Positions 1 to 64,000 of a stretch of DNA of 64,000 bases are shown piece by piece (position 1 is the first letter of the stretch; each line of letters opens with the position of its first letter). Origin of the DNA: Alphaproteobacteria bacterium (GTDB taxonomy: Bacteria > Pseudomonadota > Alphaproteobacteria > MPNO01 > UBA830). The DNA is taken from assembly GCA_038146925.1 (NCBI GenBank), contig JAYQSP010000009.1, positions 4,265-68,264 of the forward strand. The letters run 5' to 3'. Both the position numbers and the translations under genes were made by a program. The notes beneath the pieces were generated by a model, which did no database searches, was not told where the DNA came from, and worked only from the letters and a program-made list of their open reading frames with translations.

Positions 1-28
1 ATCATGCAGTGACGTTACGGCCGACCGG

Positions 29-823
29 TCAGGCCGGTTCGAGTTCGGACTCGCCGACGTGCAGCAGCGACATCAGCTGCGACACGTACTGGCCGATCTT
101 CGGGTCCTTGCGCCGCTCCATAGGATTGGCGCGGTTCGGAATATCGACGTCGATCTCTTCGATAATCGTGCCGGGACGCTGACTCATGACCAGCACACGG
201 TCGGACAGCGCTACCGCTTCGACCAGGTCGTGGGTGATGAAAAGCGCCGTCTTGCTGGCGTCTGACAAAGTCTGCGCCAGATCCTGCTGCAGGATCATCT
301 TGGTCTGCGCGTCGAGCGCGGAGAACGGCTCGTCCAGCAGCAGCACATGCGGGTCGGTCGCCAATGTTCTGGCCAGCGCCGCGCGCTGGCGCATGCCCCC
401 GGAAAGCTGGTGCGGGTAATGATCGGCGAAATCGGCGATCTTGCAGCGTGCCAGCCAGTCGTCGGACCGCTTGCGGCGTTCGGCCTTCGGGATGCCGTGA
501 ATTTCAAGACCGAACTCCACGTTCTCGCGGATCGATCGCCAGGCAAGGAGCAGATCCTTCTGCAGCATGAAAGAGACATGTTCGTTCACTTCGACCACTT
601 CCTCGCCATCGACGAAAACCTTGCCGCCGCTGGTGCCGTTCAGCCCGGACGCCATATTCAGCAAGGTCGACTTGCCGCAGCCCGACGGGCCAATCAGCGA
701 GACGACTTCGGCGTCATTGACCGACAGCGTCACGCCTTCGACGGCGGTGATCGTCTGACCGGATCCCTGGCGGTCCTGGAACTTTTTCGTGACGTCACGA
801 AATTCGAGGCGCGTTTCCGACAC
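29..823 (-). CDS. ABC transporter ATP-binding protein, NitT/TauT (TauB/SsuB-like) family
   Basis: Walker A GPSGCGKST, signature LSGGMRQR, Walker B LLLDEPF, H-loop ITHD. Confidence 0.93.
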   Translation of the reverse strand: MSETRLEFRDVTKKFQDRQGSGQTITAVEGVTLSVNDAEVVSLIGPSGCGKSTLLNMASGLNGTSGGKVFVDGEEVVEVNEHVSFMLQKDLLLAWRSIRENVEFGLEIHGIPKAERRKRSDDWLARCKIADFADHYPHQLSGGMRQRAALARTLATDPHVLLLDEPFSALDAQTKMILQQDLAQTLSDASKTALFITHDLVEAVALSDRVLVMSQRPGTIIEEIDVDIPNRANPMERRKDPKIGQYVSQLMSLLHVGESELEPA

Positions 824-826
824 GAA

Positions 827-1063
827 TCAGGCGCCCAGCTCGGCCATGACGGCGCGAAAACTGTCGACCGTCCACGCCTTGTTCCGCTCGTCGCGAACGC
901 CGTCCTTGTTCAGCCGTTCGACCAGCGCATCGATTTCGGTAACGCCGTCGCCGAACGCGGTTTCCATTGCCATGGACAAGCGACGCTCGAACGCGGTCTG
1001 TTCATGTGTCCGCGTCTGCCAGACGATATTCTTCGGTTCCTGAATTCTGGCTTCCTGTTCCAT
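827..1063 (-). CDS. Small recombinase-like helix-turn-helix domain protein
   Basis: 78 aa; WQTR..T.FE..L...METAF..GV.E...LV..LN..G......WT..SF...M..LG pattern typical of this family; stop 3 bp before the ABC gene start. Confidence 0.7.
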   Translation of the reverse strand: MEQEARIQEPKNIVWQTRTHEQTAFERRLSMAMETAFGDGVTEIDALVERLNKDGVRDERNKAWTVDSFRAVMAELGA

Positions 1064-1105
1064 CCGACCTCCTGACGCCCGGTTTTTCGGACATACCCAA
1101 CAATT

Positions 1106-1141
1106 GTCTCAAATATGAGACGTTTGTTTCATATATGAGAC
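1106..1141. promoter_or_regulatory. Tandem palindromic operator pair
   Basis: GTCTCA-AATA-TGAGAC (1106-1121) and GTTTCA-TATA-TGAGAC (1126-1141), 20 bp apart in an AT-rich divergent intergenic region. Confidence 0.6.
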
Positions 1142-1235
1142 GTACTCAATACCTGTATATGCCGAACTGAGTCAACAATGGGACATCACAAAACATGGAA
1201 TTTCGATTCGAGGCCCGTCCCGATACAATCGCCGA

Positions 1236-2111
1236 ATGGCCAACCCGCTCCCCGCCGGCGATCCGGACGTCGCCGCACGCGAACATGTGCGCGCCATTAC
1301 CCGCGCCGCCGGTTCTTCTTTCTATTGGGGCATGCGAATACTGCCGGAACAGCGCCGGGATGCGATGTTTGCCGTTTACGCGTTCTGCCGCGAGGTCGAC
1401 GATATAGCCGATGGCGACGCCCCCCTCGACGAGAAACGCGCCGGCCTTCAACGCTGGCGACGTGACATCGATGCCCTGTATTCCACAACCGCACCCGCCC
1501 CCACTAAACCCACCCTGCGGGCTCTGTGGCTGGCGATCAACCGTTACAGACTGGATAAACAGGACTTTTTCGAGATCATTGCCGGCATGGAAATGGACAC
1601 CGACGGTTCCATGCTGGTGCCGGATTGCGAACGCCTGCAACTATATTGCGACCGGGTAGCAGGCGCGGTAGGGCTTCTGTCGATAAAGATATTCGGCGAT
1701 TCGGGTGAATCCGCCCGCGCGTTCGCGCTTAGTCTCGGAACGGCGCTGCAGCTCACCAATATCCTCCGCGATCTGAAGGACGACGCCGCGATGGGAAGAC
1801 TTTATCTCCCCCGCGAGCAGTTCGAACAGCGTGGCGTTGCCATCGGAACGCCGGACGACATGCTTAGTCATCCGAAACTCCCGGAAATCTGCGGACCGGT
1901 CGCCGAACGCGCCCGCGAAAAATTTTCGGAAGCGGAAGCGATGCTGGCACGCGCCGACACCCGCGCGCTCAAGCCGGCGATCGTCATGATGATGAACTAC
2001 CGTCGTATCCTCGACCGGCTGATCGCCAGACGTTGGCAAAACCTTGATGACGATGCCGGTCTTTCCAAGCCGGAAAAGTTATGGATTACCTTGCGCTATG
2101 GGGTCATGTGA
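1236..2111 (+). CDS. hpnD: Presqualene diphosphate synthase HpnD
   Basis: GSSFYWGMRILP..RR.AMFAVYAFCREVDDIAD, YCDRVAGAVG, LQLTNILRDLKDDA.MGRLYLP; upstream of shc. Confidence 0.88.
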   Translation: MANPLPAGDPDVAAREHVRAITRAAGSSFYWGMRILPEQRRDAMFAVYAFCREVDDIADGDAPLDEKRAGLQRWRRDIDALYSTTAPAPTKPTLRALWLAINRYRLDKQDFFEIIAGMEMDTDGSMLVPDCERLQLYCDRVAGAVGLLSIKIFGDSGESARAFALSLGTALQLTNILRDLKDDAAMGRLYLPREQFEQRGVAIGTPDDMLSHPKLPEICGPVAERAREKFSEAEAMLARADTRALKPAIVMMMNYRRILDRLIARRWQNLDDDAGLSKPEKLWITLRYGVM

Positions 2112-2205
2112 CCGATATATGTCAGTGTGCGGTGCAGCAGAACGGCGCGGCTGATGCCGCGACGCGTCGCTGCACCCTTATTTCAGCGGCAAACAAAGAG
2201 ACAGG

Positions 2206-4191
2206 GTGGCGTTAGTGGAAGGCTCGACAGCCAGACAGGCCGTCGAAGGCGCGGCAGGCGGCGTAATTGATTCCGCCATCCTCGACGCTCGACTTGATGC
2301 CGAGATCGTCGAGGCTGCGGATTCGCTGCGCGCGCGCCAGCACGAAGACGGCTACTGGGTATTCGATCTCGAAGCCGACGCGACGATCCCCGCCGAATAC
2401 ATTCTGCTGAATCATTTTCTTGGCGAACCGGAACCGGTGCTTGAAGCCAAGCTTGCCACGTATCTTCGACGAATTCAGTCCGACCGCCATGGCGGCTGGC
2501 CGCTTTTTCACGATGGCGATTTCGACATGAGTGCCAGCGTGAAGGCGTATTTCGCCCTGAAACTCGCCGGTGACGACCCAGACGCGTCGCATATGACTCG
2601 CGCGCGCGAGTCCATTCTTTCGGCCGGCGGCGCAGCGCTCTCAAACGTCTTTACGCGGATTACACTTGCCCTGTTCGGCCAGGTACCATGGCGGGCAGTC
2701 CCGGTGATGCCGGTCGGCATCATGTTGCTGCCCAAGTGGTCGCCGTTCCATATATTCAAAGTTTCCTACTGGTCGCGCACAGTGATCGCGCCGCTGCTGA
2801 TCCTGATGTCGGAAAAGCCGCAGGCCGTGAACCCGAAAGGCGTGGACATACGCGAATTATTCGTCACCCCGCCGGAGGAAGAGCGGCGGTACCTGGTAAA
2901 CCCGACCGGCGCCAAGCTCGGCTACGCCTTTCTCGCGCTCGATAAAGTGCTGCGCGTTGTCGAGCCCAAGCTGCCCGGACGCGCCCGCCGCCGCGCCATC
3001 GACGCCGCCGTCGACTTCATCACCGAACGACTGAACGGCGAAGACGGCCTGGGCGGTATTTTTCCGGCGATGGCCAACACGGTCATGGCCTTCAAGACGA
3101 TGGGCTGCGCCGACGACCACCCGGATTACGTCGTCGCGCGGCAATCCATCCGCAAACTGCTTGTCGAAGCCGATGAAGAAGCCTGGTGCCAGCCTTGTCT
3201 GTCGCCGGTATGGGACACCAGTCTCGCCATGCTCGCCCTGATGGAAGCCGGCGACCGCGACGACAGCCCACAGATCAGACGTGCTTCGGCCTGGCTGCGC
3301 GATGTCCAGATTACCGACGTCGCCGGCGACTGGGCCGATTCCCGCCCCGATGTCGCGCCCGGCGGCTGGGCGTTCCAGTTCCGCAACGATTTCTATCCCG
3401 ACGTCGACGATACCGCCGTAGTCGCGATGGCGTTGCATCGGGCACATTCGCCGGAAAACGATGTCGCGCTTCAGAAGGCGGCAGACTGGATCATCGGCAT
3501 GCAGTCGGAAAACGGCGGCTGGGGCTCATTCGATGCCGACAACACGCATTATTACCTGAATCATATTCCGTTCGCCGATCACGGCGCCCTGCTCGATCCG
3601 CCGACAGCCGATGTCTCGGCCCGGTGTCTTGCGTTCCTCGCCCAGACCGGTCACGGCAATCATCGCGCCTCGATCGAACGCGCGATAGCCTATCTGCGAA
3701 AGGAACAGGAACCCGACGGGTCCTGGTTCGGGCGATGGGGAACCAACTACATCTACGGTACCTGGTCAGTGTTGTCCGCCTTCAACGCAGCCGGCGTACC
3801 AGCGGACGACCCCGCCGTACAGAAAGCCGTGGCGTGGCTGAAATCACGCCAGCGTGCCGACGGCGGCTGGGGAGAAGACGGCGCCACCTACTGGGAAGAC
3901 CGCAAGGACGAGGTCAAGACCTCTACCGCGACGCAGACGTCCTGGGCCCTGCTCGGCCTGATGGCCGCCGGCGAAGTCGGATCCGGGGAAGTGGAAAAAG
4001 GCGTTCGCTTTCTACTCGACGCGCCGCACGCAGACGGGAAATGGGAAGAGAAGCACTACAACGCCGTCGGTTTCCCGAAGGTCTTCTATCTGCTGTATCA
4101 CGGTTACCCGGCTTATTTCCCGGTGTGGGCTCTGGCACGATATCGCAAGCTGCGCGATGGCAATGCCGCCAGCACGGAATGGGGTATGTAG
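2206..4191 (+). CDS. shc: Squalene-hopene cyclase
   Basis: 661 aa; catalytic DVDDTAVV (DXDD), QW repeats (QHEDGYW, QSENGGW, QEPDGSW, QRADGGW), GRWGTNYIYGT. Confidence 0.97.
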   Translation: MALVEGSTARQAVEGAAGGVIDSAILDARLDAEIVEAADSLRARQHEDGYWVFDLEADATIPAEYILLNHFLGEPEPVLEAKLATYLRRIQSDRHGGWPLFHDGDFDMSASVKAYFALKLAGDDPDASHMTRARESILSAGGAALSNVFTRITLALFGQVPWRAVPVMPVGIMLLPKWSPFHIFKVSYWSRTVIAPLLILMSEKPQAVNPKGVDIRELFVTPPEEERRYLVNPTGAKLGYAFLALDKVLRVVEPKLPGRARRRAIDAAVDFITERLNGEDGLGGIFPAMANTVMAFKTMGCADDHPDYVVARQSIRKLLVEADEEAWCQPCLSPVWDTSLAMLALMEAGDRDDSPQIRRASAWLRDVQITDVAGDWADSRPDVAPGGWAFQFRNDFYPDVDDTAVVAMALHRAHSPENDVALQKAADWIIGMQSENGGWGSFDADNTHYYLNHIPFADHGALLDPPTADVSARCLAFLAQTGHGNHRASIERAIAYLRKEQEPDGSWFGRWGTNYIYGTWSVLSAFNAAGVPADDPAVQKAVAWLKSRQRADGGWGEDGATYWEDRKDEVKTSTATQTSWALLGLMAAGEVGSGEVEKGVRFLLDAPHADGKWEEKHYNAVGFPKVFYLLYHGYPAYFPVWALARYRKLRDGNAASTEWGM

Positions 4192-4198
4192 TCGCCGG

Positions 4199-5014
4199 TC
4201 AGACGGCCTTCGTCCGACGGCGCAGCGCAGCCACCAGCAACATTGCGAAACCGACCGCGGCCGGCATCTCGGGCTCCGGCACAGCAACCTGTTCGCCGAT
4301 TTCCAGAGAACTGGTTATTCTGAGGCCGCCGTAGATCTCGGGCGAGCTACCGGCCAAATCGATGGGACCGAACGATGTCCCGGTCCATGTTCCCGGAAAG
4401 ATCGACAGCGATCCGACGGATTTGGTGCCGCTGAACACGTTGGTGATGAAACCGGTCGAGTAGTCGATATCGATCGTGAAAATACCGCCGGTATAGGACG
4501 CGACCTCGGCAAACACATTCGGCGCCGTTTCCTCGAAAACCTTCACTTCGCCGTTTCGGTAAATCCGTCGCTCTGTCGTCGCCCCGGTCGTGAACAGATC
4601 GGCCGCATTTCCGAAATCGAGAGTTAAACCGCGAATGCCGAGGTGGAGCGCGCCGTTGATCCCGACGGATGCCAGCGCCGCGGAAGCGGGCGCGGTTGCG
4701 CCGAGAGACCGCGTGGGCGCGTTGGCCCCGATGGCGAGTTCGCCGCCGGTGACAAAATCATAGGCATCCGGTGTCGCCAGCGACGTGTATGGGCCTGCCA
4801 CGCCGAACGTGGAATAGAAAGCTCCCATCGGGGCATTGGCGGCGCCAACGGTTCCCGCCGATACGAAATCATGCCCGATCACGCCCTGATCCGTGCCACC
4901 CACGGCCGCGTTGCCGGTAAACAGCACTGTCACGGCGGACGCCTGACCACTGAAAAACACTGAAAAAGCGACTGCGACGAGCAGCGCAAACGAGTAATGC
5001 CTGTACTTTGCCAA
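4199..5014 (-). CDS. PEP-CTERM sorting domain protein
   Basis: Signal peptide (YSFALLVAVAFSVFFSGQASA), Gly/Thr/Ala-rich body, C-terminal VPEP + hydrophobic helix + RRR; TTG start at 5014 inferred. Confidence 0.85.
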   Translation of the reverse strand: MAKYRHYSFALLVAVAFSVFFSGQASAVTVLFTGNAAVGGTDQGVIGHDFVSAGTVGAANAPMGAFYSTFGVAGPYTSLATPDAYDFVTGGELAIGANAPTRSLGATAPASAALASVGINGALHLGIRGLTLDFGNAADLFTTGATTERRIYRNGEVKVFEETAPNVFAEVASYTGGIFTIDIDYSTGFITNVFSGTKSVGSLSIFPGTWTGTSFGPIDLAGSSPEIYGGLRITSSLEIGEQVAVPEPEMPAAVGFAMLLVAALRRRTKAV

Positions 5015-5099
5015 CCGACTACCCCCCGGACAATCCCCCCACCGGACCTGCTTGTTACACCAACGATGCGTTTTTGGGAACAACCGATCCTCGGATAGA

Positions 5100-6350
5100 T
5101 CAGGCGGTCGCCATACGGGGCCCCTTGGACCGGAACAGAATCATCACCATGATGCCGACGTTCAGAACGTTCCAGGCAATGCCGTGGAGGAACGCGGCCT
5201 GATACGAACCGGTCATGTCGAAGATCCAGCCCGACGTCCAGCCGCCGAACGCCATGCCGACGATCGTCATCATGATGAGAAAGCCGACGCGCTCCGCCGC
5301 CACCTTCGCCGGCATGTATTCGCGGACGATGATGGCGTAGCTGGGTACGATGCCGCCCTGCGCAAGGCCGAACATCAGCGAAATCACATAGAGCGACATC
5401 AGCCCGTCGAAGGGCAGATAGAACAGAAGGGCCAGCCCCTGTAGCACCGAGCCGATCAGCAGCGTCCGCACGCCGCCGATATAATCGGCAATGAAGCCCG
5501 ACACCACGCGGGTCACCGCGCCGCCCGCCAGCATAAGCGACAGCATTTCCGCCCCCCGTGCCGCGCCGTACCCCAGATCGGCGCAGTACGCGACGATATG
5601 TACCTGGGGCATCGACATGGCGACGCAGCAGGCGATGCCCGCGATCGACAGCAGGATCATCAGCGAGCGCTGAGACAGGTCGATGGTCTTCCGGTCCGTC
5701 GCAACCGGCGTCGATGCGTCTGCGACAGGTATTTCGTCCATCATCGGCGGCGGCCGACGCAGCATCAGTGCCAGCGGGACCATCGTCACCACCACGACAA
5801 CCGCGATCACCAAATAGGTGAAACGCCACCCGTTCGCGTCCATCAGCGCCTGAACCACCAGCGGCCATATCGTGCCGCCGATATAGTTGCCGCAGGCGCA
5901 CAGCGCCACGGCGACGCCGCGACGTTTCAGAAACCAGTGGGACACGTCGGCGATCAGCGGCCCGAAACTGGCGGCGGTGCCGATGCCGATAAAAACGCCC
6001 TGCAACAGAGCGAACAGCCAGATGTTCTGGACGGCGGACGCGCCGGCGAAGCCGATTCCCATCGCAACGGCCGCCGCAATAATCGGAACCACGATCCCCA
6101 GCCGGTCGACGTATCTTCCGATCAGGACGTTGCCCGCCGCGAAACCGACCATGGTGAGCGTATATGGCATAGACGCATCGCTGCGGTCGACGCCGAACTC
6201 CGCCTGCACTTCCGGCAGGATTACGACCACGCCCCAGAACCCGATGCTGCCGATGGTCCCCAGCAGCATAGACACGGCGAGACGTAGCCACGCGTAGGAC
6301 CCATCGATCAGATCTTTGCCTGACGGGGCGGCGGGGTTTTCAGTTGTCAC
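5100..6350 (-). CDS. MFS transporter
   Basis: 416 aa, about 12 hydrophobic segments, GRYVDRLG and GFIADYIGG loop motifs. Confidence 0.9.
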   Translation of the reverse strand: MTTENPAAPSGKDLIDGSYAWLRLAVSMLLGTIGSIGFWGVVVILPEVQAEFGVDRSDASMPYTLTMVGFAAGNVLIGRYVDRLGIVVPIIAAAVAMGIGFAGASAVQNIWLFALLQGVFIGIGTAASFGPLIADVSHWFLKRRGVAVALCACGNYIGGTIWPLVVQALMDANGWRFTYLVIAVVVVVTMVPLALMLRRPPPMMDEIPVADASTPVATDRKTIDLSQRSLMILLSIAGIACCVAMSMPQVHIVAYCADLGYGAARGAEMLSLMLAGGAVTRVVSGFIADYIGGVRTLLIGSVLQGLALLFYLPFDGLMSLYVISLMFGLAQGGIVPSYAIIVREYMPAKVAAERVGFLIMMTIVGMAFGGWTSGWIFDMTGSYQAAFLHGIAWNVLNVGIMVMILFRSKGPRMATA

Positions 6351-6491
6351 GTTGGATGTCTTGGAAACACGGGTCGGAAATTAGCATCCAAGCGGGTCGC
6401 GTGGCGATGGGAAAAGCCCGCGCCGGAGATCAGAAACCGGTGAGTGAAAAATCAGGCAGGAAAAACGGGTGCCCGCGCCTGCTGAATTTCT

Positions 6492-7331
6492 CTAACCCCG
6501 TTCGGGCCCCTGTGCGACAGGCCGGTCGGGATCGCCGGTCCAGGCCGACCAGGACCCGACATAGAGCGGGGCTTCCAGTCCGGCGGCATATATACCGGCG
6601 AGCTCGAACGAGGCCGCATTGCCGCTGCCGCAATAAACGCCTGCCGGCTGCGAACCATCGACGCCAAGGGCCTTGAACATGGCCTGCAGGTCTTCGGTTG
6701 ATTTGAAGCCGCCGTCGGGGCCGAGCGCGTCTTTCGCGCCGGCACAGATTGCGCCCGGAATATGCCCGGTTGCCGGTTTTTCGGTATCGCCTTCATAGGC
6801 CGTCTTACCGCGGGCATCGAGCAATGCGCCTTCGCGCGCGATGCGGGCTGCGTCGTCCGCCTCGATCACGGGCATGCCGCCGGGAGAAACGGTGATGGTA
6901 CCGCCGCCGGGCGCATGTGCAGTCTCGTGAACGGTGTCGCGTCCCGCAGCGGTCCACGCGGCGAGTCCGCCATCGAGCAGACGAACATTCGCGTGACCGG
7001 CCCAGCGGAGCGTCCACCAGGCACGTCCCGCCTGCGCACCGGACGCATTGTCGTATACGACGACCATAGACTCGGGATGTATTCCGAAACCGCGCAGCGT
7101 TTCCTGGAGAACCGCCGGATCAGGGAGCGGACGACGCCCGCCTTCTTTCGTCGCGGGGCCGGATATGTCCGAAGCAAGCGACACGGCGACCGCCCCCGGA
7201 ATGACCGGGCGTTCTAGCGGCGCCGTTTCCAGATCGTCACTGATATCGAGCAAAACCAGGCCATCGGGACCAGCCATCCGATCGGCCAGGGCATCGACCG
7301 TGATCAGAACATCGGAACGTGTATCCGCCAT
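6492..7331 (-). CDS. Sulfurtransferase (SseA/3-mercaptopyruvate sulfurtransferase-like tandem rhodanese)
   Basis: RAWWTLRWAGH..V.LLDGG..AW, GHIPGA, active site VYCGSG, YVGSWSAW. Confidence 0.9.
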   Translation of the reverse strand: MADTRSDVLITVDALADRMAGPDGLVLLDISDDLETAPLERPVIPGAVAVSLASDISGPATKEGGRRPLPDPAVLQETLRGFGIHPESMVVVYDNASGAQAGRAWWTLRWAGHANVRLLDGGLAAWTAAGRDTVHETAHAPGGGTITVSPGGMPVIEADDAARIAREGALLDARGKTAYEGDTEKPATGHIPGAICAGAKDALGPDGGFKSTEDLQAMFKALGVDGSQPAGVYCGSGNAASFELAGIYAAGLEAPLYVGSWSAWTGDPDRPVAQGPERG

Positions 7332-7338
7332 CTTCCGG

Positions 7339-8217
7339 TTACGCCGTCATCGTGCAGCGATAGAGCAGCCGCGTGGCGTCGCCGTCGTAATCCTTCACGG
7401 CACGGTGCTGGACGACTCGGTTGTCCCAGACCGCCAGCGTGCCCTGCTCCCATTCGAAACGGCAGGTGGCTTCCGGCGACTTGATCATGTCGAACAGGAT
7501 TCCGAGAATATTCTGACTGTGCACGCGGCTGACGCCCTTGATGTAACAGACATAGGATTCGTTTACCGCGACCCACTTGCGACCCGATTCCGGATGCGTC
7601 CGGATCAGGGGCATTTCGAAAGGCGGCATGCGGAGGCGCGCCTGGGCTGCTTCTTCCGGGTCGAGATACCGATCGGTGATGTGCCCGGTCGCATCCGGCG
7701 ACTGAATGACGTTCAGGGTTTCGAGATACTGTGCGAATAGCGGGTCCAGCATGTCGTACACATGCGCCGCGTTCGAAAACATCGTGTCGCCGCCGTTCTT
7801 GGGAGTCGCTTTTCCGAACAACGCCGTAAAAGCGGGAGCATCGGCGCGAAAGCCGCCATCGGCATGCCAGACATGATTGCGAAGATGCGCGTCCTTGCCG
7901 GCGCTGATGACGGTTGCATCCGGATTTTCCGGCGCACGCGGCGTGTGCGGGCCTGCGTAGTGAAAAAATTCGCCCAGAAAACCGGCAAACTTCGTGAAAT
8001 TTTCGGCCGTCACCGTGCCCGGATCGAAAACGACAAGCCCGCGGTTGTGCAGCAAATGACGCATCGCGGTACGGAATTCGTCTGCTACCGAGTCTCCGTT
8101 GAAGATGTACCCTGAAACCCTGGAACCGATCGAGGCCTTGATCGGCGTGACAGAGGCACCGTCCAGCGCCGACACGTTATCGGCGGCGAGTTCAATAGCG
8201 GGATTCGAAGCATTCAT
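7339..8217 (-). CDS. TauD/TfdA family Fe(II)/2-oxoglutarate dioxygenase
   Basis: WHADG (HxD), GGDTMFSN, HPESGRK, WDNRVVQHRA; start refined to MNASN. Confidence 0.9.
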   Translation of the reverse strand: MNASNPAIELAADNVSALDGASVTPIKASIGSRVSGYIFNGDSVADEFRTAMRHLLHNRGLVVFDPGTVTAENFTKFAGFLGEFFHYAGPHTPRAPENPDATVISAGKDAHLRNHVWHADGGFRADAPAFTALFGKATPKNGGDTMFSNAAHVYDMLDPLFAQYLETLNVIQSPDATGHITDRYLDPEEAAQARLRMPPFEMPLIRTHPESGRKWVAVNESYVCYIKGVSRVHSQNILGILFDMIKSPEATCRFEWEQGTLAVWDNRVVQHRAVKDYDGDATRLLYRCTMTA

Positions 8218-8240
8218 TTCTAAAACTTTCAAATATACAC

Positions 8241-8256
8241 CATACGGTACCGTATG
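8241..8256. promoter_or_regulatory. Perfect 16-bp palindrome upstream of tauD-like gene (TetR-type operator candidate)
   Basis: CATACGGTACCGTATG, 24 bp upstream of the ATG at 8217. Confidence 0.6.
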
Positions 8257-8371
8257 TAGCGCTCGGACGCCGAATTTTCAATACCTTACGCCATGCACTT
8301 GTTGCACACCCTGTTGCAATTTGGACCGGTCCTTTGGGCACAGGCGCCGGCAGTCGTTATACTCGCGAACG

Positions 8372-9109
8372 ATGAATGTCTCCTCCGAAACAAAATTCCG
8401 CCTCGGCATCGTCACCGGACTACAGTTCGAAGCCGACATCGTCCGTCGACTGAGTGGTCAAACCGGCGACCGTATTCCCGGCGACGATTCCCTCGCGGTG
8501 TGCTGCCTGGGACCGGGGCCCGCACGCGCCGGAGATGCCGCGCGGTCGCTGATAGAGGACGGCGCCACCGCCCTTCTGTCATTCGGAGTCGCCGGCGGAT
8601 GCGACCCTGCGTTGCCGCCGGGCACCGCGATTGTCGCAACGGGTATCCGCGATCTCGGCGCCGGCAATGAGATCCTATATACAAACCGCGACTGGCAGCG
8701 CCGCCTGAAATCGCTCCTGCTGGGCAATGTGCTGATCGAAACCGCGCAGATCGCGTCGGCGGAAACCCCGATGTTCACATCGTCAGACAAACGTACTTTG
8801 TTCGGCGATCTCGGCGTCGCGGCGGTCGATATGGAAAGCGCGGCGATCGCCCGTACCGCGATCGGTGCCGGGGTCCCGTTCATGGCGCTGCGCGTGATAA
8901 TCGACCCGCAGGATCTCGGCCTGCCCCAGGCGGCCGTCAGCGGCATGCGTCCGGACGGCAGCACGGCGCTGGCCGCGGTCACCGGGTCCGTTCTGCGCCG
9001 CCCCGGCGACCTTTGGGCCATGATCCGGCTGGCGCGGTACGACCGCATCGCGCGAAAAGCGCTGACGACTGCGGCACAAAGCAGCGCACCGCTGTTCGCC
9101 GCTGTTTAG
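8372..9109 (+). CDS. hpnG: Hopanoid-associated nucleoside phosphorylase HpnG
   Basis: GIVTGLQFEA start, LLSFGVAGG.DP.LPPG, AVDMES, PF.ALRVI.DP; hopanoid neighbourhood; start refined to MNVSS. Confidence 0.8.
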   Translation: MNVSSETKFRLGIVTGLQFEADIVRRLSGQTGDRIPGDDSLAVCCLGPGPARAGDAARSLIEDGATALLSFGVAGGCDPALPPGTAIVATGIRDLGAGNEILYTNRDWQRRLKSLLLGNVLIETAQIASAETPMFTSSDKRTLFGDLGVAAVDMESAAIARTAIGAGVPFMALRVIIDPQDLGLPQAAVSGMRPDGSTALAAVTGSVLRRPGDLWAMIRLARYDRIARKALTTAAQSSAPLFAAV

Positions 9110-9164
9110 AAACCTGTCGCCCTGTTTCGGGACGTCTCGGACTGTTTAATTTGGTTTGAATTGC

Positions 9165-9532
9165 CCGGAACGCTCTGACACGGGAGCGTCCGGGGAGAAG
9201 ACTCAGTCCTGGAGGTTCGTTGTCTCCTTCGGGATGCGTCCGCCTTCGAGACAGTCGGCAAGGGTATGCAACAACATGGCCCCGCCAAACAATTGCCGGT
9301 TGTCCGTATCGCCAGTATCAAGAACTTGACCGGTCCATCAATTGAACTGGCCGTAGTCAGGATACGTTTGTGCGTGGCCGGCGAGATCGGGGAAGTGGAA
9401 GTAAATCTTTCCAGTCGTTCGGAATTCAACAATCGTTTGCTGGTTGGCCGTACCTTTTTATCTGACCGCATCCTGGTCGATTCCAGCCGGACGAGAATGC
9501 ACCCCGGTAAATGCAGGACCACCCCCAAGTGA
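9165..9532 (+). pseudogene. Frameshifted/truncated retropepsin-like RimK/LysX-associated protease
   Basis: C-terminal VVRIRLCVAG....EVNL..R..F...LLVGR.FL...LVD.S in ORF 9266-9532; a DTGAS motif lies at 9177-9191 in a different frame. Confidence 0.5.
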
Positions 9533-9822
9533 GCAGCGGCGAGGTCGATGAAAGCCAGGTCGATCTCGATATCGACACGATCGGCCATCTGCGGGAAATT
9601 GCGTGGAAGCGGTCCCCCGCCAATGTCCAAGCGCTGATCGACCGGCTTCAGGCTCAGATTTACACGATCAAGATGCCAAAGCGGCGACGACGACTCGATC
9701 GGGCGCTGATCGACTACTATGAAGAAGTGCTTGAAGCCCGGGAGGATTCCGCAGGCCCCGCGCGCGAGCGTTTGTCGCCGCTGGAGTACGCCCGTCAGAT
9801 CATCAAGGGAATCGAGGACTGA
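9529..9822 (+). CDS. Hypothetical protein
   Basis: GTG start overlaps upstream TGA (GTGA); coding-like codon usage; 97 aa, helical. Confidence 0.6.
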   Translation: MSSGEVDESQVDLDIDTIGHLREIAWKRSPANVQALIDRLQAQIYTIKMPKRRRRLDRALIDYYEEVLEAREDSAGPARERLSPLEYARQIIKGIED

Positions 9823-9861
9823 GTTTGGCGGAGTGGTCTGGCTGGCGATCCCGGATTTCGT

Positions 9862-10461
9862 TCAAGGCCTGACCATCGCGTAGTTGAAAACTTTCTTCAC
9901 GCCGTCGCCCTCTTCGAGCTTGGCGATCGCTTTCTTCAGTTCTTCGCGCGACCGGGCCCGGCCCATCAGGTACAGATTGCCGTAGGGGTCGCCGGTCACC
10001 CGGAAGTTGACGTCGGCGACGCCGGCGGTACCGATCAGACGCGCGCCCGCCTTGGTTTCGAAGGCCAGCACGTCTTTCCAGTCCATCATGCGACCGTCCT
10101 TGATCGCTTCTTCCTTGGCTTCGTCGGTCATGTAGGCAACGTGCCAGTACAGGTTCTTGACGCCCTCGACCTCGCGGACGCCGGTTTCGAATTTCTTGTA
10201 AGTCTCGGCGTCGGAAAACAGGCCGGTCACAAGCAGCCGCTGTTCGTATATCTCCGTCGATGCCTTGATCGTGCCGAGATCCGCCATGACCTTGTTCACG
10301 TCGATCACGATCGCGTTGTCGCGGGCGATGTCCGACGACGACCGCGCTTCGATCGCCCGGTCGATCAGTTTTTTGGGACCGAGCAGAATATCGGATAGCT
10401 GGGCAGATGCCGGCGTAGCGGCAAATACCCCGGCGAGAAGAACGAATACAACACGACGCAT
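9862..10461 (-). CDS. BON domain periplasmic/lipoprotein-like protein (two BON domains)
   Basis: Signal peptide MRRVVFVLLAG; LLVTG...GVREVEGVKNLY and VNFRV....GNLYLMGRA..E...A......GDGVKKVFN. Confidence 0.75.
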   Translation of the reverse strand: MRRVVFVLLAGVFAATPASAQLSDILLGPKKLIDRAIEARSSSDIARDNAIVIDVNKVMADLGTIKASTEIYEQRLLVTGLFSDAETYKKFETGVREVEGVKNLYWHVAYMTDEAKEEAIKDGRMMDWKDVLAFETKAGARLIGTAGVADVNFRVTGDPYGNLYLMGRARSREELKKAIAKLEEGDGVKKVFNYAMVRP

Positions 10462-10530
10462 GACGGAAACTCCGAACTTATTGATTACCGAGACCAATAT
10501 CGGGTCGAAATGGGGCGATTTAAAGGCAAT

Positions 10531-11292
10531 TCATCGAATGCCGGTATCGATCCGCGGCAGGATGTCGGTATTTGCGCGCGCGACGTCTTGGGGAAAATCG
10601 ATCTCTACCCACGGAATCCCTGTTACGTCCTCGAACCCGATCCGGGCCGGATCCCGCAGGATGGCATCCCGGATGACCTCTTCGTAGGGTGCGTCGCGGT
10701 CGCCACGATCGATATATGCCTGCGCGCCCTCGATCAGTTCTCTGCACAGCCCAGGCGACCATTTGAAGAACCCGACGGATTCGCCGCACCAGTCGAACGG
10801 CGTCTCCACGATCTTGCGGAAATCCACCACCGTATTTTCGTCCGACACGCAGATTTTAACGGGTTCGTCCCCTTCCTCGAAATCGCGGTCGACCAGCAGG
10901 CAGTTCGGATGGCCCGAATTTGCAAGCCGCGCCAGCATCCGGGGGTCGTACAACACGTCCGCGTCCATCAGAATCACCGGACCGGACGCCGCCGCCATCC
11001 AGTCGCCCATGACGGCAAGCGTGAGCACGCTGCCCTCGGTGAAATCGGGATTGAAAACGTAGCTTATATCGCCGGGAAAAAGGACTTTTTCAGCCGCTGC
11101 CTCGATCTCCGGGGCACGATAACCGACCCCGATACTGACATCCCGGACCCCGATCCGCGCGAGATTTTCGAGATGCCGCGCAAGCAGCGTTTTTCCGCCG
11201 AAGTCAAGCAGCGCCTTGGGCGGTTTATCGTCCATGTCGCCGAGCCGGTTGCCGACGCCGGCCGCCAGGATACAGGCCGAGTTCGCCGTCAT
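10531..11292 (-). CDS. Phosphocholine/phosphonate cytidylyltransferase family nucleotidyltransferase (LicC/PntC-like)
   Basis: ILAAGVGNRL, PKALL, MDADVLYD, GESVGFFK, WVEIDFPQD; start refined to MTANS. Confidence 0.85.
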   Translation of the reverse strand: MTANSACILAAGVGNRLGDMDDKPPKALLDFGGKTLLARHLENLARIGVRDVSIGVGYRAPEIEAAAEKVLFPGDISYVFNPDFTEGSVLTLAVMGDWMAAASGPVILMDADVLYDPRMLARLANSGHPNCLLVDRDFEEGDEPVKICVSDENTVVDFRKIVETPFDWCGESVGFFKWSPGLCRELIEGAQAYIDRGDRDAPYEEVIRDAILRDPARIGFEDVTGIPWVEIDFPQDVARANTDILPRIDTGIR

Positions 11293-11389
11293 GACCCGGC
11301 ATCCCCACCGGAGACGGCGGGGAAATCCGCATTCCGTAAATTCACTGTGAAGTACTCCGCATCGGTCATTGCACGTCACTCTGACGCGC

Positions 11390-11407
11390 CTTACATAAAC
11401 CTGTAAC
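11390..11407 (+). promoter_or_regulatory. Pho-box-like direct repeat upstream of hpnM
   Basis: CTTACAT-AAAC-CTGTAAC, 7-4-7 with 11-bp period. Confidence 0.5.
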
Positions 11408-11464
11408 ACAAAGTGCGCTGTATTTGCGGTTGGCGTCTTTGCGTCTCATGACGGGAGAAACGGG

Positions 11465-12115
11465 TTGGTATCGAATTCGATCTGGAGACTGCGCCGCGGC
11501 GCGGCAGTACTCGGGTTTGCGCTGTGCTTTTTCGCGACCGGGGTAACGGCGCAGACAGCGCCGCCTGCCGATCCCGGACGCCCCCAGGCCATCATCGCCG
11601 GTTTCAACGAATCTCTGCTGGGCGCCATGAAGAATGCCGATACGCTTGGCTTCCCGGGCCGGTGGAAAGCCCTGGCGCCGCCATTGACGCAGGTTTTTCA
11701 TCTGCCCGTCATGACGCGGATCGCGGTCGGGACGCACTGGCGCAAATTGACTCCCGAACAGCAGGACCGTCTGGTCGACAGCTTCAGCCGCCTGACGATC
11801 GCCACCTATGCCAACCGGTTCGACGGCTGGTCGGGCGAAAGCTTCGAAATGCGCGGCATGGAAAATGTCCGCGACAAAACGGTGCTGGTCAAAACCGCGA
11901 TTATCCGGCCTAACGACGAGCCCGTGGAAATCAATTATCTGATGCGCCGGTTCGAGACCGGGTGGCGGGTAATCGATGTGTTCCTCAAACGGTCCTACTC
12001 GGAGCTGGCCACCAAACGATCGGAATATTCCAGCGTCCTGCGGCGCCATGGCTTCGACACGCTGATCCGCCAGATCGAGGAGAAGATAACCCAGTACGCC
12101 GCCGGCACGGGCTGA
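11465..12115 (+). CDS. hpnM: HpnM / Ttg2D (MlaC)-like periplasmic lipid-binding protein
   Basis: Signal peptide; F....M.RIAVG..WRKLTPEQQ..L...F....ATYA.RF, W.VIDV.....SELA..RSEY; GGGAGA RBS before TTG. Confidence 0.8.
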   Translation: MVSNSIWRLRRGAAVLGFALCFFATGVTAQTAPPADPGRPQAIIAGFNESLLGAMKNADTLGFPGRWKALAPPLTQVFHLPVMTRIAVGTHWRKLTPEQQDRLVDSFSRLTIATYANRFDGWSGESFEMRGMENVRDKTVLVKTAIIRPNDEPVEINYLMRRFETGWRVIDVFLKRSYSELATKRSEYSSVLRRHGFDTLIRQIEEKITQYAAGTG

Positions 12116-12116
12116 T

Positions 12117-12773
12117 ATGGGCAATCCCCTGACAAAAGCGTTCGCCGTCTGCGCGGCATTGTTCGCGCTCGCGGTCGCCGACACACGGTCCGCGGCGGCC
12201 GCCGGCAACGTCGTGCGCCTCGACCCGGAGAAGGCTTCACACCTGTTGAGCCTTGCGCGCATCGACGGGCGTCCGTTAACGCCGGATCTGCTTCATGGCC
12301 GCGCGGTGATCGTGTCGTTCTTCGCCAGCTGGTGTCCGCCCTGCAACACGGAATTCGAGCATCTAAACCTGCTGAACGTCACGCACGCGGCGAAAGGGCT
12401 GACCATCGTCGCGGTCAACCAGTTCGAGGATTTCACGGGGTTCGGCGACGACGGTAAGCGGCTGAACCGGTTTCTCGACCGACACCAGCCGGTCTTCTCC
12501 ATGGTCAAAGGCACCGATGAGACGGCGAAACTGTTCGGCGACGTTAAACGCATCCCGACGGTGTTCGTATTCGACCGGTCGGGTGGCGCCCGGCTCCATT
12601 TCATCCATGCAGAAGGCGCCGTGAAAACCAATCCCGGCATGGACGAGCTGCAAAAGGCGGTACGCGATGCGCTGGGCGTCAGCGCGGCCGGCACCTTCCC
12701 GTTGTTGCCCGAGTCGCCGGATTCTGTAACAAAGCCGTCACATTTCACCAAACTGGCAAAAGGCCGCTCCTGA
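12117..12773 (+). CDS. TlpA family thiol-disulfide oxidoreductase
   Basis: Signal/anchor peptide, [10 protein letters not shown] (CxxC), [10 protein letters not shown]. Confidence 0.85.
12724..12741 (+). promoter_or_regulatory. Pho-box-like direct repeat upstream of pepM
   Basis: CTGTAAC-AAAG-CCGTCAC, within the AT-richer 3' tail of the tlpA-like ORF. Confidence 0.45.
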
Positions 12774-14443
12774 TGGCGACGAATGTCGAAACCGGCGCGA
12801 TGCCGGGCAAACCCGGTTCCGCGCTCAGCAAATCCGCCCGGCTGCGTGCATTGCTGGAGGGCCCCGAACTTGGCTTTCTGATGGAGGCGCATGACGGCCT
12901 GTCGGCAAAGATTGCGGAAGAAGCCGGCTTCGAAGCCATCTGGGCGTCCGGGCTTTCGATGTCCGCCGCGCTGGGCGTGCGCGATTCCAACGAGGCCTCG
13001 TGGACCCAGGTGCTGGAAGTTCTGGAATTCATGGCCGATGCGACCGGCATCCCGATCCTGATGGACGGCGACACCGGTTACGGCAATTTCAACAATGTCC
13101 GCCGGCTGGTGATGAAGCTCTGCCAGCGCGGCATCGCCGGCGCCTGCATCGAGGACAAGCTGTTCCCGAAGACCAATTCCTTTATCGGCGACGGCCAGCC
13201 GCTGGCCGACATGGAGGAATTCTGCGGCAAGATCAAGGCCGGCAAGGACAGCCAGACCGATCCCGGCTTCGTGCTCGTCGCCCGGGTCGAGGCGCTGATT
13301 TCCGGCTGGGGACTGGACGAAGCGCTGAAGCGCGCCCACGCCTACCGGGACGCCGGCGCCGACGCCGTGCTGATCCATTCGAAGCAGTCCAGCGCCAACG
13401 AGATCATGTCCTTCATGCGCGAATGGGACGATTCCTGCCCCGTCGTGATCGTGCCGACCACCTATTACGGGACGCCGACCGACCAGTTCCGCGCCGCCGG
13501 GGTCAACGCCGTGATCTGGGCCAATCATTCGGTCCGAGCCTCCATCAGCGCCATGCGCGAAGCCGCCCGTAAGATTCACGACGAAGAAAGCGTCGTCGAC
13601 CTGGAAGACCGGATCGCCACCGTGAAGGATATCTTCCAGCTTGCCGGAAACGACGAGCTGAAAGACGCCGAAGACCGTTACCTGCCCACCGACGACGACG
13701 CGCCGCGCGGCATCGTGCTGGCCGCCACCCGCGGCAGCGCGCTGGGACCGCTGACCGAGGACAAGCCGAAATGCATGGTGGAAATTCAGGGCCAGCCCCT
13801 GCTCCGTCGCCTGACCCGGTCGCTGCGACAGTCGGGCGTGCGCGACGTCGCCGTCGTGCGCGGCTATGCCAAGGACGCCGTCGACCTGCCGAACCTGACC
13901 TATATCGACAACGACGCGTTTGAGACCACGGGCGAAGCCGCGTCGCTCGCCACGGCGATCGACCGGCTCACCGGCGACACCGTCATCGCCTATGGCGACA
14001 TTCTGTTCCGCCGCTACATTCTGGACGCGCTGGTCGAGACCGAAGGCGATATCGTGCTCGCCGTCGACGGCATGTGGCGCGAACGCACCGACCGGTCGGA
14101 AAATTCGGGCCGCGACCTGGTGCGCTGTTCCCGCCCCTTCAGCCCCAGCTTCATCGAGGACGATCCGGTCCTGTTCGAAGGCATCGTCGCGGATGCGAAC
14201 GATGCCGACGACTGCACCGGCGAATGGATCGGTATTGCGCGGCTCAGCAAGAAGGGCGCCGAACTGGTCCGCAAAGAACTCGAAGCCATGAAAAGCGACG
14301 GTACGCTGGAAACCGCCGACCTCGCCACCCTGTTCGCAAGGCTGGCCGATGCCGGTAACGCACCGCACGTGCATTACGTCGCCGGCCACTGGCTTGACGT
14401 AAACGACGCCTTCGATCTCGCCCGCGCGCGGGATTTTTTGTAG
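12773..14443 (+). CDS. pepM: Phosphoenolpyruvate mutase fused to C-terminal nucleotidyltransferase domain
   Basis: Diagnostic [10 protein letters not shown] (EDKxxxxxNS), [16 protein letters not shown]; C-terminal LAATRGSAL...KPKCM, YGDILF, WLDVND. Confidence 0.96.
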
Positions 14444-14457
14444 ACTCCTTCCCGTTC

Positions 14458-14530
14458 GTCATCCCCGCGCAGGCGGGGATCTCTCTGAATACAGAATCCT
14501 CCACAAGATTCCCGCCTGCGCGGGAATGAT
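14458..14530. repeat. REP-like inverted doublet, family A
   Basis: GTCATCCCCGCGCAGGCGGGGATCT (14458-14482) and inverted AGATTCCCGCCTGCGCGGGAATGAT (14506-14530). Confidence 0.85.
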
Positions 14531-14566
14531 GGACAAAACAGCGCGACAATCACCAGAGCCCTCACC

Positions 14567-15703
14567 ATGATCAACGCCGACGATTTCCTCTCTCCCGCCC
14601 GCGACGCCGGATACGATTTCTACACCGGTGTGCCGTGTTCGTTCCTGACAGAGATCATCAACCGGGTCATTTCGGATACGTCGCTGGACTATGTCGGCGC
14701 GGCGAGCGAGGGCGAAGCGGTAGCCATCGCATCGGGCGCCTGGCTGGCGGGACGCAAAACCGTGGTCATGTGTCAGAATTCCGGTCTCGGCAACACGGTC
14801 AATCCGCTGACGTCGCTGAACCACCCGTTCAGGATCCCCACCATGATGATCGTCACCTGGCGTGGCCAGCCCGGCATCACGGACGAACCGCAACACGAAC
14901 TGATGGGCCCGATCACCCCGGATTTGCTGGACACCATGCATATTCCGCACAGCGTATTCCCCCAGTCGGAAGACGAGATAGCGGACGCGCTGGCAGCGGC
15001 GCAGGCGAAAATGGACGAAACCGACCTGCCCTTTGCCTTTGTCATGCCGAAAGGCTCCGTCGCACCGGAGAAACTGGACGAAGCCGCCCGCGCATTGCCG
15101 CCGCGCGGCACGCTGACGGATTACACGGAAGGCGGCGAGCGTCCGACGCGCTACCGGACGCTGGAACGCCACCTGGCGCTGGTGCCGGACACCGCGGCGG
15201 TAATCGCGTCCACGGGCAAGTCCGGACGCGAGCTGTTCACCCTCGACGACCGCGACCAGCATCTCTACCAGGTCGGCTCCATGGGCTGCGCCAGCGGCAT
15301 GGCGCTCGGCGTGGCGCTGAATTCGGACCGCAAGGTCGTCGCGCTGGACGGCGACGGCGCCGTGCTGATGAAAATGGGCGCGCTGGCGACCGTCGGCGCC
15401 TATCAGCCGGATAACCTGATCCACATCGTCCTCGACAACGGCGTCCACGATTCCACGGGCGGCCAGTCCACCGTCTCCGCCTCGGTCGAATTCGCCGAGA
15501 TCGCCATTTCGTCCGGCTACGCGACAGCGGCGAAATGCGACAGCCTCGACGGGTTCGAAAAGGCCTATTCGGCGGCGCTGTCGGCAGACGGCCCGCACCT
15601 GATCCATATGCGCATCCAGCCGGGCTCGCTGAAGGAACTCGGCCGGCCGACGGTGAAGCCGCCGGAAGTAGCCCGGCGGTTCAAGGCGTTTCTGGCGGGG
15701 TAA
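14567..15703 (+). CDS. ppd: Phosphonopyruvate decarboxylase
   Basis: FYTGVPCSFL, EGEAVAIASGAWL, MCQNSGLGN.VNPL.SL, DEPQH, GSMGCAS, ThDP motif DGDGAVLMKMG..NG.HDSTGGQ. Confidence 0.95.
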   Translation: MINADDFLSPARDAGYDFYTGVPCSFLTEIINRVISDTSLDYVGAASEGEAVAIASGAWLAGRKTVVMCQNSGLGNTVNPLTSLNHPFRIPTMMIVTWRGQPGITDEPQHELMGPITPDLLDTMHIPHSVFPQSEDEIADALAAAQAKMDETDLPFAFVMPKGSVAPEKLDEAARALPPRGTLTDYTEGGERPTRYRTLERHLALVPDTAAVIASTGKSGRELFTLDDRDQHLYQVGSMGCASGMALGVALNSDRKVVALDGDGAVLMKMGALATVGAYQPDNLIHIVLDNGVHDSTGGQSTVSASVEFAEIAISSGYATAAKCDSLDGFEKAYSAALSADGPHLIHMRIQPGSLKELGRPTVKPPEVARRFKAFLAG

Positions 15704-15717
15704 CAGACAAGAATGAG

Positions 15718-15808
15718 CCCCTCCCCCTTTTAGGGGGAGGGCTAGGGAGAGGATTAAATAAGCTTGTCTCCCCCTCTCCCTAGCCCTCTCCCCGGAGGGG
15801 CGAGGGGA
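15718..15808. repeat. GC-rich nested palindrome, family B
   Basis: GAGGGCTAGGGAGAGG (15737-15752) perfectly inverted at 15773-15788, plus hairpin CCCTCCCCCT-TTT-AGGGGGAGGG. Confidence 0.75.
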
Positions 15809-15883
15809 TATTCAGTGCCGTCGTCCCGCATTGACTCCCCTGCCCGTTGGCGCAAGAAACACGGCACAAAAGGGAGACATCCG

Positions 15884-16639
15884 ATGGCCGACATCACGCT
15901 TTACTGCTTTCCGCAATCGACCTGCAGCCAGAAGGTGCGCCTTGCGCTGTGGGAAAAGGGCATTCCGTTCGAGGAAAAGCATGTCGATCACAAGAACCGC
16001 GAACACCTCAGCGACTGGTACCTAAAGCTCAACCCCAACGGCGTGGTGCCGACCCTGACCGACGGCGACGACGTGATCATCGATTCCTCGGTCATTCTGG
16101 AATATCTGGAAGACGTCTATCCCGAACATGAAATGTCGCCGAAGGACTTCGTGAAGCGCGCCCACATGCGGAAATGGCTGCGCTATCTGGAAGAGGTCCC
16201 GACCCCGGCGATCCGCGTGCCGTCCTTCAACAAGCATCTCGCGAAGCGCTACGAGAACATGGAGGACGACGCCTATCAGGCGATGGCCGAGGCGCATCCC
16301 GTCCGCAAGCATTTCTACCAGCGCATGAACAAGACCGGCTTCAGCGCGGAAGAAACGGCGGAATCCCTCGACCGCTTGGACAGCGCCGCACAACGGGTGG
16401 CCGAAGCGCTCGACGGCCACGGCAAGGACTGGATCATGGGCGACATGCTGACCATCGTCGATGCCGCCTACATGCCGACCGTCGACCGCATGATCGATCT
16501 CGGCCTGAACGACATGATCGACAGCCGCCCGGCGCTCAAGGCCTGGTACGACCGCTACGCGGCCCGAGACGCTTTTTCTAAGACGTTCTACGAAGGCGCG
16601 CGGTTGACCGATATCTTCGGCAAGGATGCGGCGGCGTGA
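15884..16639 (+). CDS. Glutathione S-transferase family protein
   Basis: STCSQKVRLAL.EK, YLKLNPNGVVPTL, DSSVILEYLED; GGGAG RBS before MADIT. Confidence 0.92.
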   Translation: MADITLYCFPQSTCSQKVRLALWEKGIPFEEKHVDHKNREHLSDWYLKLNPNGVVPTLTDGDDVIIDSSVILEYLEDVYPEHEMSPKDFVKRAHMRKWLRYLEEVPTPAIRVPSFNKHLAKRYENMEDDAYQAMAEAHPVRKHFYQRMNKTGFSAEETAESLDRLDSAAQRVAEALDGHGKDWIMGDMLTIVDAAYMPTVDRMIDLGLNDMIDSRPALKAWYDRYAARDAFSKTFYEGARLTDIFGKDAAA

Positions 16640-16650
16640 CACCGGCCAAA

Positions 16651-16768
16651 AGATCCCCGCCTGCGCGGGGATGACAGTTTAAGTTAAGTTCCGTCATTCC
16701 CGCGCAGGCGGGAATCTTCTTGCCACCGAAACAGACACGTAGACCCTCGGATCAAGTCCGAGGGCGAC
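16651..16768. repeat. REP-like cluster: family A doublet plus family C palindrome
   Basis: AGATCCCCGCCTGCGCGGGGATGAC (16651-16675), GTCATTCCCGCGCAGGCGGGAATCT (16693-16717), GACCCTCGGATCAAGTCCGAGGGCGAC (16742-16768). Confidence 0.85.
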
Positions 16769-16801
16769 AGTCTTCTTGTTTGATCCGACGAAACAACAAT
16801 C

Positions 16802-17797
16802 TCAGTCCAGCCGCCCGTGCGTGGGCGCGAACAGATCGTCGACCGGGATGATCTCCGGGATGAAATTCTGCTGGTGCATGTATTTGACGAACGCCTCCAG
16901 CGTCGGCCGGTTCTCGTCAACGCCGTAGGGCCACGGGTCGCCGCCGAACACCTCGTCGATTTCGCGCAGGTCGTCGAACAGCCAGGGCAGCATGTACTTC
17001 TGCGCGCCGGAGAAATACATCGCCTCCTGCGCCCAGTCCTTGGCCGCCAGGAACGCCTTGTACAGGCTCTGCGCCACCCATTTGTGCCGGGCGTATATGT
17101 CTTTGCGGATCACCACCGTGTGCATGATCGGGTGAATGCGGTGCTCCTTGTAGTATCTCTTTTCTTCCTCGCGGAAATCGGGAAAAAGGTAGCCGACCTT
17201 GTCCGGATCGGTGCGCACGGAATCCGGCATGCGCGAACCCAGCACGGCGTCGATGTCCCCGTCCCGCAGCATTTCCGACAGGGACTTGTCGGACGTGTTC
17301 GGCGTGATTTCCACCGGTTTCAGAAGCTGCGGCGGCGCGGGCGGATCGCCGTGGCTGCCGGCCTTTTCCATCGCGCCCTGGATCCACTGCACGTCCGACA
17401 GGTCGACGCCGTAGATGTTTTCCAGATCCCCGCGGATCCAGATCGCCGCCGTCTGGGTATAGAGCGGCGTGCCGATCCGCTTGCCCGCCAGGTCCTTGGG
17501 TTCTTTGATACCGGCCTTCTTGTTGACGCAGATGAAGGCGTGGCGGAATGCCTTTGACGGGAACACCGGAATGGCGATGAAAGGGCTGATGTCCTTTGCC
17601 GTCATGGTGACGTATTCGGCCAGCGACATTTCCGACAGGTCGAATTCCTGGGCGCCGACCATGCGGTCGAAGATTTCGCGCGGCGCCTGAATTTCGAGAA
17701 AGTTCAGATCGATGCCCTCGACGTCGATCAGCCCGTAATTCAGCGCCTCCATGCGGTCATACGGCCCGCAGGCGAAAGTAAGCGGCAGTTTGGACAT
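16802..17797 (-). CDS. 4,5-dihydroxyphthalate decarboxylase-like protein (periplasmic-binding-protein fold)
   Basis: LTFACGPYDR..AL..G, FD.SEMSL..Y, PVFPS..FRH, TAAIWIRG.L, IHPIMH.VVIR, DPWPYGV..NR. Confidence 0.8.
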   Translation of the reverse strand: MSKLPLTFACGPYDRMEALNYGLIDVEGIDLNFLEIQAPREIFDRMVGAQEFDLSEMSLAEYVTMTAKDISPFIAIPVFPSKAFRHAFICVNKKAGIKEPKDLAGKRIGTPLYTQTAAIWIRGDLENIYGVDLSDVQWIQGAMEKAGSHGDPPAPPQLLKPVEITPNTSDKSLSEMLRDGDIDAVLGSRMPDSVRTDPDKVGYLFPDFREEEKRYYKEHRIHPIMHTVVIRKDIYARHKWVAQSLYKAFLAAKDWAQEAMYFSGAQKYMLPWLFDDLREIDEVFGGDPWPYGVDENRPTLEAFVKYMHQQNFIPEIIPVDDLFAPTHGRLD

Positions 17798-17926
17798 CGG
17801 TTTCCCCTTCTATGTTCCAGCGGCGTGGTGCGTGGACCCGTTTTACGTGCCGCTATAGCTATCACAGGCGCCTGCAGGGGGAAATCATGACACGAACCTG
17901 CGCGGCCCGGATACGGCGCCGGACCT

Positions 17927-19462
17927 TCAGTTTCCCGTGACGATGTCCTTCAATTCGCGGCGCAGAACCTTGTTGGCGGCGTTGCGCGGCAAGGCGTCGA
18001 GAAACCGGTATTCCCGGGGCCGCTTGTAGTTCGCGAGCGCGGAGTCCCGGCACCACGCATCGAGCGTATCGGCATCGATGCCATTCGCGACGACACAGGC
18101 GACGACCCTTTCCGACCACCGATCGTCCGGCATGCCGATCACGGCCGCCTCGCGCACGGCTTCGTGCTGCATCAGGATCGTTTCGACCTCTTCGGGGTGA
18201 ATGTTCTCCCCGCCCGACACGATCATGTCATCCACCCGGCCGCACAATTCCAGATCGCCGTCGGGACGCCGGAAGATGATGTCGCCGGTCCGGTACCAGC
18301 CGCCGGTCAGTTTTTCCGCCGTCGCATCGGGCCGGTTGAGGTAGCCGAGGAACGTGGCGTCGGCCGTCGCGTCGACCAGCAGTTCGCCTTCTTCACCGGC
18401 GTCGCAGACATCGTCGACGTCGCCGCCGATCCGCCCGACCCGCACCCGCGAATAGAAACCGGGCCGGTATTGCAGCGGTCTGCCCGCGGGGTCCGGCATA
18501 TACAGCGCGTTCATGACTTCCGTCGTGCCGTAAATGTTCGTTATCCTGGCGTTGGGGAAGGCCGGTTTCACGCGGTCGAGCAACGGCCCCGGCATCACCG
18601 CACCGGCGTAAACCAGCGTGTCCACAGAACCCATGTCGGCGGGATCGAAACCGGGCGCCGCCAGCATGGCATGAAAATGCGCCGGCGCACCGAACACATA
18701 GGTGAGGCCGTGGGTTTTGATCGCTTCGACGGCGGCGGCAGGATCGAACGCGGAATGCACGTAATAAGTGCCGTTCAGCGACAGCGTCGTGACCAGCGCC
18801 GCATAGAACCCGACGGCGTGAAACAGCGGCATCAGGCCAAGCGCCCTGTTCTGCGGCCCATGGCGCAGGCCGCACTGTACCGGCACAAACAGAACGCGTC
18901 CGTCGGTGGCGCGATGCGGGATCATGACGCCCTTGGGCAACCCGGTGGTTCCGGACGTATAGAGAACGAAGGCGACGTCTTCGGGATCGGGTGGCGTCCA
19001 GGCCGTCAGGTCCGCCGCGTCGGCGCGGCAGGTTTCAAAGGTAGCCGCGCCGTCGAATTCGCCCCCGACGGTCAGGATGGGCGCGTTTTCCGGCAGCGCG
19101 GCCCCGGCCGCGGCGACGATATCTTCATCGGCGATGCAAACGGCGCCCGCCATGTCCGCATCCGCGATCAGGGACCCTGCCTCGTCCGGTTTCAGGCGCG
19201 GGTTGATCATGCAGACGACCGCCCCCAGCCGGTGCAGCGCCAGGAGCGCGATCACATGCTGCAGCACATTGGGCAGAACGGTCGCGACATACTGACCGGG
19301 CCGCAGGCCGGCCTCGGCAAGACCCGCTGCCGCGGTTTCGACCTCGTCCACCAACTCGGCGAACGTCAGCCGGCGGTCGCTGCGGTCGTCGACCACGGCG
19401 ATGTTGTCCGGCGTCCGGTCCGCGGCCAGCCATATGTGATCCCACACCGTCTGCATACCCAT
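17927..19462 (-). CDS. AMP-dependent acyl-CoA ligase, 4-chlorobenzoate-CoA ligase-like
   Basis: YTSGTTGLPKG, RVLF..Q.GLRHG..N..LGLMPL.H.VGF, NIYGTTE.MN.LYM, PGFYS.VR..RIGG; matches my recollection of the Alcaligenes 4-CBA ligase; start refined to MGMQTV. Confidence 0.8.
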   Translation of the reverse strand: MGMQTVWDHIWLAADRTPDNIAVVDDRSDRRLTFAELVDEVETAAAGLAEAGLRPGQYVATVLPNVLQHVIALLALHRLGAVVCMINPRLKPDEAGSLIADADMAGAVCIADEDIVAAAGAALPENAPILTVGGEFDGAATFETCRADAADLTAWTPPDPEDVAFVLYTSGTTGLPKGVMIPHRATDGRVLFVPVQCGLRHGPQNRALGLMPLFHAVGFYAALVTTLSLNGTYYVHSAFDPAAAVEAIKTHGLTYVFGAPAHFHAMLAAPGFDPADMGSVDTLVYAGAVMPGPLLDRVKPAFPNARITNIYGTTEVMNALYMPDPAGRPLQYRPGFYSRVRVGRIGGDVDDVCDAGEEGELLVDATADATFLGYLNRPDATAEKLTGGWYRTGDIIFRRPDGDLELCGRVDDMIVSGGENIHPEEVETILMQHEAVREAAVIGMPDDRWSERVVACVVANGIDADTLDAWCRDSALANYKRPREYRFLDALPRNAANKVLRRELKDIVTGN

Positions 19463-19622
19463 TTCGGCACTCTTCCCGTTACGTCGGAGCATCATACTGA
19501 GGCGATGCACCGCCCTTCAACCGCGGCGAGACAACGCATTGGTTAACCGAAGTTAAACCTGTCGCCGGTAGAGTTCCGGCATTCGCGCGCGTTCCCTGCG
19601 CGCTTCAACAGAGATCGCGACC

Positions 19623-20607
19623 ATGAGCAATGCAAACGCGGCGCCAGCCGACAGCCACGACAGTTTCGACAACGCCTTCGAAGCGATAGACGATCTCGAA
19701 GCCGGGACGCTCGATTTCGAAGAGGACATCAAGGCGGTCGCAGGCGTGGCCGACCAGGTCCAGGCAATCGCGAAACAGACCAATCTGCTGGCGCTGAATG
19801 CCACGATCGAAGCGGCGCGCGCGGGCGATGCCGGCAAAGGATTCGCCGTCGTCGCCGCCGAAGTGAAACAGCTGTCGGACGAAACCCGCAAGGCCACCGA
19901 CCAGATCGGCGCGACGCTGAAATCGCTGACCGCCAAGCTGGAACAGTTCGTGGCGAGAACCGAAACTGCGCGCAAATCCATCGAACACGCCCAGGACCGG
20001 TCGGGCAGCCCGGTCGGGATCGTTTCCGATACGCCGGCGCAAGAGCCCGCCGCCGCGGCGCGGATTTCCGAAGCGCCGCCCCGGGTCGAAACCGCCGCAG
20101 CGCCGGAACCGCCGCCCCCCCGCCGCGCCCGAAACCGTGCCCGAACCTGCCGCCCCCGCGAAGCCGGCACAGGCGGCCGGTCCGTGTCCGGATCTTCCCA
20201 TCTCCACCGGCGACATCAAACATGTGCAGCAGAGCTTTATCGCCATCGGCCTCGATTCCGCCGAAACGGCAGACATGTTCTACGGGCGTCTATTCGAAAC
20301 CCATCCGGATCTGGAAAGCCGCTTTACCGGCGAAATGAAAGAATACGGCCACCAGCCGATCGAAATCATGCAGGTGATGGTCGCCGGTATCCTGAGCAAC
20401 GAATCCGTCCTGCCGGTGGTTCGGGAACTGGGCAACCGGTACCGGGAATACGGCGTGGAAGTAGGCGATTATGCGGCCGTGGCAGAAGCGCTGATGTGGA
20501 CGCTGGAGCAGAAGCTTGGCGACAGGTTCACGCCGGATATCCGCAATGCCCGGGTGAACTTCTATGCCCTTATCGCGGAATCGATGATCAAGGGTCCGGT
20601 GACGTAG
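19623..20607 (+). pseudogene. Frameshifted soluble MCP signalling domain - Pro/Ala linker - C-terminal globin
   Basis: [28 protein letters not shown]; globin VQQSF....[13 protein letters not shown]...YGV..L.WTLE in +1 frame; removing one C from the C7 run at 20115-20121 joins them. Confidence 0.8.
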
Positions 20608-20613
20608 ACCGAT

Positions 20614-21855
20614 TCATTCTTCGTCCTGTTCCGGCCCGCGAGGATCCATCAGTGCCGCCGCAGGACCTGCGCGGGCAAGCGCGACGAAGGCTGTTTTGTC
20701 GTCCGGAGAAACGGGCGGCTGCCCGATGAGCCGATAAAGCGAGAATGCGCCGATCGCCAGAAAGACCGCTCCGATAAAGGCATAGAGCGCCCGCACATCG
20801 GTCAGTTCCATCAGCAGCCCCGATACCAGCGGGCCGATCACCGCGCCGACCGCATATACCAGCAGCAGACTGGCGCTCAACGACACGATATCGGTTTTGT
20901 CCGTACAGTCGTTCGCATGCGAAACCGCGAGGGAATAGACGGCAAACGACCAGCCGCCGTACCCGATGGCAAACAGATAGAACGTCATCGCGTCGGCCCG
21001 GTACGTCAAAAAGACGATTACAGCGGCCAGTACCGTGCTTAACAACGCGACCACGAAGATAACCAGACGACGGTCGTAGCGGTCTGACACCCAGCCGATC
21101 GGCCATTGCAGAATCAATCCGCCGAATATCGTGCAGGTCATGAATATCGCCGTGCCGTTTTCTCCCAGCCCTGCCTCGGTGGTGAAGACCGGCGTCAGCG
21201 ACCAGAAGGCCCCCTGTCCCATGCCGACGCCGAAACAGGCGACAAGCCCGAGCGGAGAGATCAACCAAAGCCGCCGAATGCCCAGCCGGGTATAGGATTC
21301 CAGAACGGGTTGCGGACTGCTGGAAATCGACAACGGTACCGCCGCGAGAGAAATCAGGATCGAGACGCCGCAGAACAGAACAAACCCGGATGAATCCGCG
21401 GTCAGCAGCAACAGCTGGCCGAAACCAAGCGCGCCGAGATTGACCATCATGTAGATGGCGAAGATTCGTCCCCGCGATTCCGCGGTTGCCCGGTCGTTCA
21501 GCCAGCTTTCGATCACCATGTACAACCCGGCGAAACAGAAGCCCGCGATCCCGCGCAACAATGCCCAGAAGATCTCGTCGACCATCATGATGTGGGCCAG
21601 GGATGCCGCGGACGCGATGGCCGTCAGCGCCGCATAGGTCCGGATATGGCCGACATTCTGAACCAGCCGCGGGCAGCCCAGACAACCGAGCAGAAAACCC
21701 AGATAGTAGGCGCCCATGATGAGCCCGATCGCGCTGGAGGAAAATCCCTCGCCGATGCCGCGTATCGCCAGCAACGTCGCATACAGGCCGCTGCCAAGCA
21801 GCAGCAGAGCTGTGCCCAGCAGCAGGGCGGAGACGGGAAGGACGAAGGACCGCAT
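20614..21855 (-). CDS. MFS transporter (YcaD-like)
   Basis: [53 protein letters not shown]. Confidence 0.9.
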
Positions 21856-21895
21856 AGGGTCTACCGGTCGGCCGGGATCGATACGCCGGACGCTT

Positions 21896-23002
21896 TCACG
21901 GCGTCGCGCCCATTTCCTGCATCACATCGGACACCGCCGCGACGGCCGCGCGCATGTCGTCGGGAAACACCTGTCCGATGCAGCCGATCCGGAACGAATC
22001 CGCTTTCGTCAGTTTGCCCGGATAAATCGTAAAACCTCGCGTTTGCAGCCCGGTGTAGAACCGGTTGAAATCGAATGCAGGGTCGTCCGGCATATCGAAC
22101 GTGACGATGATCGGCGCCTGCAGGTTATGAGACAGATAGGTGCGAAAGCCGAGCGCCGTCATACCATCGACCAGAACGTCGCAGTTTTCCCGGTAACGTG
22201 CGTGCCGGCCGGCAACGCCGCCCTCCTCGTCCAGTTGTTCGAGCGCGGCATCCAGCGCGGCGACGACATGCGTCGGCGGGGTGAATCGCCATTCGCCGGA
22301 TTTTTCGAATCCCGCGGCCTGGGCATGGAGATCGAGCACCACGGACGGCGCGTTTCCCGCCGACGCCGCGAGGATTTCATGTCGCGCGACGACAAAGGCG
22401 ATTCCGGGCACGCCCTCCAGACATTTGTTCGATGACGCGATCAGCACGTCGACCGGCGTCGCATTGACGTCGACCGGTATGCCGCCGAACGAGCTCATTG
22501 CGTCCACGATCAGGGAACGTCCGGCCTTCTGAACGGTCTCCGCTATTTCCGCAAGCGGGTTGAGGATGCCCGACGTGGTTTCGCAATGAACCATGGCGAC
22601 GTGGGTGATGGTGACGTCGGCATCCAGCAGTCTGCCCAGTTCGGCGGGATCGGGCGGCACATTCTCCGGCGTCTCGTAAACCGTCACCCGGCGGCCCAGC
22701 GTTTCGGCGATTGTTCCCATGCGATGGCAATACGCGCCATTCGCCGGGATCAGGACATGACCGTCCGGCGGAATGAACGTCGCCGCCGCCGCTTCCAGCC
22801 CGAATGTTCCGCTGCCCTGCAACAGCACGCAGGCGTGGGTCTCGGCGCCGCCCGCGATAGCGGCGATCCGTTCTCGGACACGGCGCGTCAGATTGATAAA
22901 GGCGGGATCGCGGGACCCCCAGTCGCGCAGCATTGCGGCGCGCGTACGCTCCGACGTTGTCAGCGGTCCGGGGGTCAGGAGAATCTGGGGCTTGTCAGAC
23001 AT
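21896..23002 (-). CDS. phnW: 2-aminoethylphosphonate--pyruvate transaminase
   Basis: LLTPGPLTTS..RAAML.DWGSRD, QGSGTF..EAA, HCETTSGILNP, DAMSSFG, PLP lysine SSNKCLEGVPG, WRFTPPTH, IYPGKLT. Confidence 0.95.
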   Translation of the reverse strand: MSDKPQILLTPGPLTTSERTRAAMLRDWGSRDPAFINLTRRVRERIAAIAGGAETHACVLLQGSGTFGLEAAAATFIPPDGHVLIPANGAYCHRMGTIAETLGRRVTVYETPENVPPDPAELGRLLDADVTITHVAMVHCETTSGILNPLAEIAETVQKAGRSLIVDAMSSFGGIPVDVNATPVDVLIASSNKCLEGVPGIAFVVARHEILAASAGNAPSVVLDLHAQAAGFEKSGEWRFTPPTHVVAALDAALEQLDEEGGVAGRHARYRENCDVLVDGMTALGFRTYLSHNLQAPIIVTFDMPDDPAFDFNRFYTGLQTRGFTIYPGKLTKADSFRIGCIGQVFPDDMRAAVAAVSDVMQEMGATP

Positions 23003-23069
23003 GGAGAATATTTAGATCAATTCCTTCGGCGTCGCAGAATCTTTTCGTAGTCCCGGCGCCGACATAAAG

Positions 23070-23114
23070 TGGGACAAATCCCAATATTGACTATTGCAAA
23101 AATATTGGGACAAT
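23070..23114. promoter_or_regulatory. Inverted-repeat operator overlapping a sigma70-like promoter
   Basis: TCCCAATATT (23079-23088) N12 AATATTGGGA (23101-23110); TGGGACAA repeated at 23070 and 23106; TTGACT-N16-GACAAT. Confidence 0.6.
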
Positions 23115-23146
23115 TGAACATTCGAAGCAAGTCAAAGGTGGGGCGA

Positions 23147-24553
23147 ATGACCGAACATGCCGAACTGATTGCGCGAATTGAATCTTACTGCCGCGGCGCC
23201 GAGATCGCGGAATCCACATTCGGACGACGCGCGGTCAACGATGGGAAATTCGTCGGCAGGTTGCGGGAAGGCAAAAGGGTGACCACGGCGACAATCGGCC
23301 GGGTGGAAAAATTCCTGGACGATCATGCGGCCGATGGGGATGAAACAGAGACATACGACCCCCGCATGAGTGCGGGAGCAAAACCAGCCACCGAGACGAA
23401 AGCGCCCGCGGATGCGAACGGCGGGGGCGAAGACAAGACCCATTTCCGGTTTTACGACAACCGCCAGAAATATCTGCTGTTCGTGAACACCTGCTCGGAG
23501 AAATGGGCCGTCGCCGACCGGGTTGGGCAGGAACTTAACCGGCTGCAGGTCCGGCCGCCCTCCCTTCGCGTTTTCGATGCGGGGATGGGGGATGGCACGG
23601 TCCTGACCCGCGTCATGCGGCACATGCACAAGCTGTATCCCACCGTGCCGTTTTACGTGGTCGGCAAGGAAATCAGCCTCGAAGACGTACGCCTGACGCT
23701 GGAAAAACTGCCCGACCGGTTCAACGAACATCCTGCCATGGTCGTCGTGATCACCAACATGTTCTACGCGGAAGCACCGTCGCTGATGCCGCGCGCGCCG
23801 GAAAACGCCGCCCGCCTGAACTGGCGCGAAGTCGCGCTGGACGGCAATTCGGCGCACGAGTTCGAGGAACAGATCGCGGCGCTGGAGCCGGAGATCGCCG
23901 ACGGATGGCAAGTCCGCACCAGCGAGAAGACCGGCAATCCGCTTTATGTCCGCCCTTCGGTGATGATCCTCTATCGCGGCGATCACAAGCTGCTGCTCGA
24001 CAACATCATCCCGCGTCCCGGCCTGTCGGTGAAAGACTACAACCTGATCATCGCGTCGCAGCCGTTCCGCCTGCGGGCATCGCTGGATCTGAAGGTGAAA
24101 CGCGTACTCGCACCGCTCGCCCGCGCACTGGCGCCCGGCGGCCGCATGCTGACGATCCATTCCCACGGCAACGATCCCGGTATCGAGATCATCAGACGGG
24201 TGTGGCCGGACGAGGACCCGTTCCAGCACAACCGCCAGGCCTTGCTGCAGGCGCTCAAGAAGGAACTCGGCCGCGACGGGCGCGACCTTAATTTCACCGC
24301 CGCCGCCGACAAGCGCGCCCTGTTCCGCTATGTGATGCATACGCTGCCCACGGAGATCGGCTCGTCCATCGGAACGTCTACCCTGATGGCTGCATGGAAT
24401 GCCGCCGTTTACGTCGCTCAGATCGAGGACGACCGCCTCGAAGCGGCCATGGCTGACAACAGCTATCTGCAGGCCACGAGCGACGTTCTGAAGGAATACA
24501 ACGGCCTCTGGTTCAACGACGAATCGTTCGTCGTCTCGCGGCGGCGCGACTGA
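23147..24553 (+). CDS. Small HTH domain fused to class I SAM-dependent methyltransferase-like domain
   Basis: N-terminal IESYC......STFGRRAVNDGKFV.RLR.G...T..T..RV..F; motif I VFDAGMGDG; start refined to MTEHA. Confidence 0.75.
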   Translation: MTEHAELIARIESYCRGAEIAESTFGRRAVNDGKFVGRLREGKRVTTATIGRVEKFLDDHAADGDETETYDPRMSAGAKPATETKAPADANGGGEDKTHFRFYDNRQKYLLFVNTCSEKWAVADRVGQELNRLQVRPPSLRVFDAGMGDGTVLTRVMRHMHKLYPTVPFYVVGKEISLEDVRLTLEKLPDRFNEHPAMVVVITNMFYAEAPSLMPRAPENAARLNWREVALDGNSAHEFEEQIAALEPEIADGWQVRTSEKTGNPLYVRPSVMILYRGDHKLLLDNIIPRPGLSVKDYNLIIASQPFRLRASLDLKVKRVLAPLARALAPGGRMLTIHSHGNDPGIEIIRRVWPDEDPFQHNRQALLQALKKELGRDGRDLNFTAAADKRALFRYVMHTLPTEIGSSIGTSTLMAAWNAAVYVAQIEDDRLEAAMADNSYLQATSDVLKEYNGLWFNDESFVVSRRRD

Positions 24554-25449
24554 TGAGCGCGCTGTCCGACGCCATCGCCGCCGGCCGTTTCGCCATCACG
24601 GCGGAAATTACGCCGCCGCTATCGGCCGATCCCGCCGACCTGCTGACGAAAGCCTCGGTTCTGAAAGGCCATGTCGACGCCGCCAACGTCACCGACGGCG
24701 CCAGCGCGCGGGCGCACATGTCGAGCGTCGCCGCGGCCGGGCTGCTGGTGCAGAACGGTATCGAGCCGGTGCTGCAATTTACCTGCCGCGACCGCAATCG
24801 TATCGCATTGCAGTCGGACCTGTTGGGCGGCGCCGCGCTGGGGGTGGAGAACCTGCTGATCCTGCGCGGCGACGATCCGTCCGCCGGCGATCAGCCGGAC
24901 GCCAAACCGGTATTCGACTACGAAAGCCGCGACCTGATGGAGTGCGCGAAGCAAATGCGCGACGACGGCACACTACCCTCGGGTCGGGAAATCAGGTCCC
25001 CGCCGAAGCTGTTTATCGGCGGCGCGGATACGCCGATGGATCCTGCCGACGAACGCTGGAAACCGGACGGACTGATCGCCAAGATCGACGCCGGCGCCGG
25101 TTTTTTTCAGACCCAGTTCTGTTTCGACGTTGATATCGTCCGTAAATACGCGGCCGCGCTGGTCGATCACGGTATCGCCGAAAAAGCCGGCGTGCTGATC
25201 GGGATCGGTCCGCTGGCGTCGGCGAAATCGGCGCGATGGATGCGGGAAAACCTCTGGGGAACGACTATCCCCGACGCGCTGATCGACCGGCTGGAAAGTG
25301 CGGAGGATCAGAAAGCGGAAGGCACGGCGATCTGCGCCGAACTGATCGCGGCTTATTCGGGGATCGAAGGCGTCGCAGGCGTTCACCTGATGGCGCCGCT
25401 CGGGGTTGACGCGGTACCGCTCGCCATCGAACAATCGGGGGTAAGATAG
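24553..25449 (+). CDS. metF: Methylenetetrahydrofolate reductase
   Basis: TAEITPP, DAANVTD, QFTCRDRNR.ALQSDLLG, LRGD, KIDAGA.FFQTQ; TGATG coupling to upstream gene. Confidence 0.9.
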   Translation: MSALSDAIAAGRFAITAEITPPLSADPADLLTKASVLKGHVDAANVTDGASARAHMSSVAAAGLLVQNGIEPVLQFTCRDRNRIALQSDLLGGAALGVENLLILRGDDPSAGDQPDAKPVFDYESRDLMECAKQMRDDGTLPSGREIRSPPKLFIGGADTPMDPADERWKPDGLIAKIDAGAGFFQTQFCFDVDIVRKYAAALVDHGIAEKAGVLIGIGPLASAKSARWMRENLWGTTIPDALIDRLESAEDQKAEGTAICAELIAAYSGIEGVAGVHLMAPLGVDAVPLAIEQSGVR

Positions 25450-25599
25450 GCCGTTCGCCGTCTCGAGGGTTTCATACCTGGCTTGCTCCGGGAAACCACG
25501 GGAAACCGTCGTCACAGCCCCTCGGTTGAAGCCGCGATACGGACAAAGGCCCGAGGAAGACAAACAGAAATTCGTCTGGAACCCAAGGGGGAGCCCACC

Positions 25600-26712
25600 A
25601 TGTCCGTCAAGCCGTTTTTCCGCGCCGATCAGGTGGGTAGCCTGCTGCGCCCGCAGAAACTTCTGGATGCGCGCCTTGACTGGAAAGCCGGAAAGATATC
25701 CGCTGAAGACCTCCGCGCCGTCGAAGACGAGGCCATCGCCGAAGTGGTGAAAATGCAGGAGGATCTCGGCCTCGAAGCCGTCACCGACGGTGAGTTTCGG
25801 CGCGAAAACTGGTGGATTGATTTTATCTCGGCCATCGACGGAATCGAGATCAGCGAACCGGACGTCGATTCCGCCTTCCACGAAAACCCCGAACACGGCG
25901 GCAATTACGTGCCGAAGAACGTACTCACCACGGGCAAGATCGGCGGCGGCGGCAGTATCTCCATTGACGATTTCGACTATCTGAACCGGTGCACGTCGAA
26001 AACGGCCAAGGTGATGATCCCGTCGCCCAGCCGCATCCATTTCCACGGCGGACGCGCCGCGGTCAGCCGGGATGTCTATCCATCCATGGACGATTTCTGG
26101 GCCGATATCGTCACGCTGTACCAGGAAGAAATCGCGGCACTGGAAAGACACGGCTGCACATATATCCAGATAGACGACCCGGTACTGACCTATTTCCTCG
26201 ACGACCGTCTGCGCGCCAACACGGCGGATATCGGGGAAGACCCGGACAAGCTGCTGGGCCTATACGGCGACGTGCTGAACGCCTGCATGGAGAAACGATC
26301 CCCCGATACCTACCTGTCGATTCATCTGTGCCGGGGCAACGCACAAAGCCAGTGGATCGCCGCCGGCAGCTACGACGCCATGGCCGAAGAACTCTTTCCC
26401 CGCGTCGATGTCGACGCCTGGTTCCTAGAATACGACGACGACCGCTCCGGCGGGTTCGAGCCGCTGCGTTTCATGCCCGACGGCACCAGGGTCGTTCTCG
26501 GCCTGATCACCACCAAGACCGGCCGGATGGAAGACCCGGACGAAATCCGCGCCCGCATCGCCGAGGCGGCGAAGGTAATGCCGCTCGACAGCCTCGCCCT
26601 GTCGCCGCAATGCGGCTTCGCGTCTATCGATATCGGCAACAAGATCGCCTTCGACGAACAGACCGCGAAACTGAAAATGATGCTGGAGATCGCGGAAGAC
26701 GTGTGGGGATAG
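25600..26712 (+). CDS. Cobalamin-independent methionine synthase II family protein (MetE C-terminal-like)
   Basis: RADQVGSLLRP, VTDGEFRR..W..DF, YIQIDDP, Zn ligands IHLCRGN, LEYD, SPQCGF. Confidence 0.9.
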   Translation: MSVKPFFRADQVGSLLRPQKLLDARLDWKAGKISAEDLRAVEDEAIAEVVKMQEDLGLEAVTDGEFRRENWWIDFISAIDGIEISEPDVDSAFHENPEHGGNYVPKNVLTTGKIGGGGSISIDDFDYLNRCTSKTAKVMIPSPSRIHFHGGRAAVSRDVYPSMDDFWADIVTLYQEEIAALERHGCTYIQIDDPVLTYFLDDRLRANTADIGEDPDKLLGLYGDVLNACMEKRSPDTYLSIHLCRGNAQSQWIAAGSYDAMAEELFPRVDVDAWFLEYDDDRSGGFEPLRFMPDGTRVVLGLITTKTGRMEDPDEIRARIAEAAKVMPLDSLALSPQCGFASIDIGNKIAFDEQTAKLKMMLEIAEDVWG

Positions 26713-26809
26713 CGCCGCAGGCGTTACCAAATCGTCGGTCCGCTTTACATTTCCCACTGAGGCATCGCCTCATAACTTCTAATGCATTGATTTAAGATGA
26801 TAAATTTTG

Positions 26810-26825
26810 TGGCATGGAAATTGCT
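26810..26825 (+). promoter_or_regulatory. Sigma-54 (-24/-12) promoter
   Basis: TGGCATGGAAATTGCT = GG-N10-GC, 67 bp upstream of the PEP-CTERM-type gene. Confidence 0.75.
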
Positions 26826-26892
26826 TTAATCTAGTCACAAGGCGCGCGATCGAATTGCGGGCCGAACCATTGTAGTGAAAGCGTAGTTTACA

Positions 26893-27537
26893 ATGACAAT
26901 CCCTCAAATGCGTTTCGCGGCGGCGGCCTTCGCCGCGGAGCTGTTTTCCACCTCGATCTCCGTTCAGGCGGCTGTGATCGTCGATCAGGAAGTCGATCTG
27001 CCCAGCTCCGGGTTTAACGACCTGACAACAACGCACTGGCAATCCTTTCAGCAGGCAGGGGACAACATCGCCGGCGCCGCCATCCGCATCGATTCCACCG
27101 GATCCAATGGTAATGCGCTGTCGGGATCGATCACACTTACCATTCTCGACGGGGCGCCGGATGGCGGCGGCAACGTCATCACGGCCGCCACCGCACTGGC
27201 GGCGACGGCGACACCGGCACCGGACGACGAACGCTGGTTCACGGTCTTCTTCGCGCCTGTCGCCGTCATACCGGATACGGTCCTCTTCCTTCAGATCACC
27301 AGCGACAACGATTTAATTTCGATCTCCAGCATCAACAGTTCACCGTATCTGCGCGGCGAACAGTTTCTCGACGGCATCGGATCGAGTAGCGGCGGCAAGA
27401 AGAGCAAGAACGCCGACACCGGATTCCGGACGTTCACGGACACGTCTTTCGCCACGACAATCCCTGCGCCCGGCATGGTGGCGATTGTCGGGTTCGCTCT
27501 GGTTGCTCTCGGCATCTCGAGACGCCGGAACCGCTAG
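26893..27537 (+). CDS. PEP-CTERM-type sorting domain protein (IPAPG variant)
   Basis: Signal-like N-terminus ending VQA, Ser/Thr/Gly-rich body, C-terminal IPAPG + hydrophobic helix + RRRNR. Confidence 0.8.
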   Translation: MTIPQMRFAAAAFAAELFSTSISVQAAVIVDQEVDLPSSGFNDLTTTHWQSFQQAGDNIAGAAIRIDSTGSNGNALSGSITLTILDGAPDGGGNVITAATALAATATPAPDDERWFTVFFAPVAVIPDTVLFLQITSDNDLISISSINSSPYLRGEQFLDGIGSSSGGKKSKNADTGFRTFTDTSFATTIPAPGMVAIVGFALVALGISRRRNR

Positions 27538-28097
27538 CCCATCCTTTCCAGGTCGAACCCGTGCGTCAGGGTGCCTAAGCCGCCTTCCAGCGCGACTTCG
27601 AACCGGTCCGCGTCGACGCTTTCTCCCAGTCCTGCGGGATGGCCTATGAAGACGGCGGTGCCCGGTTTCAGCCCGGCGGCATTACCCAGCGATTTCATGA
27701 CGTCCGACGGAGTCATCAGGGCCGACAGTTCCTCGGTCACGAAGCCCGTCCTTTGTCCGGCCCGCACCGTCCAGGAGCGCAGCACGATATCGCCGTAGCC
27801 GTTGCGGATATCGTCATAACGCCAGGCGGCTCTGGCCAGCGGCAGAACATCCCGCGCGATCACGCCGACCGACACCAGCATCCCGAAACTCGCCGCCACC
27901 AGCACCACGGCCGGCGCGCCGAGCGGCGCTTCGACAGGTTCCTGGATGACGGTGGACGACGTCAGGCGCGCGACCGGCTCCGCCTCCAGCCCGGACGATG
28001 TCATGGTCGCATAGACCCGGTCGATGGCGATATCGGGAGTGATCACCGTGCCGTCGGATTGTACGACGTGGGGCTGGAAGACAAAGCTGCTGGACAT
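27534..28097 (-). CDS. Divergent DUF2848-like (FAH-fold) protein
   Basis: LARAAW...I...YGDIVLRSW......F..E.LSAL..P, G..VF.G pattern resembles DUF2848, but the SDHTDR segment is absent. Confidence 0.5.
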   Translation of the reverse strand: MSSSFVFQPHVVQSDGTVITPDIAIDRVYATMTSSGLEAEPVARLTSSTVIQEPVEAPLGAPAVVLVAASFGMLVSVGVIARDVLPLARAAWRYDDIRNGYGDIVLRSWTVRAGQRTGFVTEELSALMTPSDVMKSLGNAAGLKPGTAVFIGHPAGLGESVDADRFEVALEGGLGTLTHGFDLERMG

Positions 28098-28152
28098 GCG
28101 CAAAGCGTAGCGCATTATCGGCCCCGGTTGAACGCAGGAAAAGGAAAGACGG

Positions 28153-29139
28153 ATGCGTCTGGTCACCTACAACCGCGCGGGACGGGACCGTGTCGGCGCC
28201 TTCATCGACGACGACCGTAACGTTCTGGATCTCGCGAGCGCCCATGAAACCGTTCATGGCCAAAAGACCCGGATGTTCGAAACGATGCTGACGCTGATCG
28301 ATGCGGAAAGCGCGGCACTGGCGGCGGCGCAGACGCTTGTCGATACGGCGCCGGCCGAAGCCGTGCACGAAACCGGGGCCGTGACCCTGCGGTCGCCCCT
28401 GCCACGCCCCCGTCAGATGCGCGATTTCATGGCTTATGAAGGCCACGCCCGCGGTGCGCGGGAAGTCCATTTCCGGAAATCGGCGGCAAAGAAGGACGAC
28501 CCCGAAGCGGCGATGGAAACCTATCGCGCGCGCGGCCAGCTCGACCCGCCGCCGGTGTGGTTCGAACAGCCGGTCTATTTCAAATGCAACCGGCTTAACG
28601 TCATCGGACCCGGCGAAGACATCGTCTATCCATCGGCGACGTCGGAGCTGGACTACGAGCTGGAACTCGCCTTCGTCATCGGGCGCAAGGGCAGGAACAT
28701 CTCCCTGGACGCCGCCCGCGCCCATATTTTCGGATACACGATTTACAACGACGTCAGCGCGCGCGACATCCAGATCAACGAAATGCGCGGCCAGCTCGGC
28801 CCCGCCAAGGGCAAGGATTTCGATACCGGCAATATCCTCGGCCCCTGCATCGTGACGGCGGACGAAATCCCCGATCCATACGATCTCGACATGTGTGCGC
28901 GGCTCAACGGCGAGGAACTGTCGCGTGGGCGGTCAGGCGATCTGTATCATTCGTTCGAACGCATGATCGAACATGTCAGCCGCGACGAAACCATCTGGCC
29001 GGGCGAAGTGTTCGGCGCCGGCACCATCGGCGGCGGTTCCGGTCATGAACACGACCGATTGCTTCAGGTCGGCGACACGGTAGAACTCGAGATCGAAAAG
29101 ATCGGCGTGCTGCGGAATACCGTCGTGGCGGGGGAATGA
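28153..29139 (+). CDS. Fumarylacetoacetate hydrolase family protein
   Basis: QMRDFMAYE.H, P.YFKCN, LDYELELA.VIG, IFGYTIYND.SARD.Q, KGKDFD, GE..GAGT. Confidence 0.92.
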   Translation: MRLVTYNRAGRDRVGAFIDDDRNVLDLASAHETVHGQKTRMFETMLTLIDAESAALAAAQTLVDTAPAEAVHETGAVTLRSPLPRPRQMRDFMAYEGHARGAREVHFRKSAAKKDDPEAAMETYRARGQLDPPPVWFEQPVYFKCNRLNVIGPGEDIVYPSATSELDYELELAFVIGRKGRNISLDAARAHIFGYTIYNDVSARDIQINEMRGQLGPAKGKDFDTGNILGPCIVTADEIPDPYDLDMCARLNGEELSRGRSGDLYHSFERMIEHVSRDETIWPGEVFGAGTIGGGSGHEHDRLLQVGDTVELEIEKIGVLRNTVVAGE

Positions 29140-29148
29140 CGCAAAATT

Positions 29149-29175
29149 GTCCCCCTCCCCCGAGGGGAGAGGAGA
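29149..29175. repeat. Degenerate family B palindrome between convergent genes
   Basis: CCCCCTCCCCCGAGGGGAGAGG. Confidence 0.5.
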
Positions 29176-29202
29176 CTTTGAATATTTTCGGTCCCGCGCC
29201 CC

Positions 29203-30144
29203 CTACCCCAGCTCTTCGCGAATGCGGATCAGCTCTTCCATCTGGGCGGCGTCGTCGCTGCCGGTGAAGCGGATGCACATATGGGAGGCCCCGCCAGCGG
29301 CGAATTCGGCGAGCCAGTCGACCGCCCCGGCGCGGCTGCCGGCGAAGCAATACTGCTGGGTACGGATTTCCTCTGCCGGGCGCAGGTAATAGCCTTCGAG
29401 ATAACCGTCCAGCTCGGCATCGGCCGCTGCCTGGTCGTCACTGACGGAGATCGTCACATAAGCGGCGCCGGTAATATCGGCGGGATCCCGTCCCGCCTCC
29501 CGGGCGAACTGCTGCACCCCTTTCCAGCCCTCGGTCCAGTCCTTGCCGGTGCCGGCGCCGGACGGGAACCAGCCGTCGAAGTAACGGCCAGCCCTCTTCA
29601 GCGCGGCCTCCACTCCGCCGCCGGACCAGATGGCCGGACCGCCAGGCGTATACGGCACGGGCGCCAGCTCGCCCTGCCTGACCGTCCACAGGCCGTCCCA
29701 GTCGACCGGTTCGCCTTTCCACAGCGCACGGCACAACCGCATCTGTTCGAGCATGCGCCCGATGCGTTTTTCGAACGGCACGCCGGCGGCTTCGAACTCG
29801 TTGCGGATTGCCGGCACGTCGCGCGCGGTCCCGATGCCGAGAATCATGCGCCCTTCCGCGATCTGATCCAGCGTCGCCACCTGATGGGCCAACAGCACCG
29901 GATTGCGCAGCATGGGCAGCAGGACGGCCGTACCCATCTTCACGCGCTTGGTACGTCCGGCAATCGCGCCGATCAGGGCGAGCGGATCGTGCCGCGGTTT
30001 CGCCAGCAGGGAATCGCCTATCCAGACGCTGTCGACGCCCAGCTCGTCCGCCAGGTCGCCAAGCGCGAGAATTTCCTGAACTTCATGCTTGCCGACCATG
30101 ATGCGTTCGCGCGTCGGCAGCAGATACCCAAGTTGTAGTGACAT
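29203..30144 (-). CDS. LLM class flavin-dependent oxidoreductase
   Basis: DSVWIGDSLLAKPR.DPL, GTAVL...RNPVLLAHQVATLDQI..GR.ILG.G, DGWFP. Confidence 0.92.
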   Translation of the reverse strand: MSLQLGYLLPTRERIMVGKHEVQEILALGDLADELGVDSVWIGDSLLAKPRHDPLALIGAIAGRTKRVKMGTAVLLPMLRNPVLLAHQVATLDQIAEGRMILGIGTARDVPAIRNEFEAAGVPFEKRIGRMLEQMRLCRALWKGEPVDWDGLWTVRQGELAPVPYTPGGPAIWSGGGVEAALKRAGRYFDGWFPSGAGTGKDWTEGWKGVQQFAREAGRDPADITGAAYVTISVSDDQAAADAELDGYLEGYYLRPAEEIRTQQYCFAGSRAGAVDWLAEFAAGGASHMCIRFTGSDDAAQMEELIRIREELG

Positions 30145-30162
30145 GTTCAGAGCTCTCTTTGC

Positions 30163-31752
30163 TTATCTCGTTAATACCGTGAACCTGGCGTCTCCGTCCG
30201 CCTCGATCTGAGCCGGCAGGTTTTCTTCCCACTCCAGATAGGCGAGCGCGGCTTCGTCGCTCCCCATGTGCCGCTTCGACACCCAGAACAGGTAATCGAT
30301 ACAGTCCGCATCGGGTGGCGTATCCGGCGAGGCTTCGACCGGCAGCCCCGCTGCGACCCAGGCTTCGCGCCCGCCCTGCAGAACCGCGATGGAAGTGTCG
30401 ACAACCTCCGACAGATCGATAGCGGCTAGCCGGGCGCGGGTCTCGTGTTCTGAATAAAGCACTACCTGCACACCGGCCGGCACCTCCAGCCGGTCGATCC
30501 GCGGACGAATGCTCCACACCGCGCCGGGCAGGTGCGCATCGCGGTAATCCATCGAATGATCGACGTCGACCACCAGTACCGACCCGCCGCCGATGGCGTT
30601 GGACAGTTCCGCCGGCGTCACCATTTCGAGATCGATAGCGCCAGCCGCCGGAAGCGGCGGAAGCCCTTTCTCCGACGCTTCGGAGGGATCCAGCCCGCCA
30701 TCCAGGATGTGCACGTCCCAGCCCATCTGTTTCAGCCAGTGCGCGGTGATCGCGGCACGGGCGCAGGGCGCGGTGTCGATCAGCACGACGCGCGCGCCCC
30801 AGACGCCGCACCATTGGTCGGTTGCCTGAACCAGCTGGCCTCCCGGCGCATGGACCGAGCCCGGCAAATGTCCGTCGATATATTCGCCCTCGGCCCGCAC
30901 GTCGAGCAGGAACAGGGTCCGCGCATCGTCGCCCTGCCAGGCTGCCAGGGTTTCTCGGCCGACGCTCGGCAGGCCGAATTTTTCCATCACGTCGGCGGCA
31001 TATTCGGCGGCCTTCGCCGCGCCGTGCTCGGTCGGCGTATCGGGATATTTCAGCGTCGAGCCATGCTCAAGCTCGAACCCGGCAAGCGTCCAGCCCATGG
31101 TGCCGGCTTTCAGGGCCACCACCTTGTTCGGCAGGCCCGCATTGATCAGCGCCTGGGCCCCGATGATCGACCGGGTGCGCCCGGCGCAGTTCACCACCAC
31201 CGTGGTTTCGGGATCGGGCGCCAGATCGTGAATGCGGTAGATCATCTCGGCATTGGGGACGCTGATGCCGCCTGGGATGGACATGCGGTTATGTTCCGCC
31301 GGCGTGCGCCCGTCGACGATCACCATGTTCTCGCCGGCTTCCATCATCGCGTTCAGTTCTTCGGCCGGGATGCGCGGCGTGTCGGCGGCGTGTTCGACCA
31401 CCTCGCCAAACGCTTTCGACGGCACGTTGACGCCCTGGAACACCTCGTACCCCGCCTCGGCCCAGGCTGCGTTTCCGCCGCGCAGAATGGATATATCGGT
31501 ATACCCCATGGCTTCGAGCCGACGCGCCGATTTCTGCGCCGTGCCGTCGCCCGCATCGACCAGTGCCACGCGGACGGTCGTGCGCGGCGCCAGCAACAGG
31601 GCACGCGTTTCTATGATACTGTACGGGCAGGGGATCGCATGGAGCATGTGATCCTCGCCGAACTGCCCGGCTTCGCGCACGTCAAGCAGCGCAAGTTCCT
31701 TGTCGTCCTTGATCCATGATTTCAGGGTCGGTGCGTCGATAAATTCAGCCAT
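30163..31752 (-). CDS. Four-domain rhodanese-like sulfurtransferase
   Basis: Repeated LDVRE/DGRT/LDVRA..H.PG motifs; GVNVPSKAFGE.VE; catalytic-type loop VNCAGRTRSIIG in domain 2. Confidence 0.88.
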   Translation of the reverse strand: MAEFIDAPTLKSWIKDDKELALLDVREAGQFGEDHMLHAIPCPYSIIETRALLLAPRTTVRVALVDAGDGTAQKSARRLEAMGYTDISILRGGNAAWAEAGYEVFQGVNVPSKAFGEVVEHAADTPRIPAEELNAMMEAGENMVIVDGRTPAEHNRMSIPGGISVPNAEMIYRIHDLAPDPETTVVVNCAGRTRSIIGAQALINAGLPNKVVALKAGTMGWTLAGFELEHGSTLKYPDTPTEHGAAKAAEYAADVMEKFGLPSVGRETLAAWQGDDARTLFLLDVRAEGEYIDGHLPGSVHAPGGQLVQATDQWCGVWGARVVLIDTAPCARAAITAHWLKQMGWDVHILDGGLDPSEASEKGLPPLPAAGAIDLEMVTPAELSNAIGGGSVLVVDVDHSMDYRDAHLPGAVWSIRPRIDRLEVPAGVQVVLYSEHETRARLAAIDLSEVVDTSIAVLQGGREAWVAAGLPVEASPDTPPDADCIDYLFWVSKRHMGSDEAALAYLEWEENLPAQIEADGDARFTVLTR

Positions 31753-31819
31753 CTTTCCAATCTCTGTCGGTTGCAGCTATTGGTGACATCTCGGCGAAAC
31801 GAACGCAAGTAAGGTGCCC

Positions 31820-32236
31820 ATGAGTTCCGCAATTCCCATCACCCGCATCGGCACATCCCGGCTGTCCAACACGCGCTGCCGGTCCATCGTGCATCAGGGT
31901 GTGCTGACCACCGTCGCCGTCGCCCCGGAAACGCCGCCCGATCTGTACGCCCAATCTCGCGATGCGCTGGCCGTTCTCGACGCAAACCTGGCGGAAGCCG
32001 GCAGCGACAAATCGCGGATTCTGATGGTGATGATCTACCTGCAGAACGTCGACGCAAAGCCGGACTTCAACCGCGCCTGGGACGACTGGGTAGACCGCGG
32101 GAACCTGCCGCTCCGCGCCTGCGTCGGCGCGCCGCTGAAAGGCGACTTCCTGGTCGAAATCGTCGCGACGGCGCTCTTGATCCCGTATCCGGACATGCCA
32201 TCGGCGTTGACCGTTTTGACGGTGGACAGGGTATGA
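31820..32236 (+). CDS. RidA family (YoaB-like) protein with C-terminal read-through
   Basis: Q...AL..LD..L.EAGSDKSRIL...IYL, FN..WD.W, P.RACV.A.L, VEIVATA; about 20 extra C-terminal residues. Confidence 0.85.
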   Translation: MSSAIPITRIGTSRLSNTRCRSIVHQGVLTTVAVAPETPPDLYAQSRDALAVLDANLAEAGSDKSRILMVMIYLQNVDAKPDFNRAWDDWVDRGNLPLRACVGAPLKGDFLVEIVATALLIPYPDMPSALTVLTVDRV

Positions 32237-32590
32237 AGCGCCAAAACAACAAGAAGGGCGCCAGCCCCGAAACACAGAGCAGTCACGATATTTTCGACTG
32301 TCGCCAGTTTCGCTTCCTGTTTCATTCTAAATACGAAATCGGTGAAAGTGATCGTTTTCAACCAGGACCTGGAAGCGGAATGGGGATTGTCCTTCCTCGA
32401 CTTTCTCAAAACCCATGAGAACACGGCCGATATTCCGGTCATCCTGTTGAGCCAGACATCCGCCCGCTTCGCGCCACGCATCGAAGACGTCGCCGACGAC
32501 ACAAAGTGTTTCCAGAAACCCATCGCAATCGAGCCCTTCGTGGAACATTTCCAGAAGGTGATCGGCGAAAACCAGACAGCGGTTTCCTGA
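32195..32590 (+). pseudogene. Response-regulator receiver domain interrupted by in-frame TGA
   Basis: MPSALTVLTVD-RV-stop(32234-32236)-...VKVIVFN...GLSFLDFLK...ADIPVILLS...KCFQKP all in one frame. Confidence 0.6.
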
Positions 32591-32610
32591 CACCGATCTT
32601 TCCTCTCCAT

Positions 32611-32664
32611 TTGACGCCCCCTCCCTTTGAACTATTCTCCCCGTTTCGACGGGGAGATTTTTTT
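32611..32664 (+). terminator. Intrinsic-terminator-like hairpin overlapping the promoter and RBS of the next gene
   Basis: TCTCCCCGT-TTCG-ACGGGGAGA-T7 (32636-32664) directly before ATG 32665; TTGACG-N16-TATTCT at 32611-32638. Confidence 0.7.
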
Positions 32665-33327
32665 ATGGCCGAACGCATTTCAGTAAGCGCTTCCGACGGA
32701 CATGTTCTGGACGCCTGGCGGGCGGATCCGGCGGAAACACCCAAAGGCGGTATAGTCTTTCTGCAGGCGATTTACGGCCTCACCGACCATCTCGGCGACG
32801 TGTGCGACTGGTTCGCGGAGGACGGTTTCAGCGCCATCGCACCGGCGACCTACGACCGCACGGAGCGCAACAAGGTCTTCGCCTATGACGACCATGGCGG
32901 CATGCAGTTTCGCGAAAACCTGAAGGAAGAAACCGTCCTCCTCGATATCGCCGCCTGCGCGGACCTGCTCCGCCAAAAAACGGACAAGATCGCCATTTCC
33001 GGGTTCTGCACCGGCGGCACGTGGGCGTGGATCGCCGCGGACCGACTGGATATGGACGCCGCGGTCGTTTTCTATGGCAGCGACATCCACGACAATCTCG
33101 ACCGGCGGCCGAATTGTCCCGCCATTCTGCACTACGGCGATGCCGATCACGTCGTGCCGTTCGACCTCGTCCAGAAGATACAGGCCACCTATCCCGATAC
33201 CGAGTTCCACGTCTATCCGGGCGCCGGTCACGCTTTCTACAACCCGGAACAGGCGCACCACGACGCGGACGCCGCCAGGCTGGCGCATCAACGCTCGGTC
33301 GCATTCCTCGAAAAGCATTTTGCCTGA
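32665..33327 (+). CDS. Dienelactone hydrolase family protein
   Basis: GFCTGG nucleophile, FYGS, HYGD.DH, YPGAGHAF; start refined to MAERI. Confidence 0.92.
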   Translation: MAERISVSASDGHVLDAWRADPAETPKGGIVFLQAIYGLTDHLGDVCDWFAEDGFSAIAPATYDRTERNKVFAYDDHGGMQFRENLKEETVLLDIAACADLLRQKTDKIAISGFCTGGTWAWIAADRLDMDAAVVFYGSDIHDNLDRRPNCPAILHYGDADHVVPFDLVQKIQATYPDTEFHVYPGAGHAFYNPEQAHHDADAARLAHQRSVAFLEKHFA

Positions 33328-33333
33328 CACCGG

Positions 33334-33567
33334 ATGATCGACCGAAGCAACCGGCTGGTGCTGGCGTCGCTGGAGGACGGGACCGGGCTGCGCTGCGTCG
33401 ATGTTTACCGCACCCGCGACGGTGCGGTGCTGTGGGACGAATGGCGCCGCGATCCGGAAGACCCGTCCGGCTGGCACGCGACCGGACGGCGCGCCGCTTC
33501 AACATTTGACGACGAAAGCACCGCCCGGCACGCTGCAGCGGCCACGATCGAGTGGCTGGCGGATTAG
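33334..33567 (+). CDS. Small hypothetical protein
   Basis: 77 aa; SLED..G.RCVD.....DG.....EWRRDPED..GW pattern, closely spaced after the hydrolase. Confidence 0.65.
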   Translation: MIDRSNRLVLASLEDGTGLRCVDVYRTRDGAVLWDEWRRDPEDPSGWHATGRRAASTFDDESTARHAAAATIEWLAD

Positions 33568-34493
33568 CTGCCGGCTTTTTTACGGGCTTCCAGACGGGCG
33601 ATGAAACTTGTCGAGCCGACGATGACCAGCGCGCCGACAATCGTCCAGATGTCCGGGATCTCGCCGAAGATGGCGAAACCGAACGCCGCTGCGAAAACCA
33701 GGCGGATATACTCGGTCGGTCCGATCACGCTCGCCTCCCCGACCGCAAACCCCCGGATAAACCCGATCATGCCGACGGCGGTCAGAAACCCGATGGCCAG
33801 CGCCATCAGCCACGAGACGAGATCCGGCGGCGTCTGCCACAGGATGATCGTCGGCGGCAGGAACACCAGAATGCCACCCGCCTGATAGTAGAACAGTATC
33901 CGGTTGGGCGGCTCGGTCGTGGACATGATCTTGATCAGCACGTTGGCGATCGCGAACGTACATGCCGCGCCAATGGCGACGAACACGACGGGATCAATCT
34001 CGCCGCCGGGCCGCACCATGACAATGACCCCGACGAAGCCGGCAATAGTCGCCGACCAGCGGCTGCCGCTGACAATTTCGCGCAGAAATATAACGGCGAT
34101 GACGGTGGTGAACAGGATGCGGGAAAACGCCAGCGCCGTCGCGTCTGCCAGCGGCAGATAGACGACGGAGGTATAGACGCCGACCTGCGCGATACAGGCC
34201 AGGATCAGGCGGACGAAATGGATGCCCGGGCGACTTGTTCTGAGCTCTCCAACGCCCATCCGCATGAAAAACGGCACCATCAGCATAAATCCGATACCGT
34301 AGCGGAAGAACGCCATCTGGAACGGAGACATCGTCTGCCCCAGCGACTTGACGAAGAGATCGTTCACCGCGAAGGCGAGCGTACCCATCACAAGCCAGAG
34401 GATGCCGCGCAGGTTCGGCGGCAAACGCGTCCATCGGGATGTCAGGGCCTGAAACAATCGAGCGGTCTTTCGAATATGACGGATATATAGCAT
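33564..34493 (-). CDS. DMT (EamA-like) transporter
   Basis: About 10 TM segments; FLREIV...RW.A..AGF.GV..M.RPG, GEASVIGP.EY.RLVFA; start uncertain (34458-34493). Confidence 0.9.
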   Translation of the reverse strand: MLYIRHIRKTARLFQALTSRWTRLPPNLRGILWLVMGTLAFAVNDLFVKSLGQTMSPFQMAFFRYGIGFMLMVPFFMRMGVGELRTSRPGIHFVRLILACIAQVGVYTSVVYLPLADATALAFSRILFTTVIAVIFLREIVSGSRWSATIAGFVGVIVMVRPGGEIDPVVFVAIGAACTFAIANVLIKIMSTTEPPNRILFYYQAGGILVFLPPTIILWQTPPDLVSWLMALAIGFLTAVGMIGFIRGFAVGEASVIGPTEYIRLVFAAAFGFAIFGEIPDIWTIVGALVIVGSTSFIARLEARKKAGS

Positions 34494-34775
34494 ACCCGTT
34501 GCCGGATATTGCCGCAGCGGCGTCACGCAACACAACCACGGCAAAGAATCGGGGTCGGCAGTTTTGCCCATCAGGCAGTTGCCGTGCGAAGACCGTTCCG
34601 GGTTATCGAGGCAGCGGCTCCGATGAACAAGGAGTTAAAACCAGGCGAGGTCCACGGTCGCGGCAGTTTCTACAACGGATACCCGACGACCAAGCCTCGC
34701 CGGACCGAAGGCAGGAAACAGACAATACCAGCGAAAAGGGCGAAAACGGCCCGGCCTGCCGCACTTAAAGTCGCG

Positions 34776-34789
34776 TTCTATGCATAGAA
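34776..34789. promoter_or_regulatory. Perfect 14-bp palindrome upstream of bug gene
   Basis: TTCTATGCATAGAA in an AT-rich divergent region. Confidence 0.45.
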
Positions 34790-34879
34790 TTTATAGCAAT
34801 TGAGGTATAGGCCGATTTCTGTTGAAATCGCGCTGCGTTCAAACGCGGCCAAAAGGCCAATTAACAACCGGGAGGTACT

Positions 34880-35905
34880 ATGAAAAACATACTGATTAAA
34901 TCGCTTGCTGCAGCGGCACTCGTTGCCGGCAGCGTGACTGGCGCGCAAGCCCAATCGGCCGCCGATTTCTACAAGGGCAAACAGGTCAAGATCCTTATCG
35001 GATTCGGTGTCGGGGGAACCTACGGCAAGTATTCGACGATTCTGGCCGAACGGATCAAACCGCTGATCGGCGCCGGGTCGGTCGTCGTACAGTCGATGCC
35101 CGGCGGCGGCGGTCTGCGGATGACCAACTACGCCTACAATGTCGCTCCGAAAGACGGCTCGGTTCTGATGATGCCGCCGGACACGATTGTCGTCACGCAA
35201 CTGATGAAACCGAAAGCGGCGAAATTCGATGCCAGCAAGCTGACCTGGCTCGGCTCGGCGATCCAGGCGAACGCGACGATCGGCATCCGGGCGGATTCCG
35301 GTGTCACGAAAATAGAGCACGCAATGGAAAAGCAGGTCGCCATGGGCTCGTCCGGCATCGGCTCACAGACCTATCTGGTGCCGCAACTGACCAACGGACT
35401 GATCGGCACCAAGTTCAAGATCGTCAAGGGCTACAAGGGCTCGCGCAAGATGCAGCTGGCGATGGAACAGAACGAAGTCCAGGGCGTCAGCCTGACCTGG
35501 CTTGCCTGGAAAACCAACAAGCTTGACTGGTACCAGAAGGGCTTTGCCAAGATCATCCTGCAGATGGGACCGACGGACGAACCGGATCTGCCCGGCGTGC
35601 CGCAGCTTTCTTCGATGGTTTCCGACGCCGACAAACCGATTGTCAGCTTCATGTCCACGATGTCGCCGATCGGGCGCGGGCTCGCCGTTCCGCCGGGCGT
35701 GCCGCAGGACCGCATCGCGTTCCTTCGCGACGCGTTCAAGAAGGCCGTCACCGACCCGGCCTTCGCCGCGGCCGCCAAGGAGCGCAAGCTGCAGGTGAAT
35801 TACAAGTCCGGCGAAGAAATCCAGGGCATCGTGAACGACGCCGTGAAAACCGACGCCGCGCTGGTTAAACGCGCACAGACGATTCTGTTCGGCGGCGCTT
35901 CCTGA
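34880..35905 (+). CDS. Bug/TctC family tripartite tricarboxylate transporter substrate-binding protein
   Basis: Signal peptide, FYKGK.V.I.IG..GG..., MPGGGG...N..YN.AP.DG, GY.GS....LAME.NEV.G. Confidence 0.9.
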   Translation: MKNILIKSLAAAALVAGSVTGAQAQSAADFYKGKQVKILIGFGVGGTYGKYSTILAERIKPLIGAGSVVVQSMPGGGGLRMTNYAYNVAPKDGSVLMMPPDTIVVTQLMKPKAAKFDASKLTWLGSAIQANATIGIRADSGVTKIEHAMEKQVAMGSSGIGSQTYLVPQLTNGLIGTKFKIVKGYKGSRKMQLAMEQNEVQGVSLTWLAWKTNKLDWYQKGFAKIILQMGPTDEPDLPGVPQLSSMVSDADKPIVSFMSTMSPIGRGLAVPPGVPQDRIAFLRDAFKKAVTDPAFAAAAKERKLQVNYKSGEEIQGIVNDAVKTDAALVKRAQTILFGGAS

Positions 35906-35929
35906 TCCGCTGACCGTCTGGTAAAAATC

Positions 35930-35961
35930 AACGCCCCGGCCATTGGTCGGGGCGTTTTTTT
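35930..35961 (+). terminator. Rho-independent terminator
   Basis: AACGCCCCGGCC-ATT-GGTCGGGGCGTT followed by T run, preceded by A run. Confidence 0.85.
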
Positions 35962-35976
35962 ATAAAGGTACAGAAT

Positions 35977-37200
35977 TTGTCCAAAGCCGGCCGCGATATC
36001 GGCAACGTCGCCGTCCTCAGCACCTGTCAGATGCTGTTCGGAACCGGCCGCGGCCTGTTCATGGTAACAGCGCCCGCCGTCGCCCTGCTGCCGGGGTTCG
36101 CGCCGCATCTTGCCCTTGCCACCCTGCCGGCGGCAACCGTGGTCATCGGGACCGCGCTGTCAGCCTGGATCGCCTCGATGATCACGCGGAGAACAGGCCG
36201 CCGGGTCGGGTTTCTGATCGGCACGGCGCTGGCGACGATGAGCGGCGTCCTGTGTTTCGCTGCCGTGATTCACATGAATTTCTGGCTGCTGGCGCTGGGT
36301 GGGCTGGTCTTCGGGTTTTTCGCCGGTTTCGCGCAGCTTTACCGGTTCGCCGCCGCCGACGGTATCTCTGAAAAATATCGCAGCGTCGCCATTTCACTGG
36401 TGCTCGCGGGCGGGGTATTTGCAGGCTTTGCCGGGGCGGGGCTCGCCGTGTGGGGCGAAGACATGGTTCCCGCCGACTGGTACAGCGGCGATGTCCGGAA
36501 ATTCGGTGGCACGTTCCTGTTTCTGGTGGGAACCGCTCTGGTCGCGGCCCTGGCGCTGATATTCCTCCGCATTCCCAACCTGACCAAGGCACAGATGGAA
36601 GGGCCGCAGCGGCCCATGTGGGAAATCATGAAACAGCCGGTGTTCATCGCAGCCGCCGTCTCCGCCACGGTGGCCCAAAGCGTGATGAATTTTCTGATGA
36701 CGGCAACGCCGGTTGCCATGATATCGATCTGTGGCCACAGTTTCGGCGCTACCGCCAATGTCATCGCCTGGCACACTTTTGCAATGTTCGCGCCGGGCGT
36801 TTTCACAGGCCTTCTGATCCGCAAGTTCGGCGAAGTCACGATCATCATGGTCGGCCTGCTGCTGGAGGCCGCCTGTATCGGCATCGCGCTGTCCGGCATC
36901 GAGGTATTCGATTTCTGGCTCTCGATGTTCCTGCTGGGGGTGGGCTGGAACTTCACGTTCACCGCCGCCACCAGTCTGATGACGACCGCGTATACCCCGG
37001 CGGAACGTGCCAAAACCCAGGGCATGATGAACCAGATCATCTATACCGTCGTCGCCTGCGGCGCGCTGTCCTCCGGCGCGTTCATCCATTTCTTCGGCTG
37101 GAACTGGGTGAATATCGGCGCCATGCCCCTGCTGGTCATCGCTGCCGCAGTAACCTTCTGGTACGTCATGGGCCAGAAAAAGGCAGCAGCCGCGGCATAG
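35977..37200 (+). CDS. MFS transporter
   Basis: RRTGRRVGFLIG, QLYRFAAAD, AISLVLAGG..A, M.APG.FTG.LI.KFG, LLGVGWNF. Confidence 0.9.
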   Translation: MSKAGRDIGNVAVLSTCQMLFGTGRGLFMVTAPAVALLPGFAPHLALATLPAATVVIGTALSAWIASMITRRTGRRVGFLIGTALATMSGVLCFAAVIHMNFWLLALGGLVFGFFAGFAQLYRFAAADGISEKYRSVAISLVLAGGVFAGFAGAGLAVWGEDMVPADWYSGDVRKFGGTFLFLVGTALVAALALIFLRIPNLTKAQMEGPQRPMWEIMKQPVFIAAAVSATVAQSVMNFLMTATPVAMISICGHSFGATANVIAWHTFAMFAPGVFTGLLIRKFGEVTIIMVGLLLEAACIGIALSGIEVFDFWLSMFLLGVGWNFTFTAATSLMTTAYTPAERAKTQGMMNQIIYTVVACGALSSGAFIHFFGWNWVNIGAMPLLVIAAAVTFWYVMGQKKAAAAA

Positions 37201-37299
37201 TCTCCGCCAGCGCGGCTCTTGCGTCTCCTCCAAAAATAGGAGACCCTTGTTTTAAGAACCAAACAGACGACAAGTCCATTCGTAATAGGGAGTTCCAAT

Positions 37300-38295
37300 A
37301 TGAAAAAATTCGCACTTTCCGCCATTGCTGCCGTCGCACTCGGCGGCATCCTGGCGATACCGGTTGCGCAGGCCGCCGAAGTCCAGCTCAAGGGTATCTC
37401 CGCCTGGCCGAAGAACTTTCCGCTGACGGGCGATTTCCTCCGTTTTATCGAGGAAGCCAACAAGCGCGGCAAAGGCCATTTCAAGATTCGCCATATCGGC
37501 GGGCCTGAAATCTCCAAGGCCCCCGCGCAGTCCAAGGGCTTCAAGTCGGGTCTGTACGACCTGATGTACACCGCCGCCAGTTACCATCGCGGGGTTGTCC
37601 CGGAAGTCGATGCCCTGTCGGCAACCCAGGTCCGCCCCTGGGACGCGCGGAAATCGGGCGCGATGGCGGCGCTCGACGCGGCAATCACCAAACGGATCGA
37701 CGGCATTCTCCTGTCGCAGACGGCGACCAGCGTTTCCTTCATTCTCTATCTCAGCAAGGAACCGAAGATCAACGCCGACGGGATGGTCTCGCTCGAGGGC
37801 TTCAAGATGCGCTCCGTGCCCGTTTACGATGCCTTCCTGAAGGCGCTGGGCGCGACCACCGTCACCGTGCAGGTGCCGGAACTGTACAACGCCCTGGAAC
37901 GCGGACTGGTGAACGGCTTCGCATTCCCGGAAATGTGGACGCGCGGGCTAAGCTGGGCAAAGTTCATCAAATACCGGGTGTATCCGAATTTCTATCAGCT
38001 CGAACCTTCGGTGTTCATGTCGAACAAGGCGCTGAAAAAACTCAGCCCGGAAGGCCGGAAGATCATCCGGGAAGTCGGCATGGAATGGGAAAAGAAATCG
38101 GCCGAATACTGGGGGCCTCTGGTGGCCAAGGAACGCGAAATCCTGGCCAAGGAATTCGGCCAGAAGGAAATCACCCTGTCGCCGGAAGCGGGCAAGAAAT
38201 ACCGTGCCCTTGCGAACGAGGTGCCGATCGCACGGTTGAAAGCCGTCGGCACGCCCGAAGCAGCGACGCTTAGCAAGCTTTATCACGGACAATAA
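37300..38295 (+). CDS. dctP: TRAP transporter substrate-binding protein DctP
   Basis: Signal peptide; L.G.KMRS.P, ALGAT.V......LY.ALERG.V.G; followed by dctQM. Confidence 0.9.
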   Translation: MKKFALSAIAAVALGGILAIPVAQAAEVQLKGISAWPKNFPLTGDFLRFIEEANKRGKGHFKIRHIGGPEISKAPAQSKGFKSGLYDLMYTAASYHRGVVPEVDALSATQVRPWDARKSGAMAALDAAITKRIDGILLSQTATSVSFILYLSKEPKINADGMVSLEGFKMRSVPVYDAFLKALGATTVTVQVPELYNALERGLVNGFAFPEMWTRGLSWAKFIKYRVYPNFYQLEPSVFMSNKALKKLSPEGRKIIREVGMEWEKKSAEYWGPLVAKEREILAKEFGQKEITLSPEAGKKYRALANEVPIARLKAVGTPEAATLSKLYHGQ

Positions 38296-38312
38296 GGCAC
38301 GGACTGACGCGA

Positions 38313-38352
38313 ACGCTCCGGTTCCGGACCAGACGGTGCGGAACCGGAGCGT
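38313..38352 (+). other. Intercistronic stem-loop between dctP and dctQ
   Basis: ACGCTCCGGTTCCG-N12-CGGAACCGGAGCGT perfect 14-bp stem; typical mRNA-stabilising element after binding-protein genes. Confidence 0.7.
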
Positions 38353-38373
38353 CGTTTTGCGACTGGGCGAGGC

Positions 38374-38886
38374 ATGGCATTTATCTGGAAAGCCTATAAC
38401 GGGCTGATCATCGGGCTGGCCATTGTGGGCGGGCTGATGCTTGCGCTTATTTTCGTGGGCATCGTTGCGGACGTGACGATGCGCACCCTGGGTTTCAACT
38501 CGATACAATGGTACAGCGCCATTGCCGAATACTGTCTGCTGTTCTCGACCATGTTCGGCGCGCCGTGGCTCGTTCGACTGAAAGGGCACGTGGTCGTCGA
38601 ATCTCTGACCATGGCACTGCCGGAGCTGATGAGAAAGCTGATGGCAAAACTGGTCTACCTTCTCTGCATCCTGCTATCGCTCCTTTTCGTTTATTTCGGC
38701 TGGATCGAAATGGTTGGCGCCATCAGTTCCGGCGAGCTCGACCTCCGGTCGATCGACATGCCGAAATGGATCCTCTTCGTGCCGTTCCCTCTCGGATTTT
38801 CGCTGGTGGCAATTGAGTTCGGCCGCTACCTACTGGGCTTCGATTCATACTATTCCGGCAAGGTCGGTTCCGGGGAGTCGCTCTGA
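38374..38886 (+). CDS. dctQ: TRAP transporter small permease DctQ
   Basis: 4 TM segments; E..LL..TMFGAPW.....GHV.VE, P.W......P.G. Confidence 0.9.
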   Translation: MAFIWKAYNGLIIGLAIVGGLMLALIFVGIVADVTMRTLGFNSIQWYSAIAEYCLLFSTMFGAPWLVRLKGHVVVESLTMALPELMRKLMAKLVYLLCILLSLLFVYFGWIEMVGAISSGELDLRSIDMPKWILFVPFPLGFSLVAIEFGRYLLGFDSYYSGKVGSGESL

Positions 38887-40232
38887 TGGAAATCCTCACC
38901 GAGTGGTATTCGGTTGCCGGGTTCCTCGTCGGCATGGTCATCGGGTTGATGCTGCTGGGAATCCCCGTCGCTTTCGCCTTTCTGGCCGCGAATATTATCG
39001 GCGCCATCGTCTTCATGGGTGACGGCACGATCATGGGGGGGCTGGCGGCAATGCCGCAGATCGTCGTCAACGCCGTCGAGGCGGTGACGATCTTCGCCCT
39101 GATCCCTGTGCCGCTGTTTATAATCATGGGCGAACTGTTTTTTCATACCGGCCTAGCCGTTCGCGTGTTCGACACGCTTGAACTCTGCTTCGGTCGCCTG
39201 CCCGGGCGGCTGTCCTACATTACCGTCGCCGGCGGCACGATCTTCGCGACCCTGTCGGGATCCACTATGGCGAATACCGCGATGATGGGATCCCTGATGG
39301 TTCCGGAAATGACACGGCGCGGGTACAAGGGCCACATGTCGATGGGGCCGATACTCGGCACGGGCGGGCTGGCGATGATCATTCCGCCCTCGGCGCTCGC
39401 CGTGCTGCTGGCCAGCCTTGCCGAAATCGATATCGGCAAGCTGCTGATCGCGGGCGTTCTGCCCGGTCTTGTTCTCGCCGTTCTGTACTCGATCCTGATC
39501 TACGTACAGGTCAAGATCGACCCGGAAGCCGCGCCCGAATACCAGGTGGAGTCCCATACTTTCGGCCAGGTGATGAAATCGGTGGTCGTGAACGTCCTGC
39601 CGATGAGCCTTGTCGTTTTCTGCGTCATCGGACTGATCATCCTGGGTGTCGCAACGCCGACCGAGGCTGCCGGTTTCGGTGCCCTGGGTGTCGTTGTTCT
39701 TGCCCTGGTATACCGGGTTCTTACGTGGGACATCCTGGTAAAATCGTTCTCGGGATCGCTGCGCGTCACCGCGATGGTGCTGCTGATCATCCTGGCGTCA
39801 TCGACCTTCAGCCAGTTGCTCGCCTTTACCGGTGCCAGCGCCGGGCTCATCGAATGGGCCACGCAGGTGGAACTGGCGCCGCTCGTCATGCTTCTGATCA
39901 TGTTCGCGGTGCTGCTGGTCCTCGGCATGTTCATGGATCAGGTGTCGATGATGCTGCTGACAGTGCCGATTTTCTTCCCGCTGGCGACGACGTTGCAGTT
40001 CGACCTGATCTGGTTCGGGCTCGTCATGCTTCTGGCGCTGGAAATCAGCCTGACCACCCCTCCGTTCGGACTGCTGCTGTTCGTCATGATGGGCGTCGCG
40101 CCGCAGGGCACGACGCTGTGGCAGGTCGCCAAGGCGGCCGCGCCCTATATCGGCTGCGCGCTGGTCGTTCTCGTGCTGCTGATAATCTTCCCCGAGCTCG
40201 GAACCTATCTGCCGAGCCTGATGGAGAAATAG
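38886..40232 (+). CDS. dctM: TRAP transporter large permease DctM
   Basis: P.PLFIIMGE, FATLSGST.A, GGLAMIIPPS, PTEAA, TPPFGL.LFV; TGATG coupling. Confidence 0.95.
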   Translation: MEILTEWYSVAGFLVGMVIGLMLLGIPVAFAFLAANIIGAIVFMGDGTIMGGLAAMPQIVVNAVEAVTIFALIPVPLFIIMGELFFHTGLAVRVFDTLELCFGRLPGRLSYITVAGGTIFATLSGSTMANTAMMGSLMVPEMTRRGYKGHMSMGPILGTGGLAMIIPPSALAVLLASLAEIDIGKLLIAGVLPGLVLAVLYSILIYVQVKIDPEAAPEYQVESHTFGQVMKSVVVNVLPMSLVVFCVIGLIILGVATPTEAAGFGALGVVVLALVYRVLTWDILVKSFSGSLRVTAMVLLIILASSTFSQLLAFTGASAGLIEWATQVELAPLVMLLIMFAVLLVLGMFMDQVSMMLLTVPIFFPLATTLQFDLIWFGLVMLLALEISLTTPPFGLLLFVMMGVAPQGTTLWQVAKAAAPYIGCALVVLVLLIIFPELGTYLPSLMEK

Positions 40233-40236
40233 ACAC

Positions 40237-42606
40237 ATGGACGGTTCCGCCCGCGCTCCCGGCGCCGCCGACACCGCGATCGGCGCGTCGCCCGCCCGCC
40301 TGATGGCCCGGCGCGCCGTCGAAGGCAAAGGACGCCATGTCGACGACTTCACACTCTCCCGCACGGTAGAGGTCGCCTATGTGCGCAGCCCCTACGCGCA
40401 CGCCAACATCGGCGAAATAGAAACTTCGGCAGCAGCCGCGGTGCCCGGGGTGATCGCCGTCGTCACGGGGCGCGAGATCGCGGAGCGTATGACGCCGTGG
40501 ACCGGGATCATGGAAAACCAGCCGGCGTTGAAGTCGGTGCCGCAATACGCGCTTGCCGTCGATCGCGCCACCTGGCAGGGAGAACCCGTGGTCGCTGTCG
40601 TCGCCGAGACCCGCGCCATCGCGGAGGACGCGGCAGAACTCGTCGCCGTCGACTGGACGGAAAAAACCGCCATAGCCGACATGCTTACCGCCCTCGACCC
40701 CGAAACGCCGGTGCTGCATCCGGAACTGGGCGACAACAAGATGTACGAACGCGTTGCCGAAAAGGGCGACGTCGGCGCCGGATTCGCCGCCGCCGCGCAT
40801 GTCGTCGAAGGCACGTTCGATTTCGGCCGCCACACCGGCGTGACGCTGGAACCGCGCGTCATGACGTCGTCCTGGGATTCGTCGGAAAAGCAGCTGACAG
40901 TTTATTACGGCGGCCAGGCCGTTCACATGATCCAGGTCCTGTTTTCGAAGCACCTGGGCATCCCGGAACGCGACATTCGCGTCATCGCGCAGGACTGCGG
41001 CGGCTCCTACGGCATTAAGAGCCATTTGTACGGCGACGAATTCGCCACCGCCGTGCTGTCGATCATGCTGGACCGGCCGGTGCGCTACCGCGCCGACCGG
41101 ATGGAATCCTTCGTCTCCGACATTCACGCCCGCCAGCACCGGCTGACCGGTAAAATGGGCATAGATTCGGAAGGCAGGATCGTCGCCTTCGAATTCGACG
41201 ACATCACCGCCGCCGGCGCCTATTCCGCCTACCCGCGCACCAGCTGCGTCGAGGCCAACCAGGTGCTCAATATCGCGGGCGGGCCCTACAACATCGAAAA
41301 TTTCCGGGCCAGGACGACGGTGGTTTTCCAGAACATGGTACCGACATCGCAATACCGCGCCGTCGGCCATCCGATGGGCATCGTTATCTGCGACAGCCTG
41401 CTCGACAAGGCCGCCGTCGCCGCCGGGATAGACCGGATGGAGATCCGCCGGCGCAATCTGATTTCCGACGAGGCTTATCCGGCCGCCTCGCCGGCCGGCA
41501 TCCCGCTGCACGATCTGTCGCACCAGGCGTGTCTCGAAAAGCTGACCAGGGTGATCGACGTCGACGCGCTGAAGGCGGATCAGACCGCCGCCCGCGAACG
41601 GGGCATACATCGCGGCATCGGCTACGCGTCCTTTATCAAGGGCACCAATCCCGGGGCACTGATCTACGGCCCCGCCAAAGTGCCGATCTCCGCGCAGGAC
41701 GGCACCACGGTACGGCTGGAGCCGGCAGGCGGCGTCACCGTACTGACCGGCGTCACCGAACAGGGCCAGGGCACAGAAACCGCGCTGGCGCAGGTCGTCG
41801 CAGCCGCAATCGGTCTCAGGTTCGAAGACGTGCGTGTCATCACCGGCGACACCAACGCCGTGCCGTATGGCGGCGGCACGTACGGCTCGCGCGGCGCCGG
41901 AATCGGCGGCGAAGCGTCGTGGAAAGCCGGCCAGACCTTGCGCAGCCAGATTCTCGAACTCGCAGCCGTCCTGCTGCAGACCGATGCGGACAGCCTCGAC
42001 ATCCGGAACAGCGTCGTGGTCGATGCCGACGGCGGTGGCGAACGCATCACGCTGGAAGAGCTTGGCAACATCGCATTCCTGCGGTCCTACGAACTGCCCG
42101 ACGATTATCACCCTGTGCTGGTCGCGACCGAACGCTTCCGGGTGCGCGACTACATCTTCACCAATGCCGCACACGCCGCCTATGTTGAGGTCGATCCCGA
42201 CACCGGCATCGTAAAGGTGCTGAATTACTGGGTGGTGGAAGATTGCGGCCGGGTCATCAATCCGCAACTGGTCGCCGAACAGCAGCGCGGGTCGGTCGTA
42301 CACGGTCTCGGCGACGCGCTCTATGAACACTGTCTCTACGACCGGGACGGCCAGTTGCAGAATGCCACCATGGCGGATTATCTGGTGCCGATGTCGGGCG
42401 AATCCCCCGATATCGTGATCGAACACGTCTCCACACCCACGTCTAAAACCACGCTGGGCGCGAAGGGCGCGGGGGAAAGCGGCATGGCGGGCGTTCCGCA
42501 ATCCATCCTCAGTGCCGTGAACGATGCGATCCGGCCTTTCGGCGGCGAGGTGTCCGCCGTACCGGTCACGCCGGAAGACGTATTGCGGGCAACAGGCCGT
42601 CTATAG
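40237..42606 (+). CDS. Xanthine dehydrogenase family molybdopterin-binding large subunit (no adjacent small or medium subunit)
   Basis: RSPYAHA.I, GGSYGIK, QYRAVGHP, EQGQG..T, GG.YGSR, EDCG..INP, GAKGAGESG. Confidence 0.93.
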   Translation: MDGSARAPGAADTAIGASPARLMARRAVEGKGRHVDDFTLSRTVEVAYVRSPYAHANIGEIETSAAAAVPGVIAVVTGREIAERMTPWTGIMENQPALKSVPQYALAVDRATWQGEPVVAVVAETRAIAEDAAELVAVDWTEKTAIADMLTALDPETPVLHPELGDNKMYERVAEKGDVGAGFAAAAHVVEGTFDFGRHTGVTLEPRVMTSSWDSSEKQLTVYYGGQAVHMIQVLFSKHLGIPERDIRVIAQDCGGSYGIKSHLYGDEFATAVLSIMLDRPVRYRADRMESFVSDIHARQHRLTGKMGIDSEGRIVAFEFDDITAAGAYSAYPRTSCVEANQVLNIAGGPYNIENFRARTTVVFQNMVPTSQYRAVGHPMGIVICDSLLDKAAVAAGIDRMEIRRRNLISDEAYPAASPAGIPLHDLSHQACLEKLTRVIDVDALKADQTAARERGIHRGIGYASFIKGTNPGALIYGPAKVPISAQDGTTVRLEPAGGVTVLTGVTEQGQGTETALAQVVAAAIGLRFEDVRVITGDTNAVPYGGGTYGSRGAGIGGEASWKAGQTLRSQILELAAVLLQTDADSLDIRNSVVVDADGGGERITLEELGNIAFLRSYELPDDYHPVLVATERFRVRDYIFTNAAHAAYVEVDPDTGIVKVLNYWVVEDCGRVINPQLVAEQQRGSVVHGLGDALYEHCLYDRDGQLQNATMADYLVPMSGESPDIVIEHVSTPTSKTTLGAKGAGESGMAGVPQSILSAVNDAIRPFGGEVSAVPVTPEDVLRATGRL

Positions 42607-42682
42607 GCCCGGGCGGAAACCTGATCCGATAGATCCACCAACGCGTTTCAGAGAATACGGTGCTTCAACGAGGCGTCAGGCG

Positions 42683-43828
42683 ATGACCGAGCCCACTGCC
42701 GGTTTCTATACGGAAATACCCGTTTTCAGGGATTTTTCGCAGGTGATCGACGACAGCGTCTATCGCCCGATGCCGGATGACTGGTTCATCGGCCTTACCG
42801 ACGTGATCGGATCGACCAGAGCCATCGAGAACGGCCAGTACAAGGCCGTCAACATGGCCGGCGCCGCGGCGATCTCCGTCGTCATGAACGCGCTCGGGCA
42901 CCGGGAATTTCCGTTCGTGTTCGGCGGCGACGGCGTCAGTTTCGCGGTGCCGCCGAAAGCCCGCGACATCGCCGCCGACGCGCTGGCGCGCACCGCTCGC
43001 TGGGTGGAAGAAGAGATCGATCTGTCCCTGCGCGCCGCGATGGTGCCGGTCAGCGATATCCGCGCCTCCGGAAACGACGTTCTGGTCGCTCGCTACGGTG
43101 CGTCGCCCGCCGTCGCCTATGCGATGTTTTCCGGCCACGGCGTCGAATGGGCGGAAACCGAGATGAAGCGGGACCGGTTCGCCGTCGATCCGGCGCCGCC
43201 CGGCGCTCGCCCCGACCTGACCGGCCTGTCCTGCCGATGGAAACCCATCGAATCCAACCGGTGATGCATCCTGTCGATGATCGTCGGCCCCGCGGACGGC
43301 GTGACGGGGGAGGCCTATGACGCGGTTGTCGCCTCTCTGATCGAGCTGATGGAAGGCGCCGGTCGCGGCGGTCACCCCATTCCCGGACAGGGCCCCGATT
43401 TCGGCTGGCCCCCGAAGGGCCTCGATATCGAGTCCAAGGCAGTTGCGGAAAAGAAGGACCGGGGCAAGAAAAAGAGAGAGTTGCTCATTCTCTGTTTGAT
43501 CGGTTGGATTCTGTTCAAAACCGGCTGGAAGACGAAAAATTTCGATCCCGCGCACTACCGGAAGACCACCGGGCTGAATACCGATTTCCGCAAATTCGAC
43601 GATGTGCTGCGGATGACCGTCGACTGCGATCCGGCAACACTTGCATCGGTTAAAGGCATCCTGGAACGGGCCGACGCCGACGGGATCGTCCGCTACGGCC
43701 TGTACGAGCAGGACGCCGCGATCATGACCTGCATCGTGCCGTCGATCGAAACCGACGATCACCTGCATTTTCTCGACGGCGCCAATGGCGGTTACGCGCT
43801 CGCTGCCAAGATGATGAAGGCGGGGTAA
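42683..43828 (+). pseudogene. DUF3095 family protein interrupted by in-frame TGA
   Basis: P.DW.I.LTDV.GST.AI..GQYK.VNM.GA, FVFGGDG, TGLSCRW, then TGA at 43262-43264 and same-frame continuation to NTDFRKFDD.LRM, H.HFLDGA.GGY..AA. Confidence 0.8.
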
Positions 43829-43879
43829 ATGCAAAATCCGTATCCGCTGACGCAGGGTCAGGAAGATACCGGTCGCCTC

Positions 43880-45115
43880 TCAGTCTGAGTGAAGCTGTTC
43901 CTTGGTCCGCGCCACCCAGACTGCCAGACCGCCGATCAGGCACATGCCGAGCAGACCGATCACATAGAACGAGGCCTCCAGGCCGATCACTTCGGCAAGT
44001 GCGCCCATGCCGATCGGAAACAGCGCCGCGCCGAGCCGGTTGAACGATATGCGCAAGGCCGCGACCCGGCCCTGCAGTGTCGGGGCGACCGCGCGCGATG
44101 CGATGGAGATCATCAAGGGCAGGTTCAGCCCCTGCCCCACGCCCCGCAGGCCAATGGCGAGCGACAGCAGGACCAGACCTTCGAGCATAGGGGTCAGCGC
44201 AACGCCGACGATGGCGAATCCGACCATCGCGAGGAGCAGCCAGTAATCGGCGAAACGACGGGTCAACGGCCCGATGGTCAGCGCAGAGGCGGCCGAGACG
44301 AGATTGCCGAAACCGATCAGGAATCCGATCGTGGTTCCTGAAAGACCGAGTTCCTCGCTCAACCAGACGCCGTAGAAGGACGACTGCACGCCGGAGCCCG
44401 TCTGACGCATGAACGTCGCCATGATCACCAGCGCGACCGCCGACATGCCCAGCAACCGGAGCGTATCCCGGTAATCGGAAGTTTTCACCATCACGCCGGG
44501 GCCTTTCCTGCGACGGTTCTCCGCACCAGCGTCGTCGGTCGGTGTTTCGGGTTTGGGATGACGCGGCAGGAACGATGCCGCCGCCGCTCCGCAGGCGAGC
44601 CAGCCCGTCAGGAACAGAAACCCGCCATAGGGCCCGTAGGTCTCCCACATGAACCCTGCCAGGACCGGCCCGAAGAAACCGCCCGTCCGCGCCGCGGCGG
44701 TCATCCTGCCGGCATAGACCGGCTGGCCTTTCAGAATGGTGCCGACGGCGCTTTGCACGCCGATCCAGTTGGTGGTTTCGGCAAACCCGGTGACGATCTG
44801 CAACAGCATGGCCGCCCAGATGAACGGCAGCACGGGAAACATCCCGGTGCACAATGCGCCGATCATTCCCATCCACATGATCACGGCCCGGGGGCCGAAG
44901 CGATCGAGCAAGGCACCACCATGGATCGACAGCAACACAGGCAGAATCTGGCGGCAGGAAATGATGAACCCGATGACCAGCGGCGAACCGGTCAGTTCCA
45001 GCGCCCAGAGCGGCATCAGTACGTGGATCATGGGAAACACGTTGCCGGTGAAAAACGCCGTGGCGTAGATCGGCGTTTCCAGCCGCACATCGTAGCCGGT
45101 GCCGCGTCCGCTCAT
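43880..45115 (-). CDS. MFS transporter
   Basis: GALLDRFGPR, about 12 TM segments, QGRVAALRISFNR. Confidence 0.88.
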   Translation of the reverse strand: MSGRGTGYDVRLETPIYATAFFTGNVFPMIHVLMPLWALELTGSPLVIGFIISCRQILPVLLSIHGGALLDRFGPRAVIMWMGMIGALCTGMFPVLPFIWAAMLLQIVTGFAETTNWIGVQSAVGTILKGQPVYAGRMTAAARTGGFFGPVLAGFMWETYGPYGGFLFLTGWLACGAAAASFLPRHPKPETPTDDAGAENRRRKGPGVMVKTSDYRDTLRLLGMSAVALVIMATFMRQTGSGVQSSFYGVWLSEELGLSGTTIGFLIGFGNLVSAASALTIGPLTRRFADYWLLLAMVGFAIVGVALTPMLEGLVLLSLAIGLRGVGQGLNLPLMISIASRAVAPTLQGRVAALRISFNRLGAALFPIGMGALAEVIGLEASFYVIGLLGMCLIGGLAVWVARTKEQLHSD

Positions 45116-45149
45116 GAAATGTCCGCGAAGAAAACGTTCATCTGCGATG

Positions 45150-45164
45150 GTTTATCCGATAAAC
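45150..45164. promoter_or_regulatory. Palindromic operator candidate between divergent MFS and CoA-transferase genes
   Basis: GTTTATC-C-GATAAAC. Confidence 0.55.
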
Positions 45165-45198
45165 ATCGGAAACACACATACCGACGCTGGAAATTCAT

Positions 45199-46395
45199 AT
45201 GACCGACAACCGTCAGGGACAGGTTCTGTCCCACATTAAAGTTCTCGACCTCACCCGCGCACGCTCCGGGCCGACCGCCGTGCGCCAGCTTGCCGACTGG
45301 GGCGCCGAGGTGGTGAAGATCGAGACGCCCGGTGCGGACGCCGATGCCGATCTCGGTCAGCGCCACGGCCCGGATTTTCAGAACCTGCACCGCAACAAGC
45401 AGTCGATGACGCTGGATCTGAAATCCGACGAGGGCAAGGAGGTCTTCTACCGCATGGCGAAAGAGGCCGATGTGGTGGTCGAAAACATGCGCCCCGGAGT
45501 GAAGCACCGCCTCAAGGTCGACTACGAAACGCTCAAAGCCATAAACCCCGGCATCGTCTACGCTAGCATCTCCGGCTTCGGGCAGGACGGCCCCTACGCC
45601 GAACGCCCTTGCCTCGACCAGATCGCCCAGGGCATGGGCGGTCACATGATGGTCACCGGCGTGCCCGGCGACGGGCCGATGCGGTCCGGCGCCGCGATCA
45701 GCGACATGACGGCCGGCATTCTGTGCGCCAACGGCATCGCACTGGCGCTGCTGGAACGCGAACGGTCGGGTGAAGGCCAGTGGGTCCAGACGTCCCTGCT
45801 GGAAGCGATGATCTTCCTGCTCGACTTCCAGGCCGCGCGCTGGCTGGTCGATCGCGAAGTGCCGCCGCAGCAGGGCAATCACCATCCGACCATCGCGCCG
45901 ATGGGCGCGTTTCGCACCGAGGACGGATTCATCAATATCGCACCGATGCCCAATCACTGGCCGGCGTTCTGCAGGACAGCGGGGCTGGATACCCTGATCG
46001 ACGATCCGAAATATTCGTCCTTCGATGCCCGCGCGGAGAACCGTGCGGACCTGATCGTGGAAATAGAGAAGGTCACGACGCAGAAACCGTCCGATTTCTG
46101 GATCGAGGCCCTGAACGAAGCGCGGGTGCCCTGCGGCCCGATCTACGCGATGGACCAGGTATTCGCCGATCCGCAGATCGTACACAGCGGGATCGCAAAG
46201 AAAGTCGCCTCGCCGGTGCGCGGCGAGATAGAGATCGTCGGACAGCCCCTGCACCTGACCCGCACGCCGAACCGCCACGATGCGGACGCCGTAACCCCGG
46301 CGCCGGAATACGGCGAGCACACCGTGGATGTGCTGCAGCGATACGGCTATTCGGACGAGGATATCGCGGCACTGAAGGACAGCGGCGCGGTATAG
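45199..46395 (+). CDS. CaiB/BaiF family III CoA-transferase
   Basis: VLDLTRARSGP...LADWGAEVVKIE, RNKQS.TLDLK, ADVVVENMRPG, SISGFGQDGPY, D...G. Confidence 0.95.
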   Translation: MTDNRQGQVLSHIKVLDLTRARSGPTAVRQLADWGAEVVKIETPGADADADLGQRHGPDFQNLHRNKQSMTLDLKSDEGKEVFYRMAKEADVVVENMRPGVKHRLKVDYETLKAINPGIVYASISGFGQDGPYAERPCLDQIAQGMGGHMMVTGVPGDGPMRSGAAISDMTAGILCANGIALALLERERSGEGQWVQTSLLEAMIFLLDFQAARWLVDREVPPQQGNHHPTIAPMGAFRTEDGFINIAPMPNHWPAFCRTAGLDTLIDDPKYSSFDARAENRADLIVEIEKVTTQKPSDFWIEALNEARVPCGPIYAMDQVFADPQIVHSGIAKKVASPVRGEIEIVGQPLHLTRTPNRHDADAVTPAPEYGEHTVDVLQRYGYSDEDIAALKDSGAV

Positions 46396-46423
46396 AAGAG
46401 AGACCGTTTAAAGAGATTCCCGC

Positions 46424-46990
46424 CTACTCGATCGACACCGGCTCTCCGTCGCTCTGGCGCAGAACGATTCCGTCCTCGCCGTCTTCCAGCGTCCAGCGAT
46501 ACCGGGTGGCGTAGCGCTGCACGTCGTTTTCCTGCCACGCCTCGCGCAACGCGTCGCCGGCAAGGTCGGTATTGGCCTGAACGTCGGCCTCCGACAGAAC
46601 TTGCGACGGCGGATGACGCAACAACCAGCACAGAGCTTCCCAGCCGGTCTTGCCGTCGCGCCGGCTGGGTTGCGGTTCTACATAACCGGGCCCTTCCGGT
46701 CCGCCCATGACCTCGACGCCTTTCCAGAAAGCGATGTGATCTCGGATATTCTCGGCCTGTCCGTACGGGGCGTTGTACCGCCATGCCGCGCCCTCCAGCC
46801 GCTCGCCGTCGACCACGACGTCATAATAATCGGCATGGCCTTTCCAGTGACAGAACGTGGTGCCGAAACCGGGGTTTTCCTCCAGCTTCGACATGTCGAT
46901 CGCGCTTACCGGGAAATAGGCGTTGCCTTCCACATGTTCGATTTCGTCTGTCTCGGCGATCGTGACGCCTTTCCAGCTTGCCTTGGCCAT
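46424..46990 (-). CDS. DUF427 domain protein with C-terminal extension
   Basis: W.G..IAE......VEGN.YFP, T.CHWKG.A.YY, AAW.Y..P...A..I..H.AFW, then about 85 extra residues. Confidence 0.85.
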   Translation of the reverse strand: MAKASWKGVTIAETDEIEHVEGNAYFPVSAIDMSKLEENPGFGTTFCHWKGHADYYDVVVDGERLEGAAWRYNAPYGQAENIRDHIAFWKGVEVMGGPEGPGYVEPQPSRRDGKTGWEALCWLLRHPPSQVLSEADVQANTDLAGDALREAWQENDVQRYATRYRWTLEDGEDGIVLRQSDGEPVSIE

Positions 46991-47001
46991 TGTCTCCCCC
47001 T

Positions 47002-47940
47002 CTATACCGCCGCTTCCAGCAGCAAATCCGCGACTGCACCGGGTTCCGTCACCATTGCATCATGGGTGGTATCGAGCTCGCGGTAGATCCAGCTGTCATC
47101 GCTGCGGATCGTCTTCGCCTGCGTCATGAACGGCGTCGGCCCGGAAGCGTCGGTGCAGAGAATATAGGTCCGCGCCAGACCGTCGCCCCCGCCATTCGTC
47201 AGACGAACCGGGGTGATCTGCGTATTGACGGGATGCGGCACCACGCGGCGCGCCACCCAGTCGAAACGGTCGGCGGGTTCGCGCGGCAGGTCGAACATCC
47301 GCGCCGTGTCGGGCGGCACGCCGCCATTTGCGTTGGCGGCGGCGCGGCGTCGGGCGATTTCGGCTTCAACCGCGTCGTCGTCTCCCCCGGCCTGCGTCAG
47401 GCGCACAGTCATCGTCGCCGAACTGTCGCCCACCTGATGCACGAAGGCGATGTTGTTCGGTGCTTCGTCCCAGACCATCGGCGCACCGTCGGCCGCCGCG
47501 CCCTCGGTATCCACGATCGCGGGCAACGGGTCGTAGTCGACGACGATCGCCTCCGCCGCGTCCAGCGCCTGCATTTTCGTCTGCGCCACCACGAAGGCCA
47601 CGCAGTCCCCGACGCAGCGCACCCGGTCGGATACCAGCGCGGGAAACGGGGGCGCGAAGGCGATGGACCCGTCCCGGAGTTTCCGCGGCGGATCGCCCGG
47701 CACGTCGCCCCAGCCGAGTTCCTGCCAGTCCGCACCGGTCAGTACCGCCAGCACCCCGGGCGCGGCTTCGACCGCCGAGGTGTCGATGGACAGGATTTTC
47801 GCGTGTGCATGCGGCGAGCGCAGCACGACGCCGTGCGCCATGCCGGGCAGAGACCGGTCGTCGGCAAACTTCCCCCCGCCGCGCAGAAGCCGCGGGTCCT
47901 CCGACCGCGGCACCGATTGTCCGAGCGCGTATTTACCCAT
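47002..47940 (-). pseudogene. In-frame chimera: CoxL/XDH large-subunit N-terminus joined to alpha/beta-hydrolase C-terminus
   Basis: GQSVPR.ED.RLL.G.G.F.DD, RSPHAHA.I up to NNIAF...GD; then DWV.RR..PHP, RTYI.CT, RELDTTHDAMVTEP..VA.LL. Confidence 0.75.
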
Positions 47941-47968
47941 TTAATTTAAGTCTTCTCGGCGGCCTGCC

Positions 47969-48790
47969 TTACGCCCCGGCTTCGGCCTCCTGGCGGTATT
48001 TCGGATCGACGTAGCGTTCTCCCGCCGCGCGGATATGCGCGATGATGTCGTCGTCGAACCGGTCCTGCGGGACCGGGTCGTCGTCCCAGTAGCCGTAGTC
48101 ATCCACGCCGCGTACGAGACATGCGGTACGCCGCCCGATGGTCGATTTCACATGGGTGGGGATGAAAAACAGCGCCAGTCCGATACGGGTGGTGTCGGTG
48201 TCGTTGGGATCCGACGCGTGCAGGATACGCTCGTGGTGGCACGAGAACTGCCCCTGTTTCAGGGGCAGGTACATGGCGTTGCTGTCGTCGATCCCGCGAA
48301 TGACCTGACCGCGAGCCAGAAGATTGTCCTCGGCGAAGGTTTCCTCATGCTCGTAGGCCGCCCCGCGATGCGACCCGGGAATAACCTTCATGCAGCCCAT
48401 GTCCGGCGTGGAATCCGTGATCGCCAGCCATACGGTGACGAGTTCGTGCGGATCGAGACCGAAATAGGCGGAATCCTGGTGCCAGGATACGAAAGAGCCG
48501 TCCTGCGCGCCCTTGATCCAGAAGCGCGACGCGAACGCCAGGATATTCGGGCCGATCAGGTCTTCGACGACATCGAGAATACGCTCGTTGAACGTGAAGT
48601 CGTACGACCGGCGGAAACAGAGATGTCCCTTGATCTGAAGCTGGCCGGCGGAGATCCCGTTGGCGGCTTCGAAGGCGTCGAGATCCTCCAGCATCGCCGC
48701 GGCTTCGGACGGATCGATCCCCTCCATCGGCGCGAGAAAGCCGTTCTCGCGGTAAGATTCGATCTGTTCTTCGGTCAGCACTTTCGGCAT
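47969..48790 (-). CDS. Phytanoyl-CoA dioxygenase (PhyH) family protein
   Basis: Y.ENGF, LIGPNIL, WHQDSAY (HxD), TVWLA..D.....GCM.VIPGSH, HH..ILHAS.PN. Confidence 0.92.
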   Translation of the reverse strand: MPKVLTEEQIESYRENGFLAPMEGIDPSEAAAMLEDLDAFEAANGISAGQLQIKGHLCFRRSYDFTFNERILDVVEDLIGPNILAFASRFWIKGAQDGSFVSWHQDSAYFGLDPHELVTVWLAITDSTPDMGCMKVIPGSHRGAAYEHEETFAEDNLLARGQVIRGIDDSNAMYLPLKQGQFSCHHERILHASDPNDTDTTRIGLALFFIPTHVKSTIGRRTACLVRGVDDYGYWDDDPVPQDRFDDDIIAHIRAAGERYVDPKYRQEAEAGA

Positions 48791-48890
48791 CCGTCGGCTC
48801 CCTCTGAGTGAGAACGAAGTTTAGGGGATGCGATGGGCGGTGGGAAGTTCGGCTTTCGCGCGACTGCGGCGTCTCGAAGGCCCTGCCGCG

Positions 48891-49445
48891 CTAATGCACC
48901 TTTTTCTTGTCTTCCAGTTTTTCCGGCGGGTCGGGATAGCGGACGGCTGACCGGGAATCGATTTCGACCTCCGTCTCGATCTCGCCGGCGCGGGCGAAGG
49001 CGATCACGATGGGGAGCATGTCGCCCTTGTGCAGATCCCGGGTCAGTTCCTGCAGTTCCAGCGCCGCGACGCCGGGTTCGAAATGGAACACTTCGTGACC
49101 TTCGACCGGCACCGGGCCGACCATGACAGGGCGCAGCATCGGGCCGTGCTTCTTGAACTGGACGATACGGACCCGTTTGGCGACGTTCACTTCGCCGCCT
49201 TTCAGACGCACGGCGCTCTCGCTGTCGTTCCTGACGGTCAGGAATATATAGGCGTTTTCGCCCTTGCGTGCGGCGCGGGTCCAAATGCCCTTCACATGTA
49301 TGTCTTCGATATTCGCCGGGGGCGGCAGCGGTGCTTTTTCGCCCTTTTTTTTGGGTTTGGCGGGCGCACCCGCGTCGGCGCCGATCGACATCAGCCCCAC
49401 GATCAGCGCGACCGCAACCGATTGAACGAACTTACGAGTACCCAT
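48891..49445 (-). CDS. PCu(A)C copper-chaperone-like periplasmic protein lacking canonical Cu ligands
   Basis: Signal peptide; W.RA......A..F.T..N......L.G.....A..V, F.PG...L.L..L...L..GD..P....F..AG. Confidence 0.7.
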   Translation of the reverse strand: MGTRKFVQSVAVALIVGLMSIGADAGAPAKPKKKGEKAPLPPPANIEDIHVKGIWTRAARKGENAYIFLTVRNDSESAVRLKGGEVNVAKRVRIVQFKKHGPMLRPVMVGPVPVEGHEVFHFEPGVAALELQELTRDLHKGDMLPIVIAFARAGEIETEVEIDSRSAVRYPDPPEKLEDKKKVH

Positions 49446-49532
49446 GATCCTGCCCGCTGCGTTACCCAACGGAAGAACTATGTCGGCGACAGGTTTACAG
49501 CCCCCTAACCGGCATCGTTAATTTTCGAATTT

Positions 49533-50432
49533 TCAACTCCCGGGCACGGTCCCGGCAGGCAAGCCGCTTGCATGCTCATAGATATCCCTCGGCCGGCAGA
49601 ACCAGATTTTTTCGGCATCCGGATGATTGACGATATGGGTCAGGATATCCCGCAGGCCCGCCAGACGGTAAGGCTGGCCGACCACGAAGGTATGCATCGC
49701 CAGGCTGAAAATCAGCGGCTGGTTGTCACACTGGCGCATCTGTTCGTCGAAATGGGCGGTAACCATGCGGGTAAAATCGTCCGACGTATGACGGCGGCTC
49801 AGCTGGGCGGGAGAATCGTTGATCTCGATGTGATACGGGATGGACAGGATCGGCCCCGTCCCGGTCGTCATCCAGAACGGCTGGTCGTCCGCGGACCAGT
49901 CCATGATGTAGCGGTACCCGTTGGCATGAAGCAGGTCCGGCGTGTGGGCGCTTTCCGAGATCCACGGCCCCATCCAGCCGCCCGGTCCGTCGCCTTCGTG
50001 CGTGCGGAACGCCTCGGTCGCCCTGGCGATGAGATCGGCTTCCTCGTCTTTGGGGTAGCCGCCCTGCTCTTCCGAATTGGTCACGCCGTGACCGACGAAT
50101 TCGTCGCCGCGGGCGCGAATTTTCGCAGGTATCTGCGGGGCGTAATCGTAAATCGACGTGTTCATCAGGTGACACATCGGCAGGCCGAACTGGTCGAACA
50201 GGTCGAAGACCCGCCATATTCCAACGCGCAGGCCGTAATCCCGCCATGCGTAATTGCGCACGTCCGGCTGGGTGCCGGGATTGGTCGGGGTGTGGCCCAG
50301 CCCTTCGCCGAAGCTGAAATGCTCGATATTCAGGGCGAAATAGACGGCCAGACGCTTGCCGTCCGGCCAGTCGTAATCCGGCCGTTCGGTGATCGGCGAG
50401 TAGTCGTAGCGATTGTGTTTTTTCAGTTCCAC
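49533..50432 (-). CDS. Polysaccharide deacetylase family protein (PuuE allantoinase-like)
   Basis: RYDYSPI.ERP.Y.WP.GKRLA, WRDYG.RVG.WR, EFVGHG, GWMGP..SES..TP.LL...GY.Y..DW..DDQP; GTG start at 50432. Confidence 0.88.
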   Translation of the reverse strand: MELKKHNRYDYSPITERPDYDWPDGKRLAVYFALNIEHFSFGEGLGHTPTNPGTQPDVRNYAWRDYGLRVGIWRVFDLFDQFGLPMCHLMNTSIYDYAPQIPAKIRARGDEFVGHGVTNSEEQGGYPKDEEADLIARATEAFRTHEGDGPGGWMGPWISESAHTPDLLHANGYRYIMDWSADDQPFWMTTGTGPILSIPYHIEINDSPAQLSRRHTSDDFTRMVTAHFDEQMRQCDNQPLIFSLAMHTFVVGQPYRLAGLRDILTHIVNHPDAEKIWFCRPRDIYEHASGLPAGTVPGS

Positions 50433-50593
50433 CTGCGATGGCCCCTCTGTCCGGTATCCCGCTGGATATTCCCAGCGCGGCGGTTGCAGATCAAGGGCAG
50501 CGCCATGCGTTTTCGCCTCTTGAACTGCGTACGGCGAGGTGGGACATTTGCGCCTGATTTCCGGGATGAGGAAGACCAAAAAGGGAGGTAGCC

Positions 50594-51466
50594 GTGAAGG
50601 CGCCGAAATTTTCTTATGTACGGGCGGACAGCGTGGATCACGCGCTCGAACTGCTCGACAAGCACGGCGAGGACGCACGCATTCTCGCCGGCGGACAAAG
50701 CCTGATGCCGACGCTGAACATGCGTCTGTCGCAGCCTGAGATTCTGATCGACATCAACCGACTGGACGAGATGAAAGGTATTTCGCTGGACGGCGATACC
50801 GTCGTCATCGGCGCGCTGACCAGACATGTCGAGGTTATGAACTCCAACATCGTCGCTGAACACCTGCCGCTGATCGCAGAAGCCATGCCGCATGTGGCGC
50901 ACGTCGCGGTCCGCAACCGGGGCACCATCGGCGGCAGCATCGCGCTGTCCGATCCGGCGGCCGAAATGCCGGCCTGCGCCCTGGCGCTGGGGGCGACGCT
51001 TGTTGTGCAAAGCAGCAGCGGCAAGCGCGAGATTCCGGCGGAAGAATTTTTCCACGGGCTTTACGAAACTGCGCGGGCGGAGAACGAGCTGCTGGTCGAG
51101 ATCCGCTATCCGTCGCAGAAAAAGGAAAACGTGTCGGTATTCCTGGAACTGGCGCGCCGCCATGGCGATTTCGCCATCGCGGGCATCTGCGCCTACGGCA
51201 AGGTTTCCGGAAACACGATCGACGACATGCGGCTGGTCTATTTCGCCAGCGAGGATCGCCCGGTGATCGGCGAGAACGCCATCGCCGCCCTGAACGGCAA
51301 GACGTGGTCGGACGATACCAAGGAGGCCGTCACCTCGGCCCTCGAAAACGACCTCGACCCCATGGCCAATCTGCATGGATCATCCGCCATGAAAATGCAC
51401 CTGCAGAAAGTGCTGACGGGACGCGCCATGGATGCCGCGGTCGCCCGGGCGGGAGGCGCGTCATGA
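50594..51466 (+). CDS. XDH/CoxM family FAD-binding medium subunit
   Basis: AGGQSLMP.LN.RL..P..LIDIN, H.A.RNRGT.GGS....DPAAE, E.ARRHGDFA. Confidence 0.93.
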   Translation: MKAPKFSYVRADSVDHALELLDKHGEDARILAGGQSLMPTLNMRLSQPEILIDINRLDEMKGISLDGDTVVIGALTRHVEVMNSNIVAEHLPLIAEAMPHVAHVAVRNRGTIGGSIALSDPAAEMPACALALGATLVVQSSSGKREIPAEEFFHGLYETARAENELLVEIRYPSQKKENVSVFLELARRHGDFAIAGICAYGKVSGNTIDDMRLVYFASEDRPVIGENAIAALNGKTWSDDTKEAVTSALENDLDPMANLHGSSAMKMHLQKVLTGRAMDAAVARAGGAS

Positions 51467-51945
51467 GCGAGGAAATGGTCACCGTCAACATGACGGTCAA
51501 CGGCGAGGCGGTCACGAAGACCATCCCTGTCCGCACCCATCTGGTCGATTTCATCCGCACCGAGCTTGGCTTTACGGGGTCCCATCTCGGCTGCGAGCAC
51601 GGCATCTGCGGCGCGTGTTCGGTGCGCGTCGACGGCGACGTGGTGCGCGGCTGCCTGATGCTGGCGGCCCAGGCCGAAGGCGCGGAGGTGATGACCATCG
51701 AAGGCATCACCGACACCGGCGAGATCGCCGACCTGCAGGACAAGTTCGTCGAGCGTAACGCGCTGCAATGCGGGTTCTGCACGCCCGGCATGCTGATGAC
51801 CGCCGCCGAACTGCTGGCGCAGAAAACCGAGATGAGCCGCGAGGACATCCGCGAATTCATGTCCGGCAACTACTGCCGCTGCACCGGCTACCACGCCATC
51901 GTGGATGCGATCGAATCCATCAATAACGAACGCCTGAAGGGATAA
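51463..51945 (+). CDS. XDH/CoxS family 2x[2Fe-2S] small subunit
   Basis: GCEHGICGAC.V, QCGFCTPG, GNYCRCTGY; ATGA overlap with medium subunit. Confidence 0.95.
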   Translation: MSEEMVTVNMTVNGEAVTKTIPVRTHLVDFIRTELGFTGSHLGCEHGICGACSVRVDGDVVRGCLMLAAQAEGAEVMTIEGITDTGEIADLQDKFVERNALQCGFCTPGMLMTAAELLAQKTEMSREDIREFMSGNYCRCTGYHAIVDAIESINNERLKG

Positions 51946-51947
51946 TC

Positions 51948-54329
51948 ATGGGCTTTATCCATCCTTACGACCGGCCCAATTCCTACATTGGCCGTACCCT
52001 GCCCCGCTCCCGCGCCAAGCGCGCCGTCGCCGGCCGCGGCCGCTATACGGACGACATCACGCCGCCCCGCACCCTGCACGCGGCGTTCGTCCGCAGCCCC
52101 TATGCCCATGCGAAAATTCTGAACATCGACGTCGATGCCGCCAAGGCGGCCCCTGGCGTGAAACTGGTCATGACCGGCGCGGAACTGGCCGAGATGTGCA
52201 CCGGTCCGTGGGTCGGCACGCTGACCGTATTCGAGAACATGAAGGCCGAGCCGCAATACCCGATGGCGGTCGACCGGGTCTGCTGGCACGGCGAACCGGT
52301 GGTGATGATCATCGCCGAGACCCGCGCTCAGGCGGAAGACGCCGGTGAGCTGGTCCTGATCGATTACGAGGAACTGCCCGTCGTCATCAACAAGGAAACC
52401 GCGCTGGATGCGGATTCTCCCGTCATCCACGCCAATCTCGGCGACAACAAGGCGTGGGAAAACACGCTGGGCTCCGGCGACGTCGACAAGGCGTTCGAGG
52501 AAGCCGACCACGTGCTGGAGGAAACCTTCTATTTCGGCCGTCACACGGCGGTCAGCCTGGAATCGCGGATTGTGCTGAGCGAATACGATCCCGGCACCGA
52601 GCGGCTGACCATCCATACGTCCAGCCAGTGTCCGCATATGATCGAAACCGTGTTCGCGCAGACGCTCGGCGTGCCGGAACACAATGTGCGGATCGTCGCG
52701 CCGGACGTCGGCGGCTCGTTCGGCCTCAAGATTCATACCTTCGGCGACGAGGTCGCAGCCACCGCGGCGGCGATCAAGCTCGGACGCCCGGTGAAGTTCG
52801 TCGCTGACCGTCTGGAATCCTTCGTCTCCGACATTCACGCCCGCGAAAACCGGGTGAAGGCCAAGATCGGCATCATGAACGACGGCACCATGATCGCCGC
52901 CGAGATCGACGATCTGTCCGGCGTCGGCGCCTATTCACAGTATCCGCGGACCTCGGTGTTCGAGGCCAACCAGATCCTCAACATCACCTTCGGCCCCTAC
53001 AAGCATCCGAACTATCGCGCCAAGGCGACCGTCGTCTATCTGAACGCGGTGCCGACATCGCAGTACCGCGCGGTCGGCCATCCGATCGGCATTTCGGTCG
53101 GCGAGTTCATGATGGACTGGGCGGCCGACGTGACCGGCCTCGATCCGTTCGAGATCCGGCGTCGCAACGTGATGGAAGACGATTCCTATCCGCGCAATAT
53201 CGGCTCCGGCATTCCGATGAAGGACCTGTCGCATCAGGCGTGCCTCGAAAAACTGCACGGGCTGATGGAATACGACAAGCTTCTCGCCGAACAGGCCGAA
53301 CTGCGTGAAAAGGGCATCTATCGCGGCATCGGCGTCGCCGGGTTCATCAAGGGCACGGCCCCCAGCCCTGTCGGCTATTACGGCGCCGGCGGCGCGCGGA
53401 TCGCAGCTCAGGACGCCACGACCGTGAAGCTGGAACCCAATGGCGGCGTGATCGTCGCGCTGGGCGTGACCGATCAGGGCCAGGGCGTCGACACCGTGAT
53501 GGAACAGATCGCGGCGGCGGCCATCGGCTGCGACATGGACATGGTCCGTGCCATTTCGGGCGACACCGACGCCATTCCCTATGGCGGCGGCACCTATGCG
53601 TCGCGCGCCACCGCCATCGGCGGCGAGGCGACCTATCAGGCGGCGCTCGATCTGCGGCGCGAAATCCTGCACATGGCGGGAATTCTGCTCCAGACCGACC
53701 CGGAAAACCTCGATATCGTCGATGGCGCGGTGGTCGACGAAGGATCGACCGATGCGCGTATTCCGCTTTCCGAAATAGGACGCATAGGGCATTTCCAGCT
53801 CGGCGAACTGCCCAACGACTATCAGCCGGTGCTGTCGCACACGCGGCGCTACCGGTTGCAGGATTCGCCCTATATCTACACCAACGGCATTCACGGTGCC
53901 TATGTTGAGGTCGATGTCGATACCGGCTGGATCAGGCACCTGAAGCACTGGGTGGTAGAGGATTGCGGACGCATCATCAACGAACAGCTCGCCGACGAAC
54001 AAATCCGCGGCGGCTGCGTCCAGGGTCTGGGCGGCGCGCTGTACGAGCACTGCATCTACGACGAGTACGGCCAGCTGCAGAACGGTACCATGGCGGATTA
54101 CGTGACGCCGATGATGTCGGAAATGCCGGACATTCACGTCGGACACGTCCAGACACCGACCAGCGAATCCGAACTCGGCGCAAAGGGCGCCGGCGAATCC
54201 GGAACCGGGGCGGCCCCCGGCGTGATGATGAACGCCGTCAACAACGCCATCAAACCGCTGACCGACGGCCGTGTGACCGAACAGCCGATCACGCCGGAAG
54301 TGGTGCTGAAAGCGCTGGGGAAGATCTAA
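51948..54329 (+). CDS. XDH/CoxL family molybdopterin-binding large subunit (not CO dehydrogenase)
   Basis: RSPYAHAKI, GGSFGLK, QYRAVGHP (no AYXCSFR or AYXGAGR), DQGQG, GAKGAGESG. Confidence 0.93.
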   Translation: MGFIHPYDRPNSYIGRTLPRSRAKRAVAGRGRYTDDITPPRTLHAAFVRSPYAHAKILNIDVDAAKAAPGVKLVMTGAELAEMCTGPWVGTLTVFENMKAEPQYPMAVDRVCWHGEPVVMIIAETRAQAEDAGELVLIDYEELPVVINKETALDADSPVIHANLGDNKAWENTLGSGDVDKAFEEADHVLEETFYFGRHTAVSLESRIVLSEYDPGTERLTIHTSSQCPHMIETVFAQTLGVPEHNVRIVAPDVGGSFGLKIHTFGDEVAATAAAIKLGRPVKFVADRLESFVSDIHARENRVKAKIGIMNDGTMIAAEIDDLSGVGAYSQYPRTSVFEANQILNITFGPYKHPNYRAKATVVYLNAVPTSQYRAVGHPIGISVGEFMMDWAADVTGLDPFEIRRRNVMEDDSYPRNIGSGIPMKDLSHQACLEKLHGLMEYDKLLAEQAELREKGIYRGIGVAGFIKGTAPSPVGYYGAGGARIAAQDATTVKLEPNGGVIVALGVTDQGQGVDTVMEQIAAAAIGCDMDMVRAISGDTDAIPYGGGTYASRATAIGGEATYQAALDLRREILHMAGILLQTDPENLDIVDGAVVDEGSTDARIPLSEIGRIGHFQLGELPNDYQPVLSHTRRYRLQDSPYIYTNGIHGAYVEVDVDTGWIRHLKHWVVEDCGRIINEQLADEQIRGGCVQGLGGALYEHCIYDEYGQLQNGTMADYVTPMMSEMPDIHVGHVQTPTSESELGAKGAGESGTGAAPGVMMNAVNNAIKPLTDGRVTEQPITPEVVLKALGKI

Positions 54330-54352
54330 ACTAGTTCATCGACGCTCATTCG

Positions 54353-55138
54353 ATGGAAATGAACCCCGCCGACGGCCAGTTTCTCGGCATGGTCGGGATT
54401 AACGTGTGGTCCTTTATCGGGCTGAACGCCTCCGCGCTGTTCAGTGCATTTGTCGCCTCGATTGCAGGTACCGCCGGCGGGCTCATTCTCATCGGCCTGA
54501 TGGCGCTTGTATTTCCGCCGGCGCTGCTGATTCCCGTTCACACCATCGTTCAGCTGGGAGCTGCGGTCAGTCTCGGAACATCCCGCTGGCGGTACATGTT
54601 GTGGGACAAAGTACTGCCGTTCGTGGTCGGCACTGTCATCGGAGCTGCGATCGGCGGGCAGATTTTCATCGGGCTGTCGGAAAGCGTATTGCTGTTTGTC
54701 CTGGGCGTCAGCATCCTGATCCTGTGCTGGGTGCCGAAGCTCGCGCAGTTCGGTCCGGAAAAGGGACGCTTCGTCTTCGTCGGCTTCGTGGTCACTTTTC
54801 TGGGCGTGTTCATCAGCGCCACCGGTACGCTGCTCGCGGCATTTACCGCCGTTGTCGCCCCCGACCGGCGCAACCACATCGCCATGGTGGGCATCCTGAT
54901 GTCCATCGTGCATATCGCGAAGCTGACCGCGTTCGGATTGCTGGGGGTCAGCTTCGGATCATACGTGCCGCTGATGGCCACCATGATCGCGATGTCGTTT
55001 CTCGGGACCTGGATCGGCAAACACGCAATGGACCGGATCCCCGAACGCGTGTTTCGTATCGGATTTCAGGTTTTGCTGACCCTGCTGGGACTCAGGCTGA
55101 TTTGGCTGGCGGCGGATGCTAGTTTCAACCTGAACTGA
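54353..55138 (+). CDS. TauE/SafE family sulfite exporter-like membrane protein
   Basis: About 8 TM segments; SIAGTAGGLIL, P.HT.VQL, G.V.G..IG, G.WIG......IPE..FR. Confidence 0.8.
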   Translation: MEMNPADGQFLGMVGINVWSFIGLNASALFSAFVASIAGTAGGLILIGLMALVFPPALLIPVHTIVQLGAAVSLGTSRWRYMLWDKVLPFVVGTVIGAAIGGQIFIGLSESVLLFVLGVSILILCWVPKLAQFGPEKGRFVFVGFVVTFLGVFISATGTLLAAFTAVVAPDRRNHIAMVGILMSIVHIAKLTAFGLLGVSFGSYVPLMATMIAMSFLGTWIGKHAMDRIPERVFRIGFQVLLTLLGLRLIWLAADASFNLN

Positions 55139-55160
55139 CCAACCAAGCGGAGACAACACC

Positions 55161-55766
55161 ATGGCACGCGGCATAGTCGATACCGAAGGACTGAACGAAC
55201 CGGACGTCGTGGCGCTGCGTAACACGCCCACACCGGACGGGTTGCCGTTCAGCATCAACAAAATCGGGCACGTGGTCCTGATGGTGCAGGATCTCGAAAA
55301 ATCGGTGAAGTTCTATACCGAGGTTCTGGGGTTCCGGGTCTCCGACGTATATCCGGCCACGATGGTGCCGGGGCGCATGGTGTTCATGCGCTGCGCCCAG
55401 GATCATCATGGCGTCGCGCTGGTCGGCGGTGCGGAAGCGCCGGGCAACAGCAACGAGCTGAACCACCTGGCGTTCGAAGTATCGTCCATCGACGAGGTGT
55501 TCCGCGCCCGCGATCATCTCGAAAAACACGGCGTCAAGATTTCCTATCTCGGGCGCCGCCGCGCCGGCTGCCAGGTCGCGGTGGAGTTCTTCGACCCCGA
55601 CAATCACATGCTGGAAATCTACTGGGGCATCGACCAGATCGGCACCAACGAATGCGCCCGCCCGGCAGAGGAATGGCGCGAGGAAATGACGCTGGAAGCT
55701 GCCGTCGACAATGCGCCCCCGGGCCAGGATACGACCATGACAGACACGTCGCTGCGAAGGGATTGA
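55161..55766 (+). CDS. VOC family (glyoxalase/extradiol dioxygenase-like) protein
   Basis: IGHVVL.V.DLE.S..FY.EVLGF.VSD, DHH..AL, NHLAFEV, F.DPD...LEIY. Confidence 0.9.
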   Translation: MARGIVDTEGLNEPDVVALRNTPTPDGLPFSINKIGHVVLMVQDLEKSVKFYTEVLGFRVSDVYPATMVPGRMVFMRCAQDHHGVALVGGAEAPGNSNELNHLAFEVSSIDEVFRARDHLEKHGVKISYLGRRRAGCQVAVEFFDPDNHMLEIYWGIDQIGTNECARPAEEWREEMTLEAAVDNAPPGQDTTMTDTSLRRD

Positions 55767-55778
55767 GACTGGTCATAA

Positions 55779-55876
55779 CCCCTCTCCCTAGTCTTCTCCA
55801 CGGGAGGGAGAGGGGACTCTTTCTGTAGCATGAGGCGCCATCGAAACCCCTCGCCGCGACGGGGCGAGGGAGAGGA
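55779..55876. repeat. Family B palindrome pair between convergent genes
   Basis: CCCCTCTCCCTAG...GGGAGGGAGAGGGG and CCCCTCGCC...GGGGCGAGGGAGAGG; shares CCCCTCTCCCTAG with 15771-15783. Confidence 0.7.
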
Positions 55877-55889
55877 GGAAACAGGTATC

Positions 55890-56369
55890 CTAGCGTCGCA
55901 AAGGCGCCCGGCTTTCGCTGTTATTGCCGTTGGCCATTTTGCCGAGCAGGCGCATGAACTGAGCGCGTTCGGATGCGGTCAGGGGCGCCAGCATCCGATC
56001 CTGTGCCGCCTCGGCGGACGGCAAGACGTCGCGGATCAGGCCGGCGCCTTTCTTAGTGATCGACACCGGTTTTGAGCGCCGGTCTTTTTCGGACACGGAC
56101 CGTTCCACCAACCCCCGTTCCTCCAGCTTTTTCACCACCACGCCGATGGTCGTCCGGTCCAGCGCCAGAGCGCCGCCGAGACCGACCTGATCGTCCGGCC
56201 CGTCCCGGTTAAGCTCCGCCAGCACGGCGAATTGCAGCGGCGTCAGATCCCACGGCCGGCATTCATCCAGAAAAACCGACACTGCGATCTGCTGACAGCG
56301 GCGCATCAGATGGCCCGGCGCGGCGCGAAGGTCGTCAAGAATGCCCGTCTTTTCGGCAACGACCACCAT
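55890..56369 (-). CDS. MarR family transcriptional regulator
   Basis: PGHL.RR.QQIAV..F, LTP.QFA.L, DQ..L...A.DR.T...VV..LE.RGL..R..S..DRR; TGATG coupling to monooxygenase. Confidence 0.92.
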   Translation of the reverse strand: MVVVAEKTGILDDLRAAPGHLMRRCQQIAVSVFLDECRPWDLTPLQFAVLAELNRDGPDDQVGLGGALALDRTTIGVVVKKLEERGLVERSVSEKDRRSKPVSITKKGAGLIRDVLPSAEAAQDRMLAPLTASERAQFMRLLGKMANGNNSESRAPLRR

Positions 56370-57559
56370 CAGGCGTCCACCTTCGCCTCGTTGTGGCCGT
56401 ACAGCCAGTTGAGATTGTCGTAGTAGTCCTCGGCCGTCATGCCGCCCATGATCTCGTTCCGCAGCCGGCGGTGCACGCCGTCGACGTGGAACCAGTTGTC
56501 GCTCAGCTGGCGCGATCCGATCTGGATGCGCGCGGTGCGCACGACGCGACGTTCCTGATACCCTAGCAACGCCGCATCCAGGTTGTCCGGATTGGCGCCG
56601 ATCAGCTTCGACAGGCAGACGCCGTCCTCCAGCGCCATGCAGGCGCCCTGCGCGTAATACTGCAGGGTCGGATGGGCGGCGTCCCCCAGCAGGACCGCCC
56701 GTCCGTCGACCCAGTTTTCGACCGGTTCCCGGTCGCACAGCACCCACACCTTCCAGTGCTCGCTGAGATCGATCAGGCGACGCGGGGTTTCGTGGATATG
56801 ATTGAAGTTTTCATGCACTTCATCCTTGGTCATCGGCTTGCCGGCAACCACTTCCTGCGCGCCGTTGTCCTTGGTGACCACCAGATTGAACACCTTCCAG
56901 CCGGACAGCGGATAGTGAACCAGATGGCATTTCGGCCCCATCCACAGCGTTGCCGCATTCCAGCGCAGATCGTCAGGCATGGATTCGACCGGGATCACGG
57001 CCCGATACGTCGAATGGCCGGAGGTTCGTGGTGCGCCGTCTCCCACCAGCTTTGCACGTACCGCGGAATGGAGACCGTCTGCGCCGACCAGCAACGTACC
57101 GCTCACATCCTCGCCGTTCGACAGATGGGCGGTGACACTGGCACCGTCCTGATCGTATCCGGTGACTTCGCTATTAACGCGCAGTTCCACAAGATCGTGT
57201 TCCTCGCAGGCCTTGACCAGTTCCTTGTGAAGATCCGCCCGGTGCACCACGGCATAAGGATTGCCGAACCGTTCGCGAAACGCCTCGTCCAGCGGGACGT
57301 GATTGATCTCCTCGGCTGTCATCGCATCCATGAAACGAAGCCGTTCGACGTAAACCGCCTGTTCGCGCGCACCCTTGCCTACGCCGAGATAATCGAACGC
57401 ATGGAAGGCGTTCGGGCCAAGCTGAATACCGGCGCCGATCTCGCCGAGCTCTGGCGCTTTTTCCAGCACGACGGCACGTTTTCCATTCTGCGCCAGACCC
57501 AGCGCGACAGCCAACCCGCCAAGCCCGCCGCCAGCGACCACAACCCGATCTTCCGTCAT
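56369..57559 (-). CDS. 3-hydroxybenzoate 6-monooxygenase (XlnD-like flavoprotein hydroxylase)
   Basis: GGGLGG, LGEIGAGIQLGPNAF, GNPYAVVHRADLH, GADG..S.VR, SGH.TYR.VIP, WVLCDR.P..NWVDGR..LLGDAAHP..QY.AQGA. Confidence 0.88.
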   Translation of the reverse strand: MTEDRVVVAGGGLGGLAVALGLAQNGKRAVVLEKAPELGEIGAGIQLGPNAFHAFDYLGVGKGAREQAVYVERLRFMDAMTAEEINHVPLDEAFRERFGNPYAVVHRADLHKELVKACEEHDLVELRVNSEVTGYDQDGASVTAHLSNGEDVSGTLLVGADGLHSAVRAKLVGDGAPRTSGHSTYRAVIPVESMPDDLRWNAATLWMGPKCHLVHYPLSGWKVFNLVVTKDNGAQEVVAGKPMTKDEVHENFNHIHETPRRLIDLSEHWKVWVLCDREPVENWVDGRAVLLGDAAHPTLQYYAQGACMALEDGVCLSKLIGANPDNLDAALLGYQERRVVRTARIQIGSRQLSDNWFHVDGVHRRLRNEIMGGMTAEDYYDNLNWLYGHNEAKVDA

Positions 57560-57586
57560 GAAATCCTCCATCCAAAAAATATTTAT

Positions 57587-57614
57587 TCAGTATTATGCGC
57601 TTAGTGCTGACTAA
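57587..57614. promoter_or_regulatory. MarR-type operator candidate
   Basis: TTAGT-GCTG-ACTAA (57601-57614) overlapping imperfect TCAGTATTA...TAGTGCTGA repeat, upstream of the monooxygenase. Confidence 0.5.
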
Positions 57615-57655
57615 TTCAAGCGCGGATATCCCTCCTGCCGGAAAATCATGAAAGA

Positions 57656-58477
57656 TCAGACCGGTTTGACCGTCAGCGCGAGTACGCTGGTGAACGCGCC
57701 GTCCGCCATACCTTGTGCGAGATTGCGGGATCGTTCGGGAAAATCCGCGCCGGCGATCAGACTTACTCCCAGTTTACCGCGCCGGGCCTGCTGGTTCGGG
57801 TTCTGAAAAATGTTTACCGCTTCTTCGGTGGTGTCGCGCCATTCAACGATGCAAAATCCGGCGCTTTCCATCGCCGTCCGCATTTCGTCTTCCGTCGCCA
57901 CGTAACTGATCGACGGCTCACGCGCCCATGGCAACGGCCAGGCCGGTTCTCCTCCAAGTCCGACGACCACATCAGACGTCACGAACCGCCCGCCGGGTCT
58001 GAGAACACGCGCGATCTCGGCATAGAAATCCGTCTTTTCGGCGACGTTCATGGAGACATTCTGGCTCCACCCGATATCGAACAGACCGTCACCGAAGGGC
58101 AGATCGAGGGCGTTGGCCCGCTCGAAGCGCGCCCGGTCGAACAAACCGCAGCGTTCGGTCAGCATATTTGCTACGTCGATATAGTCCGGCGTCAGGTCGA
58201 TGCCGGTAACCTCGCAGTCGAATTCGGCCGCCAGGTACCGTGCGGGACCGCCGACCCCGCAACCGATATCGATCACCTTTTCGCCCGGTTCCGGCGCAGC
58301 AAGTGCTGCCTGATCCCGCGTCGCCGGGAAGCCGCGCGTGTGAAACTGGTCGAACGACGTCAGCCGGTCCCAGCTCAGCGCATCGATATCCATGCCCTCC
58401 CCGGTCAGCGCAGACAGCACCCGGTCGGCCATGCCGGAACCGCTGTAATGCGCGGCGATCCTGTTTCCTTCGCTCAT
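57656..58477 (-). CDS. Class I SAM-dependent methyltransferase
   Basis: DQFHTRG..AT, VIDIGCGVGGPAR.LA, GIDLT, A.DLPF.D..FD..WSQ...MN. Confidence 0.92.
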   Translation of the reverse strand: MSEGNRIAAHYSGSGMADRVLSALTGEGMDIDALSWDRLTSFDQFHTRGFPATRDQAALAAPEPGEKVIDIGCGVGGPARYLAAEFDCEVTGIDLTPDYIDVANMLTERCGLFDRARFERANALDLPFGDGLFDIGWSQNVSMNVAEKTDFYAEIARVLRPGGRFVTSDVVVGLGGEPAWPLPWAREPSISYVATEDEMRTAMESAGFCIVEWRDTTEEAVNIFQNPNQQARRGKLGVSLIAGADFPERSRNLAQGMADGAFTSVLALTVKPV

Positions 58478-58713
58478 TTCCGCTCCCTTATTTCCGATCT
58501 GAGTATTTTTCCATTAATGGTTTTCGGCAATTCACGTTCAAACGAGATCACCCTCGGATACATATAGGTTGCGGCGTTGGTCTTCACGTAATCCTGCAGC
58601 TCGCCGACCAGCGCATCGTCTCCATCTCGGCCGGCCGCGGTCACGATCTAAGCCTTGACGACGTGTCCGCGTCTGCCCGACGGGTCCGGCGCCGGCACGC
58701 AGGCGCATTCCTG
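58474..58713 (-). pseudogene. C-terminal remnant of an AMP-dependent acyl-CoA ligase
   Basis: QECACVPAPDP..RGHVVKA-TAG(58648-58650)-IV...DDAL..ELQDYVK..AATYMYPR.I.F..ELPKT.NGKI.R; its TGA overlaps the methyltransferase ATG; absent from the ORF track. Confidence 0.75.
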
Positions 58714-58844
58714 TCCCTCCGGTTTTCTGTTAATCGTTGGCAACATGTTTGTCGCACCCAGAATGGTCGTGGACAATACCCGCCCCTTGTCCGTCGCCGA
58801 CGAAGCATGCACGATGCCGCCACACAAAACCAGGAGAACACAAA

Positions 58845-59141
58845 ATGACCGTACAGCATATCGTGATGCTCGAATTCAACGACGGCGTGGACGAAGACAC
58901 GCGGATGAATTCGCTGAAGGCGGTGGAAGGCCTGAAAGACAAGATCGACGGGATCAAGAAGATCGAATCCGGCAAGGATTTTTCCGGCCGCGCCGGAGAC
59001 TTCACGCATGCAGTTATTGTCACCATGCGCGACAAGGACGTGCTGTCGGCTTACGGCCCTCACCCGGCGCACAAGGAGGTGCAGGGGCTTCTCGGCCCGG
59101 TGGTCAAAACCCTTTGGGTGATCGATTTCGAACCGTCCTGA
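58845..59141 (+). CDS. Dabb family stress-responsive A/B barrel protein
   Basis: HIVMLEF, L..L...I.GI..I..G.DFS, FTHA...T..D...L..Y..HP.H, V.DF; AGGAG RBS. Confidence 0.88.
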   Translation: MTVQHIVMLEFNDGVDEDTRMNSLKAVEGLKDKIDGIKKIESGKDFSGRAGDFTHAVIVTMRDKDVLSAYGPHPAHKEVQGLLGPVVKTLWVIDFEPS

Positions 59142-59174
59142 CGGCGCCCGCGATATGAACAACACGACCGGCGA

Positions 59175-60419
59175 ATGACCGCCGCCCCAGATACCCGGTC
59201 CTACGCTGCCCTTCGGTATCCGGCATCGCGCATTTATCTGCTGGGTGCGGCGCTGGCGATGATGGCCGACAGCATCGAGCACGTGATCAGCTACTGGATC
59301 ATCTTCGAAAAGTTCCAGTCGCCGTCGCTGGCAGGGTTCGCGGTGATCGCCCACTGGGTGCCGTTTCTTCTGTGCTCCATCTGGGCGGGCGCGTTGGCCG
59401 ACCGCTACGATCCGCGCCGCATTATCCAGGCGGGGATGGCCCTGTTCATGCTGGTGTCGCTGGGCTGGGGAATCCTGTTCGCCACCGACAGCCTGGAGAA
59501 GTGGCATGCGGTGATCCTGCTGATTGTCCACGGTCTGGCCGGCGTGTTATGGGCGCCGGCGGGCCAGGTGCTCGTGCACGACGTGGTCGGCGGCCGCCAG
59601 TTGCAAAGCGCCATCCGCCTGCTGGCGACGTCGCGCACGCTGGGACTGCTGCTCGGACCGGCCGCAGGCGGCGCCTTGCTGCTGATCGTCGGTCCGACCT
59701 GGGGCATATTCATCAACGTGCTGATTTATCTGCCGCTGACCCTTTGGCTGATCCGCAACCCGAAGGAAGTGAACACCGACCGTAACTCGACCGGCGCGGC
59801 CATGACCAGCTTTCGCGACATGTTCGAAACCGTGCGGCAGGTTTCCGGCATCCCGGTCGTCTTCGCGATGTCGTTTCTCGCCGGTCTCGCCGCGTTTTTC
59901 ATCGGCAACGCGCATGAACCGCAGATGCCGGAATTCGCCCGCGATCTCGGCTATGGCGGCGAAGGGCTGTATTACAGCATGTTGCTGGCCGCCAACGCCG
60001 TGGGCGCGTTGATGGCGGGCATCATCCTCGAAGCCGGTAACATGCTGCCGGCGAAAACACGGACGTCCTTCATTCTCGGTCTGTTGTGGGCGCTGGCAAT
60101 ACTTGGATTTGCTGTTTCGCAAAACTACATTCTCGCATTCTGTCTGCTGGCCTGTGCGGGTTTCCTGGACCTGTCGTTCAATTCGATGACCCGCACGCTG
60201 GCGCAGCTCCATTCGCCGCCCGAAATCCGGGGCCGCGCGATCGGGTTATTCAACGTCGGCAGCCTCGGCTGCCGGACGTTCAGCGGGTTCACGGTCGGCT
60301 TCGGCGGCGGGATGATCGGGATTCACTGGTCGCTGGGCCTCAGCGCCCTGGCCCTGTTTGCCTGCATGGCGGCGCTGTTCGTCTGGGCGGGGCGGCGCGG
60401 GGTGATGGAGAAGGCATAA
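59175..60419 (+). CDS. MFS transporter (H+ antiporter-like)
   Basis: GALADRYDPRR, P.GQ..V.D.VG...L.SAI.L, QL..P.E.RGR. Confidence 0.9.
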   Translation: MTAAPDTRSYAALRYPASRIYLLGAALAMMADSIEHVISYWIIFEKFQSPSLAGFAVIAHWVPFLLCSIWAGALADRYDPRRIIQAGMALFMLVSLGWGILFATDSLEKWHAVILLIVHGLAGVLWAPAGQVLVHDVVGGRQLQSAIRLLATSRTLGLLLGPAAGGALLLIVGPTWGIFINVLIYLPLTLWLIRNPKEVNTDRNSTGAAMTSFRDMFETVRQVSGIPVVFAMSFLAGLAAFFIGNAHEPQMPEFARDLGYGGEGLYYSMLLAANAVGALMAGIILEAGNMLPAKTRTSFILGLLWALAILGFAVSQNYILAFCLLACAGFLDLSFNSMTRTLAQLHSPPEIRGRAIGLFNVGSLGCRTFSGFTVGFGGGMIGIHWSLGLSALALFACMAALFVWAGRRGVMEKA

Positions 60420-60431
60420 GGAGATACGCGA

Positions 60432-61199
60432 ATGACGCGCGAGGAAAACCGAAACGCGGGCGCCGGGCGCCGCCGGGCAGCCGGCCAACCCGACGACGAC
60501 CCGGGCCTGAACGCGCCCGGTTACGCCGCCTATGTCGATGAATATTACCATCAGGATATTTCCGGCAGGGATATCCTGCCGGCCGAAGACCGCGTGATTC
60601 CCGCGCTGACGGCACTGTGTTTCCGGGGGGCCGAGAAAGCGACGGAACGCATGGTCGGCGCCGCGCTCGACGCCGGGCTGGAATCGCGTGCCGTTCTCGA
60701 GATCTTTATCCAGTCGGCGCTGTATAGCGGCCTGCCGAGAACGGAAGAGGCGATCGCCGCCGCGAACCGCGTTTTCGCCGCCCGCGGCATTTCTCTACCC
60801 GACGACCCGGAAGACACGCGTACGGTGGCACAGATGGACGCGGACGGCGCGGCCGTCATGGAAAAGCTGCACGGCCCGCGTCAGGCCGGTGGCTACGCCT
60901 CGCCCGACAATCCGGTGACGTTTTCGCTCTATCAGGGCGCCATCCGGCACGGATACGGTCAGCTCTGGGTCCGACCGGGCCTCGATCTGCGCCAGCGGGT
61001 GATCGTCGCCATCGCGGGCTTCACCTCCGCCGCCCTGCACGACTCCCTGCGCAAATTCGCGGTCTCGGCGCTGAATGTCGGCCTGTCGAAAGACCAGGTC
61101 GCCGAAGCCGCCATCCAGACCGCGCCGTGGAACGGTCTGCCAATCGCGCTCAACGGCCTGACCGTGATCAGCGCCGCCTTTGACGAGGCGGGCGTCTGA
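60432..61199 (+). CDS. Carboxymuconolactone decarboxylase family protein (double domain)
   Basis: ALD.GL....V.E..IQ..LY.G.P; YG..W.RPGLD.R.R....IA, AL..GLSK.Q..E...Q.A...G.P. Confidence 0.82.
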   Translation: MTREENRNAGAGRRRAAGQPDDDPGLNAPGYAAYVDEYYHQDISGRDILPAEDRVIPALTALCFRGAEKATERMVGAALDAGLESRAVLEIFIQSALYSGLPRTEEAIAAANRVFAARGISLPDDPEDTRTVAQMDADGAAVMEKLHGPRQAGGYASPDNPVTFSLYQGAIRHGYGQLWVRPGLDLRQRVIVAIAGFTSAALHDSLRKFAVSALNVGLSKDQVAEAAIQTAPWNGLPIALNGLTVISAAFDEAGV

Positions 61200-61272
61200 A
61201 ACTGGATTTCCGGAAACAGTCGTGCGAACGTACTAAAACGCGATCCGAGACTGGAAATGCCCCGGTGACATC

Positions 61273-61578
61273 ATGAGCGATACCGATACCAATACCGGCA
61301 CCGTCACGCGGACCAAGACCAAACGCCCGCGCATGTACAAGGTGATGCTTGAAAACGACGACTTCACCCCGCGCGAATTCGTCATCAAGGTTCTGAAGAC
61401 CGTCTTCCGCATGACCGACGAAGAAGCCTATCACAAGATGATGACGGCGCATCAGCAGGGCAGCTGCGTGATTTCCGTCTACACCCGCGACGTCGCCGAA
61501 TCCAAGGCCAGGGAAGCCACCGACATGGGCAAGGAAGCCGGCCACCCGCTGATGTTCACCATCGAGCCGGAGGAGTGA
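61273..61578 (+). CDS. clpS: ATP-dependent Clp protease adaptor ClpS (ClpS2-like)
   Basis: YKVML.NDDFTPREFV..VL..VF, MMTAH..GS, AE.KA.EATD.GKEAG.PLMF..EPEE. Confidence 0.92.
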   Translation: MSDTDTNTGTVTRTKTKRPRMYKVMLENDDFTPREFVIKVLKTVFRMTDEEAYHKMMTAHQQGSCVISVYTRDVAESKAREATDMGKEAGHPLMFTIEPEE

Positions 61579-61602
61579 AGGTATAAGGTTATTGCTAGGC
61601 AA

Positions 61603-61688
61603 ACCCTCGGGTCAGGCCTGAGGGTGACAAATCAAGTTAAGCCCCAAAGAACACTTGTCATCGTCGGGCTTGAGTATTCTCGACGATT
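61603..61688. repeat. Family C REP-like doublet
   Basis: ACCCTCGGGTCAGGCCTGAGGGTGACAA and degenerate inverted TTGTCATCGTCGGGCTTGA...CGACGAT; related to 16742-16768. Confidence 0.65.
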
Positions 61689-61694
61689 GATCGC

Positions 61695-64000
61695 TCACCC
61701 CCGCGCCGCCGCAATCACCTCCAGCACATGCTCCGGCGTGAAGGGCCTGCTTGGTCACCTGCGCGCCCAGCGGGCGGAGCGCGTCGTTCACGGCGCACCA
61801 CAAAGCGGCGATGGCGCCGATGGTGCCGGACTCGCCGATGCCGTTGGCGCCAAGCTCGGTGTTGGTGAGTGGGGTTTCGACATGGGCGATTTTAATGTCG
61901 GGCATTTCGCCGGCCATCGGCAGCAGATAATCGGCCAGCGTCGCGTTCAGCAGCTGACCGGTTTCGTCGTACTGGCTGTGTTCGTAGAGCGTGTTGCCGA
62001 TACCCTGGATGACGCCGCCGCGGATCTGTTCGTCGACCATCAGCGGGTTCACGACGCGGCCGCAATCGTCTGCCACCCACCAGCCGAGCAATTTGATGAA
62101 ACCGGTCTCGATGTCGACCTCGACATGCGCGCCCTGCACGCCGTTGGCGACGTAGTACGGCGTATCGGGGACGTGGTGGCGGGTCACCATCAGTTCCGGC
62201 TGGGTGCCGCCCGGCAGCGTGTCCTGGCGGAAATAGCCGACCTTGGCGAGCTCGGCGAGATCCATCCGGGCTTCGCCGGTCGCGGCATCGCAGATTTCTC
62301 CCTCTTCCAGCGTCAGCGCGTCGGCCGTGGTCTGCAGCACCGACGCGGCGAGATCGAGGATGTTCCCCTTCAGCGCCTTGCCGGCCTGCAGCGCGGCTTC
62401 GCCGCCCATCGCCATGCCGCGCGACGCCCAGGCGCCGCCGCCATAGGGAGTGGTGGCGCTGTCGCCGGCGATGACGTCGATATCGTCCATGCCGATTCCG
62501 AGCTGGTCGCCGACGATCTGGGCGATGCCGGTCAGCGTCCCCTGCCCCTGGTCGGTAACACTGGTCATCACGCGGACGACGCCGGTCGGTTCCAGCTTGA
62601 CGGTGCAGCCGTCCTGGGTGGAGACGCGGGCGCCCGACGGGCCGTAATAGACAGGGCCGAAGGCGGCGGCCTCGACGAAGGTCGCCACCCCGACGCCGCG
62701 CCACACGTTGTTTTCCCGCTGCGCCGCCTGTTCCGCCCGCAGGCCGTCGTAATCCATGATGTCGACGCAGGCGTCGAGACACCGGTGCAGCGACATGTAT
62801 TTCGCCGCATAGCCGCCGACGCTGGTCAGCGGATAGTCTTCATCGCGGTGATAATTCTTCCGGCGAAACTCGACCGGATCGATCTCCGCCTTCGCGGCCG
62901 CCTGGTCGACCAGAACCTCGGTCACGGCACAGCCGACCGGTACGCCGACGCCACGGAACATGCCGACGATGCCCTTGTTCACGTAGGCCACCCGCGTGCG
63001 CGCATGATAATCCGTCAGTGCGTAGGGCGCGGCGGCGCAGGTGATCGCCATCATGCCTTCGGCAAGGCCGAAGCGGATATAGGCGGTGTAGGCCCCGACC
63101 GACAGCGCGTTCTCGAAATCCATCGAGGTGATGCGGCCGTCCCCGTCCACGCCCATCTTCGCCGTGGCGATGTGATCGCGGGTCTGACAGTCGGCGGCGA
63201 ACGATTCCAACCGGTCCGCGGTGAACTTCACCGGTTTGCCCAGCATTTTGGCGATAGCGGCGACGGCCAGTTCCTCGCCATGGACGTTGATCTTCAAGCC
63301 GAACCCGCCGCCGATATCGGGCGTGATGACGCGCACCCTGTGTTCGGGAATGCCGAGATGACGCGAAAACACATCCTGCATCTGGTAAGGCGACTGGTGG
63401 GAATGGTGTACGGTCAGTCGTTCTTCGACCGTATCCCAATGGGCCAGGATCGCGCGACCTTCGAGCGTCACCGCCGTGTGACGCCCGAATTCGAAATCCT
63501 GTTCGACCGTGAACGCCGCATTCGACAGCGCCACCGGTGCGTCACCGGTGACGGTGGTGTGTTCGAAACACCGGTTGTCGCCGAGATCTGGATGAATCGG
63601 CGGCGACGCCGGATCCAGCGCCTCCAGGATATCCATCACGGCAGGCAGTTCCTCGTACTCGACGATCACCAGATCGGCGGCGTCTTCCGCCTCGGCGCGG
63701 CTCGCGGCGACGACGGCGGCGACGGGTTCGCCCTGGTAACAGGCATGATCGACCGCCATGGCATGCTGCGGCGCGGATTTGTGACCCGGCCGATGCGCGG
63801 CGATGGCCACCATGGGTTCGCATATCTCGGCGACCTCGGCCGCCGTGACGATGCGGACCACGCCCGGCGCTTCCGCTGCCATGGATGTGTCGATACCGTT
63901 GATCCGGGCGTGACCATAGGGGCTGCGCACGAAGGCGATGTGCAGCATGTGGGGCACGGAAATGTCGTCGGTATAGCGTCCGCGCCCGTGAATGAGCCGT
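61695..64000 (-). CDS. XDH family molybdopterin-binding large subunit, 5' end outside window, +1 frameshift near 3' end
   Basis: RSPYGHARI, GGGFGLK, MFRGVG, DQGQG, DDCG..VNP, GANGIGE; removing one base at 61746-61747 restores KQPFTPEHVL and TGA at 61695. Confidence 0.88.

Follow-up and report, generated by a model that had tools for sequence, protein, structure and literature searches.

This locus raises the question of what is done by the product of a gene, here called X, that heads metF and a MetE-like gene and resembles no annotated protein family. The analysis covered a window of 64,000 nt ("the window" being the whole stretch of DNA analysed), in which the genes concerned are the following:

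23147..24553, forward strand: gene X, 468 aa, with a predicted N-terminal helix-turn-helix (HTH) domain and a methyltransferase-fold C-domain
24553..25449, forward strand: metF, methylenetetrahydrofolate reductase (MTHFR), 298 aa (Pfam MTHFR, E 5.6e-34)
25600..26712, forward strand: MetE-like short single-domain methyltransferase, 370 aa (NF005085, 390 bits against a cut-off of 313; Meth_synt_2)
21896..23002, reverse strand: phnW, 2-aminoethylphosphonate-pyruvate transaminase (NF010006, 525 bits), divergent from X

The mechanical open reading frame of X spans 23069–24553 and is GTG-initiated, with the GTG at 23069 falling within the operator described below. The actual start is the ATG at 23147, which has AAGGTGG just 5′ of it and is common to all homologues; a 468-aa protein with 100% identity to X is already on record. 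The stop codon of X (TGA, 24551–24553) shares one base with the metF start codon (ATG, 24553–24555), bearing out the coupling of the two genes proposed in a first-pass annotation of this DNA, and a 150-nt spacer separates metF from the MetE-like gene. Salt-marsh metatranscriptome contigs cross both the X–metF junction and this spacer. Rfam at the gathering score gave no riboswitch across the window, 11 related loci and five SAR11 loci, and no match in the metF–MetE-like spacer; the sole sub-threshold match, to anti-hemB (21 bits), was taken as noise, and riboswitch control was rejected.

The association with methyl-cycle genes extends to related loci. The gene right after X encodes MTHFR in 53 of 78 loci, while metK takes this place in nine and ahcY in one, and a SAM-cycle gene lies no more than 6 kb from X in 67 of the 78; X–MTHFR is the best-conserved gene pair. 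Both metK and ahcY are absent from the window itself, and metH was not seen among the genes tied to the operator or to X in the loci compared. No other regulator gene is conserved beside X in related loci. The intergenic region had also been described as serving the divergent transaminase gene, and phnW does diverge from X, but the link is not conserved: because this adjacency is limited to the closest relatives (L001, L002, L009), a functional tie between X and phnW was rejected.

The protein can be divided into three parts:

23147..23326, forward strand: N-domain, residues 1–60, four-helix Cro/C1-like HTH (predicted structure and fold matches)
23333..23491, forward strand: linker, residues 63–115, variable and of low complexity
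23492..24550, forward strand: C-domain, residues 116–468, class I SAM-methyltransferase fold

In the AlphaFold2 model, residues 1–60 form four helices (pLDDT 87.6) with the arrangement typical of Cro/C1 (XRE, lambda-repressor-like) domains, a bundle of four or five helices, the second and third of which make up the HTH. The best fold matches in the PDB (Foldseek) are C.AhdI, HipB, SinR, C.Esp1396I, P22 c2 and 434, all Cro/C1-type HTH proteins, at TM-scores of 0.6–0.7 and probabilities of 0.9–0.98; all 50 PDB matches listed are either Cro/C1-type HTH domains or eukaryotic CUT/MBF1 relatives. The E-values are weak (0.3–1) because the domain is short, and it is on predicted structure with matches at this level that the HTH assignment rests. 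By sequence, the N-domain alone had zero matches to Pfam HTH models even at E = 10, and the HTH_3 and HTH_31 profiles did not match it. The predicted recognition helix begins N31-D-G-K34, and in the alignment N31, D32, G33, K34, F35, V36, R38 and R40 are invariant among X homologues. The linker has a predicted pLDDT below 50 and is unalignable between homologues.

The C-domain has the features of a class I methyltransferase, with a predicted seven-stranded Rossmann-like fold, a Gly-rich motif I (DAGMGDG, residues 144–150, at 23576–23596) and E175 as the acidic residue that follows strand 2; the motif and E175 are invariant in 34 of 34 aligned sequences. Its closest folds (Foldseek) are IpCS3, histamine N-methyltransferase, OxaG/RoqN and GtmA (E ~2e-6, 10–13% identity), and nearly all of the 50 matches listed at E ≤ 1e-3 are methyltransferases. 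Pfam Methyltransf models gave no match to the domain, despite the class I fold and motif I. An ASQP(F/Y)R sequence is invariant after strand 4; the invariant (S/A)QP(F/Y/W) loop at this position looks like a catalytic motif IV.

Predicted structure and fold matches thus agree with the first-pass description of an HTH-like N-terminus fused to a class I methyltransferase fold with DAGMGDG. Searches with X against Pfam, NCBIfam and the PDB (single-sequence and profile) found no match, and Pfam had nothing for its stand-alone and divergent relatives either. There was no tblastn match among 72,556 plasmids, cluster look-ups for ten relatives of X returned neither names nor accessions, and a literature search found no published description of the family. 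Its members number in the thousands and are spread over alpha-, beta- and gammaproteobacteria of soil, marsh and marine origin. On the modelled structure, X is a widespread and previously undescribed HTH/methyltransferase-fold fusion.

Upstream of X is a candidate operator, in which a promoter is embedded:

23069..23074, forward strand: operator half-site 1, GTGGGA, which pairs with half-site 2 as the palindrome GTGGGA-N4-TCCCAA
23079..23084, forward strand: operator half-site 2, TCCCAA, the outer end of the left arm (23079–23088) of an inverted repeat
23105..23110, forward strand: operator half-site 3, TTGGGA, the outer end of the right arm (23101–23110), overlapping the −10
23087..23114, forward strand: predicted sigma-70 promoter, TTGACT-16-GACAAT, within the operator, with TG upstream of the −10

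A 10-bp inverted repeat overlapping a TTGACT-N16-GACAAT promoter had been noted here from the first, and the promoter is found as described. The repeat, TCCCAATATT-N12-AATATTGGGA at 23079–23110, is also real, and the sole match in the window even allowing three mismatches (0 of 100 shuffles had any match). However, the half-site GTGGGA at 23069–23074 had been overlooked, and the repeat is part of a larger candidate operator, GTGGGA-N4-TCCCAA-N20-TTGGGA, which overlaps both the predicted −35 and −10; of the 10-bp arms, only the outer TCCCA/TGGGA parts are conserved in relatives. There is no second operator elsewhere in the window. A terminator-like call on the minus strand (23083–23070) was rejected, being no more than the first palindrome in hairpin form, at a place 5′ of phnW where it follows no gene.

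The closest relatives (L001, L003, L004, L009) have a −35-like hexamer after half-site 2 and a GATAAT-like −10 overlapping half-site 3. In these and in the window some 40 nt lie between half-site 3 and the start codon, and the sole promoter-like site is inside the operator. Of the four 5′-most metatranscriptome contigs, three begin at 23131–23149, weak evidence for the predicted promoter, and one RNA contig begins at 23052, upstream of the predicted transcription start.

The half-sites are strongly associated with X across the family. At least three occur in 73 of 79 regions upstream of X, compared to 30 of 1419 control windows, and TGGG-N6-CCCA is found in 51 of the 79 and in two of the 1419; half-site hexamers are enriched 14–17-fold upstream of X. 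Related loci totalling 904 kb contain 98 clusters of at least three half-sites, 77 of them directly upstream of X and the rest mostly intragenic. The array consists of three half-sites in the window and four in many relatives, with fixed spacings (TGGG-N6-CCCA-N22-TGGG or TGGG-N6-CCCA-N8-CCCA-N9-TGGG; the layout TGGG-N6-CCCA-N21/22-TGGG is present in 44 of 81 loci), and is conserved in alpha-, beta- and gammaproteobacteria irrespective of the downstream gene. Used alone to search metagenomes, the operator pattern recovered 120 contigs, 102 of which have an X start 54–174 nt downstream in the correct orientation; six others were too short for judgement, and about 11 are apparent chance matches. 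The sole target found beyond the X operon, in a search covering 13-kb loci of relatives rather than complete genomes, is an MTHFR gene with an operator of its own (L146).

Half-sites are missing from a single clade of four loci (L017, L022, L025, L027), which have GDG(R/T) in place of NDGK at the start of helix 3, and NDGK is retained in every half-site-bearing locus. This covariation of helix 3 and operator represents one single evolutionary event. Taken together, the comparative data indicate that X very probably binds DNA and regulates its own methyl-cycle operon.

The explanation that best accommodates the whole, and which is considered reasonably probable, is that X is a SAM/SAH-gated regulator of its own operon, X-metF-(MetE-like). 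The N-terminal Cro/C1-type HTH of X itself would recognise the TCCCA/TGGGA half-sites, and several copies, joined via their methyltransferase-fold domains and held on flexible tethers of ~50 residues, would fill the array. In the window the −35 and −10 both lie under the array, and bound X should for that reason repress the operon. Affinity for DNA would be set by the state of the C-domain, the most plausible variable being whether SAM or SAH occupies it, and MTHFR and methionine-synthase capacity would therefore track methylation potential.

The direction of control could differ elsewhere. Most other lineages have an operator whose end lies 8–11 nt upstream of a conserved TTGAC, a position compatible with activation as much as with repression. 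X might act chiefly as an activator, or in both directions as the C-proteins of restriction-modification systems do, and recruit RNA polymerase beside the −35; repression would then be confined to lineages such as the window's, in which the promoter has shifted to a place within the operator. The nearly fixed spacing in ~35 loci, whose arrays end 8–11 nt 5′ of a conserved ATTGTGGTTGAC or TTGAC, favours such a role, as does the fact that the proteins structurally nearest to the N-domain include C.AhdI and C.Esp1396I, which occupy two adjoining sites and act as activators as well as repressors. It is nonetheless thought rather unlikely, given that, both here and in the nearest relatives, the only promoter-like site is inside the operator and half-site 3 is only ~40 nt from the start codon. 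Far less probable still is that X is solely an enzyme or a partner of MTHFR, its N-domain not binding DNA and the TCCCA/TGGGA array serving another transcription factor. The failure of Pfam HTH models to match would fit, the stop–start overlap with metF suits a stoichiometric complex, X–MTHFR is the most conserved gene pair, and in one locus (L209) an HTH-less copy of X comes first in an MTHFR-metK-ahcY operon. Against this, the conserved neighbours include no other regulator gene, the top fold matches to the N-domain are all DNA-binding HTHs, and the operator follows X through three proteobacterial classes, whatever the downstream gene, and is missing exactly where the HTH is missing or helix 3 is altered.

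Such HTH-less homologues form a large and equally conserved family in SAR11, in other alpha- and gammaproteobacteria, and probably in picoeukaryotes. They are 367–403 aa long, begin directly at an FRF(Y/F)DNRQKY motif, and retain motif I, E175, (S/A)QP(F/Y/W)R, IGTSTxxAAWNAAxYVxQI and GLWFxDE. Their neighbours are metY and an alpha/beta-hydrolase gene, FTHFS, Cys_Met_Meta_PP, or MTHFR-PfkB-MetK-AhcY. SAR11 is a lineage with very few transcription factors; upstream of the SAR11 homologues there are no half-site clusters, and a 99-aa ORF conserved 3′ of them, considered as a split HTH, was rejected on its lipoprotein-like sequence. Because the HTH-less homologues keep both the invariant residues and the Met/SAM/C1 neighbours, the C-domain must have a role independent of DNA binding and do more than gate an HTH; it may be a working methyltransferase.

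This leads to the possibility, judged less likely than not, that X is a trigger enzyme, a catalytically active methyltransferase of the methyl cycle, acting on a conserved substrate, to which the HTH was added later, so that occupancy of the active site by substrate or product controls its own operon. DNA binding would be as in the gated-regulator explanation, the difference being that X also catalyses. Besides the preservation of all invariant motifs in the stand-alone homologues, their abundance in SAR11 and the genes that they adjoin, C-domain homologues fused to alpha/beta-hydrolases (P0441, P0519), the N-terminal extensions of the probable eukaryotic members and the small-molecule N-, O- and S-methyltransferases among the closest folds all point this way. 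On the other hand, no substrate can be named, conservation alone does not separate catalysis from ligand sensing, and two divergent HTH-bearing paralogues (P0147, P0151) are degenerate in motif I (FISQMDNG) and motif IV, for which reason at least some family members are not enzymes. A broader form of the idea, put forward only tentatively, would make the whole C-domain family, HTH-bearing or not, a functional part of the methyl cycle that has so far escaped notice in many soil and marine Proteobacteria, SAR11 and probably picoeukaryotes. Its members would either methylate a conserved central substrate or bind SAM as partners of MTHFR, and the HTH form would then be a trigger enzyme reporting reaction flux directly to the promoter of metF, metK and ahcY.

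For the gated regulator, the nearest precedent is SahR, a member of the ArsR family that represses SAM-cycle genes and responds to SAH (Novichkov et al. 2014; Leyn et al. 2014; PMC4239095); it combines an HTH with a methyltransferase domain and controls sahR, ahcY, metH, metF and metK (PMC4239095). Like SahR, known here by description, X has a predicted DNA-binding domain N-terminal to a methyltransferase-fold domain, is linked to metF, metK, ahcY and metE-type genes in Proteobacteria, in place of riboswitches, and is predicted, by comparative genomics only, to be autoregulated and to control SAM-cycle genes. Unlike SahR, it has a Cro/C1-like four-helix N-domain rather than an ArsR winged helix, lacks any Pfam HTH_5, HTH_20 or Methyltransf match, and is ~130 residues longer, with a disordered linker of ~50 residues. 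Where SahR has a 20-bp palindrome as its operator, X has an array of TCCCA/TGGGA half-sites; SahR and SamR operators are palindromes of 20–24 bp, with the gammaproteobacterial consensus ATC-N10-GAT (PMC4239095). SamR, a distant SahR homologue of the Xanthomonadales (~30% identity, 24-bp palindromic site; PMC4239095), is likewise a predicted Met/SAM regulator with a methyltransferase-like effector domain, but X shows no detectable sequence homology to it. The first-pass proposal of a SahR-analogous autoregulator with a different HTH has gained from the conserved operator, the recovery of X by pattern search, the change in helix 3 and the metF/metK/ahcY neighbours, although the conserved HTH-less homologues complicate a pure-sensor view. 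The genomic evidence supports regarding X as a functional analogue of SahR and not as a member of its family.

Other systems share single aspects. With C.AhdI, C.Esp1396I, HipB and SinR, X has in common the fold of residues 1–60 and, as predicted, autoregulation via several adjacent sites at its own promoter; unlike Cro/C1 (XRE) proteins, it has no HTH_3 sequence match, bears a large effector domain, and has half-sites in both orientations and at several spacings. As in the trigger enzymes BirA, PutA and NadR, an enzyme fold is joined to an HTH predicted to control its own pathway, but X is not homologous to these and its catalysis is only putative. The proposed logic, with Met/SAM gene transcription set by SAM or SAH, is that of the SAM- and SAH-responsive repressors MetJ and McbR; these are ribbon-helix-helix and TetR proteins, respectively, and unlike X neither has a methyltransferase-like domain.

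Surveys of SAM/methionine regulation have identified MetJ, MetR, SahR, SamR and riboswitches, with many genomes left without an assigned regulator (PMC4239095), and the X family would fill part of this gap, with an operator that is unusually clear and kept in all three proteobacterial classes. X would be a second, independent fusion of a DNA-binding domain to a methyltransferase fold for control of the methyl cycle, and so a case of convergent regulator design. Its HTH-less relatives in SAR11 and, probably, picoeukaryotes hint that MTHFR may have an associated enzyme or regulatory subunit that has so far been missed.

The ORF called mechanically for X, the gene heading the metF operon, runs from a GTG at 23069 to 24553; the true start is the ATG at 23147, with AAGGTGG just before it, and every homolog begins at the same methionine. 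The 468-aa protein is already on record at 100% identity. The locus contains the following features:

23069: half-site 1, GTGGGA, not seen in the first-pass annotation
23079: half-site 2, TCCCAA, seen in it
23079–23110: inverted repeat TCCCAATATT-N12-AATATTGGGA, the repeat of the first-pass annotation
23087–23114: predicted promoter TTGACT-16-GACAAT with an upstream TG, inside the inverted repeat
23105: half-site 3, TTGGGA, also seen in the first-pass annotation
23147–24553, forward strand: X, stop codon TGA at 24551–24553
24553–25449: metF (MTHFR gene, 298 aa; Pfam PF02219, E 5.6e-34), its start overlapping the X stop
After a 150-nt spacer (25450–25599): MetE-like gene, 370 aa, single-domain (NF005085, 390 bits vs. 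a cut-off of 313)
Upstream of X, on the divergent side: phnW (NF010006, 525 bits) and an MFS transporter gene

The gene order read from the sequence alone, with metF and a MetE-like gene after X and a divergent AEP transaminase gene (phnW), is borne out by these model matches, and the proposed translational coupling by the single base that the X stop and the metF ATG have in common. The window MetF scores highest against the C-terminal half of a bifunctional YitJ-type homocysteine methyltransferase/MTHFR model (NF006396, 193 bits), and far under the cut-offs of classical MetF models.

No paper describing the X family was found in the literature, and databases name its members only as “hypothetical protein” or generically as methyltransferases. 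Neither the single sequence nor a 34-sequence profile matched anything in Pfam, NCBIfam, or the PDB sequence set. In an AlphaFold2 model from the 34-sequence alignment (pLDDT 74), a four-helix N-domain (residues 1–60) is followed by a disordered linker (63–115), where homologs cannot be aligned, and an alpha/beta C-domain (116–468). The C-domain has the fold of class I SAM-methyltransferases, with best matches (theobromine synthase IpCS3, histamine N-methyltransferase, OxaG/RoqN, GtmA, and TTHA0223) at E about 2e-6 and 10–13% identity. Three elements never vary in the 34-sequence alignment: motif I (DAGMGDG, residues 144–150), E175 following strand 2, and a loop, ASQP(F/Y)R, that comes after strand 4. 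Modeled on its own (pLDDT 87.6), the N-domain matches only Cro/C1-type HTH DNA-binding domains, including C.AhdI, HipB, SinR, C.Esp1396I, P22 c2, and the 434 repressor, and their eukaryotic relatives. TM-scores are 0.6–0.7 and probabilities 0.9–0.98; E-values reach only 0.3–1 owing to the short length of the domain, and Pfam HTH models give no match with the threshold relaxed to E = 10. Both halves of the suggested HTH-methyltransferase fusion are recovered as predicted folds.

The inverted repeat occurs once in the window with three mismatches allowed, and in none of 100 shuffles, and it does overlap the promoter as proposed. As a conserved unit it holds only in part: in 80 genomic loci encoding relatives of X (57–88% identity; alpha-, beta-, and gammaproteobacterial MAGs), what is retained upstream of X are hexamers, TCCCA(C/A) or the complement, whose arrangements are fixed, while the arm extension ATATT is lineage-specific. 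The window and about 20 loci have the layout TGGG-N6-CCCA-N22-TGGG, and about 35 have TGGG-N6-CCCA-N8-CCCA-N9-TGGG; the operator consensus is AGTGGGATATATCCCACT. Half-site hexamers are enriched 14–17-fold upstream of X, and 77 of the 98 clusters of at least three half-sites in 904 kb lie directly upstream of it. Such clusters are found in 73 of 79 X-upstream regions vs. 30 of 1419 control windows, and TGGG-N6-CCCA in 51 of 79 vs. 2 of 1419. A block including the likely −35, ATTGTGGTTGAC, is conserved nearly letter for letter in about 35 beta- and alphaproteobacterial loci (e.g., L036, about 5910–5925, 8–11 nt past the last half-site), and may include a further degenerate half-site, TTGTGG.

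A metagenome collection was also scanned with the four-half-site pattern only, using no protein information, which gave at least 120 contigs. Among the 120 listed, 102 have an X homolog 54–174 nt downstream in the expected orientation, six are too short to judge, and 12 lack X. Eleven of these 12 look like chance matches, inside genes or without a nearby promoter. The twelfth (L146) has a typical four-half-site operator with the conserved TTGTGGTTGAC (3632–3670, on the strand reading TGGG...) directly upstream of an MTHFR gene (ORF 3770–4708), the sole candidate regulon member with its own operator among those found.

Helix 3 of the N-domain opens with N31-D-G-K34, invariant in all loci carrying half-sites. 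A single clade of four loci (L017, L022, L025, and L027) has no half-sites upstream of X, and in exactly these NDGK has become GDG(R/T), with helices 2 and 4 also changed. This covariation suggests that the N-domain reads the half-site; it represents one evolutionary event, and is therefore suggestive rather than statistical. The clade may have a new DNA specificity. Its members share a promoter-like block, TTGACCG-N14/15-GGCGTAA(C/G)CC, about 160 nt upstream of X (which starts at 6001 in L017, L025, and L027 and at 2052 in L022), and two of them have CCGGACTATA in common. In a gammaproteobacterial subgroup with NDGKLC, the half-sites are GCCCA instead of TCCCA.

Gene neighborhoods were counted in the 78 genomic loci whose sequence extends far enough past X. 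Downstream of X, an MTHFR gene comes next in 53 (the window's type in 26 and a second type in 27), metK in nine, ahcY in one, and some other gene in 15; a SAM-cycle gene lies within 6 kb in 67 of 78. In beta- and gammaproteobacteria, X is followed by the second type, a distinct MTHFR-like protein of about 310 aa, and the typical gammaproteobacterial operon is X-MTHFR-metK-(adenosine kinase-like)-ahcY. For the operator-selected metagenome contigs, an MTHFR gene is next in 31 of 41 assessable cases. Genes of the metE type often carry riboswitches; no known riboswitch was found in the window or in 11 related loci, and the metF/MetE-like spacer has no Rfam match. The X locus is present in salt-marsh metatranscriptome assemblies, with RNA contigs crossing both the X-metF junction (e.g., 24352–24617) and the spacer (25424–25649). 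Of the four 5′-most contigs, three begin at 23131–23149 and one at 23052. These positions agree with a single transcript initiated shortly past the predicted −10, although contig ends are weak evidence when depth is low.

Several X molecules, probably held together through their C-domains, would fill the half-site array, each HTH domain reaching its site by a flexible linker of about 50 residues; linkers this long would explain why either orientation of a half-site, and more than one spacing, can serve. In the window, as in its closest relatives, the −35 directly follows half-site 2 and the −10 overlaps half-site 3 (TGGGA(C/T)AAT), and occupancy would for this reason be expected to repress the operon. 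Activation, or dual control like that of C proteins, would also suit most other lineages, where the array stops 8–11 nt upstream of the conserved TTGAC. The signal is most plausibly the occupancy of the C-domain by SAM or SAH, which we infer from the intact SAM-binding motifs and the analogy with SahR (PMC4239095).

A catalytic or MTHFR-associated role of the C-domain has to be taken seriously, either as an alternative or as an additional function. Among 1.84 billion representative proteins, a search found 1910 relatives, including many natural stand-alone C-domains of 367–403 aa beginning at an FRF(Y/F)DNRQKY motif, from Candidatus Pelagibacter (SAR11; one large group), Hwanghaeella, Steroidobacteraceae, and various MAGs. 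They keep the invariant residues of X and neighbor Met/C1/SAM metabolism genes, for example:

L081, 6001–7110, and L083, 4001–5110 (SAR11): 369-aa homolog, after metY (Cys_Met_Meta_PP) and a 271-aa alpha/beta-hydrolase gene, beside asd and hom
L084, 4001–5110, and L085, 2634–3743 (SAR11): 369-aa homolog; divergent FTHFS (formate-THF ligase) gene
L208: Cys_Met_Meta_PP
L209, 5001–11110 (gammaproteobacterial MAG): 394-aa homolog heading MTHFR-PfkB-MetK-AhcY

No half-site clusters were found upstream of the HTH-less homolog in six SAR11 loci, which fits half-site reading by the N-domain. No riboswitch was found upstream of the four 369-aa homologs, and no HTH encoded upstream of that in L209, where GTGGGG/CCCCAC repeats at 4860–4940 resemble half-sites with a different spacing. 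Conservation beside such genes implies a C-domain function independent of DNA binding, and X, instead of acting purely as a sensor, may be a trigger enzyme. Against this, two divergent full-length HTH-bearing paralogs (P0147, 467 aa, and P0151, 480 aa; about 40% identity) retain NDGK in the helix, but their motif I (FEANLGEG and FISQMDNG) and their strand-4 loop are degenerate. They look like pseudo-enzyme regulators, and at least some members of the family therefore cannot be enzymes. In two proteins of about 660 aa (P0441, L210 2977–4962, and P0519) an alpha/beta-hydrolase is fused to the stand-alone C-domain; the corresponding genes are adjacent in SAR11, which hints at a methyltransferase/esterase pair. 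Homologs of 416–444 aa with N-terminal extensions resembling organelle presequences (P0155, P0407–P0414, and L211 219–1553) come from short marine contigs, one adjoining a eukaryote/archaeal-type ProRS gene, and probably represent the C-domain family in picoeukaryotes.

By function, SahR and SamR are the closest known systems. Like X, they join a DNA-binding domain to a methyltransferase-fold domain, are autoregulated (putatively so for X), and show linkage to metF, metK, and ahcY. With a Cro/C1-like rather than an ArsR HTH, no match to SahR-type Pfam domains, and a half-site array in place of a 20–24-bp palindrome, X is nonetheless placed outside their family. The first-pass proposal of a SahR analog with a different HTH is supported by this fold, the operator, the metF/metK/ahcY linkage, and the comparative evidence, and the original observation is confirmed and extended. 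A role for X as a regulator of methyl-cycle genes is well supported by these comparisons, SAM sensing is plausible by analogy, and the regulator hypothesis is directly testable.
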